In this document: positions 1-32,000 of the stretch, piece by piece
Position numbering within the stretch: position 1 is the stretch's first letter
Layout of the letters: each line of letters begins with the position of its first letter
DNA from: Desulfotalea psychrophila LSv54
GTDB taxonomy: Bacteria > Desulfobacterota > Desulfobulbia > Desulfobulbales > Desulfocapsaceae
Length of the DNA: 32,000 bases
Direction: 5' to 3'
Assembly (NCBI RefSeq): GCF_000025945.1
Contig: NC_006138.1
Span: forward strand, 2,580,001-2,612,000
The notes under the pieces: model-generated
Databases searched by the model: none
What the model was told of the DNA's origin: nothing
The model's input: only the letters and a program-made list of their open reading frames with translations
Made by a program: the position numbers and the translations under genes

Positions 1-703
1 CAAAGGTAGGTACACCTGGAAAGTCGTCCATTTTATTGTTCATGGCAAGGGCTCTGGCACGACCGGATTTAACGTGAGGACCAAAGGCAGGCGGAAAAGC
101 TACGGCAGAATCAATATGCCCACCAATTACAGATACCATGGAGGCAGCGCCACTGTTCGCGTGTACATAGGTAACCTTATAATCGAGCTGGCCGGCAATC
201 ATGTTAGCAAGGATGGTCGCGGAAGAGGCTGCACCCCAAGAGCCTTGAGTTACCTTTCCTGCCTGAGCGCCAGCAACGAACTCCGGCAGAGTTTTATAAG
301 GACTGTCTGCAGGGACAACGATTGCCAGAGGGACAGAGGTCATTTTGATAATAGGAGTAAAGCTATCAAAATCGTAGGGGGTCTTGCTAAAGTTCGGAGT
401 AACAAGCACGTTACTGAGACCAACATTAAGCAGGGTATAACCATCATTTTTAGAGTTTGCCACAAAGGCGCTACCCATAATGCCACCACCACCGGCCTTA
501 TTAATAACTACAACTGGAGTACCAAGTTCTTTTTCTATTGCGTTAGCCCATACACGGGTAGAGAGATCAGAATCGCCGCCGGCACTCCAGGGAACGATGA
601 CCTTAATAGGTTTTGTTGGATATTCAGCAAAAGCTGATGCAGCTGTTAAAGAGATGGTCAGAGTTGTGGCAATTGCTACAAGTGATTTTCCAAAGCGTTT
701 CAT
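1..703 (-). CDS. tctC: Tripartite tricarboxylate transporter substrate-binding protein (TctC/Bug family). The 3' end runs off the window.
   Basis: Absent from the ORF track because no stop lies in the window. The reverse complement from ATG 703-701 reads MKRFGKSLVAIATTLTISLTAASAFAEYPTKPIKVIVPWSAGGDSDLSTRVWAN. That is a signal peptide followed by the YP.KPI..IVP motif typical of TctC/Bug binding proteins. It follows tctB-tctA on the same strand. The + ORF 74..637 is its antisense shadow. Confidence 0.8.
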   Translation of the reverse strand, partial: MKRFGKSLVAIATTLTISLTAASAFAEYPTKPIKVIVPWSAGGDSDLSTRVWANAIEKELGTPVVVINKAGGGGIMGSAFVANSKNDGYTLLNVGLSNVLVTPNFSKTPYDFDSFTPIIKMTSVPLAIVVPADSPYKTLPEFVAGAQAGKVTQGSWGAASSATILANMIAGQLDYKVTYVHANSGAASMVSVIGGHIDSAVAFPPAFGPHVKSGRARALAMNNKMDDFPGVPTF

Positions 704-826
704 AAAAACTCCTCAATAAATATTTTAACACAGGGCAGAGACCTCTCTACCAAAAATATGTCAACAACATGGCAAGACTGGTTCTCTGCTGATCTGACCA
801 GTTGTTGACATAGGAAAACGCAACAT

Positions 827-2371
827 TTAGGCGGGTACCTCGACACCCTCATCTACTTCTATCGCCTTTTTAAGGGCTGCTCTGGCGGCTTCTTTCTTAC
901 GTTGACGCAGGGTGCTATATACGGAGAAAGCTGCCAATGCGGTGAATATCCACGAAAATGGTGAGGCAAAGAACAGGTGGTACTCTGTGCCGACAATGGC
1001 CACAGCCTGATCAAGGTTTTGCTCTAAAAACGGGGTAAGGATAACGCCGATGATAAAGGCCGCAGGATTCAGTCCTGTCAGGCGCATCCCATATCCAAAC
1101 AGGGTAAAGAGGATGAGAACAAACACATCGTTAATATCCTGATTTACAGTAAAAGAACCTGCAAAGGCGAAAATGGTAACGCATGGGAAGATGTAGCTAC
1201 GTGGAACAGAGGCTACTCTTGTCCAGAAACGAAATCCCGATTTAGCAATAACAAGCAGGAAGAGATCTGTTATAAGAAAACCTGCAAAGATCGAGTAAAT
1301 CACACTGGTGTGTTCGAAGAAAATGGTTGGCCCGGGAGTGATACCCTGAATGAGGAAGGCACCCATGAGCAGAGCAGCTACGTCATCACCGGGAATACCC
1401 AGGGTGAGCATGGGTATCATGGTGGCACCACATACTGCATTATTGGCAGATTCTGCGGCGGCAATACCACGGATAGAGCCCTTACCAAATTTCTCAGGAT
1501 TCTTGGCGCATCGTTTTGCCTCACCGTAGGCAAGAAAGGCTGCAGTACTTGAGCCAAGACCGGGCAGAGAGCCAATAAAGGTTCCAATTCCTGATGATTT
1601 AAGGATGGTGCCCAGGACAGATTTGTACTCCTTCCAGCTTATACGATTATCCGCCGGAATGGTTGACTTCATAAGTCTCATCTGGGCATCTGGGTCCTTA
1701 CGATTTCTAATGGCCTTAATAACCTCAGGCATAACGAGTACACCGATGAGCATGGGCATAAAGGTAAAGCCATTCAGCAACTCCGGAACACCAAAGGTAA
1801 AACGGGAGGCACCGGTGATGGGAGACATACCCACCATAGCCACAAACATACCCAGGCAACAGGAGAGGAGTCCACGAGCAACAGACTCTCCTGTAATAGA
1901 ACCAATAACAGTAAAGGCAAAGAGCAGGAGGAATACACGTTCAATGGGCCCTGCCTGCAAAGAGATCACTGAAATAGGCGCTGCCACAAAGATCAGAACA
2001 AGAGTACTGAGCATCTCTCCCGTAACTGATGCATAGAGGGACATATCGAGGGCCTTGCCGGCCTTTCCCATCTTGGTCAGGGCGTTGCCGTCCTGTGCGG
2101 TCAGAAAGGAGGCCGCTGCCCCGGGAGTATTGATCAGAATGGCAGAAATAGAGCCACCATAAATTCCTGCCTTATATACGGCAAGGAGCATGGGGATACC
2201 AATAATGGGGTCTACGTAAAAGGTCAGTGGTAAAATTATGGCAATAGCCATAATGGCTGATATACCTGGGATGGCACCAAAAATAATCCCCACCACAACC
2301 CCGACTGTAATACCAATAAGGGGGCCCACAGCAAATATGGAGGAAAATCCGTTTAAAATGTTTTCTAGCAT
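827..2371 (-). CDS. tctA: Tripartite tricarboxylate transporter large permease TctA
   Basis: Long polytopic membrane ORF. From MLENILNGFSSIFAVGPLIGI onward it has the typical TctA N-terminus and length (about 500 aa). Start 2371 is preferred over the track start 2437 because GAGGA lies 5 nt upstream and the gap to the tctB stop is 16 nt. Confidence 0.85.
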   Translation of the reverse strand: MLENILNGFSSIFAVGPLIGITVGVVVGIIFGAIPGISAIMAIAIILPLTFYVDPIIGIPMLLAVYKAGIYGGSISAILINTPGAAASFLTAQDGNALTKMGKAGKALDMSLYASVTGEMLSTLVLIFVAAPISVISLQAGPIERVFLLLFAFTVIGSITGESVARGLLSCCLGMFVAMVGMSPITGASRFTFGVPELLNGFTFMPMLIGVLVMPEVIKAIRNRKDPDAQMRLMKSTIPADNRISWKEYKSVLGTILKSSGIGTFIGSLPGLGSSTAAFLAYGEAKRCAKNPEKFGKGSIRGIAAAESANNAVCGATMIPMLTLGIPGDDVAALLMGAFLIQGITPGPTIFFEHTSVIYSIFAGFLITDLFLLVIAKSGFRFWTRVASVPRSYIFPCVTIFAFAGSFTVNQDINDVFVLILFTLFGYGMRLTGLNPAAFIIGVILTPFLEQNLDQAVAIVGTEYHLFFASPFSWIFTALAAFSVYSTLRQRKKEAARAALKKAIEVDEGVEVPA

Positions 2372-2387
2372 AGTATCCTCGCTCTTG

Positions 2388-2855
2388 TTACAGGGACCAA
2401 GTCGGTAATAGCACTCGTAAATAGTTATAGCAGCCATAATAAATCAGGATTGGCGTTACTATAGATAGGGGGAGCATGACAAGCCAGTTTCGACTTCCCA
2501 GAAGCAGGGCAACGGCTATCATGATAAATGGTGTAGCCACTATAAATCCAACAATGGGCACCATGTACCAGTATATGAGGAAGTATGCTATATAGACGAC
2601 AATCCCCATAAAACCATTAGTATCAATGAATTCCTGCTCTTCGAGGGGTAAGGCCTTACGCAGCTTATAGAGGGATTGAGCCCCTATGGTTCCTGAAAAT
2701 GCAATAATACAGACGGCTATTAGGCGAGGTAGAAACATAGATCCCAGAGCTGTTTCCATACCTCCTTCAACCAGATTGTCATTTGTAAGGACAATTATCG
2801 ACATGATTATCAGGACTGCATGGATAATCACATCAAGTTTTCTTCTGTTCATCAT
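2388..2855 (-). CDS. tctB: Tripartite tricarboxylate transporter small permease TctB
   Basis: A 155-aa, roughly 4-TM protein immediately upstream of tctA. Size and position are typical of TctB. Confidence 0.7.
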   Translation of the reverse strand: MMNRRKLDVIIHAVLIIMSIIVLTNDNLVEGGMETALGSMFLPRLIAVCIIAFSGTIGAQSLYKLRKALPLEEQEFIDTNGFMGIVVYIAYFLIYWYMVPIVGFIVATPFIMIAVALLLGSRNWLVMLPLSIVTPILIYYGCYNYLRVLLPTWSL

Positions 2856-3296
2856 TCCTCCGTGTCAATTGTCGCCCCATTCAAAGAAAAACCTAAGAAA
2901 TTTTGTGGCGAGTTTATGGCTATATCAATTTAGATAGATTTTCCTCTGCAGGCTATAAATAGCCATTAATAAGGAAATCTATGTCGTATATAGGAAGTTG
3001 AATGCACCTTCGTCGCGCCAGCAAAGGCTGAAAGCTCTGTGCACTTAAAAACCAATACACCTAAATTATTTTTCAGGGCGAATTTTCCTGCAGCTTTACA
3101 AGTTCTTCTCTTCTCACAACTATATTACTGTTATTTCGTTTATATCAAATAACTGCTTCCCAAAAATCAGGCTACCAGCCCATGGTCTTTGGAGCAAAAC
3201 CATGACGATGGGCAAATGGATAGAAATGAAGAGGGCTTAAGATAACCCTATCTTGTAGCAAGGCTATTTACTCCGTTGCTGCTTAACAGCAGAGAA

Positions 3297-3315
3297 AAGG
3301 GCAGGAACTGCCCTT
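3297..3315 (-). terminator. Probable intrinsic terminator after the dehydrogenase operon
   Basis: On the minus strand the hairpin AAGGGCAG-ttc-CTGCCCTT is followed by TTTCTCT. It sits 15 nt past the stop codon at 3330. Confidence 0.5.
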
Positions 3316-3329
3316 CTCCCGTGTAAATA

Positions 3330-4724
3330 TTACTGATTTCCCTCGGCTTCAAGAATCATAATATTTTCCAAAGAAACAGGTCTTACAGGGGTACGAATAT
3401 TAAGTGCCCCCACAGCAGGCACATCTCTACCCAGTTCCTTGGCAGCAATTTCTGCCAGGGCAGAACCGCACATGCGCCCCTGACATGGCCCCATACCACA
3501 ACGGGTACGTAACTTAATATCATTTACCTCTTGGCATCCCTCCTGAACGGCACGACGGATATCACCTGCGGAGACATTCTCACAGCGACAGACGGTAACA
3601 GAATCATCCATATCAAAGAGACCCTTTCTCGGGGCAAAGTAACTATCAACAAAATCCCGTGGGGCAACGGCTTTTTGCAGGCGTTTTTGGGTTTCGCCAA
3701 TAAGCTCTTTTGCCTTGCCTGCTCCTACTTTGCCAAGCTTTTGAGTGATATCTAAGGCTGCCATTTCCCCTTTGCAGGTGGAGCTGCCTATTCCATGTAC
3801 CTTGGTGCAATCACCCACCACATAGACCCTTTGATTGCTACTCTTGCCAAATTGATTAACAAGGGGATACCAGTAACGTTGGGTTTTGTCCCAGACATGC
3901 TCAAGCTGAAACATTCGACTTACATGGGTACGGGGAATAAGTCCCTCGTGAACAAGCAGGGTAGAGCAATCGATGCTGTGCTTGCCGCTAAAACTTGAAA
4001 ATTGGACCCGTTCAACCTTATTATCACCGTGGGCCGAAATATTACTGACACCACGAAAATATTTGGTCTTCCCTAATAGGGCTGCCGTCATCTTTACCCC
4101 CTTAAAAAGAAAGGGAATATCCTGCAGGGCCTTCGGCATATGGGCCATTGAGCGGACAAGATTAGTAAGAGGCATTGTTTCAAGAATACCTGCAAGAGGC
4201 ACCCCGAGTTCTAAGAGATGGCCTGCTACCAGAGGAACAAGGGGGCCGTTTCCGGCAATAACCACAGGAGCATCCGGAGTCATCCCGGCTGTCTTGTAGA
4301 GCAGATCGGCTGAGCCCGCAGTCATGACATTTGGCAGGGTCCAACCCTTAAAAGGAACAGGACGCTCCATGGCACCGGTGGCGATGACGATATACTGAGT
4401 GCGGATATCCATAGTCTTACCATCGACCGTTGCCAGGAGGCGCTCATAGCCACCATGCCAGACCACTGCATTGGCAATATAACGAATATTGCCCTCAAGC
4501 ATGCTGTTAACCAGAGCAGCGCCCTCTTCTCTGTCATGGGGAGACAAAAAGTTTTTATGGGCGTTATCACCTGTCACCCAACGATAGATCTGCCCCCCGG
4601 CAAGATTCTGATCATCGAGAAGGATAACATCAAGGCCTAATTTTGCAGCAGTGATGGCACAGCTAAGTCCGGCAGGGCCTGCCCCAACAATGGCAACGTC
4701 CCACTTTTGTTGCTTTTCTTGCAT
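3330..4724 (-). CDS. FAD/NAD(P)-binding oxidoreductase, alpha subunit of an HcnB/OoxA-type heteromeric dehydrogenase, with a C-terminal BFD-like [2Fe-2S] domain
   Basis: It has a GxGxxG fold at the N-terminus (VAIVGAGPAGLS) and a second dinucleotide fold (VVIAGNGPLVP). The C-terminal Cys cluster reads CRCENV...CGMGPCQGRMC. At 464 aa it matches HcnB-type subunits in size. Its start shares base 4724 with the stop of the upstream gene. Confidence 0.8.
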   Translation of the reverse strand: MQEKQQKWDVAIVGAGPAGLSCAITAAKLGLDVILLDDQNLAGGQIYRWVTGDNAHKNFLSPHDREEGAALVNSMLEGNIRYIANAVVWHGGYERLLATVDGKTMDIRTQYIVIATGAMERPVPFKGWTLPNVMTAGSADLLYKTAGMTPDAPVVIAGNGPLVPLVAGHLLELGVPLAGILETMPLTNLVRSMAHMPKALQDIPFLFKGVKMTAALLGKTKYFRGVSNISAHGDNKVERVQFSSFSGKHSIDCSTLLVHEGLIPRTHVSRMFQLEHVWDKTQRYWYPLVNQFGKSSNQRVYVVGDCTKVHGIGSSTCKGEMAALDITQKLGKVGAGKAKELIGETQKRLQKAVAPRDFVDSYFAPRKGLFDMDDSVTVCRCENVSAGDIRRAVQEGCQEVNDIKLRTRCGMGPCQGRMCGSALAEIAAKELGRDVPAVGALNIRTPVRPVSLENIMILEAEGNQ

Positions 4725-5008
4725 TAGAGTGTCTCCTGCATATGGGTTTGTCTCTCAACCTTCATACCATCTCTGGCAACGATCAAGCAGCTCTGCTGAT
4801 TGGGAACACCGTCTATGGTAACCATGCATTCAAAGCAGACGCCCATGAGACAGTTGGGTCCTCGACGTTCTCCGCTTACAGGGTTAATAGAGGTGTAGTT
4901 TCCCTCGTTGTGGGAATGAGAATGTTCCAGTACCGCTACGGCAACAGTGACACCTGCATCGACTGTGACAGGCTTTCCCTCAAAATAAATAGTTATTTTT
5001 TCTGACAT
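4724..5008 (-). CDS. Small (2Fe-2S)-binding subunit (HcnA / sarcosine-oxidase-alpha N-terminal type)
   Basis: A 94-aa protein with the Cys cluster GPNCLMGVCFECMVTIDG...SCL. It lies between the two flavoprotein subunit genes. Confidence 0.75.
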   Translation of the reverse strand: MSEKITIYFEGKPVTVDAGVTVAVAVLEHSHSHNEGNYTSINPVSGERRGPNCLMGVCFECMVTIDGVPNQQSCLIVARDGMKVERQTHMQETL

Positions 5009-5067
5009 AATCCGTTCTCGTTATATATGATGAACATCATGATGATGAGCTGAACTCTATTTTTTAT

Positions 5068-6201
5068 CTATGCATCAGCCGGGAAACGATCCAGACCAAA
5101 TCCCTGGGCATTCTTTGGTAACTTACCGCCAAGAATAAACTCAGGAAGATGCTTTGCCTGCACTGCTGCCAGGGTGACACCGCTATGGGCATTAAAAATA
5201 AAGGCATTTTTGTGATTTGGGATAGCGTCGTAAATAGGGAAGCCGTCCTTGGGCCAGACCCGCAGTCCGGTCCAACAGCGAATAACACGAAGTTTGGCAA
5301 TGGCTGGCCAGATAGTATGGGCCCAGTTAGCCACATGCTGCAGGCGCTCGGGAACAAGCTCGGTATTATTGCCCATATACTCATGCTCAAAACCCACCAT
5401 AACGGTACCGCCGTCGGTACGGGTGATGCCGAGCAGTGGTGTCGGCAGAAGGTTGGGAATACGCTCGGTGAGAAAGAGCTGCGACTTATTGGCATAAATC
5501 GGCACATTAATGCCAAATTGGTTGGCAAGTTGCTTAGATCCCAGTCCAGCCGTTATCACCAAACGCTCACACTCAATGGTACCCGTACTGGTGTGAACAG
5601 TATAACTATCACCATTTCGGGCGATATCCAGGGCAGCACAGTGGGGAAGGAAGGTGCCACCATTGCGTTTCATGGCCAATCGAAGAGCGAACATCAGCTG
5701 CAGTGGTTCTATATGGCCATCCTCTGGACACCAGGTTCCGCCCGTTACCTCTTTACCAAAGGTGACTCCCGGGTAATGGGCCTCAAGCTGAGATCGGGAG
5801 TACATTTCGCCGGGATAATCCTTAGTGGCCCCAAATTTTTTTGCCTCTTCATCCAAGGCCTTCAGGTAATTTGCCCGCCTGTCATAATCGGCTTCGCCCA
5901 CGGTGGGAATTATACCACCACACTGCTTGTACATAGTATCAATGCCAGTAAGCTCTTCTATTTCCGGTATCAGCTCAGGGAAAAGTTTAGAAGATTCAAA
6001 GTTCCACTCCGCATAGGGGCGATTACCCAGAGCTTTTGACTGGCACCAAATAAGGCCCATGTTTGCTCTGGATGATCTATCTATAGGATTGGGCGGGGCA
6101 TCGATTAAAACCACCTTCTTGTTTTTTTTGGTCAGCCCGTAGGCTATTGCTGCGCCTGTTACGCCAGCACCAATGACAAGTACATCTGCGCTATGATTCA
6201 T
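5068..6201 (-). CDS. FAD-dependent oxidoreductase, DAO family (HcnC/OoxB-type beta subunit)
   Basis: The N-terminal sequence DVLVIGAGVTGAAIAYGL is a Rossmann fold. At 377 aa it has the length of a DadA/DAO-like protein. It is the first gene of the three-gene set. Confidence 0.8.
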   Translation of the reverse strand: MNHSADVLVIGAGVTGAAIAYGLTKKNKKVVLIDAPPNPIDRSSRANMGLIWCQSKALGNRPYAEWNFESSKLFPELIPEIEELTGIDTMYKQCGGIIPTVGEADYDRRANYLKALDEEAKKFGATKDYPGEMYSRSQLEAHYPGVTFGKEVTGGTWCPEDGHIEPLQLMFALRLAMKRNGGTFLPHCAALDIARNGDSYTVHTSTGTIECERLVITAGLGSKQLANQFGINVPIYANKSQLFLTERIPNLLPTPLLGITRTDGGTVMVGFEHEYMGNNTELVPERLQHVANWAHTIWPAIAKLRVIRCWTGLRVWPKDGFPIYDAIPNHKNAFIFNAHSGVTLAAVQAKHLPEFILGGKLPKNAQGFGLDRFPADA

Positions 6202-6450
6202 AAGAGTATGTTTTTGTTCTATAAGAGTATAAAAGGCTTTTAATCTCTTTATGAAAAAAAATGCCGCTTATGGGGTTGTAATAGAATTACTTAATTTTCT
6301 TAAGCTCTCTCATGCACCGCCCAAGGACCAGAAACGCCTATGGGAATGAGGCAGATGAAAGATGAAAATAGAGGAGAGGTAACTTGAGACAAACTCAGGG
6401 GTCTCTCCAAATAAATCTTATAATAAAAATTTATGATTACAATATTCATA

Positions 6451-6466
6451 GCAACTTATATGCCAA
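6451..6466 (-). promoter_or_regulatory. Candidate sigma54 (-24/-12) promoter for the dehydrogenase operon
   Basis: The minus strand reads TGGCAT-ATAAG-TTGCT, so the GG-N10-GC spacing is exact against the TGGCAC-N5-TTGCW consensus. It lies about 250 nt upstream of ATG 6201. Confidence 0.45.
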
Positions 6467-6627
6467 AAATAAAATATGAGGAGAGTGGGGGTGGTACTAG
6501 TTTGTAGGGGAAAGGAGAGGCATCTCCCTGCTGTTACATTATATTACATATTAAGGCAATGAGAACAGGATGCCTTATGAATATTCTTTAAAATTAAATA
6601 TTTACATGGATGTGTAACAGAATATTT

Positions 6628-6652
6628 CAGCTGTAACGAGGCGTTACAGCTG
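6628..6652. other. Perfect 11-bp inverted repeat. It may be the terminator of the DUF1653 gene, an activator binding site, or both.
   Basis: CAGCTGTAACG-agg-CGTTACAGCTG sits 32 nt beyond the stop at 6684 and about 170 nt upstream of the sigma54-like element. Confidence 0.4.
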
Positions 6653-6683
6653 AATGGAATGGCAGGACTTGGGAAAAAATGAG

Positions 6684-6923
6684 TTATTCTTCTTCAGCAA
6701 TTTTTCTGAAACGGGGGACCAGTTTACCCTCTACCTCTACCTCTTCACTAAACATGGCAAGAGGCCTCACCCAGTAATCGAACTTGCCATAGAGGGTTTG
6801 ATAGACGACCATTGTCTCTTCACTTTCACTGTGAGTGGCAGTGCCTAAGACTTGATATTTTGGGCCCTTATAATGTTGATAGAGACCGGGTGCTATCTGG
6901 GAGCTACTTGATCTTAATTTCAT
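6684..6923 (-). CDS. DUF1653 domain protein
   Basis: YQHYKGPKYQVLGTATHSESEETMVVYQTLYG...WVRPLAMF matches the Y.HYKG..Y.V......SE.......Y......WVRP..MF signature I recall for DUF1653. Confidence 0.7.
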   Translation of the reverse strand: MKLRSSSSQIAPGLYQHYKGPKYQVLGTATHSESEETMVVYQTLYGKFDYWVRPLAMFSEEVEVEGKLVPRFRKIAEEE

Positions 6924-7059
6924 CTTCTCTCTCTAAACCAGGAAATAGCCCTTCAGCAACGCTATTGGTAAATATCTTACCCATAGCACATACAAAGTTT
7001 AGCGACTATTTATTGAAAAGTCTAATTTTCAAATCATTTTTATGCTCAAGATCTGTTTT

Positions 7060-8694
7060 TTAAACCTGACACCAATATATGCGTACATGTTCGGGACTTC
7101 CGGCAAGACGGGGGAAGTCCATGGGAGGGGACATTTGCCGGACAAGAGAAAAATGTTTTTCCAGTTCAGCCCGGTAATAGCTGGCATTGCCGCCACGATG
7201 ATTATTGGCAAAGAGGGCCACACCCCTAACAGAGAGTAACATACGTATCTGCCTGGCCAGTTCAGGCCACTGCTTTTCCACATGAAAGGCCTGTCCCTTG
7301 CCGGCTGAGGCAAAGACAGGAGGATCACAGATAATGAGATCCCAAGGGGTAAACTCCTCCGGATTTCTAGCATATTTGCGTTCCTGGCGCTGGAGCCATT
7401 TGCAGACATCTTCCTTAATAAACTTTCCCCGGCCACTCTCATCCAGGTGGTTAAGGGCAAAATTACCTTTTCCCCGGGCAAGGGTTGAGCCGGCAAGATC
7501 CACTGAAAAAACAACTTCAGCCCCGCCTGCCAAGGCGGCAGCAGAAAAAGAACAGGTAAAGGAAAAGAGATTTGCCACCCGTCTCCCCTCTGCGATCTGC
7601 CACACCCGCCTGCGTGAATCACGCTGATCGAGAAAGAGACCTACATGCTGAGACTCATTAATATTTACCTCAAAGTCAAGTAGGTGCTCGTGGGCGATAT
7701 TGCTGGACGAGATCGGCGCTCCCCACTGAATAACATCGTGGATCAGTTTCTTTTGGTGAGGGTTCTGGGCATGTCTGCGCAAAAGAGCACCCTGCCAGGC
7801 AAGCTTGTCCCGCAGATAATCCAGGGCAGGTTCAAGCAACGTTCGCAACTGCGTCGATGTCTTCTCTTCTGAAAATCCCGTGATAGAGAGGGTATTGTCA
7901 TAGAGATCAATACTTACCGGCAGATCAAGCTCGCCCCGTTGAATAAGACGATAGCTATTGGTTATAAGCTGGAGCCAACCCAAGCGACGTTCCCAAGCTA
8001 TGGCCGTATCTATTAATACCTTATCTCTCTGCTTAAGAACAAAGGAGAAAGAGTCCGGGGTGGAAGAGATAAATTCATGCCCGCTTTCGGCCAACCTAAT
8101 GGAGTGACAGTGGAGAAAGAGTCGGGCAAAAGGGCTATCGGCCCCATCGCCGACGATGGCTATGCCTGATTCTTCCGCAAATTCCTGAACACGCCTGCAA
8201 CAGCTTAGGGTTGCCGCCTCATAGAGAGAGTAATCCCTGCCCTCTTCAAGGAAACGAAAACGAACAGACTCCTCTGTTATGGAATTATCCCTTTCTACCA
8301 GCCAGCTGCCATCTTCCTCCGTCTGCCCGCGGTATCTCTTAGCTGAGATAAAGTGATATTTTTTCTCAGCAATTTTAACAGGTTGATCATTTTCTGCCTT
8401 CTCAATTTGATTCTTTCTGCGAAGAAGGAGAACACCACTGCAGCTCTTGGTAAGAGATGAGTAGAGGTCTATCTGATACTGCAGATGCAGAGCCAACCAC
8501 TCTGTGATGCCCACCTCTCCCTCTGTCATTGCCTGAGAAGAAAAACCTGTTGGTTTATCAACCACAAGTAGCTGGGCATCCTTATATATAATCGGTGAAC
8601 CTGTGGTCTTTTTCATGGTAAATTTTATGGGGTAAAAATTTTTTTCATTAAAAACTGCCTGCTTCCTCTCCTGCAAAGCAGATATATATAGCAT
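7060..8694 (-). CDS. Fusion protein: N-terminal RluA-like pseudouridine-synthase fold (catalytic Asp missing) plus C-terminal RlmI/RlmK-like class I SAM-dependent RNA methyltransferase
   Basis: The N-terminal part has IIYKDAQLLVVDKPTGFSS, then SSLTKSCSGVLLL in place of HRLDxxTSG, then IVGD...LFLHCHSI. The C-terminal part has GLFLDQRDSRRRV, NLFSFTCSFSAAALAGGA, VFSVDLA and DLIICDPPVFA. The start is uncertain: 8694 or 8616 (MKKTTGSP). Confidence 0.75.
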   Translation of the reverse strand: MLYISALQERKQAVFNEKNFYPIKFTMKKTTGSPIIYKDAQLLVVDKPTGFSSQAMTEGEVGITEWLALHLQYQIDLYSSLTKSCSGVLLLRRKNQIEKAENDQPVKIAEKKYHFISAKRYRGQTEEDGSWLVERDNSITEESVRFRFLEEGRDYSLYEAATLSCCRRVQEFAEESGIAIVGDGADSPFARLFLHCHSIRLAESGHEFISSTPDSFSFVLKQRDKVLIDTAIAWERRLGWLQLITNSYRLIQRGELDLPVSIDLYDNTLSITGFSEEKTSTQLRTLLEPALDYLRDKLAWQGALLRRHAQNPHQKKLIHDVIQWGAPISSSNIAHEHLLDFEVNINESQHVGLFLDQRDSRRRVWQIAEGRRVANLFSFTCSFSAAALAGGAEVVFSVDLAGSTLARGKGNFALNHLDESGRGKFIKEDVCKWLQRQERKYARNPEEFTPWDLIICDPPVFASAGKGQAFHVEKQWPELARQIRMLLSVRGVALFANNHRGGNASYYRAELEKHFSLVRQMSPPMDFPRLAGSPEHVRIYWCQV

Positions 8695-8820
8695 TTTAGG
8701 GGCAAGGGCTCAAAGAAAAAGATCCCTAAGAAGGAAAGAGAAGGCAGATGACAATAACCTCTCGCTGTTTTAGCAGAATATTTATAGTAAGGGGAGAGTC
8801 CACAGACCCTCGAGAGATCC

Positions 8821-9237
8821 TTATGAATCCACGGCCTGCGGAAGTACAGGCTTTATATCGACCACCGGCGTGCCATCAATCGCCTCTATCGGCCCCACCC
8901 TCAACCTATTACCGCTGATCTGCAAAACCGTCACCCGATGCAGGCCAAGTGGGTTTGGTCTGTCGGGGGAGCGGGTAGAAAAGACCCCCATAATAGGCCT
9001 GCCCCTGTCCCCGCGGGGATGCAGTTTCAGTATATCGCGCTGAGACCTGTGCAACCAGGTGATGAGGATGATTTCACTGCCCACGGCCATACCTTCAAGC
9101 CCCTCTACCAAGGCCGGATCCACCTCAAGCCAGGCATCGGGCGCGCCCTCACTTCCCTGACTGGGCGCCGCTTTACGACTGACCAGATCGGAACGGATAA
9201 TACCAATGGGATTGATCTGATAGATGCCTTCGCTCAT
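8821..9237 (-). CDS. trmO: TsaA/TrmO-family SAM-dependent tRNA methyltransferase (YaeB-like, short form)
   Basis: INPIGIIRS...GSEIILITWLH...RGVFSTRSPDRPNPLGLHRVTVL...L.V..IEAIDGTPVVDIKP is the characteristic UPF0066/TsaA beta-barrel signature. Confidence 0.8.
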   Translation of the reverse strand: MSEGIYQINPIGIIRSDLVSRKAAPSQGSEGAPDAWLEVDPALVEGLEGMAVGSEIILITWLHRSQRDILKLHPRGDRGRPIMGVFSTRSPDRPNPLGLHRVTVLQISGNRLRVGPIEAIDGTPVVDIKPVLPQAVDS

Positions 9238-9295
9238 AGTCTCCTTGCCTACGCTTATTACTTAAAGCCAGTATCATTTATTGGGGAGTTATTTT

Positions 9296-9994
9296 TTAAT
9301 CAATAGATTTACTCATATTTTTCAACTCATTGTTGGCTAACAGGAGGATATTTGAAAATAAATCTTTGAGAGCACGTAACTCCGCTTCAGTATTTTCATT
9401 CAAATCTTTCTCGATGTAACTGTGTGCGTGAATATTGTCATCGATGTCTCTTAGTAATTTTGTTATCTCTTTTCTTTGTGTTTCTGTTGACAGCAGTAAA
9501 ATATATTCTGATACAGTAGTACTGTATCCTCTTAATCTTCCCTTGTTGTATGTTAGCTTTTCCTCTAGTATTGTTCGCTGTTTCTGTAATTCATAATCTC
9601 TACCGTCATCCCTGTGCTCCCATATTCCACGTCCTTCTGTTCCAAATATTCGGTATGAATCCAATTCTTTTTTTATCTTTTTTAAATTTGCTAGCTCATC
9701 TTCTTTAAGGATTTCTTTAGCGTATCTTGCGGCAGTAGCTATTTTGCTAATTGCCGTTCTAGAATTTTGGTGGTCAATAGCTTTTTTCCAATCATTTTTT
9801 GCAATCCATGCAACACCAAAAAGTCCAATAGTCCCAAGCCCTGCCAGCCATGTACCCAAATCTGAGAAACTCCCCAGCATATCACTGCGTATTTCTGACG
9901 AGCTTGTAAATGTGGCATAGATTACCCCAATAATAACGACAAGATTTACCAGACAAGCTATGATGATATTATGCTTTTTCCAAATCGTCTTCAT
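9296..9994 (-). CDS. Hypothetical membrane protein: two N-terminal TM helices plus a charged helical/coiled-coil domain of about 165 aa
   Basis: This is a 232-aa uninterrupted ORF in an AT-rich stretch where stop codons are frequent. The TM segments are IIIACLVNLVVIIGVIYATF and LGTWLAGLGTIGLFGVAWIA. The remainder is rich in K, E and R. I recognise no family. Confidence 0.6.
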   Translation of the reverse strand: MKTIWKKHNIIIACLVNLVVIIGVIYATFTSSSEIRSDMLGSFSDLGTWLAGLGTIGLFGVAWIAKNDWKKAIDHQNSRTAISKIATAARYAKEILKEDELANLKKIKKELDSYRIFGTEGRGIWEHRDDGRDYELQKQRTILEEKLTYNKGRLRGYSTTVSEYILLLSTETQRKEITKLLRDIDDNIHAHSYIEKDLNENTEAELRALKDLFSNILLLANNELKNMSKSID

Positions 9995-10299
9995 TTTTTA
10001 ATCATGCTCACTCACTTAAACAGGTTATTATGCCAATTTTTTTATTTAACAACATTAAAACTTACAAAATTAGCGCTAAACATACCATATAGTTCAGTGT
10101 TTTTGGGAAATCTGATTATTCTGCGATTGAATCTCTTCTCGGTGCTAATTATTTTTTCTTTGGTCGATTTTTTCCCTCTGCAAATTTAGAGCCGTTACAA
10201 AGTTTTTTAAATCCTTTACATGCCAGGCAACCGCATTCAATACACCACCCTCATCTTGAAATTCTATCTTAAGTAAGTGCGTGTTAATCGATTTGCCTA

Positions 10300-10665
10300 A
10301 AAAGCTCGAAGGCGTCACACACCTTTTTATTTTTTAAGAGGAATACACAGTTCCATCCTGGGATGTAATCTTAAAAAATACAATTCACTCTAGACAAGGA
10401 CAAGAACACCTTTGCCTCTGACTTGCTTCCCCTTGAACGATTCCATACCAAAATACTCAGCAAAATTATCATGGCATAGAATGTCTCCAGAGCTGTATCT
10501 TTTAGCTAAAGTCTCACGATATCCTTTACGGATCTTATGCATTTCCAGAAAAAGCATCACAAATCCAACCACAAGCAGCACGGCTATGGCAGCCATAGAA
10601 TCGTTGCAGTGCTGTTTAACCAAGACACCCCTATACCTGATGCTCCAAAATCCATTTCCCCTCAC
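10300..10665 (-). pseudogene. Small TM plus PH/GRAM-like protein gene, apparently interrupted by in-frame stops
   Basis: The ORF reads ...MAAIAVLLVVGFVMLFLE...GKQVRGKGVLVLV and stops at a TAG. The same frame then continues SELYFLRLHPRMELCIPLKK before the next stop. That matches the G.GVL.LT...L.F......IPL pattern of small bacterial PH-like domains. Confidence 0.35.
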
Positions 10666-10809
10666 CTTATTTATAAATGTACGAGCCTATCATTACCTTA
10701 CACGTATGCCTATCAAAAACTCATCGTAGTTTTCACATAAGCAGTCTACTAATGATAGTAGTTAATCGGTGTTTGAATAAAAAACATCATCGAAGAAGGC
10801 CAACAGTTT

Positions 10810-11928
10810 TTATTTGTGTAGCAAGGTCGTCTGTTTAACTAATTTTTCAACATAATCTTCGGCGCCATCGAAATGATATGTTATGCTCCGATTACCAAAA
10901 AAACGTTTCCAGTGTTTCTCGACCGCTTCTTTAGCATCGGGATTCTTACAAGAATCAACAACCTCAATCTCTACGTTTTTCCGAGCCATTCGTGAAAGCA
11001 ATTGTTTCATTTCAAAATCTGCACTTGATAAAGAGTAACCAATAAAGACTAATCTTGAAGCTTCTGATATTTCTATACCTGCATTTTGCCAAATAATCTT
11101 ATATTGAGGGTTCGATAAGTCTTTAATAAAAGTAGGCATTATAAGGTTTGAAACAAGAACATGGTTTCCTTTTTCTTCAGAAAAATTTATATCGCAATGT
11201 CGGCATGACTTCGGATCTTTAAAATTATGTATTCCTTCTTTTGTGTTAAAAGTTGCGTATATCCTCATACATCTTGGGCACTGCAACCAATTCAAAGAAC
11301 CATGCAGTTTTAACAACTTAACGTTAAAGCCTCCAGTGCCAAGTATTTCTAAGCCTGGTTTAATAGAGTCATCATCTTTATTTTTGGAGCTGATATAACA
11401 ACAGTAGTCTACAACAGCATTATATTTACCCTCACGAATAGAGTCGTTAATTGAATTATCAAGTAATATATCCCAGTTAGCACTGATAACACTCACGGGA
11501 TCTTTTTCATGATATGCCCCTGACATTCTAACTGACGATTTTTCAGTTAAGTATCGTGCAAATTTATTTATGTACTCTTTGGAAACAGATGGGTCATTAA
11601 GAATCAGTAAAATGGTTTGGCCCACAACATAAAATATTGCCTCTCGAACTTCCATAATTTCCCCAAAGCCAATACCTCGATATTGAATACTGTCACTAAA
11701 ACATCGATCAAGAGGAGTAAAAATGTCTTCTAATTCAACATTTGAAAATTGCTCTTCAGCAATATTTAATTGCTTAATTAAAAAATTCTTGAATAGCTCA
11801 AATCTCTTTTCGTCATAATTTGATGAATTTTCGGTATAGAGCTCAAAAGCTTTACCAATTAGTGAAGCTTGAGTTGGTGCTCCCGCTTCTACTGAAAATC
11901 CTGCACCTAAGATATAAACAGTTTTCAT
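10810..11928 (-). CDS. Stand-alone SIR2-like (sirtuin/SIR2_2-type) NAD-binding protein with a Cx2C...Cx2C zinc ribbon
   Basis: It has VYILGAGFSVEAGAPT (GAGxS..G.P), VISANWDILL (the T/S-x-N-x-D motif), LKLHGSLNW (catalytic His), CPRC...CRHC and LVFIGYSLSSADF. Start 11928 (MKTVYILG) is preferred because AAGAGGA lies 5 nt upstream. Confidence 0.8.
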   Translation of the reverse strand: MKTVYILGAGFSVEAGAPTQASLIGKAFELYTENSSNYDEKRFELFKNFLIKQLNIAEEQFSNVELEDIFTPLDRCFSDSIQYRGIGFGEIMEVREAIFYVVGQTILLILNDPSVSKEYINKFARYLTEKSSVRMSGAYHEKDPVSVISANWDILLDNSINDSIREGKYNAVVDYCCYISSKNKDDDSIKPGLEILGTGGFNVKLLKLHGSLNWLQCPRCMRIYATFNTKEGIHNFKDPKSCRHCDINFSEEKGNHVLVSNLIMPTFIKDLSNPQYKIIWQNAGIEISEASRLVFIGYSLSSADFEMKQLLSRMARKNVEIEVVDSCKNPDAKEAVEKHWKRFFGNRSITYHFDGAEDYVEKLVKQTTLLHK

Positions 11929-12045
11929 TATTTTCCTCTTATCTTTCGGACAACATTCAACCATTTTGCAGTAACTATCTGAAAATACTAACTCTACCCA
12001 AAATAGGCAAGGGATGTCTCTAACTGATTACTGGATGAAAAATGG

Positions 12046-12412
12046 CGAAGGTCGGACAAGGTCTGCGCTGGGAACAAAACGGGCCTCTGCCCCACCACAA
12101 TGGGCAGAACAGAGAAGAGATCTAGCATTAAGATGATGCCAAATTTTGCCAGAAGAACGCGCACGGACAGAAAGGTGAGTCCGCCCATCAGATTAAGAAG
12201 GGCTGAGTTGCGTAAGTTACCAGTTCGCCTGTTTAGAAGGTAGAGAGTGAGGGCAATAATCAGGGGAAAAAAAACTGCCCTTAGGACCGAGCATACTGAA
12301 TATGCATCCGGAAAAGACGACCCCATATCCGAGAGAAAAATAGGCCCCATCCATAAAGATGGGAGAGAAGGAGGCGGGTCAGAGGGTGAGCAACCCCCCG
12401 TGCCGGACGCCT
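12046..12412 (-). pseudogene. Degraded copy of the 3' end (plus terminator region) of the NRAMP-like gene at 16269..17516
   Basis: The nucleotide alignment to 16190-16650 has several internal deletions. The peptide [25 protein letters not shown] matches [25 protein letters not shown] in the intact gene. The stop codon is lost, and the track ORF 11994..12350 is a chimera reading across this fragment. Confidence 0.8.
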
Positions 12413-12475
12413 AGGTCGTTCACAGCCCGCATAGGTCGTTGATCTCCTACCAATCTATGTTTTTTCAATAAATTA

Positions 12476-13729
12476 TTATTGAAGTGAACCTAATCTGTAT
12501 TCTTCAAATGTGTGGGCTTGGCACTGTAAAACTAAATCATTAATTTCATATTTATGCTGTTCAATTACCTCAAACATATCAGGAGAAATTGATGCTGACA
12601 TATTATCCCTGATAATATCGAACGCTACATCAACGGATAAGCTTTCTCGATAAGGTCTTTCTTCCATTAGCGCAGAAATTATATCTGAGCATGATAAAAT
12701 CTTCACGCCTTCATCAAGACTTGTATCATCTAATGAAAATGGATATCCCGTTCCATCAGATTTTTCATGATGCCGCTCAGCCCACGTTACAATTTCACTA
12801 AACCAATCAGAAGTATTAAGTTCATTCAAGATTTGCCCCGTATAATAAGCATGTAATTTAATTAAATTAAATTCCTCATCATTAAGGGGACCATTTTTTT
12901 CGATTAACCTGGGGTCAATTCCAATTTTGCCAATATCATGCAGGTACCCAGCAATCAATAATTTTTTACATTTTTCTTCAGAAAACCCAAAATATCCACC
13001 AATTAAAGAGGATAGATGCGCGACTGTATATGAATGCGATGCGGTAAATTTACTGCGAAAGTCAATTATTCTTGACATTGTCAAGGTAAACTCTATAATA
13101 TCGTCAATTGTAAGCTCAAAATCAATTGCTCCAAAATCGATCTTTCTAAGTAGTTGCTCCATCTCCAAATTATTCATTTCAATCCAGAATATATCTGCTT
13201 TTGACACTTCCTCAAATGCTTTAAAAACTTCAGGATGAAAGGTTGTTTCCGCTTTTTCACGAATTTTTTCTGTAACCATACTTTTTTGATTTGTAATAAA
13301 TTCGTTAGGGGAGACCAGTATATCAACCCTGTCAGCAAGATGAATAATATGGCTTTGTAATAATATTTCTCCCTCTTCCGCATTTAATGAATCTTGATAC
13401 TTGATGTGATGATGCTTGATAATTTGGGAAATGTTCTTAAACACATCAAGCGATGCCAACATACGGTATCCCATCATACAATGCGGAGCTGGATTTATGA
13501 CATCCTCCTGAACAATCATATCTCGTTCCTGCACAGATAAGGCACCAATATCATGAAGCGCTGCCGCAATAACAAGTTCCACTAACTCAGTATTATTTAA
13601 GTTGAGTTTTTTTCCAATATAATATGAAACGACCGCAGTTCTTCTATGGTGCGATTTCAGCAGATAATTAAAACTATCAATAGATTTAATCATTGGTACA
13701 GCTAATTCTCTTAAGGATAACTTTTTCAT
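12476..13729 (-). CDS. Tandem HD-domain protein: N-terminal HD domain without GYP plus C-terminal HD-GYP domain (putative c-di-GMP phosphodiesterase)
   Basis: Domain 1 has SHHRRT...AAALHDIGAL...KHHH...HLADRVD. Domain 2 has SHSYTV...GYLHDIGKIGI...ERHHEKSDGTGYPFSL...CSDIISAL. Confidence 0.8.
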   Translation of the reverse strand: MKKLSLRELAVPMIKSIDSFNYLLKSHHRRTAVVSYYIGKKLNLNNTELVELVIAAALHDIGALSVQERDMIVQEDVINPAPHCMMGYRMLASLDVFKNISQIIKHHHIKYQDSLNAEEGEILLQSHIIHLADRVDILVSPNEFITNQKSMVTEKIREKAETTFHPEVFKAFEEVSKADIFWIEMNNLEMEQLLRKIDFGAIDFELTIDDIIEFTLTMSRIIDFRSKFTASHSYTVAHLSSLIGGYFGFSEEKCKKLLIAGYLHDIGKIGIDPRLIEKNGPLNDEEFNLIKLHAYYTGQILNELNTSDWFSEIVTWAERHHEKSDGTGYPFSLDDTSLDEGVKILSCSDIISALMEERPYRESLSVDVAFDIIRDNMSASISPDMFEVIEQHKYEINDLVLQCQAHTFEEYRLGSLQ

Positions 13730-13752
13730 GTTATGTTTCCTAAAATTCTAGA

Positions 13753-13773
13753 GGGCAAGAACAATGCTTGCCC
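13753..13773 (-). terminator. Weak candidate hairpin between the MCP and HD-GYP genes
   Basis: GGGCAAG-N7-CTTGCCC, followed on the minus strand by TCTAGAATTTT. The stem is short and there is no clean T-run. Confidence 0.25.
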
Positions 13774-13937
13774 CTTAAAAAGCATTCTATTTTATGATAT
13801 CAGGACACTAAAAACTGAGTTCAAGTAATAAATGCGCCATTCCTTCAGCAATAAAATCCTATTTAACCTCCTCATTCTGGTAAAACAAATTCACGTTCTC
13901 CCAGAATTATCGGAAGGGATTCAGTTATTACAAGCGC

Positions 13938-15584
13938 CTACTTTATATTAAATTCCTTAACCAAGACAGAGAGCTTATCTGCTGATCTATTAAGATCTTT
14001 GGCATTGGCAGCAACCAGCGTACTGGATTCATTCATTGCAGTAGACTTTAAATCAACCTCTGAGATATCATTTGCAACCTCTCCAGCCACAGCTGAACTC
14101 TGAGATATATTTTTAGTCACTTCCTGGATACCTTCGGAAGCCTGGGCAACATTGATCGAAATTTCTTGGGTAGTGGCTGCCTGCTCATCCATAGCCACCG
14201 CAATATTCCCTACTATTTCATCTACTTCGTTTATAGTATTGGCAATGCCACTTATTTCAGTCACCGTCAGTGATGTTGATGATTGAATTGCTTCAATTTT
14301 AATACGAATATCTCCTGTTGCATCAGCAGTCTGTTTGGCCAAGTTTTTTATTTCATTGGCAACAACAGCAAATCCTTTTCCTGCTTCACCTGCTCTAGCG
14401 GCCTCAATGGTTGCGTTTAACGCCAACAAGTTGGTCTGGTCAGATATTTCCGTTATTGTCTCAGTCACTTTACCAATTTCATTGGCAGCATTTCCAAGTT
14501 CGTTTATACGCTCTGAGGCCTGTTTAGATTGATTAACAGCAGCACCAGTTATATTACGGGCATTTTCTGTATTGCTAGATATTGTAATAATATTTTCTGT
14601 TATTTCTTGTACCGAGTCCGCCATGATAGCTACATTTGTCGAGGTCTCCTCAACAGCAGCAGCGACTGAATCCATATTAGAGCTCAATTGTTCAGCCGCA
14701 GCCGCAACAGAACTTGAACGCTCTGCAACACCCCCCGCCCCCCGAGAAACTTCTGACGCTGCTTTTGATAACTCTTCAGATGTTTCACCAAGTTCTTTGG
14801 AGGTGATCCTGATTCCCCTAATCATTTTTTCAAGATTAGCAGCCATACAATCAAGGCTTACTCCAATTTGTCCAAGCTCGTCATCACCAGTTATCCCAGA
14901 CTCGACCGTCAAATTACCATTTCCTAAAAGTTCTGAAAATTTATTTACCTTATTCAGTCTCAAAACTATAGAGGAGGTAAGCATAAAGGCTCGGACAAAA
15001 ATTATCGCTCCTAATACAGCCAGCGTGATTTGTATTTTGAGCAACAAAAGCACCAACTCTTCAGCCTGAGCTTGCATCATACCAACAGCTTTATTCATTT
15101 CTTGCAGAATACGGATATTATCCGTTTTAATTGTTTTCCTATCAGTTTCTGAGGCAGTTCCCATAAGCGCCCTCTCTATTACAGGTGAAAACTGCTGCCA
15201 CAGTCTGTCCACTTTTGCCAATTGCCCTTTAGCTGGTTCCTGAGCAATAGGGCAATCTCGATACAAAGTATCCCTGAGGTCAAGAGATAAAGGCGCTCTC
15301 CCGGAATTTTCAAGAGCCGTTAGAGTCATAGAAAAGACCTTCATCGTCGACCGGACTTGGGCAGCGGCATTTTTTTTGGACTCTACTGCTTGGCTGGGGA
15401 TGATTGAGAATTGCAGAAACTCTTTCGTCATCTTTTGTGAAAGCATCCTTTGCCGGCCAGCAAGATTTATCACTAATCCATCATTTTTTTGTTTGTTCGT
15501 AATAGAGAAAGTAGCCAAAAACATAGCAACTATAATGACAGCTAAAGAGACTGTTATTAGCTTTAATTTCAAGTTAATACTCAT
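13938..15584 (-). CDS. Methyl-accepting chemotaxis protein with a PilJ/NarX-type N-terminal sensor, HAMP and MCP signalling domains
   Basis: An N-terminal TM segment is followed by [19 protein letters not shown] (the PilJ-N/NIT-like P-box) and a second TM segment. The canonical signalling hairpin is [35 protein letters not shown]. Confidence 0.9.
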
Positions 15585-16268
15585 TTTTTTTCCTGTAAAA
15601 AAGATTATGCTTTATTAGATAGTGTTAACCAAATCAGTGGTAAATCCCCTGAGGTAACAGATCCTTGATTGCAAATTAAGTGGGCTGAGGAGGCATTGCG
15701 ACAACAGTGAAATGAGCCAAAGACTTGATGGGAAAATCTGGACAAATCATCGCGAGAAAGGTGCAAAGGTGAATAGAGGATTAATACAGAGCAAGTTATA
15801 AGAAAATATCTCGCATTGGCTGATCAGCAGAGGCTATCATTTTACGTATGCGTATAAAAATTTTTGAGGCAAAAAGTCGTGCTATTCTAACATCTTTTGC
15901 CGTATTCAGGAAGACAAAAATCAAGATGATGGATTGAACAAGACTGAGTTCAAGCAATACACCTATCAGTAAGTGCTTATAACAGTGTCAGTCCTTCTAA
16001 AATTTTTCTTCTTTTTCAAATTAAGTATGTTTCACTTGCCACCTCTTGACTGCCAAGATTGGCAAGCAAGAGGGCAACAATTCGCTCCCTGTAGCCACAG
16101 CAACGAGCTATCGGCTCAAGGCAGACTCCACCTGCAAGAGAGGTGTTTGGCCAAAGCAAACAATTCTTATCGTTTTTCATGCTATTTCCAGCCACAGAAA
16201 CAAGGCCAGCCTCTGCCCCCATAGTGGGCGGAACAGAGAGGGGCAGAGGAGTTAGAATGGGACGACAA

Positions 16269-17516
16269 TCACATGATGCCAAATTTTGCCAAAAGAAAGC
16301 GTACAGCCAGAAACGAGGTGACCAAAAAGGTGAGTCCACCCATCAAATTAAGAAGGGCTGAGTTGCGTAAGCTGCCAGTCCGTCTATTCAGAAGATAGAG
16401 AATAATGGCAATGATTAGGGGTGTACCGGTAAGACCTAAGGCCAGCATCAGAGGGAGGAGAAGGAAAAAGCTGCCCTTAACGAAAGGGCCGAGCATACTG
16501 AGCAGACATCCGGCAAAGACTACCCCGGCAAAACGTCTATCCTTAACATCGAGCTGCCAGCCCATCTTATCCGAGAGAAAATAGGCCCCGGCCATAAAGG
16601 TGGGAGAGAGGGTCGAGAGAGTGGCTGCCCAGAGGCCGACCATAAAGATCTTCATGGCGCTGTCACCCAGAAGGGGTTTAAGGGCCAAGGCCGCATCCGT
16701 TGCCCTCTTCACCGCAATTCCGTTGGGATGAAGGACAGCGACATCCACCAAAAAGATGGCCACACTGTAGAGACCAAAGGCCATACCCATGGAGGAAAAG
16801 GTATCAAAACGGGCCAGAGACAGATCTTTTATTTTCCAGCCCCTAGCATTGGTATTATAGGTATGCATGCCGATAATGGTGATATGAACGGCCCCACCCA
16901 TGATGGCCGCCATCATCAGGGCCGCATCGATTCCGCCGGGGAAATTGGGCAGGAGGCCCTCACCAATGGCCGGGAGAGAGAGATCCGCCATAAAGAGGGT
17001 GGCCATAAAACAGGCCACCACAAAGATCACCAAGACCTTGCACAGTGTTTCAAAGTTACGATATCCCCTCCGAACCAGAAAGAGGGCAACCAGAACTCCG
17101 TAGAGTACGCCCCAATACGGGGTGTCCACACCGGTAATGAGAGAGGTGACCCCAGCTAAGGCATTCATCAAAACCATGGCGGCAAGCCAGGTGGCCAAGA
17201 GGGCATCTATGGTCAAAATCCAGGCCCACCGTTTTCCCAGATGTTTTTCGGTGGCGGCAATGATTCCCATCCCCTCTAAAACACCCACCCGGGCAGCCAG
17301 GTACTGGGTCGTGGTGCCAAACACCGCACTGAGGATTACCACCCAGAGCATCTTATAGCCATAGGTCGCCCCGGCAATGGCAACACTGGCCAGGGTCGCA
17401 GGCCCGCAGGCCACGGCGCTGATAATCCAGGCAGGACCCATATTTTTAATATACCTACAGTATCTTTTTGGCAGAGAACCTGCCTCTTGCTGAGCTGTAC
17501 TTACTTCGTTTTGCAT
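16269..17516 (-). CDS. NRAMP-fold (MntH-related) transporter lacking the canonical metal-coordinating motifs. It is under TPP-riboswitch control.
   Basis: A 415-aa polytopic protein. [38 protein letters not shown] aligns to the NRAMP TM1 region [45 protein letters not shown] aligns to the TM6 region GATVMPHVIYLHS. Confidence 0.85.
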   Translation of the reverse strand: [415 protein letters not shown]

Positions 17517-17705
17517 GGTCCATCTCCTTGAGTTGCCATGGGGGTTAGGCGGGGACTGGCACAGGAGATAGAGAAAGGCTCTGTCGGGCGGTCAGAAAAA
17601 TCCAACAACAAAGGCGCTCTCCGAGTTCCCTGCGACAGTATGAGCTGTATCAGGTTCGATGGGTATAATCTCAGCCCTGCCGTACAGGACACCCCAATCG
17701 GAATA
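17517..17705 (-). promoter_or_regulatory. TPP (THI-box) riboswitch with an SD-sequestering expression platform
   Basis: The minus strand from 17701 to 17621 reads CCGAUUGGGGUGUCCUGUACGGCAGGGCUGAGAUUAUACCCAUCGAACCUGAUACAGCUCAUACUGUCGCAGGGAACUCGG. This matches the thiM-type aptamer blocks GGGGUGC, GCUGAGA, AUACCC, ACCUGAU and CG.AGGGAA. ATCTCCT (17569-17563) is complementary to the SD AGGAGAT (17528-17522). Confidence 0.9.
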
Positions 17706-17870
17706 AGGGACTACTAGTAACATATTAGAAAAAAAGCAATTTTTTTCTGCCCCCGCTTCTGGTCCTTACCTACCCAAAGACTCAGCCTATATACCTAAAA
17801 GAAATGCCAAGAAAAGGTTAGACCAGACAATCTATCAATGCCCTTACTCCATTAAATGGGCAACTACCTT

Positions 17871-17930
17871 TTAGCCCCTAAATCTAGCCTTTATCTGCTC
17901 CCAGGCCTCTCTTTCTCAAGCAGGGCGTTC
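17871..17930 (-). pseudogene. Remnant of a paralogue of the small membrane-protein gene at 20517..20732
   Basis: A stretch of about 55 nt aligns to 20517-20576. With one indel the remnant reads KEAWEQIKARFRG*, against KEAWQHIKARFKGKG* in the intact gene. A TGA lies immediately upstream in that frame. Confidence 0.5.
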
Positions 17931-18404
17931 CATCGGCAATAGATTGTCAGCACAACCCTTTAAATTAATAGAATATTCCACAGCTTCTAGGCGGACCATG
18001 CTTAAACCCTGACACTATTTATTAGCATGTTAACCTCTCTTTAAGAACCTGCCACTGACAAATCCTGCCTCTGTTTTTAATCTTTGTCATGAGTTCTGTC
18101 TGAGATAAAGATGCCCTTGGTAATGAAGAGTAGATTTGCTAAAATAAGTGCAACAAACTAACAACCAGGCATGAAAACCACGGCAACCATTACAGACAAG
18201 AACACCAAATGGAGACAGAGAGATTGTGTTATTTCGCCACTTATCTCCTCTCCAGAATTACAAAAAACAAGGAGGTATTTCGTCCAAACATTTGCCGATA
18301 TATAACAAGAGAAAAGAAAGTAGATGAAACGAAAACCCCCAATAGAACAGACAAGAAAAAGGACGGACGAGAGATTTTTTTCACTTAATTCAACACCAAG
18401 AAAG

Positions 18405-19033
18405 GGATCGTGATGCCAAAACGTTGACTATGGTAGAATGTGGTTTTTTTAATGTTCTGATATGGCTACATGTCTTGCCGTTTTTGCGGTGGTACTGACG
18501 AGGTAAGACGGCACGGCAAGGACAGTAATGGAAATCAAAGATTTCGGTGTTCAGATTGCAAGCGAACCTTCCAGCTAGAGTACCCTTATGTAGCCGATCG
18601 GCATGAAAGATATAGTCCTGGCAATGCTGGTATACGTGATACTGCAAGAGTTCTTAAAGTGGGCTGCATGGGTCTTACCCGTTTTAGAAAACTCAATCCA
18701 AGACAAGTAACTAGGTTCACAGATAAAGTTAAAGACATAGAACTGATTTGTGATGTCACCATGGGCATTTGTTAAAGATAAGAAAAATCAAAGGTGGCTC
18801 TGGTACGCGTGGGAACCACCCTAGGCGATCATCGCCCATGCTTTCGACAAGAGAAATACCGAAGCATTCAAGTTACTTCTGGGATTGTCAGCACCTTACT
18901 ATATAAGATTTTTCTGCACTGACAATTTTACTAAACAACAATTTGGCAACACGACCCTCTGCTACTTAACCTGGTACGAACTTTTTGCATCCAACATTAT
19001 TCAACAAAACAATTCAGAACAGTGCCTGCATTA
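18405..19033 (+). mobile_element. IS1-family insertion sequence remnant (left end plus disrupted transposase)
   Basis: The left end GATCGTGATGCCAAAACGTTGACTATGGTAGAATGTGGTTTTTTT resembles the IS1 IRL (GGTGATGCTGCCAACTTACTGATTTAGTGTATGATGGTGTTTTT). The InsA-like zinc finger reads CRFCGG..VRRHGK...NQRFRCSDCKRTFQ. After a frame change comes KKNQRWLWYAWEPP*AIIAHAFDKRNTEAFKLLLG...FCTDN, with an in-frame TAG at 18822-18824. No complete DDE region or right end was seen. Confidence 0.75.
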
Positions 19034-19057
19034 AAAAATAACACTCTGAAAAGTAGC

Positions 19058-19837
19058 CTAGAACCTCCAGGAAAATCCAATTATCGGCCCAGACTGTGAA
19101 ACGTCATACAAAAAATCATCCTTTTGATAATCAACATCTAAATAGCGATATCCAATCGTGGTAGAAAAAGTTTCAGTCCAAGCATAGCCCAAATTGAGAG
19201 TTGCGTCCCACATAAAGTCTGATTCTACCCCAAAGCCACCAATTAGAAAATTTCCGATGAGAAAAAAATTCGAATCACCGAGCACGGTCAAACCTTTCAG
19301 ACCCAGAATGGGATCAACCCACTCTTCTCTATTACTAAAGCATTTCGGCCCATGCGTCCCTCCTGTAAGAGTAAGACCCGACTCAACAGACCAGTATCTT
19401 ATCCCTGCCAGCAGATCAAGAAACTCTTTATCAGCCTCAAAGAGACGATAAAAGGCAGCGGTTGAAACCATCCACGTTTTTGTTGTTGAACTAACTTGGG
19501 AAAAATAGGAACTAGATAACGGCTCCTCGGATTCAATATCTATATAGGAAATATCCAGCACGACCCCAACACGACCCTGACGAACCTCACCAACAAGCAT
19601 GAGGGCACCGTTAAGATTGTCTAAGACATCATCATAAAAATCAATATCAATATCCGCAGGCGGAAGCTCTGGCAAAGTCGCCACGGTTCCCCGTTGTCCT
19701 GCCAACCATGAATAGGGTGTTAAGTGAAAGATCCATTGATCTTTTTCTTCAGTTGCAGAGTAGGCAGGTAAGGAGAAACTTTGCAAAAAGCATAAACAAC
19801 AGAGTATTGATAGAAATAGTTGCCGCATTGAATTCAT
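19058..19837 (-). CDS. Outer-membrane beta-barrel protein of unknown function
   Basis: The signal peptide is MNSMRQLFLSILCCLCFLQSFSLPAYSA. The body shows an alternating amphipathic beta-strand pattern and ends in GFSWRF, a terminal aromatic residue typical of OMPs. Start 19837 has AGGGG 6 nt upstream. Confidence 0.7.
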   Translation of the reverse strand: MNSMRQLFLSILCCLCFLQSFSLPAYSATEEKDQWIFHLTPYSWLAGQRGTVATLPELPPADIDIDFYDDVLDNLNGALMLVGEVRQGRVGVVLDISYIDIESEEPLSSSYFSQVSSTTKTWMVSTAAFYRLFEADKEFLDLLAGIRYWSVESGLTLTGGTHGPKCFSNREEWVDPILGLKGLTVLGDSNFFLIGNFLIGGFGVESDFMWDATLNLGYAWTETFSTTIGYRYLDVDYQKDDFLYDVSQSGPIIGFSWRF

Positions 19838-20516
19838 AATTGCCCCTTTGAAATATTTTCTATATGCCCAAAAGCCATGTCTCAAACTGAAAAAATCAAA
19901 TAATTAATATGCCAATACAACGGTTTACGCCTAGACTATTTTGCTAACACAAAATTTGCCTGAAGACAAAAACGAAGTCCCTCAGGGCCCGCCTCTGGGG
20001 TAACCAGCAGTCTACCCCAGCTAACAAGTTTTGAGACGGCCACATTTATTGGCACTGACCAACTGTCCTATTTCCAGTTATAGTTAATTTGAATTGGCAG
20101 CGTAATGAGATCCGCTATAGGGTTCGATAATTCCTGGGCTAGATCGGCATCATTCATCTGCCCCTTTCTTATTCTGATAGATTTGCATGCTTGACATTTA
20201 TGGCCACCACTTTCCATACCAAAGATAACAATATCAAACATATGCATTGTTTCAAAAAACATTTTTCTTTTCAAACTATTGGTGAGTGAAGATAGACCCT
20301 CGAAGATTTGTGATGGACAAAGGAAAAGCAGAACGACGACTAAGGAATTGTTGTGGCAGGATGACAGACAAATGCTGAAATTTACGGTAGATGTATCATG
20401 GCTATCTAAGGCGTGCGAAGTGCTGAGATCCTTGAAAACCCTGGGGGAGATAAAGACAGTCGAAATGTGAGCCACAGGATCATATTAGCCAAGCCCCTTG
20501 CCACTTTAAAGTGCAC

Positions 20517-20732
20517 CTAGCCCTTGCCCTTAAATCTGGCCTTTATATGCTGCCAGGCCTCTTTACCCAAGAGGGCAATACCAGAAAAGAATGCAACTTC
20601 GGCAGAAATTATCAAAACAGTTGTAGACTCAGCCATATGGACTGTGCTTATCTCTAAAAAGGGCAGGAGTAAAATGACAGCCCATAACAAAAAAGAGAGC
20701 ATAATAAATGTATATCCTATAATTTTCTTCAT
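20517..20732 (-). CDS. Small 2-TM membrane protein, resembling the so-called transporter suffix domain family
   Basis: MKKIIGYTFIMLSFLLWAVILLLPFL...TTVLIISAEVAFFSGIALLGKEAWQHIKARF has the pattern I recall for that family: two TM helices followed by LLGKE.W..IK. Confidence 0.55.
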   Translation of the reverse strand: MKKIIGYTFIMLSFLLWAVILLLPFLEISTVHMAESTTVLIISAEVAFFSGIALLGKEAWQHIKARFKGKG

Positions 20733-20871
20733 TCCCCCCCATCATTTTTATAAAAATTGAAGTTTGCAAGCAGCACATATTACCAACAAAGACAAGATTA
20801 CTGCTTGCAAAGAGATGAGACAGGTTTAAATAGGATGCCTATGCCTCCACCTAAAGCCAGATGACTATACC

Positions 20872-21253
20872 CTATCCCTGACTGGGGGCAAAATAGGTAC
20901 ATCCCTGATTGTCTGTCTCCATGACCCGGACAGAGTAAAGAGAGTATCTCTTATGCTCCAGAACCGGGGCAAGGATATCAAAGATAAAGATGGCAATATG
21001 CTCCGAAGAGGGGTTCTTCTCTTTAAAGTAGGGCAAATTATTGAGATCCCTATGGTCAAGGAGCTCTATTACCTCTTTGGTCTTTTTTTTCAAAACGGTA
21101 AAGTCAAGTCCCATTCCACATTCGTCAAGCCCCCGTTGCCCGGGCCGTAACCTTTACCTTCCAGTTGTGTCCATGGGGATGTTCACAGTCTCCGGGATAA
21201 TCACGTAGATGATGAGCTCCTGAAAAGTGGGTCTTTATAAAAATTTCAAACAT
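20872..21253 (-). pseudogene. queD: 6-carboxy-5,6,7,8-tetrahydropterin synthase (QueD) gene interrupted by a +1 frameshift in a G5 run
   Basis: From ATG 21253 the frame reads MFEIFIKTHFSGAHHLRDYPGDCEHPHGHNWKVKVTARATGA*. Removing one G from the run (plus-strand C5 at 21130-21134) gives ...TGLDECGMGLDFTVLKKK..., which joins the 80-aa track ORF. The total of 382 nt is 127 codons plus 1 nt. Confidence 0.8.
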
Positions 21254-21514
21254 TGTATAAACCTCGTAGGCTCCGTACATAGTCGGAGCTCTTTACCTGC
21301 AGGGCACCTTGAAAAAGCCATCTCTTCAAATTTCAGCCTAATAAAAAATTTATCCTCGAAATATTAAACATATGTCTGTGGTAAATCTTTTATTCTGCCT
21401 AGATCTTTATTGAAATGCCCCATTCAAACTACCCTGTAATAAATAAAAAATAGCCAAATAGCTCTGCTCGATACTTTCATCATAGCAGAAGTTAAACAAA
21501 ATGAGAACGATGAG

Positions 21515-22312
21515 ATGAACAGAAGTGGACAAAGAGATAAGAGAGAGGAGAGCCCAGAAGAATTCAGCCACGACACTCTCTTTAGCGGCGAACTCTCCTG
21601 CAGACAACATAGAGAGGGCTATCGTTTTTCTCTTGATGCGGTACTTGCGGCCCATTTTCTTCCCCCCCGTAAACAGGCCCGCATCATTGATCTTGGCTCA
21701 GGCAGTGGCATTATTGCCCTAATCATGGCCTATAGGTGGAGGAATTTGGGGGTGCACATTACCGGTTTTGAGAGACAGCAGAGCCTTATCAGCCTGGCTA
21801 AGGGTAATATTGAGTTGAATGGTTACGATGAAATCTGTACCATCAAAGAGGGAGATGTTCGCCATATCCTGCAACACCTCCCCCCAGAATCCTTTGAGCA
21901 GCTGGTGTCCAATCCACCCTTTTTCCCCCTTGGCTCAGGACGGCCAAGCCAAAACAGAGAGGCTTATCAGGCCAGGCACCAGGTTGCCGGGGGCATTGAG
22001 GATTTTTTATATGCAGCCTCAAAGGTATTGGCCAATAAAGGCCATGCCGTTTTTATCTATCCGGCAAATGGCCTCACCGATTTTTTGCTTGCGGCCAGAA
22101 AAAACAGATTAGAGCCTAAGCGAATTCAGTATATTTATGACTACCCGGAGGGAGAATCCGAGGCCCGCCTCTTTTTAATCCACTGTCAAAAAAATGGGGG
22201 TGCAGGTCTTAAAACAGAACGGCCCTTTTATGTTTACGAGAAGAAGAACGGTGCATACCATGAGTCGATGCAAAGACTCTATGAACCCTCTTCTCAGGAG
22301 GCTTCCTTTTAA
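21515..22312 (+). CDS. trmN6: tRNA1(Val) (adenine(37)-N6)-methyltransferase-like SAM-dependent methyltransferase
   Basis: GYRFSLDAVLAAHF, the SAM motif I IIDLGSGSGIIAL, and the N6-adenine motif IV VSNPPFFP. Confidence 0.7.
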   Translation: MNRSGQRDKREESPEEFSHDTLFSGELSCRQHREGYRFSLDAVLAAHFLPPRKQARIIDLGSGSGIIALIMAYRWRNLGVHITGFERQQSLISLAKGNIELNGYDEICTIKEGDVRHILQHLPPESFEQLVSNPPFFPLGSGRPSQNREAYQARHQVAGGIEDFLYAASKVLANKGHAVFIYPANGLTDFLLAARKNRLEPKRIQYIYDYPEGESEARLFLIHCQKNGGAGLKTERPFYVYEKKNGAYHESMQRLYEPSSQEASF

Positions 22313-22336
22313 ATTCTTATCAGGCAGGTGACTTCG

Positions 22337-23842
22337 ATGCATGCAAAGGTTTTAAGCTGTGCAGTAGTGGGAATTGATGGCCTTCCCATCGAAGTAGAGG
22401 TTGATATAGCCAAAGGAATACCGCAATTCTTCATTGTTGGCCTGCCCGACAACGCCGTCCGGGAAAGCCGTGACCGGGTAAAGCCAGCCATTAAGAACTG
22501 TGGTTATTACTTTCCTAATCGAAGAATTACGGTCAATCTTGCTCCAGCTTCGGTAAAAAAAGAGGGCGCCGGTTTTGATTTGGCCATTGCCATTGCCATT
22601 TTAATGGCCACGGATCTTATCTCTGTATCTGTTGCAGAGACCTGTGTTGTGGGAGAGTTGGCTCTTGATGGTAAGGTTCGCCCAGTCCGGGGGTGCCTGC
22701 CTCTAATCCTGGGCGCCGCCGCCTCCGGCTGTAAGAAGATTTTTATCCCTTTCGAAAACAGGGAAGAGGCGGGCATTGCCGCGGGAAAGATAGAGATCCT
22801 GCCAGTGAGTTCCCTGCCCGAGGTCGTTGAGAATCTGCTAGGGGTGAGACCGATTCAGGCCCTAAGGGCAAAAGACTATAGGGAAGGTACGCATCTGCCC
22901 CGCTATCATTTTGATTTTAGTGAAATACGAGGGCAGCTCCATGCCCGGCGGGCCCTGGAAATTGCAGCCAGCGGTAGCCATAATGTTCTGATGAAGGGTC
23001 CTCCGGGCTCCGGCAAGACCATGCTTGCCAGGCGACTTGCAACCATCTTGCCACCCATGAGTTTTGCTGAAATTGTTGAAACCACCAAAATTTTCAGCGT
23101 TGTCGATGTAAAAGGCGAGGGCCTCGGTATTCGCCCCTTTCGTGCCCCTCACCACACCATCTCCGATGCGGGCCTCATTGGCGGTGGAAATATTCCTCGC
23201 CCCGGTGAGGTCTCTCTTGCCCATAACGGGGTTCTCTTTCTCGATGAACTTCCTGAATTCAAAAGAAATGTCCTGGAGGCGCTTCGTCAACCGGTGGAAG
23301 ACGGCGAAGTGACCATCTCCCGAGCCCAGATATCTCTCTCATTTCCTGCAAATTTCATGCTTGTCTGTGCCCTCAATCCCTGTAGCTGTGGCTTTTATGG
23401 AGATCCTCACCATGAGTGCAACTGCACGCCACAACAAATTCAGCGTTACATGGGCCGTGTTTCAGGTCCCCTACTTGACAGAATAGATATCCACATCGAG
23501 GTACCGGCCCTGAACTATCAGGAGATGAGTTCCGCCCAGCAGGGTGAGTCCTCGGCACCGATTGCTCAGCGGGTGGCAAGATGCCGCAGGCTTCAGCAGG
23601 CGCGTTTTGCCCACCTGGACCATATCCATAGCAACAGTCAGATGGGTGGCAAAGAGATAGAAGAATTTTGCCAAATTGACCGCGACTCATCCCTGCTTCT
23701 GGAGAGGAGTGTGAAAAAGCTCGGCCTCTCAGCCCGGGCCTATCATCGCATCTTAAAGATTGCCCGCACCATTGCCGATATGGAGCTTGCCCCCTCCATA
23801 GAGAGGCCACATATTGCCGAGGCCGTGCAGTTCCGGCGTTAA
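22337..23842 (+). CDS. comM: YifB/ComM-family Mg-chelatase-like AAA+ ATPase
   Basis: The N-terminal sequence MHAKVLSCAVVGIDGLPIEVEVD is a Lon-protease-like domain. It has the Walker A motif GPPGSGKT, GVLFLDELPEF, and a C-terminal LSARAYHRILKIARTIADM. The track start is GTG 22328, but ATG 22337 fits the family N-terminus. Confidence 0.9.
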   Translation: MHAKVLSCAVVGIDGLPIEVEVDIAKGIPQFFIVGLPDNAVRESRDRVKPAIKNCGYYFPNRRITVNLAPASVKKEGAGFDLAIAIAILMATDLISVSVAETCVVGELALDGKVRPVRGCLPLILGAAASGCKKIFIPFENREEAGIAAGKIEILPVSSLPEVVENLLGVRPIQALRAKDYREGTHLPRYHFDFSEIRGQLHARRALEIAASGSHNVLMKGPPGSGKTMLARRLATILPPMSFAEIVETTKIFSVVDVKGEGLGIRPFRAPHHTISDAGLIGGGNIPRPGEVSLAHNGVLFLDELPEFKRNVLEALRQPVEDGEVTISRAQISLSFPANFMLVCALNPCSCGFYGDPHHECNCTPQQIQRYMGRVSGPLLDRIDIHIEVPALNYQEMSSAQQGESSAPIAQRVARCRRLQQARFAHLDHIHSNSQMGGKEIEEFCQIDRDSSLLLERSVKKLGLSARAYHRILKIARTIADMELAPSIERPHIAEAVQFRR

Positions 23843-24139
23843 GGGAGAAGAAGAGACAGAGCAGGCCATCTCCACCGGCTTACTCAATCGCTACCGCCCT
23901 CTCCCATCTTTTGCTACTTGAGTTACAGAGTTGTTTTCCAAACAGTTAAGCTAAGGCTCTCTTTCTCCGTCTCCTCCTATCCACCCTGTAAAAACAGGGA
24001 ATAGCCCAGACAGAGATAGCCTTTACCGGCTGTTTTTGCTATGTATACAGCTCGTATCAGATATTATATTATCGAGGACTTAGTGGTGATTGAGTCTTGA
24101 ATCGCCATAAAACCTTAAATTTTTCAAAGAGAGATTTTT

Positions 24140-24526
24140 ATGCAAACAATGGTTAAGGAATTAAAATTACTTCTTCCCTTTAAAGAGACAACAGAAGTTG
24201 GTGATATTATCCTTATTGTAGCCAAGGAGCCACAGATCCTGCAGTATGCGGTGGTAACGGGTATAGACCGGGATGATAGCCGTAAGGATGAGTGGTGGCA
24301 TGTTCATTTCTCCTTTCTTTCCATCCCCCTGCAAAAGGCCAGTTGGACATTACGCACAGACCAGATGACGGGACAAGAGATCTTTACCATGGGAGGCGAA
24401 GAGAGATTTGTTCAAGCGGTTGACGTCCATGAACCGGAACAGTCCACAAAACTTAACGGCTCCTCCCAAGGTGGAAGCGAAAAAAAACCTGCCCCCAAGA
24501 AGGGCGGCTTGAGACGGATAAAATAA
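24140..24526 (+). CDS. Hypothetical protein with a Lys/Gly-rich tail, probably co-transcribed with thiL
   Basis: A 128-aa ORF whose stop lies 1 nt before the thiL ATG. I recognise no family. Confidence 0.5.
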   Translation: MQTMVKELKLLLPFKETTEVGDIILIVAKEPQILQYAVVTGIDRDDSRKDEWWHVHFSFLSIPLQKASWTLRTDQMTGQEIFTMGGEERFVQAVDVHEPEQSTKLNGSSQGGSEKKPAPKKGGLRRIK

Positions 24527-24527
24527 T

Positions 24528-25514
24528 ATGCGAGAGCTTGATATCATCGGCAAGATACAACAGCATCTTACCGCCTATAATGAAAAAGTTATCTGTGGCA
24601 TCGGTGATGATTGTGCCGTTTTTTCAGGAGATAATGGCCGCCCCTGGCTAATCACCACCGACACCTTGGTGGAGGGGCATCACTTTGATTTAAGCTGGCA
24701 TCCAGCCTATGAGTTGGGCTGTAAGGCAATGGCTGTTAATATAAGTGATATTGCTGCCATGGGTGGCCTGCCTGTGCATGCCACCATCTCTCTTACCTTT
24801 ACCAAAGACACAGAAGAGGCTTGGCTGGATGAATTCATCAGAGGTCTTGCCTATATGCACCACAGATACAATATCAACCTGATAGGCGGGGATACGGTGG
24901 CCGGGGAACGTCTAAGTATTACCGTTACCCTGCTTGGACAAGCCCACAAAGAGCCTGTTTATCGACATGGAGCCATGCCGGGTGATATTATCTATGTTGG
25001 TGGCCCACTAGGATCAGCTGCCGCCGGACTTTTTCTCTTTCAAAATCACCGGGATGAAATCGAGACGCTTAAGGATGAGTATGCCTCTCTCTTGCGTCAT
25101 CACCTTGCCCCCATGCCTCAGGTAGAACTTGGCAGGGCCCTGGCCGACAGTGACTACATAGGGGCCATGCAGGATATTTCCGATGGACTTGCCACGGATC
25201 TCGCCCATATAGCCAAAAAAAGCGCGGTACAGGCCGTGGTCTTTGAGGATAAGATTCCGGTTCTACCAGAGTTTACAAGGCTCTGCAAAAGGTACCAACT
25301 TACAGCAACAGAGTTGGCTCTAGGGGGAGGAGATGATTATTTACTTCTCTTTACCGTACGAGCAGGAAGGGAAAAAGAAGTTGAGCGACTGGCAAGATCG
25401 GTACAGGCAATGGCTTATCCCATTGGCCTTATCACTGAAGGCAGCGGGGTTATGCTTAAGGGCCCAACGGGAAATTTGACTGATATAAGCTTTAGAGGAT
25501 TCGAGCATGAGTAA
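24528..25514 (+). CDS. thiL: Thiamine-monophosphate kinase
   Basis: IGDDCAV, TTDTLVEGHHF, AMAVNISDIAAMGG, LIGGDT and DISDGL are PurM-fold/ThiL signatures. The length is 328 aa. Confidence 0.9.
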   Translation: MRELDIIGKIQQHLTAYNEKVICGIGDDCAVFSGDNGRPWLITTDTLVEGHHFDLSWHPAYELGCKAMAVNISDIAAMGGLPVHATISLTFTKDTEEAWLDEFIRGLAYMHHRYNINLIGGDTVAGERLSITVTLLGQAHKEPVYRHGAMPGDIIYVGGPLGSAAAGLFLFQNHRDEIETLKDEYASLLRHHLAPMPQVELGRALADSDYIGAMQDISDGLATDLAHIAKKSAVQAVVFEDKIPVLPEFTRLCKRYQLTATELALGGGDDYLLLFTVRAGREKEVERLARSVQAMAYPIGLITEGSGVMLKGPTGNLTDISFRGFEHE

Positions 25515-25540
25515 GCCTGTTCTGGCTTACCCATACCTCT

Positions 25541-26038
25541 TTATACGTATTCTGTAGCCACGAAATTGATTAACAGGCTCTCTCTGTCAGGGGTAAGTTG
25601 CCGACACTTCACCCCTGACATATTAAACATCTTTTTTGATGCCCGAACCTGATCGGTATCCTTATATTTATCAGAGAGATAGATAACCTCTTTAATCCCA
25701 GACTGAATAATAACCTTGGTACACTCGTTGCAGGGAAAAAGGGCAACATAGATCTTGCAGTCCATCAGATCCCTTGAGCTTGAGTTTAACACGGCGTTCA
25801 GCTCTGCGTGGCAGACATAGGGGTATTTGGTTTCAAGAAAATCCCCCTCACGACCCCAAGGAAGATCATCGTCATCGCAACCCAGCGGAAAGCCGTTATA
25901 GCCAACCCCGACAATCTTATTTGCCTTATTGGCAATACAGGCACCCACCTGGGTAGATGGATCCTTGCTCCGTTGAGCAGAGAGAATCGCTACCGCCATA
26001 AAGTACTCATCCCAAGAGAGATAACCTTTTCTTTTCAT
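25541..26038 (-). CDS. Deoxycytidylate (dCMP) deaminase
   Basis: It has WDEYFM..A.L.A.RSKDP.TQVGA, plus the zinc motifs HAELNA and [19 protein letters not shown]. Confidence 0.9.
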
Positions 26039-26871
26039 TTTACCTCAGCTCTCTTTTTAAATTCTTTTCTCAGTCTACGCCAATTATTGATCCCCAACAG
26101 GGTATCGGTGAATGTTCTTATTGTCTCAAAGTAGAGCTTTCCACCCACTTCAATCATGGTGTTATGCTCAGCACCGGGAATAACATGAAATTGCTTACCT
26201 CGGGCCCCGCAAAATGACTGAAGATTTTCTGCCTCAGCCGCAGGAATAAGAGTGTCCCGAGAACCGTGAAAAATCATGGTAGGTCGCTTTACATCTACAA
26301 TTTTCTGACAATTTCTAAAACAATCCTCTTCGGTCAATCCACTTGCCTCAACATCAATACCCAGATTTATAGCAAGGGGCAGGGTATTGGCAAAGCCACT
26401 TTCAATGATAAGGGCCTTTATTACTGCATCGCGTTCCTTGGCAACCTCAATAGCAGGAGCAGAGCCAAGGGAACGACCCATGACGATAATGGGTGCTGTG
26501 TAACCATTTTCCTTAAGCCACAGGCTTGCCTTGTCATAGAGGAGAACGGCATCGGCAAACATATTTGTTACCGTTGGCTCACCGTCACTCCAGCCATAAC
26601 CACGGTAGCTGGTCATAAAGAGGTTAAGACCATGCGAGGTATAGACCTGAGCTATTTCATCATAGTAGGAAACGGACTCTGCATTACCATGGAAGAAAAA
26701 GATATTAGGCGCATCAAGGGCGGCTGCATAAAATCGGCAACTGATATTTATGCCAGCCTCTACTTCGATGTCAACATCGGTGGCGTTGAGTGGCGGGGTG
26801 TTTCGTGCCTCGCGAACGGGATGGAATATATGGGACAGGGCCTCTGGTTGATCAAGTTTGCTATATGTCAT
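26035..26871 (-). CDS. Alpha/beta-fold hydrolase
   Basis: It has an HGN oxyanion region (FFFHGNAES), the nucleophile elbow GRSLGSAP, and a late FHG..D......H. Its stop overlaps the dCMP deaminase start by 4 nt. Confidence 0.75.
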
Positions 26872-26951
26872 AGTTGCTCTTTCTCTTTTATAAATAATAA
26901 AAAATAATCTGCCAAACTTTAGCTTATGGGTTCACGAGGCACAAGATAACA

Positions 26952-27662
26952 CTAATCTTGCTTGGAGTCATCCGCTTCAAGCACCTTTGACCAATAGGTA
27001 GCAAGCTCTGCAGGTTCTGGCTTAGGCTGTTTGGCAATCATCTTAAAGGTTTTGCCCATGATCTTCTGCAGAAGATCGTCAAAATCTTTAAGAAGAGCTT
27101 TTTGCTGATCAGCCTTTGCCGCCCGGATTGTGTTCTGCAGTTGCAGGAGTTTGTCGTGGTCTTTTTTTGCACAGTGCTCAGCAAAAATTTCTTCAAAGAT
27201 TGCATTACGAAGGGCAGGCAGGGATCCACTGAAGTCCTGAGTAAACTCACGGAGGTTCTTATTCATCCTCTTCAGCTCACCCTCTTCAATCACACACTCT
27301 TCACCATAAACTTCACCGTAGGAGGTGGCCATTTTTTTAACGGCCTCCTGAATGAGAAACCAGTTTACCGTAGAACCGTGCAGAGCGCTCAAGATGACAA
27401 GGCTGGCGCCAATGGCAACGGGATGGGCAGGGCTCAGGCTCCCCGGGGTGACGGCCTGTTCACTTTCAAGTTGTATCTCATAGATTGAGCGAAACATATG
27501 TCCATAGCGATAGGCAAAAGCAGCATACTCCATTACTATCTTGTACTGTGATCGTCGAATGGTGCCGGCCCAATCTTCACAGGGAAGTAGTGAGGCATCT
27601 TCTTGGCGAAAGCTACCGCAGTGCGGACAGGGCCATTTGCTATAATCAGTATTGGCTGGCAT
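26952..27662 (-). CDS. Hypothetical protein with an N-terminal CPHC-type Cys motif
   Basis: Start 27662 (MPANTDYSKWPCPHCGSF) has AAGGA upstream. The longer track start 27734 would run through the tRNA-His terminator hairpin. Confidence 0.55.
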   Translation of the reverse strand: MPANTDYSKWPCPHCGSFRQEDASLLPCEDWAGTIRRSQYKIVMEYAAFAYRYGHMFRSIYEIQLESEQAVTPGSLSPAHPVAIGASLVILSALHGSTVNWFLIQEAVKKMATSYGEVYGEECVIEEGELKRMNKNLREFTQDFSGSLPALRNAIFEEIFAEHCAKKDHDKLLQLQNTIRAAKADQQKALLKDFDDLLQKIMGKTFKMIAKQPKPEPAELATYWSKVLEADDSKQD

Positions 27663-27704
27663 AGGATTTCCTTTAGAGAAGAACGGAGATTTTGGGGATA
27701 AAAG

Positions 27705-27748
27705 GCAAAAAAAAAGGGTTCCAACTTTTTTCAAAGTTGGAACCCTTT
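27705..27748 (-). terminator. Intrinsic terminator of tRNA-His
   Basis: A perfect stem AAAGGGTTCCAACTTT-tttc-AAAGTTGGAACCCTTT is followed on the minus strand by a T-run of 9 or more. It starts 8 nt after the tRNA 3' end. Confidence 0.85.
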
Positions 27749-27755
27749 ATATAAA

Positions 27756-27833
27756 TGGGGTGAGCGAGGGGACTCGAACCCCCGACTTCCTGGGTCACAA
27801 CCAGGTGCTCTAACCAATTGAGCCACGCCCACC
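27756..27833 (-). tRNA. tRNA-His (GUG)
   Basis: The minus strand reads GGTGGGCGTGGCTCAATTGGTTAGAGCACCTGGTTGTGACCCAGGAAGTCGGGGGTTCGAGTCCCCTCGCTCACCCCA. It folds as a cloverleaf: encoded G-1, 7-bp acceptor stem, GCTC/GAGC D-stem, CCTGG/CCAGG anticodon stem with loop TTGTGAC, GGTTCGAGTCC T-loop and encoded CCA. Confidence 0.95.
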
Positions 27834-27879
27834 GCTTATTTTTTATTACGCGTTGTTCGCTGTTGCGAAGTGCGAGTCC

Positions 27880-27908
27880 TTTATACCTGTTTTAAAATTC
27901 TTTTGCAA
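27880..27908 (-). promoter_or_regulatory. Sigma70-type promoter for tRNA-His
   Basis: The minus strand has TTGCAA-N17-TATAAA followed by a GC-rich discriminator (GGACTCGCACTTCGC). It lies about 45 nt upstream of the tRNA. Confidence 0.55.
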
Positions 27909-28005
27909 GGGGTAAATGATACTTTTTTCTTTTTTTGTTCCTCTTTTTTCCATCGTACTTCTTGTGAAAAGAGTTATTTACCCGTTCTTGCGCAGAGAAC
28001 AATCT

Positions 28006-28659
28006 CTAGGAGAATTCGTGACCACAGTGCATACATTTCTTAGCCTGCGCTTTTATTATCTCAGAGCACTCCGGACATTCCTTTTTAAAGTTTGCCTGAA
28101 GGATTCTACTGATAATTAAATTGGACTTTTGCTCAAAGGAAGGATCACGGAAGGTATGATTACGAATGGGATCAACGCAGGCAACGTCATTGAGCTGGGC
28201 AAGCTTGACCAGCGACGTCTCACGACTCTCGCGTTTGGCCGATTCATCGAGAAGAAGGGTGAGGACAGCCTGCAGGTTATTATCCTCGATACAGGTCTCA
28301 AGGGCGACCGTGGCCTTTTTTTCTGCCTGATACCTGCTGTTCTGGCCTATGATGGCATCTTTATCAACAATACTTCCCTTAAAGGCATCCTTATTGCCCA
28401 CCATCATCACATTACTCTCTGTACTGCCCGGAAGCTCCATATATCTATAGGAGGCATGGCGGCCATACTTCGTTTCAATATGATGCCAACCCTTAAGAAA
28501 AAGAGGGCAGTAATCATTCAAACAAATAAACAGTACCTCAGAGCCCCAACCCAAACCATCACCTACATGCACTTGGGGCGCCTCGCAGGCAATCATTTCT
28601 GCTTTACAGTGAGGGCATATTTTTACTTCATCAAAAACGCTTAATTCTGGGCATCCCAT
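28006..28659 (-). CDS. Hypothetical Cys-rich protein with N- and C-terminal zinc-ribbon-like motifs
   Basis: Start 28659 (MGCPELSVFDEVKICPHCKAEM) has AGGAG 9 nt upstream. The C-terminus reads CPECSEIIKAQAKKCMHCGHEF. Confidence 0.6.
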   Translation of the reverse strand: MGCPELSVFDEVKICPHCKAEMIACEAPQVHVGDGLGWGSEVLFICLNDYCPLFLKGWHHIETKYGRHASYRYMELPGSTESNVMMVGNKDAFKGSIVDKDAIIGQNSRYQAEKKATVALETCIEDNNLQAVLTLLLDESAKRESRETSLVKLAQLNDVACVDPIRNHTFRDPSFEQKSNLIISRILQANFKKECPECSEIIKAQAKKCMHCGHEFS

Positions 28660-28807
28660 AATAATGTTACTCCTCTGATAAAATATAAATTTAAACCTGC
28701 CCGCTCTGAGCCAGAGGGACAAGTTCTAATGTGTATACTGTCTCTGCTCTTCACCTTCCTTCTAATAAAACTATTTTCTCAGAACAAAATCAGACAATGA
28801 GATCATC

Positions 28808-30487
28808 TCAAAATCCAGGGTTGGCAAGTATCTCATCTACAGCCTTTGCCTGGCGCATCTTGGTCTCCAGAAACTCTCTGTCCATGGCCGCGGCACTGAC
28901 ATCCATTATTTCCGCCAACTCACCAATTTTGCCCTGCTCCGCCAGAGTAGATATTTTTTCCAGGTTTTCCTTAAAGCTCTCGACAATCTTCCATCCCTCG
29001 CCCTTCGTGGCCATAATCTCGGCATAGGTACGTGAATTTTGATTGTGAATACGGGCCATGGCCAGGATGCCATAGATTGAGGTCAGGGTGGAGTGACTTT
29101 CAATCTCTTCCCGGCCAATACCGTGTTCATGCAGGGTCATGGCAATAGCAATGGAGATTGCCGTGGGCAATTTCTGGCCCAGGCCCATGAGCAGATCGTG
29201 TTGAGACTCTGTATCATGATGAATGTCCGCCCCATGCTTATACAGAAAGGCCTCAAATTCACTACTGAAGCTACCACTGCGAACGGTACGTACCACATTA
29301 ACGTTTTTATCCTTCATGGTCAGGGCCTGTGGCCCCCAGAGATTGTGGACAAACATCACCTCAACTCCCGGCGATGTTGCCTCCATGGCTGCGGCAATAT
29401 TACGTTCGGACTCCCCTGCCAGAATAATCATGGCCTGGCCGTCCCGAAGGAGAGGGCCGTACTGTTTGATAGTTGAGGCCGTTACCGAAATAGGAACGCA
29501 GACCATAACAACATCCACCTTGGCAATCATCTCCCTAGGGGTAAGAGGAGTGCTTCTGCCAGTGACAAATGTTTCATATCCCTCATTGCCCAGTCTATCG
29601 GCAAACCATCTACTCATCGCTCCTGAACCGATAAAGCCAAAGGAGTGGATGTTCTTCACCCGCATATCAACCCGGGGAAAAGAGCCCAAAAGACGAAAGG
29701 CCCCCTCCTCCTGAATAATTTTGTTTTCCAGAACGGCAAGGGCACCCTGAAGATTGGGGCTATCCATATGCCCTTCAAGCTCCAGATAGATACGCAGTTT
29801 CTGGGTCTTGATATCATTTTCTGACTGAAGATCTAAGATATTGATTCCTCTTCTGGTAAACTCACCCAGTATATCAGAGAGAATTCCAACCCGGTCACGA
29901 AGAGGTTTGGTGATAAAGGCCGTGGCGTCATAACCCGTAGCTAGGGCAATATCTTTACCAATAACGGCATAACGGGTCTTGTTATGGGGGACTAACTCGC
30001 GAATCATGAGGTCTAAGCCATGCTCTCTTATGAACTCTTCGGACTCAATGATAGCATACTGATCCCGCTCCTCCGCCCTGATATCCTCTATGGCCATGCC
30101 AATATCTGCCACAGCCATCCGTGTTACCTCGGGAAACCTCTCATTAATATATTGGTGACACTGACGGAAAACTGAATCAGTACTGATGATGATCTTAATC
30201 TGGCCAGGTGTTTTGCTAAGGCGCCCAAGGGAGAGATTGATAGGAAGAATAATATTATCGATCCAAGACCCACAGCCCATTTTTTCAACGAGGTGCCTAT
30301 TTTTCTTTATCTCTCCTTCCCGGGTATTATAGACAGGAAGAACAATATAGTCGGCATCGCCATTAACAAAGGCCTGCTGAAGAGCCGTTACCTGTTGATA
30401 TTCTACTATCCGGGCGCTAGGAGAGTAGAGACTGGCAGCTCGATGGCTGTTGGAAAATATTGGACCGAGGATTGCAATAACAGGCAT
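28808..30487 (-). CDS. Fusion of prephenate dehydratase-like domain, ACT domain and prephenate/arogenate dehydrogenase (TyrA)-like domain
   Basis: The PDT part has IAILGP..SNSH.AA, ADYIVLPVYNTREGEI and HNKTRYAVIG (the N.TRF motif). The ACT part has VGILSDILGEFTRRGINILDLQSE. The TyrA part has FGFIGSGAMSRWFA (Rossmann fold), VMVCVPI and FVHNLWGPQ (compare HPMFGP). Confidence 0.7.
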   Translation of the reverse strand: MPVIAILGPIFSNSHRAASLYSPSARIVEYQQVTALQQAFVNGDADYIVLPVYNTREGEIKKNRHLVEKMGCGSWIDNIILPINLSLGRLSKTPGQIKIIISTDSVFRQCHQYINERFPEVTRMAVADIGMAIEDIRAEERDQYAIIESEEFIREHGLDLMIRELVPHNKTRYAVIGKDIALATGYDATAFITKPLRDRVGILSDILGEFTRRGINILDLQSENDIKTQKLRIYLELEGHMDSPNLQGALAVLENKIIQEEGAFRLLGSFPRVDMRVKNIHSFGFIGSGAMSRWFADRLGNEGYETFVTGRSTPLTPREMIAKVDVVMVCVPISVTASTIKQYGPLLRDGQAMIILAGESERNIAAAMEATSPGVEVMFVHNLWGPQALTMKDKNVNVVRTVRSGSFSSEFEAFLYKHGADIHHDTESQHDLLMGLGQKLPTAISIAIAMTLHEHGIGREEIESHSTLTSIYGILAMARIHNQNSRTYAEIMATKGEGWKIVESFKENLEKISTLAEQGKIGELAEIMDVSAAAMDREFLETKMRQAKAVDEILANPGF

Positions 30488-30782
30488 AATCTATCTCTTA
30501 CGTTTTTTGTTTGAGCAAGGGGTGAAAACAACAGCGTCAAGATAATCTTTCTCTCCTCTATGCTAGCCTCTAGCATAAAAAGAGATATTTAGACTAGCCC
30601 TTCTCCCCGGCTAAAGCAACCATTTAGAAATTTGCCCCCAGGCCATAGCCTATCCCATACACGCCCTCCCCTCTCTTAGGATAGCGCCAAGCCCCCAAGG
30701 CTGCATTGAAATTCAGTCCTCAACCGATAACTATTTAAGATAAATGGGCAAACAGCCCTAGACCTGAGTCACCAACAAAAAA

Positions 30783-30823
30783 CAAAAAAAAACGCCCTCT
30801 GTTCTTTAGAACAGGGGGCGTTT
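30783..30823 (-). terminator. Intrinsic terminator after the SH3b gene
   Basis: The minus strand has AACGCCCCCTGTTC-taaa-GAACAGAGGGCGTT followed by T9. Confidence 0.8.
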
Positions 30824-30848
30824 CATAACTAGTGAGACAGGGCTGCGA

Positions 30849-31319
30849 CTATTTTTGAGGCCAAAGAAGGGTCTTATATATCCAACCAACTGATCCCTGA
30901 CTATGTTTAACCTTAACCCAACCATCTTTGACTGTAATTCTGGTCAGGACAACACCACGCTCAACTTCGGCAATAACGGGACTGTTCTTACCGGGACCTG
31001 ATCGCATATTGCCAGTTTTTTTAACATTAACAATAACGGTATCATTTTTTCTTACCAGAGGGGCATAAACCCAACCCCGGTCTTTTTCGTAGTCAACAAC
31101 CTCATACCAATCATTTTTTTTATTTACAACCCGCAGAGGCCACCCCTCAAAAAGCTCCATAACAATCTCTTCTTTGGTAGTAGGACCCTTACGGATGTTA
31201 ACCCCATCCTTGGCAATTGTCACAAATTGAGCAGCCTGACAGGAAAGAGAGAACAACAGAAAAAATAGTGCTAACGACAGGATAACAGTACGTTTAGTTT
31301 TAGCTATTGGTCTAGACAT
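30849..31319 (-). CDS. Secreted protein with two bacterial SH3 (SH3b) domains
   Basis: A signal peptide is followed by two repeats of the V..DGVNIR.GP......V......G..L.V.....DW..V.....GWV pattern. Confidence 0.75.
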   Translation of the reverse strand: MSRPIAKTKRTVILSLALFFLLFSLSCQAAQFVTIAKDGVNIRKGPTTKEEIVMELFEGWPLRVVNKKNDWYEVVDYEKDRGWVYAPLVRKNDTVIVNVKKTGNMRSGPGKNSPVIAEVERGVVLTRITVKDGWVKVKHSQGSVGWIYKTLLWPQK

Positions 31320-31667
31320 ATTTTTTATTTTGTAATAGTAAAATTATTGCTATAAAAGTTGATTGCCATACCATAAAATTGACGATTAAGCATCATATTC
31401 TATTGCAAAGCAACATTCTCTAAGGCCTTGAAACTATAAAAGCTATAGCATTTCTATGACAATAAGTCAAATAGCTCTGTTTTCGACAAATAATCACCCC
31501 GGAATCTCCTCAGCGGACAGTCCACCCCTCTCTTAGCACATGCCAATGAGCTAAGGCATAGGAGAGAAACCATCTACTAAGCCATAAAGACCTCTTACAG
31601 CCTAGCAAAAAAGAAAGGTACTTGTCAAACGGGGAGGAGCACAATCTCTAAAACGGCGCAAGTGACA

Positions 31668-32000
31668 CTATTCAGCAGATGGTGGAGCAACTGACAGTCG
31701 CCTCTCACCAGGGGCAACCCGAACAGTGCTACCCAGCAAAAGGGGGTGATTATCCATGATATGTCCCGAACGAATACCTGCCAGAACAGGGATATTACGC
31801 TTGCCAACAATTTCCAGCAGCCGAGACCATACCATCTCCCTATGGCGCATTTTCTCCATTGAAGACTCATGTCCACTTACAGAAAAATCACCGAGGAGAA
31901 TCCCGGCAACATCTTTGAATTTGCCTGCATAGGCAAGTTGGGTCAACATTCTATCAATCCGATAAATGGGCTCACCCACGTCCTCTAAAAAGACAAACTT
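31668..32000 (-). CDS. LD-carboxypeptidase (peptidase S66, LdcA/MccF family). Only the C-terminal part lies in the window.
   Basis: FLEDVGEPIYRIDRMLTQL...AGILLGDF...IPVLAGIRSGH is the C-terminal catalytic region (E/H of the triad) of S66 peptidases. The ORF is open to the window edge. Confidence 0.7.
   Translation of the reverse strand, partial: KFVFLEDVGEPIYRIDRMLTQLAYAGKFKDVAGILLGDFSVSGHESSMEKMRHREMVWSRLLEIVGKRNIPVLAGIRSGHIMDNHPLLLGSTVRVAPGERRLSVAPPSAE

What the first reader, a model, noticed from the sequence alone, without database searches (positions are those of the whole stretch)
9296..11964. AT-rich accessory stretch with a stand-alone SIR2-like protein and a 2-TM/coiled-coil protein: candidate defence or conflict module
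Base composition drops abruptly just after trmO (about 9290) and stays AT-rich through about 15600. One 60-nt line inside the SIR2 gene that I counted is about 33% GC.

The SIR2-like ORF keeps every NAD-pocket element: GAGFSVEAGAP, SANWD, and the catalytic His in LKLHGS at codon 11304-11302. Unusually for SIR2_2-type proteins, it also has a sirtuin-style Cx2C-N21-Cx2C zinc ribbon. It lacks the FR dipeptide of canonical deacetylases (APTQAS where IPTFR is expected). It also has an insert of about 125 aa between motif I and NxD.

SIR2-family NADases act as effectors in Thoeris, DSR1/2, SIR2-HerA and SPARSA systems. Here there is no TIR, HerA, Argonaute or STAND partner.

Instead, a decayed small TM/PH-like gene and a 232-aa protein lie on the same strand. 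The 232-aa protein has two N-terminal TM helices and a long charged helical domain, a general build seen in membrane-disrupting abortive-infection effectors. I do not recognise the combination as a described system.

Two caveats apply. The genes are about 0.8 kb apart, so co-transcription is unproven. The protein could also be a divergent protein deacylase.
Basis: partly seen in the sequence, partly recalled or inferred. Interest (0 to 1): 0.7.

Follow-up and report, generated by a model that had tools for sequence, protein, structure and literature searches.

The report
Stand-alone zinc-ribbon SIR2 gene, no partner
The AT-rich stretch holds one intact, horizontally acquired gene for a small NAD-binding sirtuin-like enzyme from an uncharacterised family that travels alone on phage satellites and defence islands, so it is a plausible one-gene anti-phage system; the neighbouring membrane protein is an unrelated orphan and the small gene between them is a dead copy of a local gene.

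Summary
The window is Desulfotalea psychrophila chromosome. The sequence observations hold, down to the His codon at 11304-11302. Three corrections apply:
- The real start is ATG 11928, giving 372 aa.
- A GC-normal Nramp gene fragment interrupts the AT-rich tract.
- The '125-aa insert' is a spacing, not an insert.

The two-gene module is not supported.
- The 232-aa 2-TM protein is an orphan. It has two partial relatives among 1.84 billion representatives and none in 68 SIR2-family loci.
- The small ORFs are a pseudogene of a Desulfotalea/Desulforhopalus-restricted GRAM-domain family.

The real feature is the SIR2-like gene.
- It belongs to an uncharacterised family of more than 1,200 proteins. 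Sequences are 41-76% identical across at least seven phyla.
- The NAD-pocket motifs, catalytic His and Cx2C-N21-Cx2C ribbon are invariant.
- No neighbour is conserved.
- It is the terminal cargo of P4-like satellites in E. coli. It also sits in prophage or integrase elements and defence islands.
- In 11 of 66 loci it lies beside a complete SIR2_2-HerA pair.
- Fold and profile comparisons place it nearest the HerA-associated defence Sir2, which lacks the zinc ribbon.

Most likely it is a self-contained NAD-consuming defence effector; this is inferred, not shown. It is a new variant of a known kind, of moderate interest.

The parts
10810..11928 (-). CDS of a 372-aa stand-alone zinc-ribbon SIR2_2-like protein; this is the only conserved functional unit of the finding
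   Evidence: The ORF is listed. It is 100% identical to the D. psychrophila protein P0001 (372 aa), and 1,217 homologues were found. The AF2 model has pLDDT 78 and pTM 0.82. Foldseek's best hits are the Sir2 of SIR2-HerA, at E 2e-12. hhalign against HerA-linked SIR2_2 gives probability 96.9%.
11934..11940 (-). Shine-Dalgarno AAGAGGA, 5 nt before ATG 11928; it marks the true start, not ATG 11964
   Evidence: Sequence read. Homologues all begin MKTVYILGAGFS.
11875..11907 (-). Motif I, GAGFSVEAGAP(TQ): the NAD-binding Rossmann glycine loop. The sirtuin 'FR' is replaced by an invariant P..Q
   Evidence: Coordinates. G8 A9 G10 F11 S12 P18 Q20 are at least 95% conserved in 64 sequences.
11470..11484 (-). 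SANWD, the NxD motif of the NAD pocket
   Evidence: Coordinates. N151 W152 D153 are at least 95% conserved. The motif aligns to TNYD of HerA-linked SIR2_2.
11398..11403 (-). Invariant Cys-Cys pair (VVDYCC), outside the zinc ribbon; role unknown
   Evidence: C176 and C177 are 100% conserved in 64 sequences.
11302..11304 (-). Codon of the catalytic His in KLHGSLNW (His221 of the 384-aa ORF, His209 of the 372-aa protein)
   Evidence: Coordinates. The residue is 100% conserved. It aligns to the invariant KxHGS of SIR2_2 and to the His region of Sir2-Af2.
11194..11280 (-). Cx2C-N21-Cx2C zinc ribbon, immediately after the catalytic His
   Evidence: Coordinates. All four Cys are 100% conserved. This stretch is the only part matched by Pfam SIR2 and NCBIfam CobB models. 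It is absent from adjacent HerA-linked SIR2_2 proteins.
10148..10655 (-). Pseudogene of a 171-aa TM + GRAM-domain family (two frameshifts, one in-frame stop); not part of the SIR2 unit
   Evidence: tblastn of P0124, P0126 and P0128 gives three frame segments at 74-92% identity, with a stop in the middle segment. The family is restricted to Desulfotalea/Desulforhopalus-like genomes.
9296..9994 (-). 232-aa orphan protein with an N-terminal TM hairpin and a long helical tail; ends 58 bp upstream of trmO; not linked to the SIR2 family
   Evidence: There are no Pfam, NCBIfam or PADLOC hits.
12070..12400 (-). Decayed 3' fragment of a second Nramp-family gene with its terminator hairpin; a GC-normal patch bounding the SIR2 gene on its upstream side
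   Evidence: Direct repeats D1-D4 and D11 are 81-89% identical to 16199-16612. The hairpin is at 12115-12084. GC is 0.481.

Best explanation
Positions 9296-11964 are not an operon. They are a patchwork of an orphan membrane gene, a dead GRAM-domain gene and one intact, horizontally acquired gene at 11928-10810.

**What the gene encodes.** The product is a 372-aa SIR2-fold, NAD-binding enzyme. It has three parts:
- a defence-type (SIR2_2-like) Rossmann core;
- an enlarged helical subdomain;
- a canonical-type zinc ribbon inserted right after the catalytic His.

**How it is carried.** The family moves between phyla as a solitary one-gene cassette. It is found on P4-like satellites, in prophage or integrase elements and in defence islands.

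**Most likely function.** It is a self-contained abortive-infection-type effector. On an infection cue, which it senses itself through the helical subdomain, the zinc ribbon or a change in oligomeric state, it consumes NAD+. The chemistry would be NADase activity or ADP-ribosyl transfer, using the N151/D153/H209 pocket, and the result would be a halt to phage replication.

**Shown:**
- the gene is intact;
- the SIR2 fold;
- conservation of the pocket and the ribbon;
- absence of any conserved partner;
- accessory, mobile-element or defence context.

**Inferred:**
- NAD+ consumption;
- phage triggering;
- self-sensing;
- the defence phenotype.
For: **Family and conservation.**
- 1,217 homologues were found. 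The best 120 are 61-76% identical and come from Gamma- and Betaproteobacteria, Nitrospira and Bacteroidota.
- There are 68 genome loci, extending to Bdellovibrionota, Acidobacteriota, Verrucomicrobiota, Planctomycetota and Lentisphaeria at 41-66% identity.
- 78 positions are at least 95% conserved. They include GAGFS, P18/Q20, NWD, H209, the four ribbon Cys and GYSLP.

**Fold and homology.**
- The AF2 model has pTM 0.82.
- The best PDB matches are the Sir2 subunits of E. coli and Paenibacillus SIR2-HerA (E 2e-12 to 1e-9, TM about 0.55). Human FAM118B follows, then canonical sirtuins.
- hhalign against HerA-linked SIR2_2 gives probability 96.9%, E 1.6e-10, over 266 columns.
- The best PADLOC hits are weak matches to models named only 'SIR2' (PDLC04076-04096), numbered next to PADLOC's HerA models PDLC04097-04107, plus one pAgo-associated SIR2 model.

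**No partner.**
- Neighbour clustering gives at most 11 of 66 loci for any cluster.
- The flanking +/-1 and +/-2 genes hit 102 and 84 different Pfam families. The most frequent is found in 5.

**Context.**
- The gene occurs in 13 of 5,426 E. coli genomes.
- In two E. coli lineages it is the last gene of a P4-like satellite, after the primase. The satellite hotspot holds Drt3a/b in one lineage and SIR2 + HerA in the other.
- One viral contig places it in an integrase and CI-repressor element. Another places it beside P2-like tail genes.
- In Nitrospira allomarina it lies in an island with MazG-like, SLFN-like helicase/nSTAND3, HNH, SIR2_2, deaminase and REase genes.
- 29 of 66 loci carry at least one recurrent defence or mobile-element marker within 8 kb. 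HerA and type I RM subunits are confirmed by PADLOC.

**In this window.**
- GC is 0.34 against 0.47 in the flanks.
- There is a strong Shine-Dalgarno sequence.
- All family-invariant residues are retained.

**Precedent.** A small single-protein Sir2 ('sole-Sir2') degrades NAD+, and a homologue of it protects against T2 and T4 (bioRxiv 10.1101/2024.12.27.630466).
Against: - There are no experimental data for any member.
- The family is unusually conserved for an immune gene: mean column identity is 71% among proteobacterial, Nitrospira and Bacteroidota members.
- It keeps the zinc module, which the literature associates with deacylases rather than NADases (PMC12700824).
- Many loci have ordinary housekeeping neighbours. 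One Pseudomonas locus is embedded among GNAT acetyltransferase genes.
- In D. psychrophila itself there is no neighbouring defence gene, integrase or transposase.
- The 44% defence/mobile-element figure has no matched control.
- How a 372-aa single-domain protein would sense phage is unknown.
Confidence: 0.55

Rival explanations
1. It is a divergent NAD-dependent protein deacylase, or a mono-ADP-ribosyltransferase regulating a host protein. On this view it is an accessory metabolic or regulatory sirtuin rather than an immune effector.
For: - It has a canonical Cx2C-N21-Cx2C ribbon directly after the catalytic His. That stretch is the only one matched by Pfam SIR2 and CobB models.
- The literature ties the zinc module to deacylation (PMC12700824).
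- Sequence conservation is very high.
- GNAT acetyltransferases are among the immediate neighbours in 3 of 122 cases. There are five GNAT genes around the Pseudomonas copy.
- JGI annotates members as 'NAD-dependent SIR2 family protein deacetylase'.
Against: - It scores below the Pfam SIR2 gathering threshold (20 vs 24 bits). It scores 14-20 bits against the CobB deacylase models, whose cut-offs are 221-320 bits.
- The cofactor loop FR is replaced by an invariant P..Q.
- Global fold and profile are closer to defence Sir2 than to any deacylase.
- Distribution is rare and patchy, 13 of 5,426 E. coli genomes, and the gene rides on satellites and islands.
- The GNAT neighbours are not homologous between loci.
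Confidence: 0.2
2. One reading: the SIR2-like protein and the 232-aa 2-TM/coiled-coil protein form a two-gene defence module, with an NADase plus a membrane-disrupting effector or sensor.
For: - The two genes are on the same strand in the same AT-rich patch.
- The 2-TM protein has an N-terminal hairpin and a long helical tail.
- Membrane proteins of another family (8xMP, PF24838) occur within 8 kb of the SIR2 family in 6 of 66 loci.
Against: - The 2-TM protein is an orphan and is absent from all 68 family loci.
- It has no similarity to 8xMP in Pfam.
- The genes are 815 bp apart, with a pseudogene between them.
- The 2-TM gene abuts trmO with a 58-bp gap.
- The family has no conserved neighbour.
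Confidence: 0.04
3. The protein works with SIR2-HerA (Nezha) systems as an auxiliary, back-up or decoy Sir2. It would not be fully autonomous, and the D. psychrophila copy would be an orphaned remnant or would act with a HerA system elsewhere in the genome.
For: - 11 of 66 loci have a complete SIR2_2 + HerA pair adjacent. The genes are often tightly packed on the same strand, with gaps of 0-45 nt in L018, L030, L036 and L050.
- These loci are dispersed across the family tree, which implies repeated association.
- An E. coli P4-like satellite carries both.
- The nearest structural and profile relatives are HerA-bound Sir2.
Against: - 55 of 66 loci have no HerA within 8 kb, and there is none in the window.
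- In the other E. coli satellite lineage the hotspot holds Drt3 instead.
- The gene's position relative to the pair varies: upstream, downstream, convergent or divergent. This fits defence-island clustering as well as it fits a functional link.
Confidence: 0.12
4. It is mobile-element cargo that benefits the element rather than the host. Examples would be a toxin or addiction gene, or a function in satellite/helper-phage interference or counter-defence.
For: - It holds a fixed terminal position after the primase in two diverged P4-like satellites whose hotspot contents differ.
- It is present in an integrase/repressor element and next to P2-like tail genes.
Against: - It is absent from 50,697 phage records. 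Only 3 of 2.9 million viral contigs carry it.
- Most loci are chromosomal with no evident element.
- No antitoxin-like partner is present.
Confidence: 0.08

Closest known systems
Sir2 subunit of the SIR2-HerA (Nezha) anti-phage system (PDB 8uae, 8suw, 8sub, 8sxx, 8j4u, 8w9l, 8wld)
   Same: - Best structural match over the whole length: about 400 aligned columns, E 2e-12, similar size of 360-400 aa.
- Profile-profile homology at 96.9% probability.
- Aligned motifs: GAGxS, TN(Y/W)D, KxHGSLxW and GYS(F/L)xD.
- Frequent physical neighbour.
   Different: - Only 14-18% identity.
- No HerA partner in the window or in 55 of 66 loci.
- Carries a Cx2C-N21-Cx2C zinc ribbon that the HerA-linked Sir2 proteins lack.
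- Falls far below PADLOC and NCBIfam membership scores.
Canonical sirtuin deacylases (CobB, Sir2Tm, Sir2-Af2; Pfam PF02146)
   Same: - NAD-pocket motifs and catalytic His.
- A zinc ribbon of the same spacing in the same topological position. This stretch gives the only Pfam and CobB hits.
   Different: - Below the Pfam gathering score.
- The FR of the cofactor loop is replaced by P..Q.
- There are about 100 extra residues between motif I and the His: motif I is at residues 14-32 and the His region at 211-259 here, against 17-35 and 108-155 in Sir2-Af2.
- Weaker fold match (E 1e-6 and worse, TMq about 0.4).
- Accessory or mobile-element distribution rather than core.
sole-Sir2 (single-protein CRISPR-supervised immune system; bioRxiv 10.1101/2024.12.27.630466)
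   Same: A small stand-alone Sir2 protein acting without partner genes. NAD+ to ADPR conversion was shown in vitro, and a homologue protects against T2 and T4.
   Different: sole-Sir2 is about 440 aa, with the Sir2 domain at the C-terminus and a distinct N-terminal part, and it is DSR2-like. Here the Rossmann motif starts at residue 8 and the nearest relatives are HerA-type. No sequence was available for a direct comparison.
DSR1/DSR2, Thoeris ThsA, SPARSA Sir2-APAZ, Avs5 and Kongming KomC (SIR2 NADase effectors fused or paired with sensors)
   Same: A SIR2-fold NAD-consuming effector logic and defence-island residence.
   Different: - No SLOG, APAZ or STAND domain, no large C-terminal sensor domain and no TIR, pAgo or KomA/B neighbour.
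- None of these appears among the top 50 fold matches.
Human FAM118B/FAM118A (SIR2_2-type filament-forming sirtuins)
   Same: Third-best structural class (9r3e, E 3e-7). A small single-domain SIR2_2-like protein whose activity depends on self-assembly (PMC12700824).
   Different: FAM118B lacks the zinc module. It is vertebrate-specific, and identity is 12%.

Membership tests
Canonical sirtuin / Pfam SIR2 (PF02146), CobB deacylases (NF040867, NF001753) | Score at or above the curated family cut-off | tested here: not met
   PF02146 scores 20 bits against a cut-off of 24, and only aa 212-269 match. The CobB models score 14-20 bits against cut-offs of 221-320. Only 2 of the 120 listed homologues carry a precomputed PF02146 hit.
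Canonical sirtuin / Pfam SIR2 (PF02146), CobB deacylases | GAGxS, NxD and catalytic His of the NAD pocket | tested here: met
   GAGFS, NWD and H209 are all at least 95-100% conserved.
Canonical sirtuin / Pfam SIR2 (PF02146), CobB deacylases | Cx2C-N~20-Cx2C zinc-binding module after the catalytic His | tested here: met
   CPRC-N21-CRHC; all four Cys are 100% conserved in 64 sequences. Metal binding itself was not tested.
Canonical sirtuin / Pfam SIR2 (PF02146), CobB deacylases | Cofactor-binding loop GIPxFR | tested here: not met
   The loop reads GAPTQA, and P18 and Q20 are invariant in the family.
Canonical sirtuin / Pfam SIR2 (PF02146), CobB deacylases | NAD-dependent lysine deacylase activity | not testable with these tools
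   This needs a biochemical assay.
SIR2_2-type defence sirtuins (PF13289) | Match to the Pfam SIR2_2 model | tested here: not met
   There is no PF13289 hit at E <= 0.01. None of the 120 homologues has one precomputed. The adjacent HerA-linked proteins do hit it.
SIR2_2-type defence sirtuins (PF13289) | Homology to bona fide members over the whole domain, including KxHGSxxW | tested here: met
   hhalign gives 96.9% probability, E 1.6e-10, over 266 columns. The best Foldseek matches are the Sir2 subunits of SIR2-HerA.
SIR2_2-type defence sirtuins (PF13289) | Absence of the zinc module, as stated for SIR2_2 proteins in PMC12700824 | tested here: not met
   The ribbon is present and invariant. 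It is absent in 11 of 11 neighbouring SIR2_2 proteins.
SIR2-HerA / Nezha system | Adjacent HerA ATPase gene forming a two-gene operon | tested here: not met
   There is no HerA in the window. Where HerA is nearby (11 of 66 loci), it already has its own SIR2_2 partner.
NCBIfam NF042942 'SIR2 family anti-phage-associated protein' | Score at or above the cut-off of 500 bits | tested here: not met
   The score is 17.3 bits.
Thoeris ThsA, DSR1/DSR2, SPARSA, Avs5, Kongming | Fused sensor domain (SLOG, large C-terminal domain, APAZ, STAND) or obligatory partner gene (ThsB TIR, pAgo, KomA/KomB) | tested here: not met
   The 372-aa protein is a single SIR2 domain. There is no conserved neighbour, and no such genes lie in the window.
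sole-Sir2 (single-gene CRISIS system) | A protein of about 440 aa with a C-terminal DSR2-like Sir2 domain and a distinct N-terminal region; NADase activity | tested here: inconclusive
   The architecture differs, because the Sir2 motif I starts at residue 8. No sole-Sir2 sequence was available for alignment. Activity is not testable here.
Anti-phage defence system (generic) | Enrichment next to known defence genes or on mobile-element hotspots | tested here: inconclusive
   29 of 66 loci have a recurrent defence or mobile-element marker within 8 kb. The gene is on P4-like satellites in E. coli and in a rich island in Nitrospira. No matched background control was run.
Anti-phage defence system (generic) | Protection against phage when expressed heterologously | not testable with these tools
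   This needs an experiment.

The most novel reading that the evidence does not exclude
This family would be a previously unrecognised class of one-protein immune sirtuin: a SIR2_2-type NADase that has kept or regained the canonical zinc ribbon and uses it, together with the invariant CC pair and the enlarged helical subdomain, as a built-in phage sensor. Its repeated placement beside SIR2-HerA would reflect a functional partnership, for example a back-up that fires when phage inhibitors or NAD+-reconstitution pathways neutralise SIR2-HerA. It would also be a living intermediate between NADase-type and deacylase-type sirtuins.
Probability: 0.15. Interest if true: 0.75.

Novelty: new variant of a known kind. 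Interest (0 to 1): 0.5.

Why it matters
SIR2 NADases are a major effector class in bacterial immunity. Nearly all characterised ones depend on a partner or a fused sensor (HerA, TIR/SLOG, pAgo, STAND, or the DSR C-terminal domains).

A 372-aa, partner-less family that is widespread and strongly conserved would be one of the smallest SIR2-based defence units. It rides on phage satellites and defence islands. It would pose a clean question: how does a bare sirtuin domain sense infection?

It also contradicts the generalisation that defence-type (SIR2_2) sirtuins lack the zinc module. That bears on how deacylase sirtuins evolved from NADases.

An E. coli homologue, WP_000859441, exists on a P4-like satellite, so the hypothesis can be tested immediately.

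For genome annotation, the result removes a false two-gene module. It also identifies a GRAM-domain pseudogene and an Nramp gene remnant in D. psychrophila.

Tried and rejected
- **Sequence search against PDB** with the protein and with the family profile gave nothing below E 0.5. Only fold comparison worked.
- **Phage records:** no match. **Plasmids:** only 24-27% identical SIR2 proteins. **BFVD:** only giant-virus sirtuins, weakly.
- **Exact-sequence look-ups** for the 384-aa ORF, P0122 and P0128 were not on record. P0123 lies on a 1.9-kb contig and is uninformative.
- **AF2 of the 2-TM protein** from a 3-sequence alignment gave pLDDT 56, too poor for a fold search. I did not run one.
- **Pfam on the reconstructed pseudogene** gave no hit. 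A homology search identified it instead.
- **Promoter and terminator scan** of 9100-12500 was at or below shuffle expectation and gave no operon evidence either way.
- **Other scans:** no tandem repeats in 9000-16500, no Rfam family in the finding's region and only one tRNA, far away.
- **A conserved GNAT partner** for the deacylase reading: the Pseudomonas GNAT genes have no homologues in the other 68 loci.
- **Synteny:** an intact GRAM orthologue in a Desulfotalea MAG lies in an unrelated context, so the island boundaries could not be defined.
- **Literature:**
  - The accession WP_000859441 returned nothing.
  - The searches and papers read describe no system matching this family.
  - The only precedent found is sole-Sir2.
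- **8xMP as an analogue of the 2-TM protein** was considered and rejected, because there is no Pfam match.

Full report
**Source and layout.** The window is Desulfotalea psychrophila chromosome. The SIR2-like ORF is 100% identical to a D. psychrophila protein on a 3,523,383-bp contig. All genes around the finding lie on the minus strand:
- an RlmK-like SAM methyltransferase, 7060-8694;
- TrmO, 8821-9237;
- a 232-aa ORF, 9296-9994;
- two small ORFs, 10145-10318 and 10390-10665;
- the SIR2-like ORF, 10810-11964;
- a 118-aa ORF that is really an Nramp gene fragment, about 12070-12400;
- an HD-GYP protein, 12476-13729;
- a methyl-accepting chemotaxis protein, 13938-15584;
- an intact Nramp-family gene, 16269-17516.

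The rest of the window encodes housekeeping functions. I found no integrase, transposase or HerA.

**Observation check.**
- Composition drops as described. GC is 0.359 for the 2-TM gene, 0.367 for the spacer and 0.343 for the SIR2 gene, against 0.470 to the left and 0.456 to the right.
- The tract is interrupted at 11965-12475, where GC is 0.481. There, direct repeats 81-89% identical to the 3' end and terminator of the intact Nramp gene reveal a decayed gene remnant.
This includes the His codon at 11304-11302 and CPRC-N21-CRHC.
- The start needs correcting. ATG 11928 has AAGAGGA five nt upstream. All homologues, and the NCBI model, begin MKTVYILGAGFS. The protein is therefore 372 aa.
- The '125-aa insert' is really the long spacing between motif I and NxD, which is an enlarged helical subdomain (helices at residues 20-132 of the model).

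**The 2-TM protein.**
- It has no Pfam, NCBIfam or PADLOC match.
- A word-indexed search of 5.8 billion proteins finds only itself.
- An exhaustive phmmer run over 1.84 billion representatives adds two partial relatives. They share only the N-terminal hairpin: 61% identity over aa 2-93, and 39% over aa 15-73.
- tblastn against all 68 loci that carry the SIR2 family finds nothing.
- Its AF2 model is all-helical but of low confidence (pLDDT 56).
- Its stop codon lies 58 bp upstream of the trmO start on the same strand. If it belongs to any transcription unit, trmO is the likelier partner.

**The small ORFs.** A reconstruction of the two ORFs retrieves a family of about 171-aa proteins. The named members are from Desulfotalea and Desulforhopalus. 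They include an intact D. psychrophila paralogue that UniRef names 'GRAM domain-containing protein'. tblastn shows the window copy (10148-10655) split over three frames, with an in-frame stop in the middle segment. It is a pseudogene. An intact orthologue in a Desulfotalea MAG sits in an unrelated housekeeping context.

**The SIR2-like protein: family.**
- The homology search returns 1,217 proteins. The best 120 are 61-76% identical. They come from Pseudomonas, Pantoea, Pectobacterium, Aeromonas, Photobacterium, Methylomonas, Limnobacter, Chromobacterium, Nitrospira and Polaribacter, and are mostly annotated 'hypothetical'.
- A scan of one genome per GTDB species gives 68 loci. These extend to Bacteroidota (the majority), Bdellovibrionota, Acidobacteriota, Verrucomicrobiota, Planctomycetota and Lentisphaeria at 41-66% identity.
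- In a 64-sequence alignment, 78 positions are at least 95% conserved. They are GAGFS, P18, Q20, E67-D68..T71-P72..D74, N151-W152-D153, VVDYCC, K..HGS.NW, all four ribbon cysteines, H244 and GYSLP.AD.
- The D. psychrophila copy keeps all positions that are invariant in the 21-sequence alignment.

**The SIR2-like protein: classification.**
- Curated models do not claim it. Pfam SIR2 scores 20 bits (cut-off 24) and matches only the His plus ribbon stretch. There is no SIR2_2 hit. The CobB models score 14-20 bits against cut-offs of 221-320. NF042942 scores 17 bits against 500. The PADLOC SIR2 models give E 1e-8 at best.
- No PDB sequence is detectable by HMMER.
- The AF2 model (pLDDT 78, pTM 0.82) matches the Sir2 subunits of the SIR2-HerA complexes best: E 2e-12 to 1e-9, about 400 aligned columns, TM about 0.55, 14-18% identity. 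Human FAM118B comes next, then canonical sirtuins.
- A profile-profile comparison with the 11 HerA-linked SIR2_2 proteins found in the family's own loci gives probability 96.9%, E 1.6e-10, over 266 columns. It aligns GAGxS, TN(W/Y)D, KLHGSLxW and GYS(L/F). The ribbon segment has no counterpart, and none of those 11 proteins has a CxxC.
- The family is thus a SIR2_2-like defence-type sirtuin that carries a canonical-type zinc ribbon. That is at odds with the statement that SIR2_2 proteins lack this module (PMC12700824).

**Genomic context of the family.**
- I called ORFs in all loci and clustered them. No neighbour cluster occurs in more than 11 of 66 loci.
- The immediate (+/-1) and next (+/-2) neighbours hit 102 and 84 different Pfam families. 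The commonest is found in only five proteins. The gene is a solitary unit.
- The recurrent neighbours are defence or mobile-element genes:
  - HerA with its own SIR2_2 partner, in 11 loci;
  - the type I RM subunits HsdM, HsdS and HsdR;
  - the 8xMP membrane protein, in 6 loci;
  - DUF4917, KTSC, DUF4062-TPR and P4-type primase.
- 29 of 66 loci carry at least one such marker within 8 kb. I ran no matched control.
- In E. coli the gene occurs in 13 of 5,426 complete genomes. In both lineages examined it is the last gene of a P4-like satellite, downstream of the primase. The order is integrase, hotspot, ogr/delta, psu and so on, primase, this gene.
  - In CRE10 the hotspot holds Drt3a/b, with Avs2 next door.
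  - In 65COLEC it holds SIR2 + HerA.
- Viral contigs place it in an integrase/CI-repressor element and beside P2-like tail genes. It is absent from 50,697 phage records.
- In Nitrospira allomarina it sits among MazG-like, SLFN-like helicase/nSTAND3, HNH, SIR2_2, deaminase and REase genes.
- Other loci are unremarkable. An Aeromonas locus has DUF2971, FRG and SUKH genes. A Pseudomonas locus has five GNAT genes around it. Those GNATs have no homologues in other loci.

**Association with SIR2-HerA.** The 11 HerA-adjacent loci are scattered over a neighbour-joining tree of the family. The arrangement varies: upstream, downstream, convergent or divergent. In several loci the genes are packed with gaps of 0-45 nt. 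This means repeated co-localisation. It could be a functional link, or simply two systems sharing hotspots.

**Interpretation.**
- The finding's region is a mosaic of an orphan gene, a dead native-family gene and one imported gene, bounded by a dead Nramp remnant. It is not a two-gene module.
- The imported gene is best read as a self-contained SIR2 effector. The fold, the invariant NAD pocket and the invariant ribbon are shown. So are the absence of a partner and the accessory, mobile-element or defence context.
- NAD+ depletion on infection and self-sensing are inferred from its nearest relatives, and from the 'sole-Sir2' precedent for a partner-less Sir2 NADase.
- The main rival is a divergent deacylase or ADP-ribosyltransferase. 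The zinc module and the unusually high conservation favour that rival.

**Novelty and score.** I found no description of this family in curated HMM libraries or in the searchable literature. It is a new variant of a known kind: a SIR2-based immune effector that is partner-less and ribbon-bearing. Interest is moderate, 0.5. The module as proposed falls away. What remains is a widespread, testable candidate one-gene system with an evolutionary twist.

Noticed in passing
window 17609-17706 (-) and 16269-17516 (-): A TPP riboswitch (RF00059, 69.5 bits, full length) lies directly upstream of the intact Nramp-family transporter gene (Pfam Nramp, E 1.9e-79). An Nramp-type transporter under thiamine-pyrophosphate control suggests a thiamine or precursor transporter rather than a metal transporter.
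   Followed up: no
window 12070-12400 (-), with hairpin 12115-12084: This is a decayed 3' fragment of a second copy of that Nramp-family gene, including its terminator hairpin. It is 81-89% identical at the nucleotide level to 16199-16612. It forms a GC-normal patch (0.48) between the SIR2 gene and the AT-rich HD-GYP gene, so the HD-GYP + MCP block is bracketed by diverged direct repeats.
   Followed up: partly
window 10148-10655 (-): This is a pseudogene of a 171-aa TM + GRAM-domain family whose named members are from Desulfotalea and Desulforhopalus. It has two frameshifts and one in-frame stop. An intact paralogue (P0128, 177 aa) exists elsewhere in D. psychrophila.
   Followed up: yes
L014, L018, L023, L024, L025, L030, L036, L040, L043, L050, L066; also L073 (E. 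coli 65COLEC): The zinc-ribbon SIR2 family sits next to a complete SIR2_2 + HerA (Nezha) pair in 11 of 66 species-representative loci. These loci are dispersed over the family tree, and the genes are often packed with gaps of 0-45 nt. In E. coli 65COLEC the same P4-like satellite carries both. A KTSC-domain gene of about 70 aa often lies between HerA and the zinc-ribbon SIR2 gene.
   Followed up: partly
L069 12001-13098 and L073 12001-13098 (E. coli CRE10 and 65COLEC): In P4-like satellites the family member occupies a fixed cargo slot downstream of the primase, at the attR end. This slot is separate from the known int-psu hotspot, whose content differs between the two lineages (Drt3a/b versus SIR2 + HerA).
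   Followed up: partly
family alignment, residues C176-C177 (window 11398-11403) and C76: An invariant Cys-Cys pair in VVDYCC is 100% conserved in 64 sequences. A further Cys in LDRC is 86% conserved. Both lie outside the four-Cys ribbon. They could form a second metal or redox site; their spatial proximity could not be checked.
   Followed up: no
L078 5651-7723 and 11917-14011 (Pseudomonas): The Pseudomonas copy is embedded among five GNAT acetyltransferase genes. This is the one context that fits a deacylase reading. These GNATs have no homologues in the other loci.
   Followed up: partly
window 12476-13729 (-) and 13938-15584 (-): A tandem-HD (HD-GYP-type, HD_5) protein at GC 0.345 and a PilJ/HAMP methyl-accepting chemotaxis protein at GC 0.414 extend the low-GC region. 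They look like a separate acquired signalling block rather than part of the SIR2 unit.
   Followed up: no

Follow-up and report, generated by a model that had tools for sequence, protein, structure and literature searches.

The exchange of thiamine precursors shapes microbial communities, and the transporters which carry the thiazole half of the vitamin are poorly known. ThiW (PF09512 / TIGR02359), an S component of ECF transporters, is a predicted transporter of hydroxyethylthiazole (HET) and is present in only 64% of predicted HET auxotrophs (PMC6593275). A thiazole role has also been predicted for ThiU, an MFS carrier of Pasteurellaceae (TC 2.A.1.6.12), from its clustering with thiM, thiD and thiE, although this is untested, and for both ThiW and ThiU a specificity for HET is no more than a prediction (PMC10588857).

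Carriers of the NRAMP family, such as MntH and DMT1, have not been part of this picture. One member, PxpT/YcsG (TCDB 2.A.55), is genetically tied to an organic substrate, 5-oxoproline (PMC13274462), while Mn2+ import has been reported for YcsG of B. subtilis (PMC10448178), and its substrate is therefore disputed. D. psychrophila has a TPP-regulated thiM and no thiF (PMC545781). The survey of Rodionov et al. (2004) recognised a single THI-regulated operon in the genome, thiM-thiXYZ, and predicted translational control for the THI element other than the one described here. In a 2013 survey of riboswitch regulons the delta-proteobacteria were represented by Desulfovibrionales only, and Nramp is absent from its text and supplements. 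A link between NRAMP carriers and TPP riboswitches was found nowhere in the searchable literature, where every source agrees with the initial annotation of this DNA that NRAMP is not among the known riboswitch-linked thiamine transporter families; the databases describe such proteins as divalent-metal transporters.

Here, we describe a locus of Desulfotalea psychrophila LSv54, within a window of 32,000 nucleotides (the whole stretch of DNA that was analysed), in which a TPP riboswitch precedes a gene for an NRAMP-fold carrier (Table 1). Most likely, this protein takes up a building block of thiamine, probably its thiazole half, and has so far gone unrecognised as such an importer.

Table 1. 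Positions, in window coordinates, of the riboswitch, the carrier gene and thiL
Feature	Positions	Strand	Evidence or remark
TPP riboswitch aptamer (THI element)	17609..17706	-	Rfam RF00059
P1 helix, CCGA:UCGG	17701-17698 : 17624-17621	-	Rfam model alignment; forms when enforced in folding
P1 3' strand and flank, UCGGAGAG	17617..17624	-	GGAGA copy of SD; candidate anti-anti-SD
Anti-SD, AUCUCCU	17563..17569	-	Pairs with SD in the MFE fold, the P1-enforced fold and the fold of the 3' part alone
Shine-Dalgarno (SD), AGGAGAU	17522..17528	-	Sequence; 5 nt before start codon
ATG start of transporter gene	17514..17516	-	ORF list
CDS, 415-aa NRAMP-fold carrier, GP[AG]T / H[IV]T subfamily	16269..17516	-	Pfam PF01566
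Codons C37-G38-P39-A40-T41, unwound TM1 segment	17394..17408	-	Replaces M-D-P-G-N, DraNramp alignment
Codons G207-G208-A209-V210-H211-I212-T213, unwound TM6 segment	16878..16898	-	Replaces G-A-T-V-M-P-H
thiL	24528-25514	+	TIGR01379, 293.7 bits against a cutoff of 184

The initial annotation had recognised a TPP aptamer, block by block, in the minus-strand leader and had suggested a search with the Rfam covariance model RF00059, which gave a significant match over the full length of the model (positions 1-105; 69.5 bits against a gathering score of 54.3; E 6.8e-12). All of the blocks that it quoted (GGGGUGU, GGCUGAGA, AUACCC, AACCUGAU and CGCAGGGAA) can be read from the sequence together with P1, and alignment to the RF00059 consensus placed the conserved cores CUGAGA, ACCUGAU and GGGA within the P1-P5 architecture. 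The optional P3a insert is the sole part of the aptamer that is missing, and it is likewise missing from the E. coli thiM riboswitch. Across ten orthologous leaders RNAalifold recovered P2/P3 and P4/P5 with little covariation, the latter because these leaders are 77% identical. The leader element is thereby confirmed as a canonical TPP riboswitch, with TPP binding predicted. It resembles the translational riboswitch of the E. coli thiM type in its full aptamer, its position in the 5' leader of a salvage gene, its predicted SD-sequestering helix and the lack of a terminator; what sets it apart from known TPP riboswitches is the family of the regulated gene, which is new.

Folding reproduced the pairing of ATCTCCT with the SD that the initial annotation had proposed, as the anti-SD:SD helix is present in the MFE structure, and it agrees with the translational OFF platform proposed there, given that every predicted state sequesters the SD and that opening it by constraint costs 9.7 kcal/mol. 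An explicit ON-state did not emerge clearly from these predictions, in which the SD stayed paired in constrained or truncated MFE folds. From its sequence, the 3' strand of P1 with its flank is a candidate anti-anti-SD; CGGAGAU in this region is invariant in nine orthologous leaders, AAGGAGA of the SD region is invariant in ten aligned leaders, and in its anti-SD sequence the window differs from its closest orthologues. Regulation would thus proceed through sequestration of the SD, by an anti-SD/anti-anti-SD logic. Transcription termination was ruled out as the mechanism, since the leader contains no terminator-like hairpin.

The regulated gene encodes an 11-TM secondary carrier of the NRAMP/LeuT fold, whose sequence matches D. 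psychrophila protein P0001 from end to end at 100% identity and which is publicly annotated as a divalent metal transporter. Its NRAMP-like nature, asserted from the start, was borne out by a score of 267.7 bits against Pfam Nramp PF01566, by an AF2 model with a pLDDT of 94.2 and by Foldseek matches to DraNramp (8e60, 6d91; TM 0.80-0.85, rmsd 2.6-3.3 A, 23-25% identity), the overall similarity to the NRMT Mg2+ transporter EleNRMT (7qia; E 5.6e-16, TM 0.72) being weaker. Only Nramp models matched the protein, with no homology to ThiW (PF09512 / TIGR02359) or ThiU, and it missed every NCBIfam MntH/Nramp cutoff (112.1 against 430 bits for MntH, 75.7 against 272.5 and 46.5 against 50). It shares PF01566, the fold and the positions at which TM1 and TM6 are discontinuous with canonical NRAMP/MntH/DMT1 proteins, but differs from them in that the ligand and relay residues are replaced and that it is regulated by TPP rather than by metal.

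These replacements are found throughout the subfamily to which the protein belongs. HMMER alignment set C-G-P-A-T opposite M-D-P-G-N of DraNramp and G-G-A-V-H-I-T opposite G-A-T-V-M-P-H, so that the reading of DPGN as CGPAT and of MPH as HIT is correct, and the breaks in the AF2 helices, at residues 37-38 of TM1 and 210-211 of TM6, coincide exactly with the two motifs. The Asp, Asn, Met and His ligands are all replaced, as had been claimed: D56G, N59T and M230H (DraNramp numbering) occur in 126 of 126 subfamily sequences and H232T in 125 of 126, corresponding in the window protein to G38, T41 and H211, each in all 126, and to T213 in 125. H232 belongs to the proton pathway, and the acidic residues E124, D131 and E134 in TM3 of DraNramp, which we take to be its proton relay, have become L/V/I, A and L across the subfamily, and Q378 is also replaced, while H237 and the basic pair of TM9 are largely kept and H211 and H218 of the window protein are conserved. 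With these residues exchanged, the window protein is most likely not a divalent-metal/proton symporter.

The subfamily itself is discrete and deeply separated within NRAMP, its members scoring at least 266 bits and proteins outside it at most 143, and it is distributed mostly among Desulfobacterota. It has an alternative site, G-P-A/G-T in TM1 and G-G-x-x-H-I/V-T in TM6, in which a metal could conceivably be coordinated by His211 and Thr41, an observation that counts against a thiazole cargo. When the initial annotation stated that the transporter "has lost its metal-binding residues", it was right about their absence; the decay of an MntH that this wording implies did not hold, as a recently degenerated MntH is ruled out by the invariant motifs and the depth of the separation. 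The nearest relatives outside the subfamily also lack DPGN and include the YcsG/PxpT type linked to 5-oxoproline. They served as a control for specificity, and have a pxpABC context or are without thiamine context. One relative without DPGN, P0150 (L101), sits inside a pxpA-...-pxpBC operon. The PxpT/YcsG type is a precedent for non-metal cargo in an NRAMP fold, yet it is only about 25% identical to the window protein, its motifs read IGPGT and TTVVPYNLFLH (P0150) as opposed to CGPAT and GGAVHIT, and pxp genes are absent from the window and from the neighbour clusters that recur in the 80 loci considered below. An archaeal member of the subfamily (L081) has no thiamine context.

The genomic context of the subfamily was assessed in 80 species-level loci, a survey of orthologues for THI-boxes having been suggested in the initial annotation. 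In 35 of these, Rfam found a same-strand TPP aptamer ahead of the orthologous gene or its operon, against about 0.2 expected by chance, and this recurrence excludes a chance pairing of riboswitch and gene; the counts are those of Rfam and not of a strict regex pre-screen, which detected 10 directly upstream and was left unused. An aptamer upstream of the orthologous gene or operon was also seen in L085, L095, L098, L099, L103 and L104. At least one canonical thiamine marker (TPP riboswitch, thiD, thiE, thiM, thiN, thiXYZ or tenA) was present in 47 of the 80 loci, a further 30 had no such marker and only c1, the gene of an orphan P-loop protein, and three had nothing at all. Counted as neighbours, thiD occurred in 18 loci, thiE in 11, thiY in 10, and thiN, thiM and tenA in two each; that thiD, encoding the HMP kinase, is a commoner neighbour than thiM counts against thiazole.

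Several gene orders place the transporter directly within thiamine salvage operons. TPP-thiM-transporter(-thiE) units occur in four independent Desulfobacterales genomes (L085, L095, L098 and L099), and related arrangements are thiM-thiE-X-transporter (L049) and thiM-thiD-SSF-thiE-transporter (L089). Elsewhere the gene lies beside pyrimidine systems, in tenA-thiZXY-transporter-c1 (L046 and L050), TPP-transporter-thiZXY (L020) and SSF-transporter-c1-thiD::thiN (L091), and three loci (L107, L109 and L113) have a divergent double-riboswitch layout with thiD-NRAMP-like. The NRAMP-like family thus shows the genomic signature of predicted thiazole transporters, namely TPP regulation and clustering with thiM and thiE.

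The gene c1 is directly downstream of the transporter in 54 of the 80 loci, and transporter-thiM or transporter-c1 pairs often have overlapping stop and start codons; c1 is absent from the 32-kb window of D. psychrophila. A search anchored on c1 revealed two alternative operons, (thiD)-NRAMP-like-c1 and (thiD/thiE)-ThiW-EcfAA'-EcfT-c1. An NRAMP-like gene was upstream of c1 in about 41 of 57 assessable loci, and EcfT was directly upstream in 19, ten of which had the full (thiD|thiE)-ThiW-EcfAA'-EcfT-c1 order, these ten including every locus with enough upstream sequence to hold the whole module. ThiW in c1 loci scored 142-152 bits against the TIGR02359 equivalog cutoff of 84, and in one locus (L144) ThiW-ECF adopts the same divergent double-riboswitch layout as thiD-NRAMP-like in the three loci above. 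No locus of the c1-anchored search contained both NRAMP-like and ThiW-ECF genes. From the two alternative operons it follows that the NRAMP-like gene fills the slot of a predicted thiazole ECF transporter. Both are TPP-regulated with thiD or thiE upstream and c1 downstream, and they are mutually exclusive in that slot, although ThiW is a small ECF S component working with an ATPase module and is unrelated to the window protein in fold and energisation. ThiU, like the window protein, is a secondary carrier, from which it differs in its MFS fold and its taxa.

We hypothesise that c1 replaces ThiM. Strict mutual exclusivity of thiM and c1 held in the first 95 loci and was broken by L178, where both genes lie on one strand with about 900 nt between them; c1 is therefore not a strict substitute for ThiM. 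A ThiM search of a large protein database returned 7,829 matches, of which the best 120 were uninformative on the complementarity of thiM and c1. Sequence and profile searches (Pfam, NCBIfam, PDB) and Foldseek linked c1 to no known family beyond a generic P-loop/RecA-like similarity (TM about 0.5 to Rho, CobU and TK1), and its PPR matches were artefacts with zero matched stretches. Because the fold is only of this generic RecA type, a kinase activity of c1 is a guess. PnuT-ThiN and PnuC-NadR are known pairs in which a carrier and a kinase act together in trapping. The transporter-thiM and transporter-c1 pairs resemble them in setting the gene of a secondary or facilitator-type vitamin carrier beside that of an ATP-using enzyme which could trap the imported molecule, whereas the Pnu proteins have another fold and c1, an orphan P-loop protein, is a candidate enzyme.

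Taken with its riboswitch, this context suggests a function for the carrier in salvage. In the 5' leader of what would be a single-gene transcription unit, abundant TPP is expected to keep the SD paired with the upstream anti-SD and translation OFF. The NRAMP/LeuT-fold carrier would import a thiamine precursor for salvage, import being the direction that we infer, and its cargo would most probably be the thiazole moiety, either HET or carboxylated cHET. This precursor would be phosphorylated by a kinase, in D. psychrophila presumably ThiM from the other TPP-regulated operon, thiM-thiXYZ, and in most relatives possibly c1 encoded directly downstream, after which ThiE or ThiN would join the phosphorylated product to HMP-PP. 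Judging from gene context, the substrate is very probably a thiamine-related organic molecule; the orthologue survey thus supports the non-metal, thiamine-related substrate which the initial annotation had proposed. Its list of candidates (thiamine, HMP, a thiazole moiety or a related precursor) can be narrowed, as context on balance favours the thiazole moiety (HET/cHET) and makes HMP and thiamine less favoured. The grounds for this preference are the thiM-transporter-thiE operons, the co-operonic pyrimidine transporters and the replacement of the carrier by ThiW-ECF in its operon slot. More tentatively, the NRAMP-like carrier might form a previously unknown thiazole-salvage module with c1, joined in many genomes by a DUF2284 protein. 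In such a module an NRAMP fold without metal site or proton relay would carry HET or the marine 'currency' cHET, and c1, having no relation to ThiM, would be a novel kinase or activating enzyme for thiazole that serves either this carrier or ThiW-ECF.

Other cargoes fit parts of the same evidence. Like CytX, ThiXYZ and YkoEDC, the carrier could import the pyrimidine moiety (HMP, or AmMP/FAMP) for phosphorylation by ThiD, given that no other canonical neighbour is as frequent as thiD, which in 15-18 loci separates riboswitch and transporter, that thiD::thiN fusions follow transporter-c1 in L053, L066 and L091, and that tenA shares the operon in L046 and L050. However, adjacency to thiD is unspecific because de novo synthesis requires ThiD as well, and the gene is often in an operon or divergent regulon with the pyrimidine ABC system thiXYZ and SSF carriers, so that a second pyrimidine carrier would be redundant. 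The tight thiM-transporter(-thiE) units and the replacement of the carrier in c1 operons by ThiW-ECF, and by no pyrimidine transporter, also make a pyrimidine cargo unlikely. Import of intact thiamine, as by PnuT, ThiT and ThiV, with c1 trapping it as a novel kinase or pyrophosphokinase of thiamine, is an improbable reading too. It would suit the window and its closest relatives, in which the riboswitch is followed by this gene with no partner other than, at most, c1, an arrangement typical of thiamine transporters, and many bacteria are without a recognised thiamine kinase; the resemblance of the transporter-kinase pair to PnuT-ThiN speaks for it as well. The recurrent co-operonic thiM, thiD, thiE, thiN and tenA would nevertheless be useless for intact thiamine, and c1 is found behind ThiW-ECF too, a system considered specific for precursors (PMC6593275).

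That the protein still carries a metal ion through a His/Thr site, for instance a cation for thiamine-dependent or biosynthetic enzymes, or that it carries an unrelated solute in an incidental thiamine context, seems very unlikely. The NRAMP fold and Pfam match, the conserved H211 and H218, the public annotation as a divalent metal transporter, the 30 of 80 loci without a canonical thiamine gene and the Mn2+ import claimed for YcsG, whose pxp-operon relatives lack DPGN (PMC10448178), would all be compatible with a metal. Against this, each of the four canonical ligand positions is invariantly replaced, as is the entire TM3/TM6 proton relay, and the gene is embedded in thiM/thiD/thiE operons, is interchangeable with ThiW-ECF and has a TPP riboswitch in 35 of 80 loci, whereas, in a scan that covered RNA families, none that responds to metals scored as high as its Rfam gathering threshold in any of the loci.

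If the carrier does import the thiazole moiety, it would be the first vitamin-precursor transporter in the SLC11/NRAMP family and would partly close the acknowledged gap in thiazole transporters. As a third unrelated carrier family, it would allow better predictions of auxotrophy and cross-feeding, especially for the sulfate-reducing Desulfobacterota of sediments, and c1 and the DUF2284 protein are candidates for enzymes still missing from thiazole salvage. In work on NRAMP/SLC11 proteins the carrier would offer a clean natural case of a fold re-tooled for a non-metal substrate, in which the swapped ligand and proton-relay positions would be useful for understanding selectivity and coupling, and it bears on the dispute over YcsG/PxpT. 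The names 'NRAMP family divalent metal transporter' and 'manganese transport protein' are probably wrong for hundreds of database entries.

One further thiamine gene lies in the window. The initial annotation had pointed to thiL 7 kb away, and its identity and its distance of about 7 kb were both verified; since it is on the opposite strand with unrelated genes between, we discarded its linkage as functional evidence and report it as a feature of the region.

At Rfam gathering thresholds, the complete window yielded two matches, one tRNA and one TPP riboswitch, the aptamer of the latter lying 93 nt ahead of the start of the NRAMP-like ORF. The element is almost certainly a TPP riboswitch and an ordinary member of the known class. 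All the aptamer blocks quoted in the initial annotation were found in the leader, the optional P3a insert being the sole part absent, and no terminator-like hairpin was found there. With the Rfam match and the predicted pairing of the Shine-Dalgarno sequence (SD), these results bear out both the riboswitch and the SD-pairing platform at the coordinates tabulated here.

Coordinates of features in the window and in related loci (L numbers)
Feature	Position	Strand	Evidence or remark
TPP riboswitch	17609-17706	minus	Rfam 69.5 bits vs gathering score 54.3; E 6.8e-12; model positions 1-105
Anti-SD AUCUCCU	17569-17563	minus	paired with SD in minimum-free-energy (MFE) fold
SD AGGAGAU	17528-17522	minus	5 nt ahead of ATG
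NRAMP-like ORF	16269-17516	minus	415 aa
101-aa ORF	18470-18775	plus	IS1/InsA-type zinc-ribbon, Pfam Zn_ribbon_InsA; NCBIfam IS1 transposase 51 bits vs cutoff 100
275-aa ORF	19058-19885	minus	signal-peptide-like N-terminus, C-terminal ...GFSWRF; upstream of riboswitch region
thiL (thiamine-phosphate kinase)	24528-25514	plus	TIGR01379 293.7 bits vs 184
tRNA-His, anticodon GTG	27756-27832	minus	Rfam tRNA match
c1 example	L001:1888-2424		Walker A GDVNSGKT
DUF2284 examples	L056:4348-4947; L087:1989-2603		'predicted metal-binding'
Tandem TPP riboswitches	L066:2519-2620; L066:2774-2884		same strand
thiM-like fragment	L023:2773-2940		46% identity over about 56 aa
X ORF	L049:2029-2880		283 aa, no Pfam match
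thiY-NRAMP-like-c1, then thiM	L178:417-4167		thiM same strand, HK, E 6e-63
Group II intron D1-D4 domain	L104:7747-8010		RF02005, 69 bits

The SD pairing was kept when P1 was enforced and when the 3' half of the leader was folded alone, and opening the SD by force cost 9.7 kcal/mol. On these folding models, SD sequestration is a well-supported mode of control for the window gene. The P1 3' strand and its flank repeat the SD core (UCGGAGAG in the window, CGGAGAU in orthologues) and, with P1 open, could compete for the pyrimidine-rich anti-SD, which would be the classical thiM-type logic. Across ten aligned leaders, the aptamer and the SD (AAGGAGA) showed no variation. We can only infer the switching pathway, because the SD stays paired in every state calculated by MFE and the masking helix of orthologue leaders is partly different (GACAGUC paired with GAUUGUC in RNAalifold).

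NCBI gives the name 'NRAMP family divalent metal transporter' to a protein, encoded on a 3,523,383-bp contig, with which the product of the regulated ORF shares 100% identity. The product matches Pfam Nramp (PF01566, 267.7 bits), and falls below all three NCBIfam MntH/Nramp cutoffs (112 vs 430, 76 vs 272 and 46.5 vs 50). In a very confident AlphaFold2 model from 52 relatives (pLDDT 94.2, pTM 0.92), the helix breaks of TM1 (residues 37-38) and TM6 (210-211) coincide with the motifs CGPAT and GGAVHIT, which the HMMER alignment places opposite MDPGN and GATVMPH of DraNramp, as initially read. The best Foldseek matches of the model are DraNramp structures (TM 0.80-0.85, E about 1e-15); next come EleNRMT, Bacteroides Nramp, human NRAMP1/DMT1 and modelled B. 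subtilis YcsG.

The proposed loss of the canonical metal ligands extends well beyond this protein, the replacements being fixed across 126 aligned subfamily members: D56G, N59T, A227G and M230H (DraNramp numbering) occur in all 126 and H232T in 125. E124 is replaced by L, V or I, D131 by A (120/126), E134 by L (124/126) and Q378 by P (120/126), while most members keep H237 and the TM9 basic pair. With the roles that these residues have in DraNramp, metal site and proton relay are both gone, and a conserved alternative site is in place. In databases, proteins P0001-P0120, P0001 being the window product, go under titles such as 'manganese transport protein' or 'NRAMP family divalent metal transporter', which are probably misnomers in view of the invariant ligand loss and the thiamine setting.

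Could the protein simply be a degenerate MntH? When 1.84 billion cluster representatives were searched exhaustively with HMMER, a few full-length clusters (50% identity level) turned up at 42-57% identity (266-462 bits), below which scores fall sharply to at most 143 bits at about 30% identity. We rejected decay because the gap from 266 to 143 bits marks a discrete subfamily and its motifs are invariant. Relatives outside it are also without DPGN (they have GPGT or GPGS, and their TM6 motifs vary). One, P0150, lies within a pxpA-...-pxpB-pxpC 5-oxoprolinase operon and is therefore of the YcsG/PxpT type; around another, no thiamine context was seen. Since 5-oxoproline use depends on PxpT/YcsG (PMC13274462), but Mn2+ import by YcsG was reported in another study (PMC10448178), this type is a contested precedent for organic cargo in the NRAMP fold.

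We surveyed 80 related loci, one genome per GTDB species, clustering neighbour ORFs and annotating them by Pfam and tblastn. Nearly all are from Desulfobacterota (Desulfobulbales, Desulfobacterales, Desulfarculales, Desulfatiglandales). A TPP riboswitch lies upstream of the transporter gene or operon, on the same strand and at Rfam gathering thresholds, in 35 loci, including a tandem pair and many divergent pairs, against about 0.2 expected by chance assuming a few riboswitches per genome; the suggested co-occurrence of orthologues and THI-boxes thus holds. At least one canonical thiamine marker is present in 47/80: thiD in 18 (typically riboswitch-thiD-transporter), thiE in 11 (immediately before the transporter gene), thiY/thiXYZ in 10, and a thiD::thiN fusion, tenA and thiM in two each. 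The commonest partner, an orphan P-loop family of about 180 aa that we call c1, is immediately downstream in 54 of the 80 loci, the aligned regions often 3 nt apart; it is the sole marker in 30. Three loci, one of them truncated, have neither c1 nor a canonical marker.

Several layouts stand out. The tandem riboswitches of L066 (Desulfarculia) precede a transporter-c1-thiD::thiN operon. Back-to-back divergent riboswitches, 100-450 nt apart, occur in L055, L056, L058, L061, L067, L069, L075, L077, L079, L107, L109, L113 and L144, one serving thiZ-thiX(-thiY) and the other thiD-NRAMP-like-...-c1 or, in L144, thiW-ecfAA'-ecfT-c1. The thiM-like fragment of L023, between riboswitch and transporter, may be a remnant of an earlier thiM-transporter operon.

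The context in 47 of 80 loci supports the non-metal, thiamine-related substrate proposed initially, and the cargo is very likely a thiamine-related organic molecule. However, an archaeal subfamily member (P0125, L081-L084; 44% identical, motifs AGPAT and HIT) has no riboswitch or thi genes nearby, its neighbours being Nop, fibrillarin and TFIIB; the subfamily therefore extends beyond Desulfobacterota and its thiamine link is not universal.

Among such molecules, the thiazole moiety is a reasonably probable substrate, on four lines of evidence. Four independent genomes of Desulfobacterales (L085, L095, L098, L099) have TPP riboswitch-thiM-transporter(-thiE) operons whose transporters are more divergent members, 43-47% identical and with the motifs AGPGT and GGSIHVT; L049 has thiM-thiE-X-transporter and L089 thiM-thiD-SSF-thiE-transporter. 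This clustering signature is the one that prompted the ThiW and ThiU assignments, whose specificities are themselves predictions. The X ORF may be spurious, or a further salvage gene. A pyrimidine cargo would suit thiD, which lies beside the transporter more often than thiM does. It has to be weighed against loci sharing pyrimidine-salvage genes (tenA-thiZ-thiX-thiY-transporter-c1 in L046 and L050, riboswitch-transporter-thiZXY in L020, SSF-transporter-c1-thiD::thiN in L091, and Desulfobacterales units divergent to a second riboswitch-thiZXY unit), where the pyrimidine branch and coupling enzyme are accounted for, which leaves only the uptake and phosphorylation of thiazole without an assigned gene.

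Thiazole uptake is also favoured by a reverse search from c1 in metagenome contigs (80 loci, 57 assessable). The NRAMP-like gene is upstream of c1, with or without a DUF2284 gene, in about 41 of the 57, and EcfT is directly upstream in 19 loci, ten of which, including all with sufficient upstream sequence for the entire module, show the full (thiD or thiE)-ThiW-EcfAA'-EcfT-c1 operon (ThiW: PF09512 E about 1e-49; TIGR02359 equivalog 142-152 bits vs cutoff 84). No locus of this search had both transporter types, and the divergent layout of L144 with ThiW-ECF matches that of L107, L109 and L113 with thiD-NRAMP-like. This is a case of non-orthologous displacement inside a conserved operon, and ThiW is the accepted transporter of hydroxyethylthiazole, by prediction only (PMC6593275). 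D. psychrophila has a TPP-regulated thiM-thiXYZ operon and no thiF (PMC545781), a gene set that a thiazole importer under separate TPP control, feeding ThiM, fits.

That 2004 study of delta-proteobacteria named thiM-thiXYZ as the sole THI-regulated operon of D. psychrophila and therefore missed the window element; a 2013 RegPrecise survey covered Desulfovibrionales only and lists Nramp neither in the text nor in the supplements. The transporters currently counted as thiamine-related (ThiT, ThiBPQ, PnuT, ThiV, ThiXYZ, YkoEDC, CytX, ThiW, ThiU) agree with the initial remark that NRAMP is missing among riboswitch-linked families, and full-text searches for a link of NRAMP or SLC11 to the TPP riboswitch, thiamine, thiazole or thiM found nothing relevant. 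Within the literature searched, the link is undescribed, and the protein would be a new functional variant of TPP-controlled vitamin-precursor uptake with an unexpected fold.

The c1 family, seen in both locus sets (L001-L080, L102-L181), is not present in the window and has no match in Pfam, NCBIfam or PDB. Its AF2 model (pLDDT 90.3) is a small RecA/ASCE fold with a generic RecA-type P-loop, the closest small-molecule-enzyme analogues, CobU, TK1 and CobA, being remote (TM about 0.5). A kinase role is conjecture, because the fold is only generic and no family matches; c1 is a candidate for the missing enzyme of thiazole salvage. L178 alone was seen to combine c1 with thiM (a genuine one, about 900 nt beyond c1), and it argues against c1 as a simple ThiM substitute. 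A DUF2284 protein is inserted between the NRAMP-like gene and c1 in 11 of L001-L080 and 25 of L102-L181, and was seen in none of the ThiW-ECF versions; it might act on a derivative of thiazole, for example the carboxylated form, cHET. The intron domain of L104 follows a transporter-c1 pair at a distance of a few kb.

Elsewhere in the window, thiL is on the strand opposite the riboswitch unit, with unrelated genes in between. The 101-aa ORF, about 750 nt upstream of the riboswitch, is an IS1-family remnant, and the 275-aa ORF weakly matches the outer-membrane beta-barrel family TIGR04219, far below cutoff.
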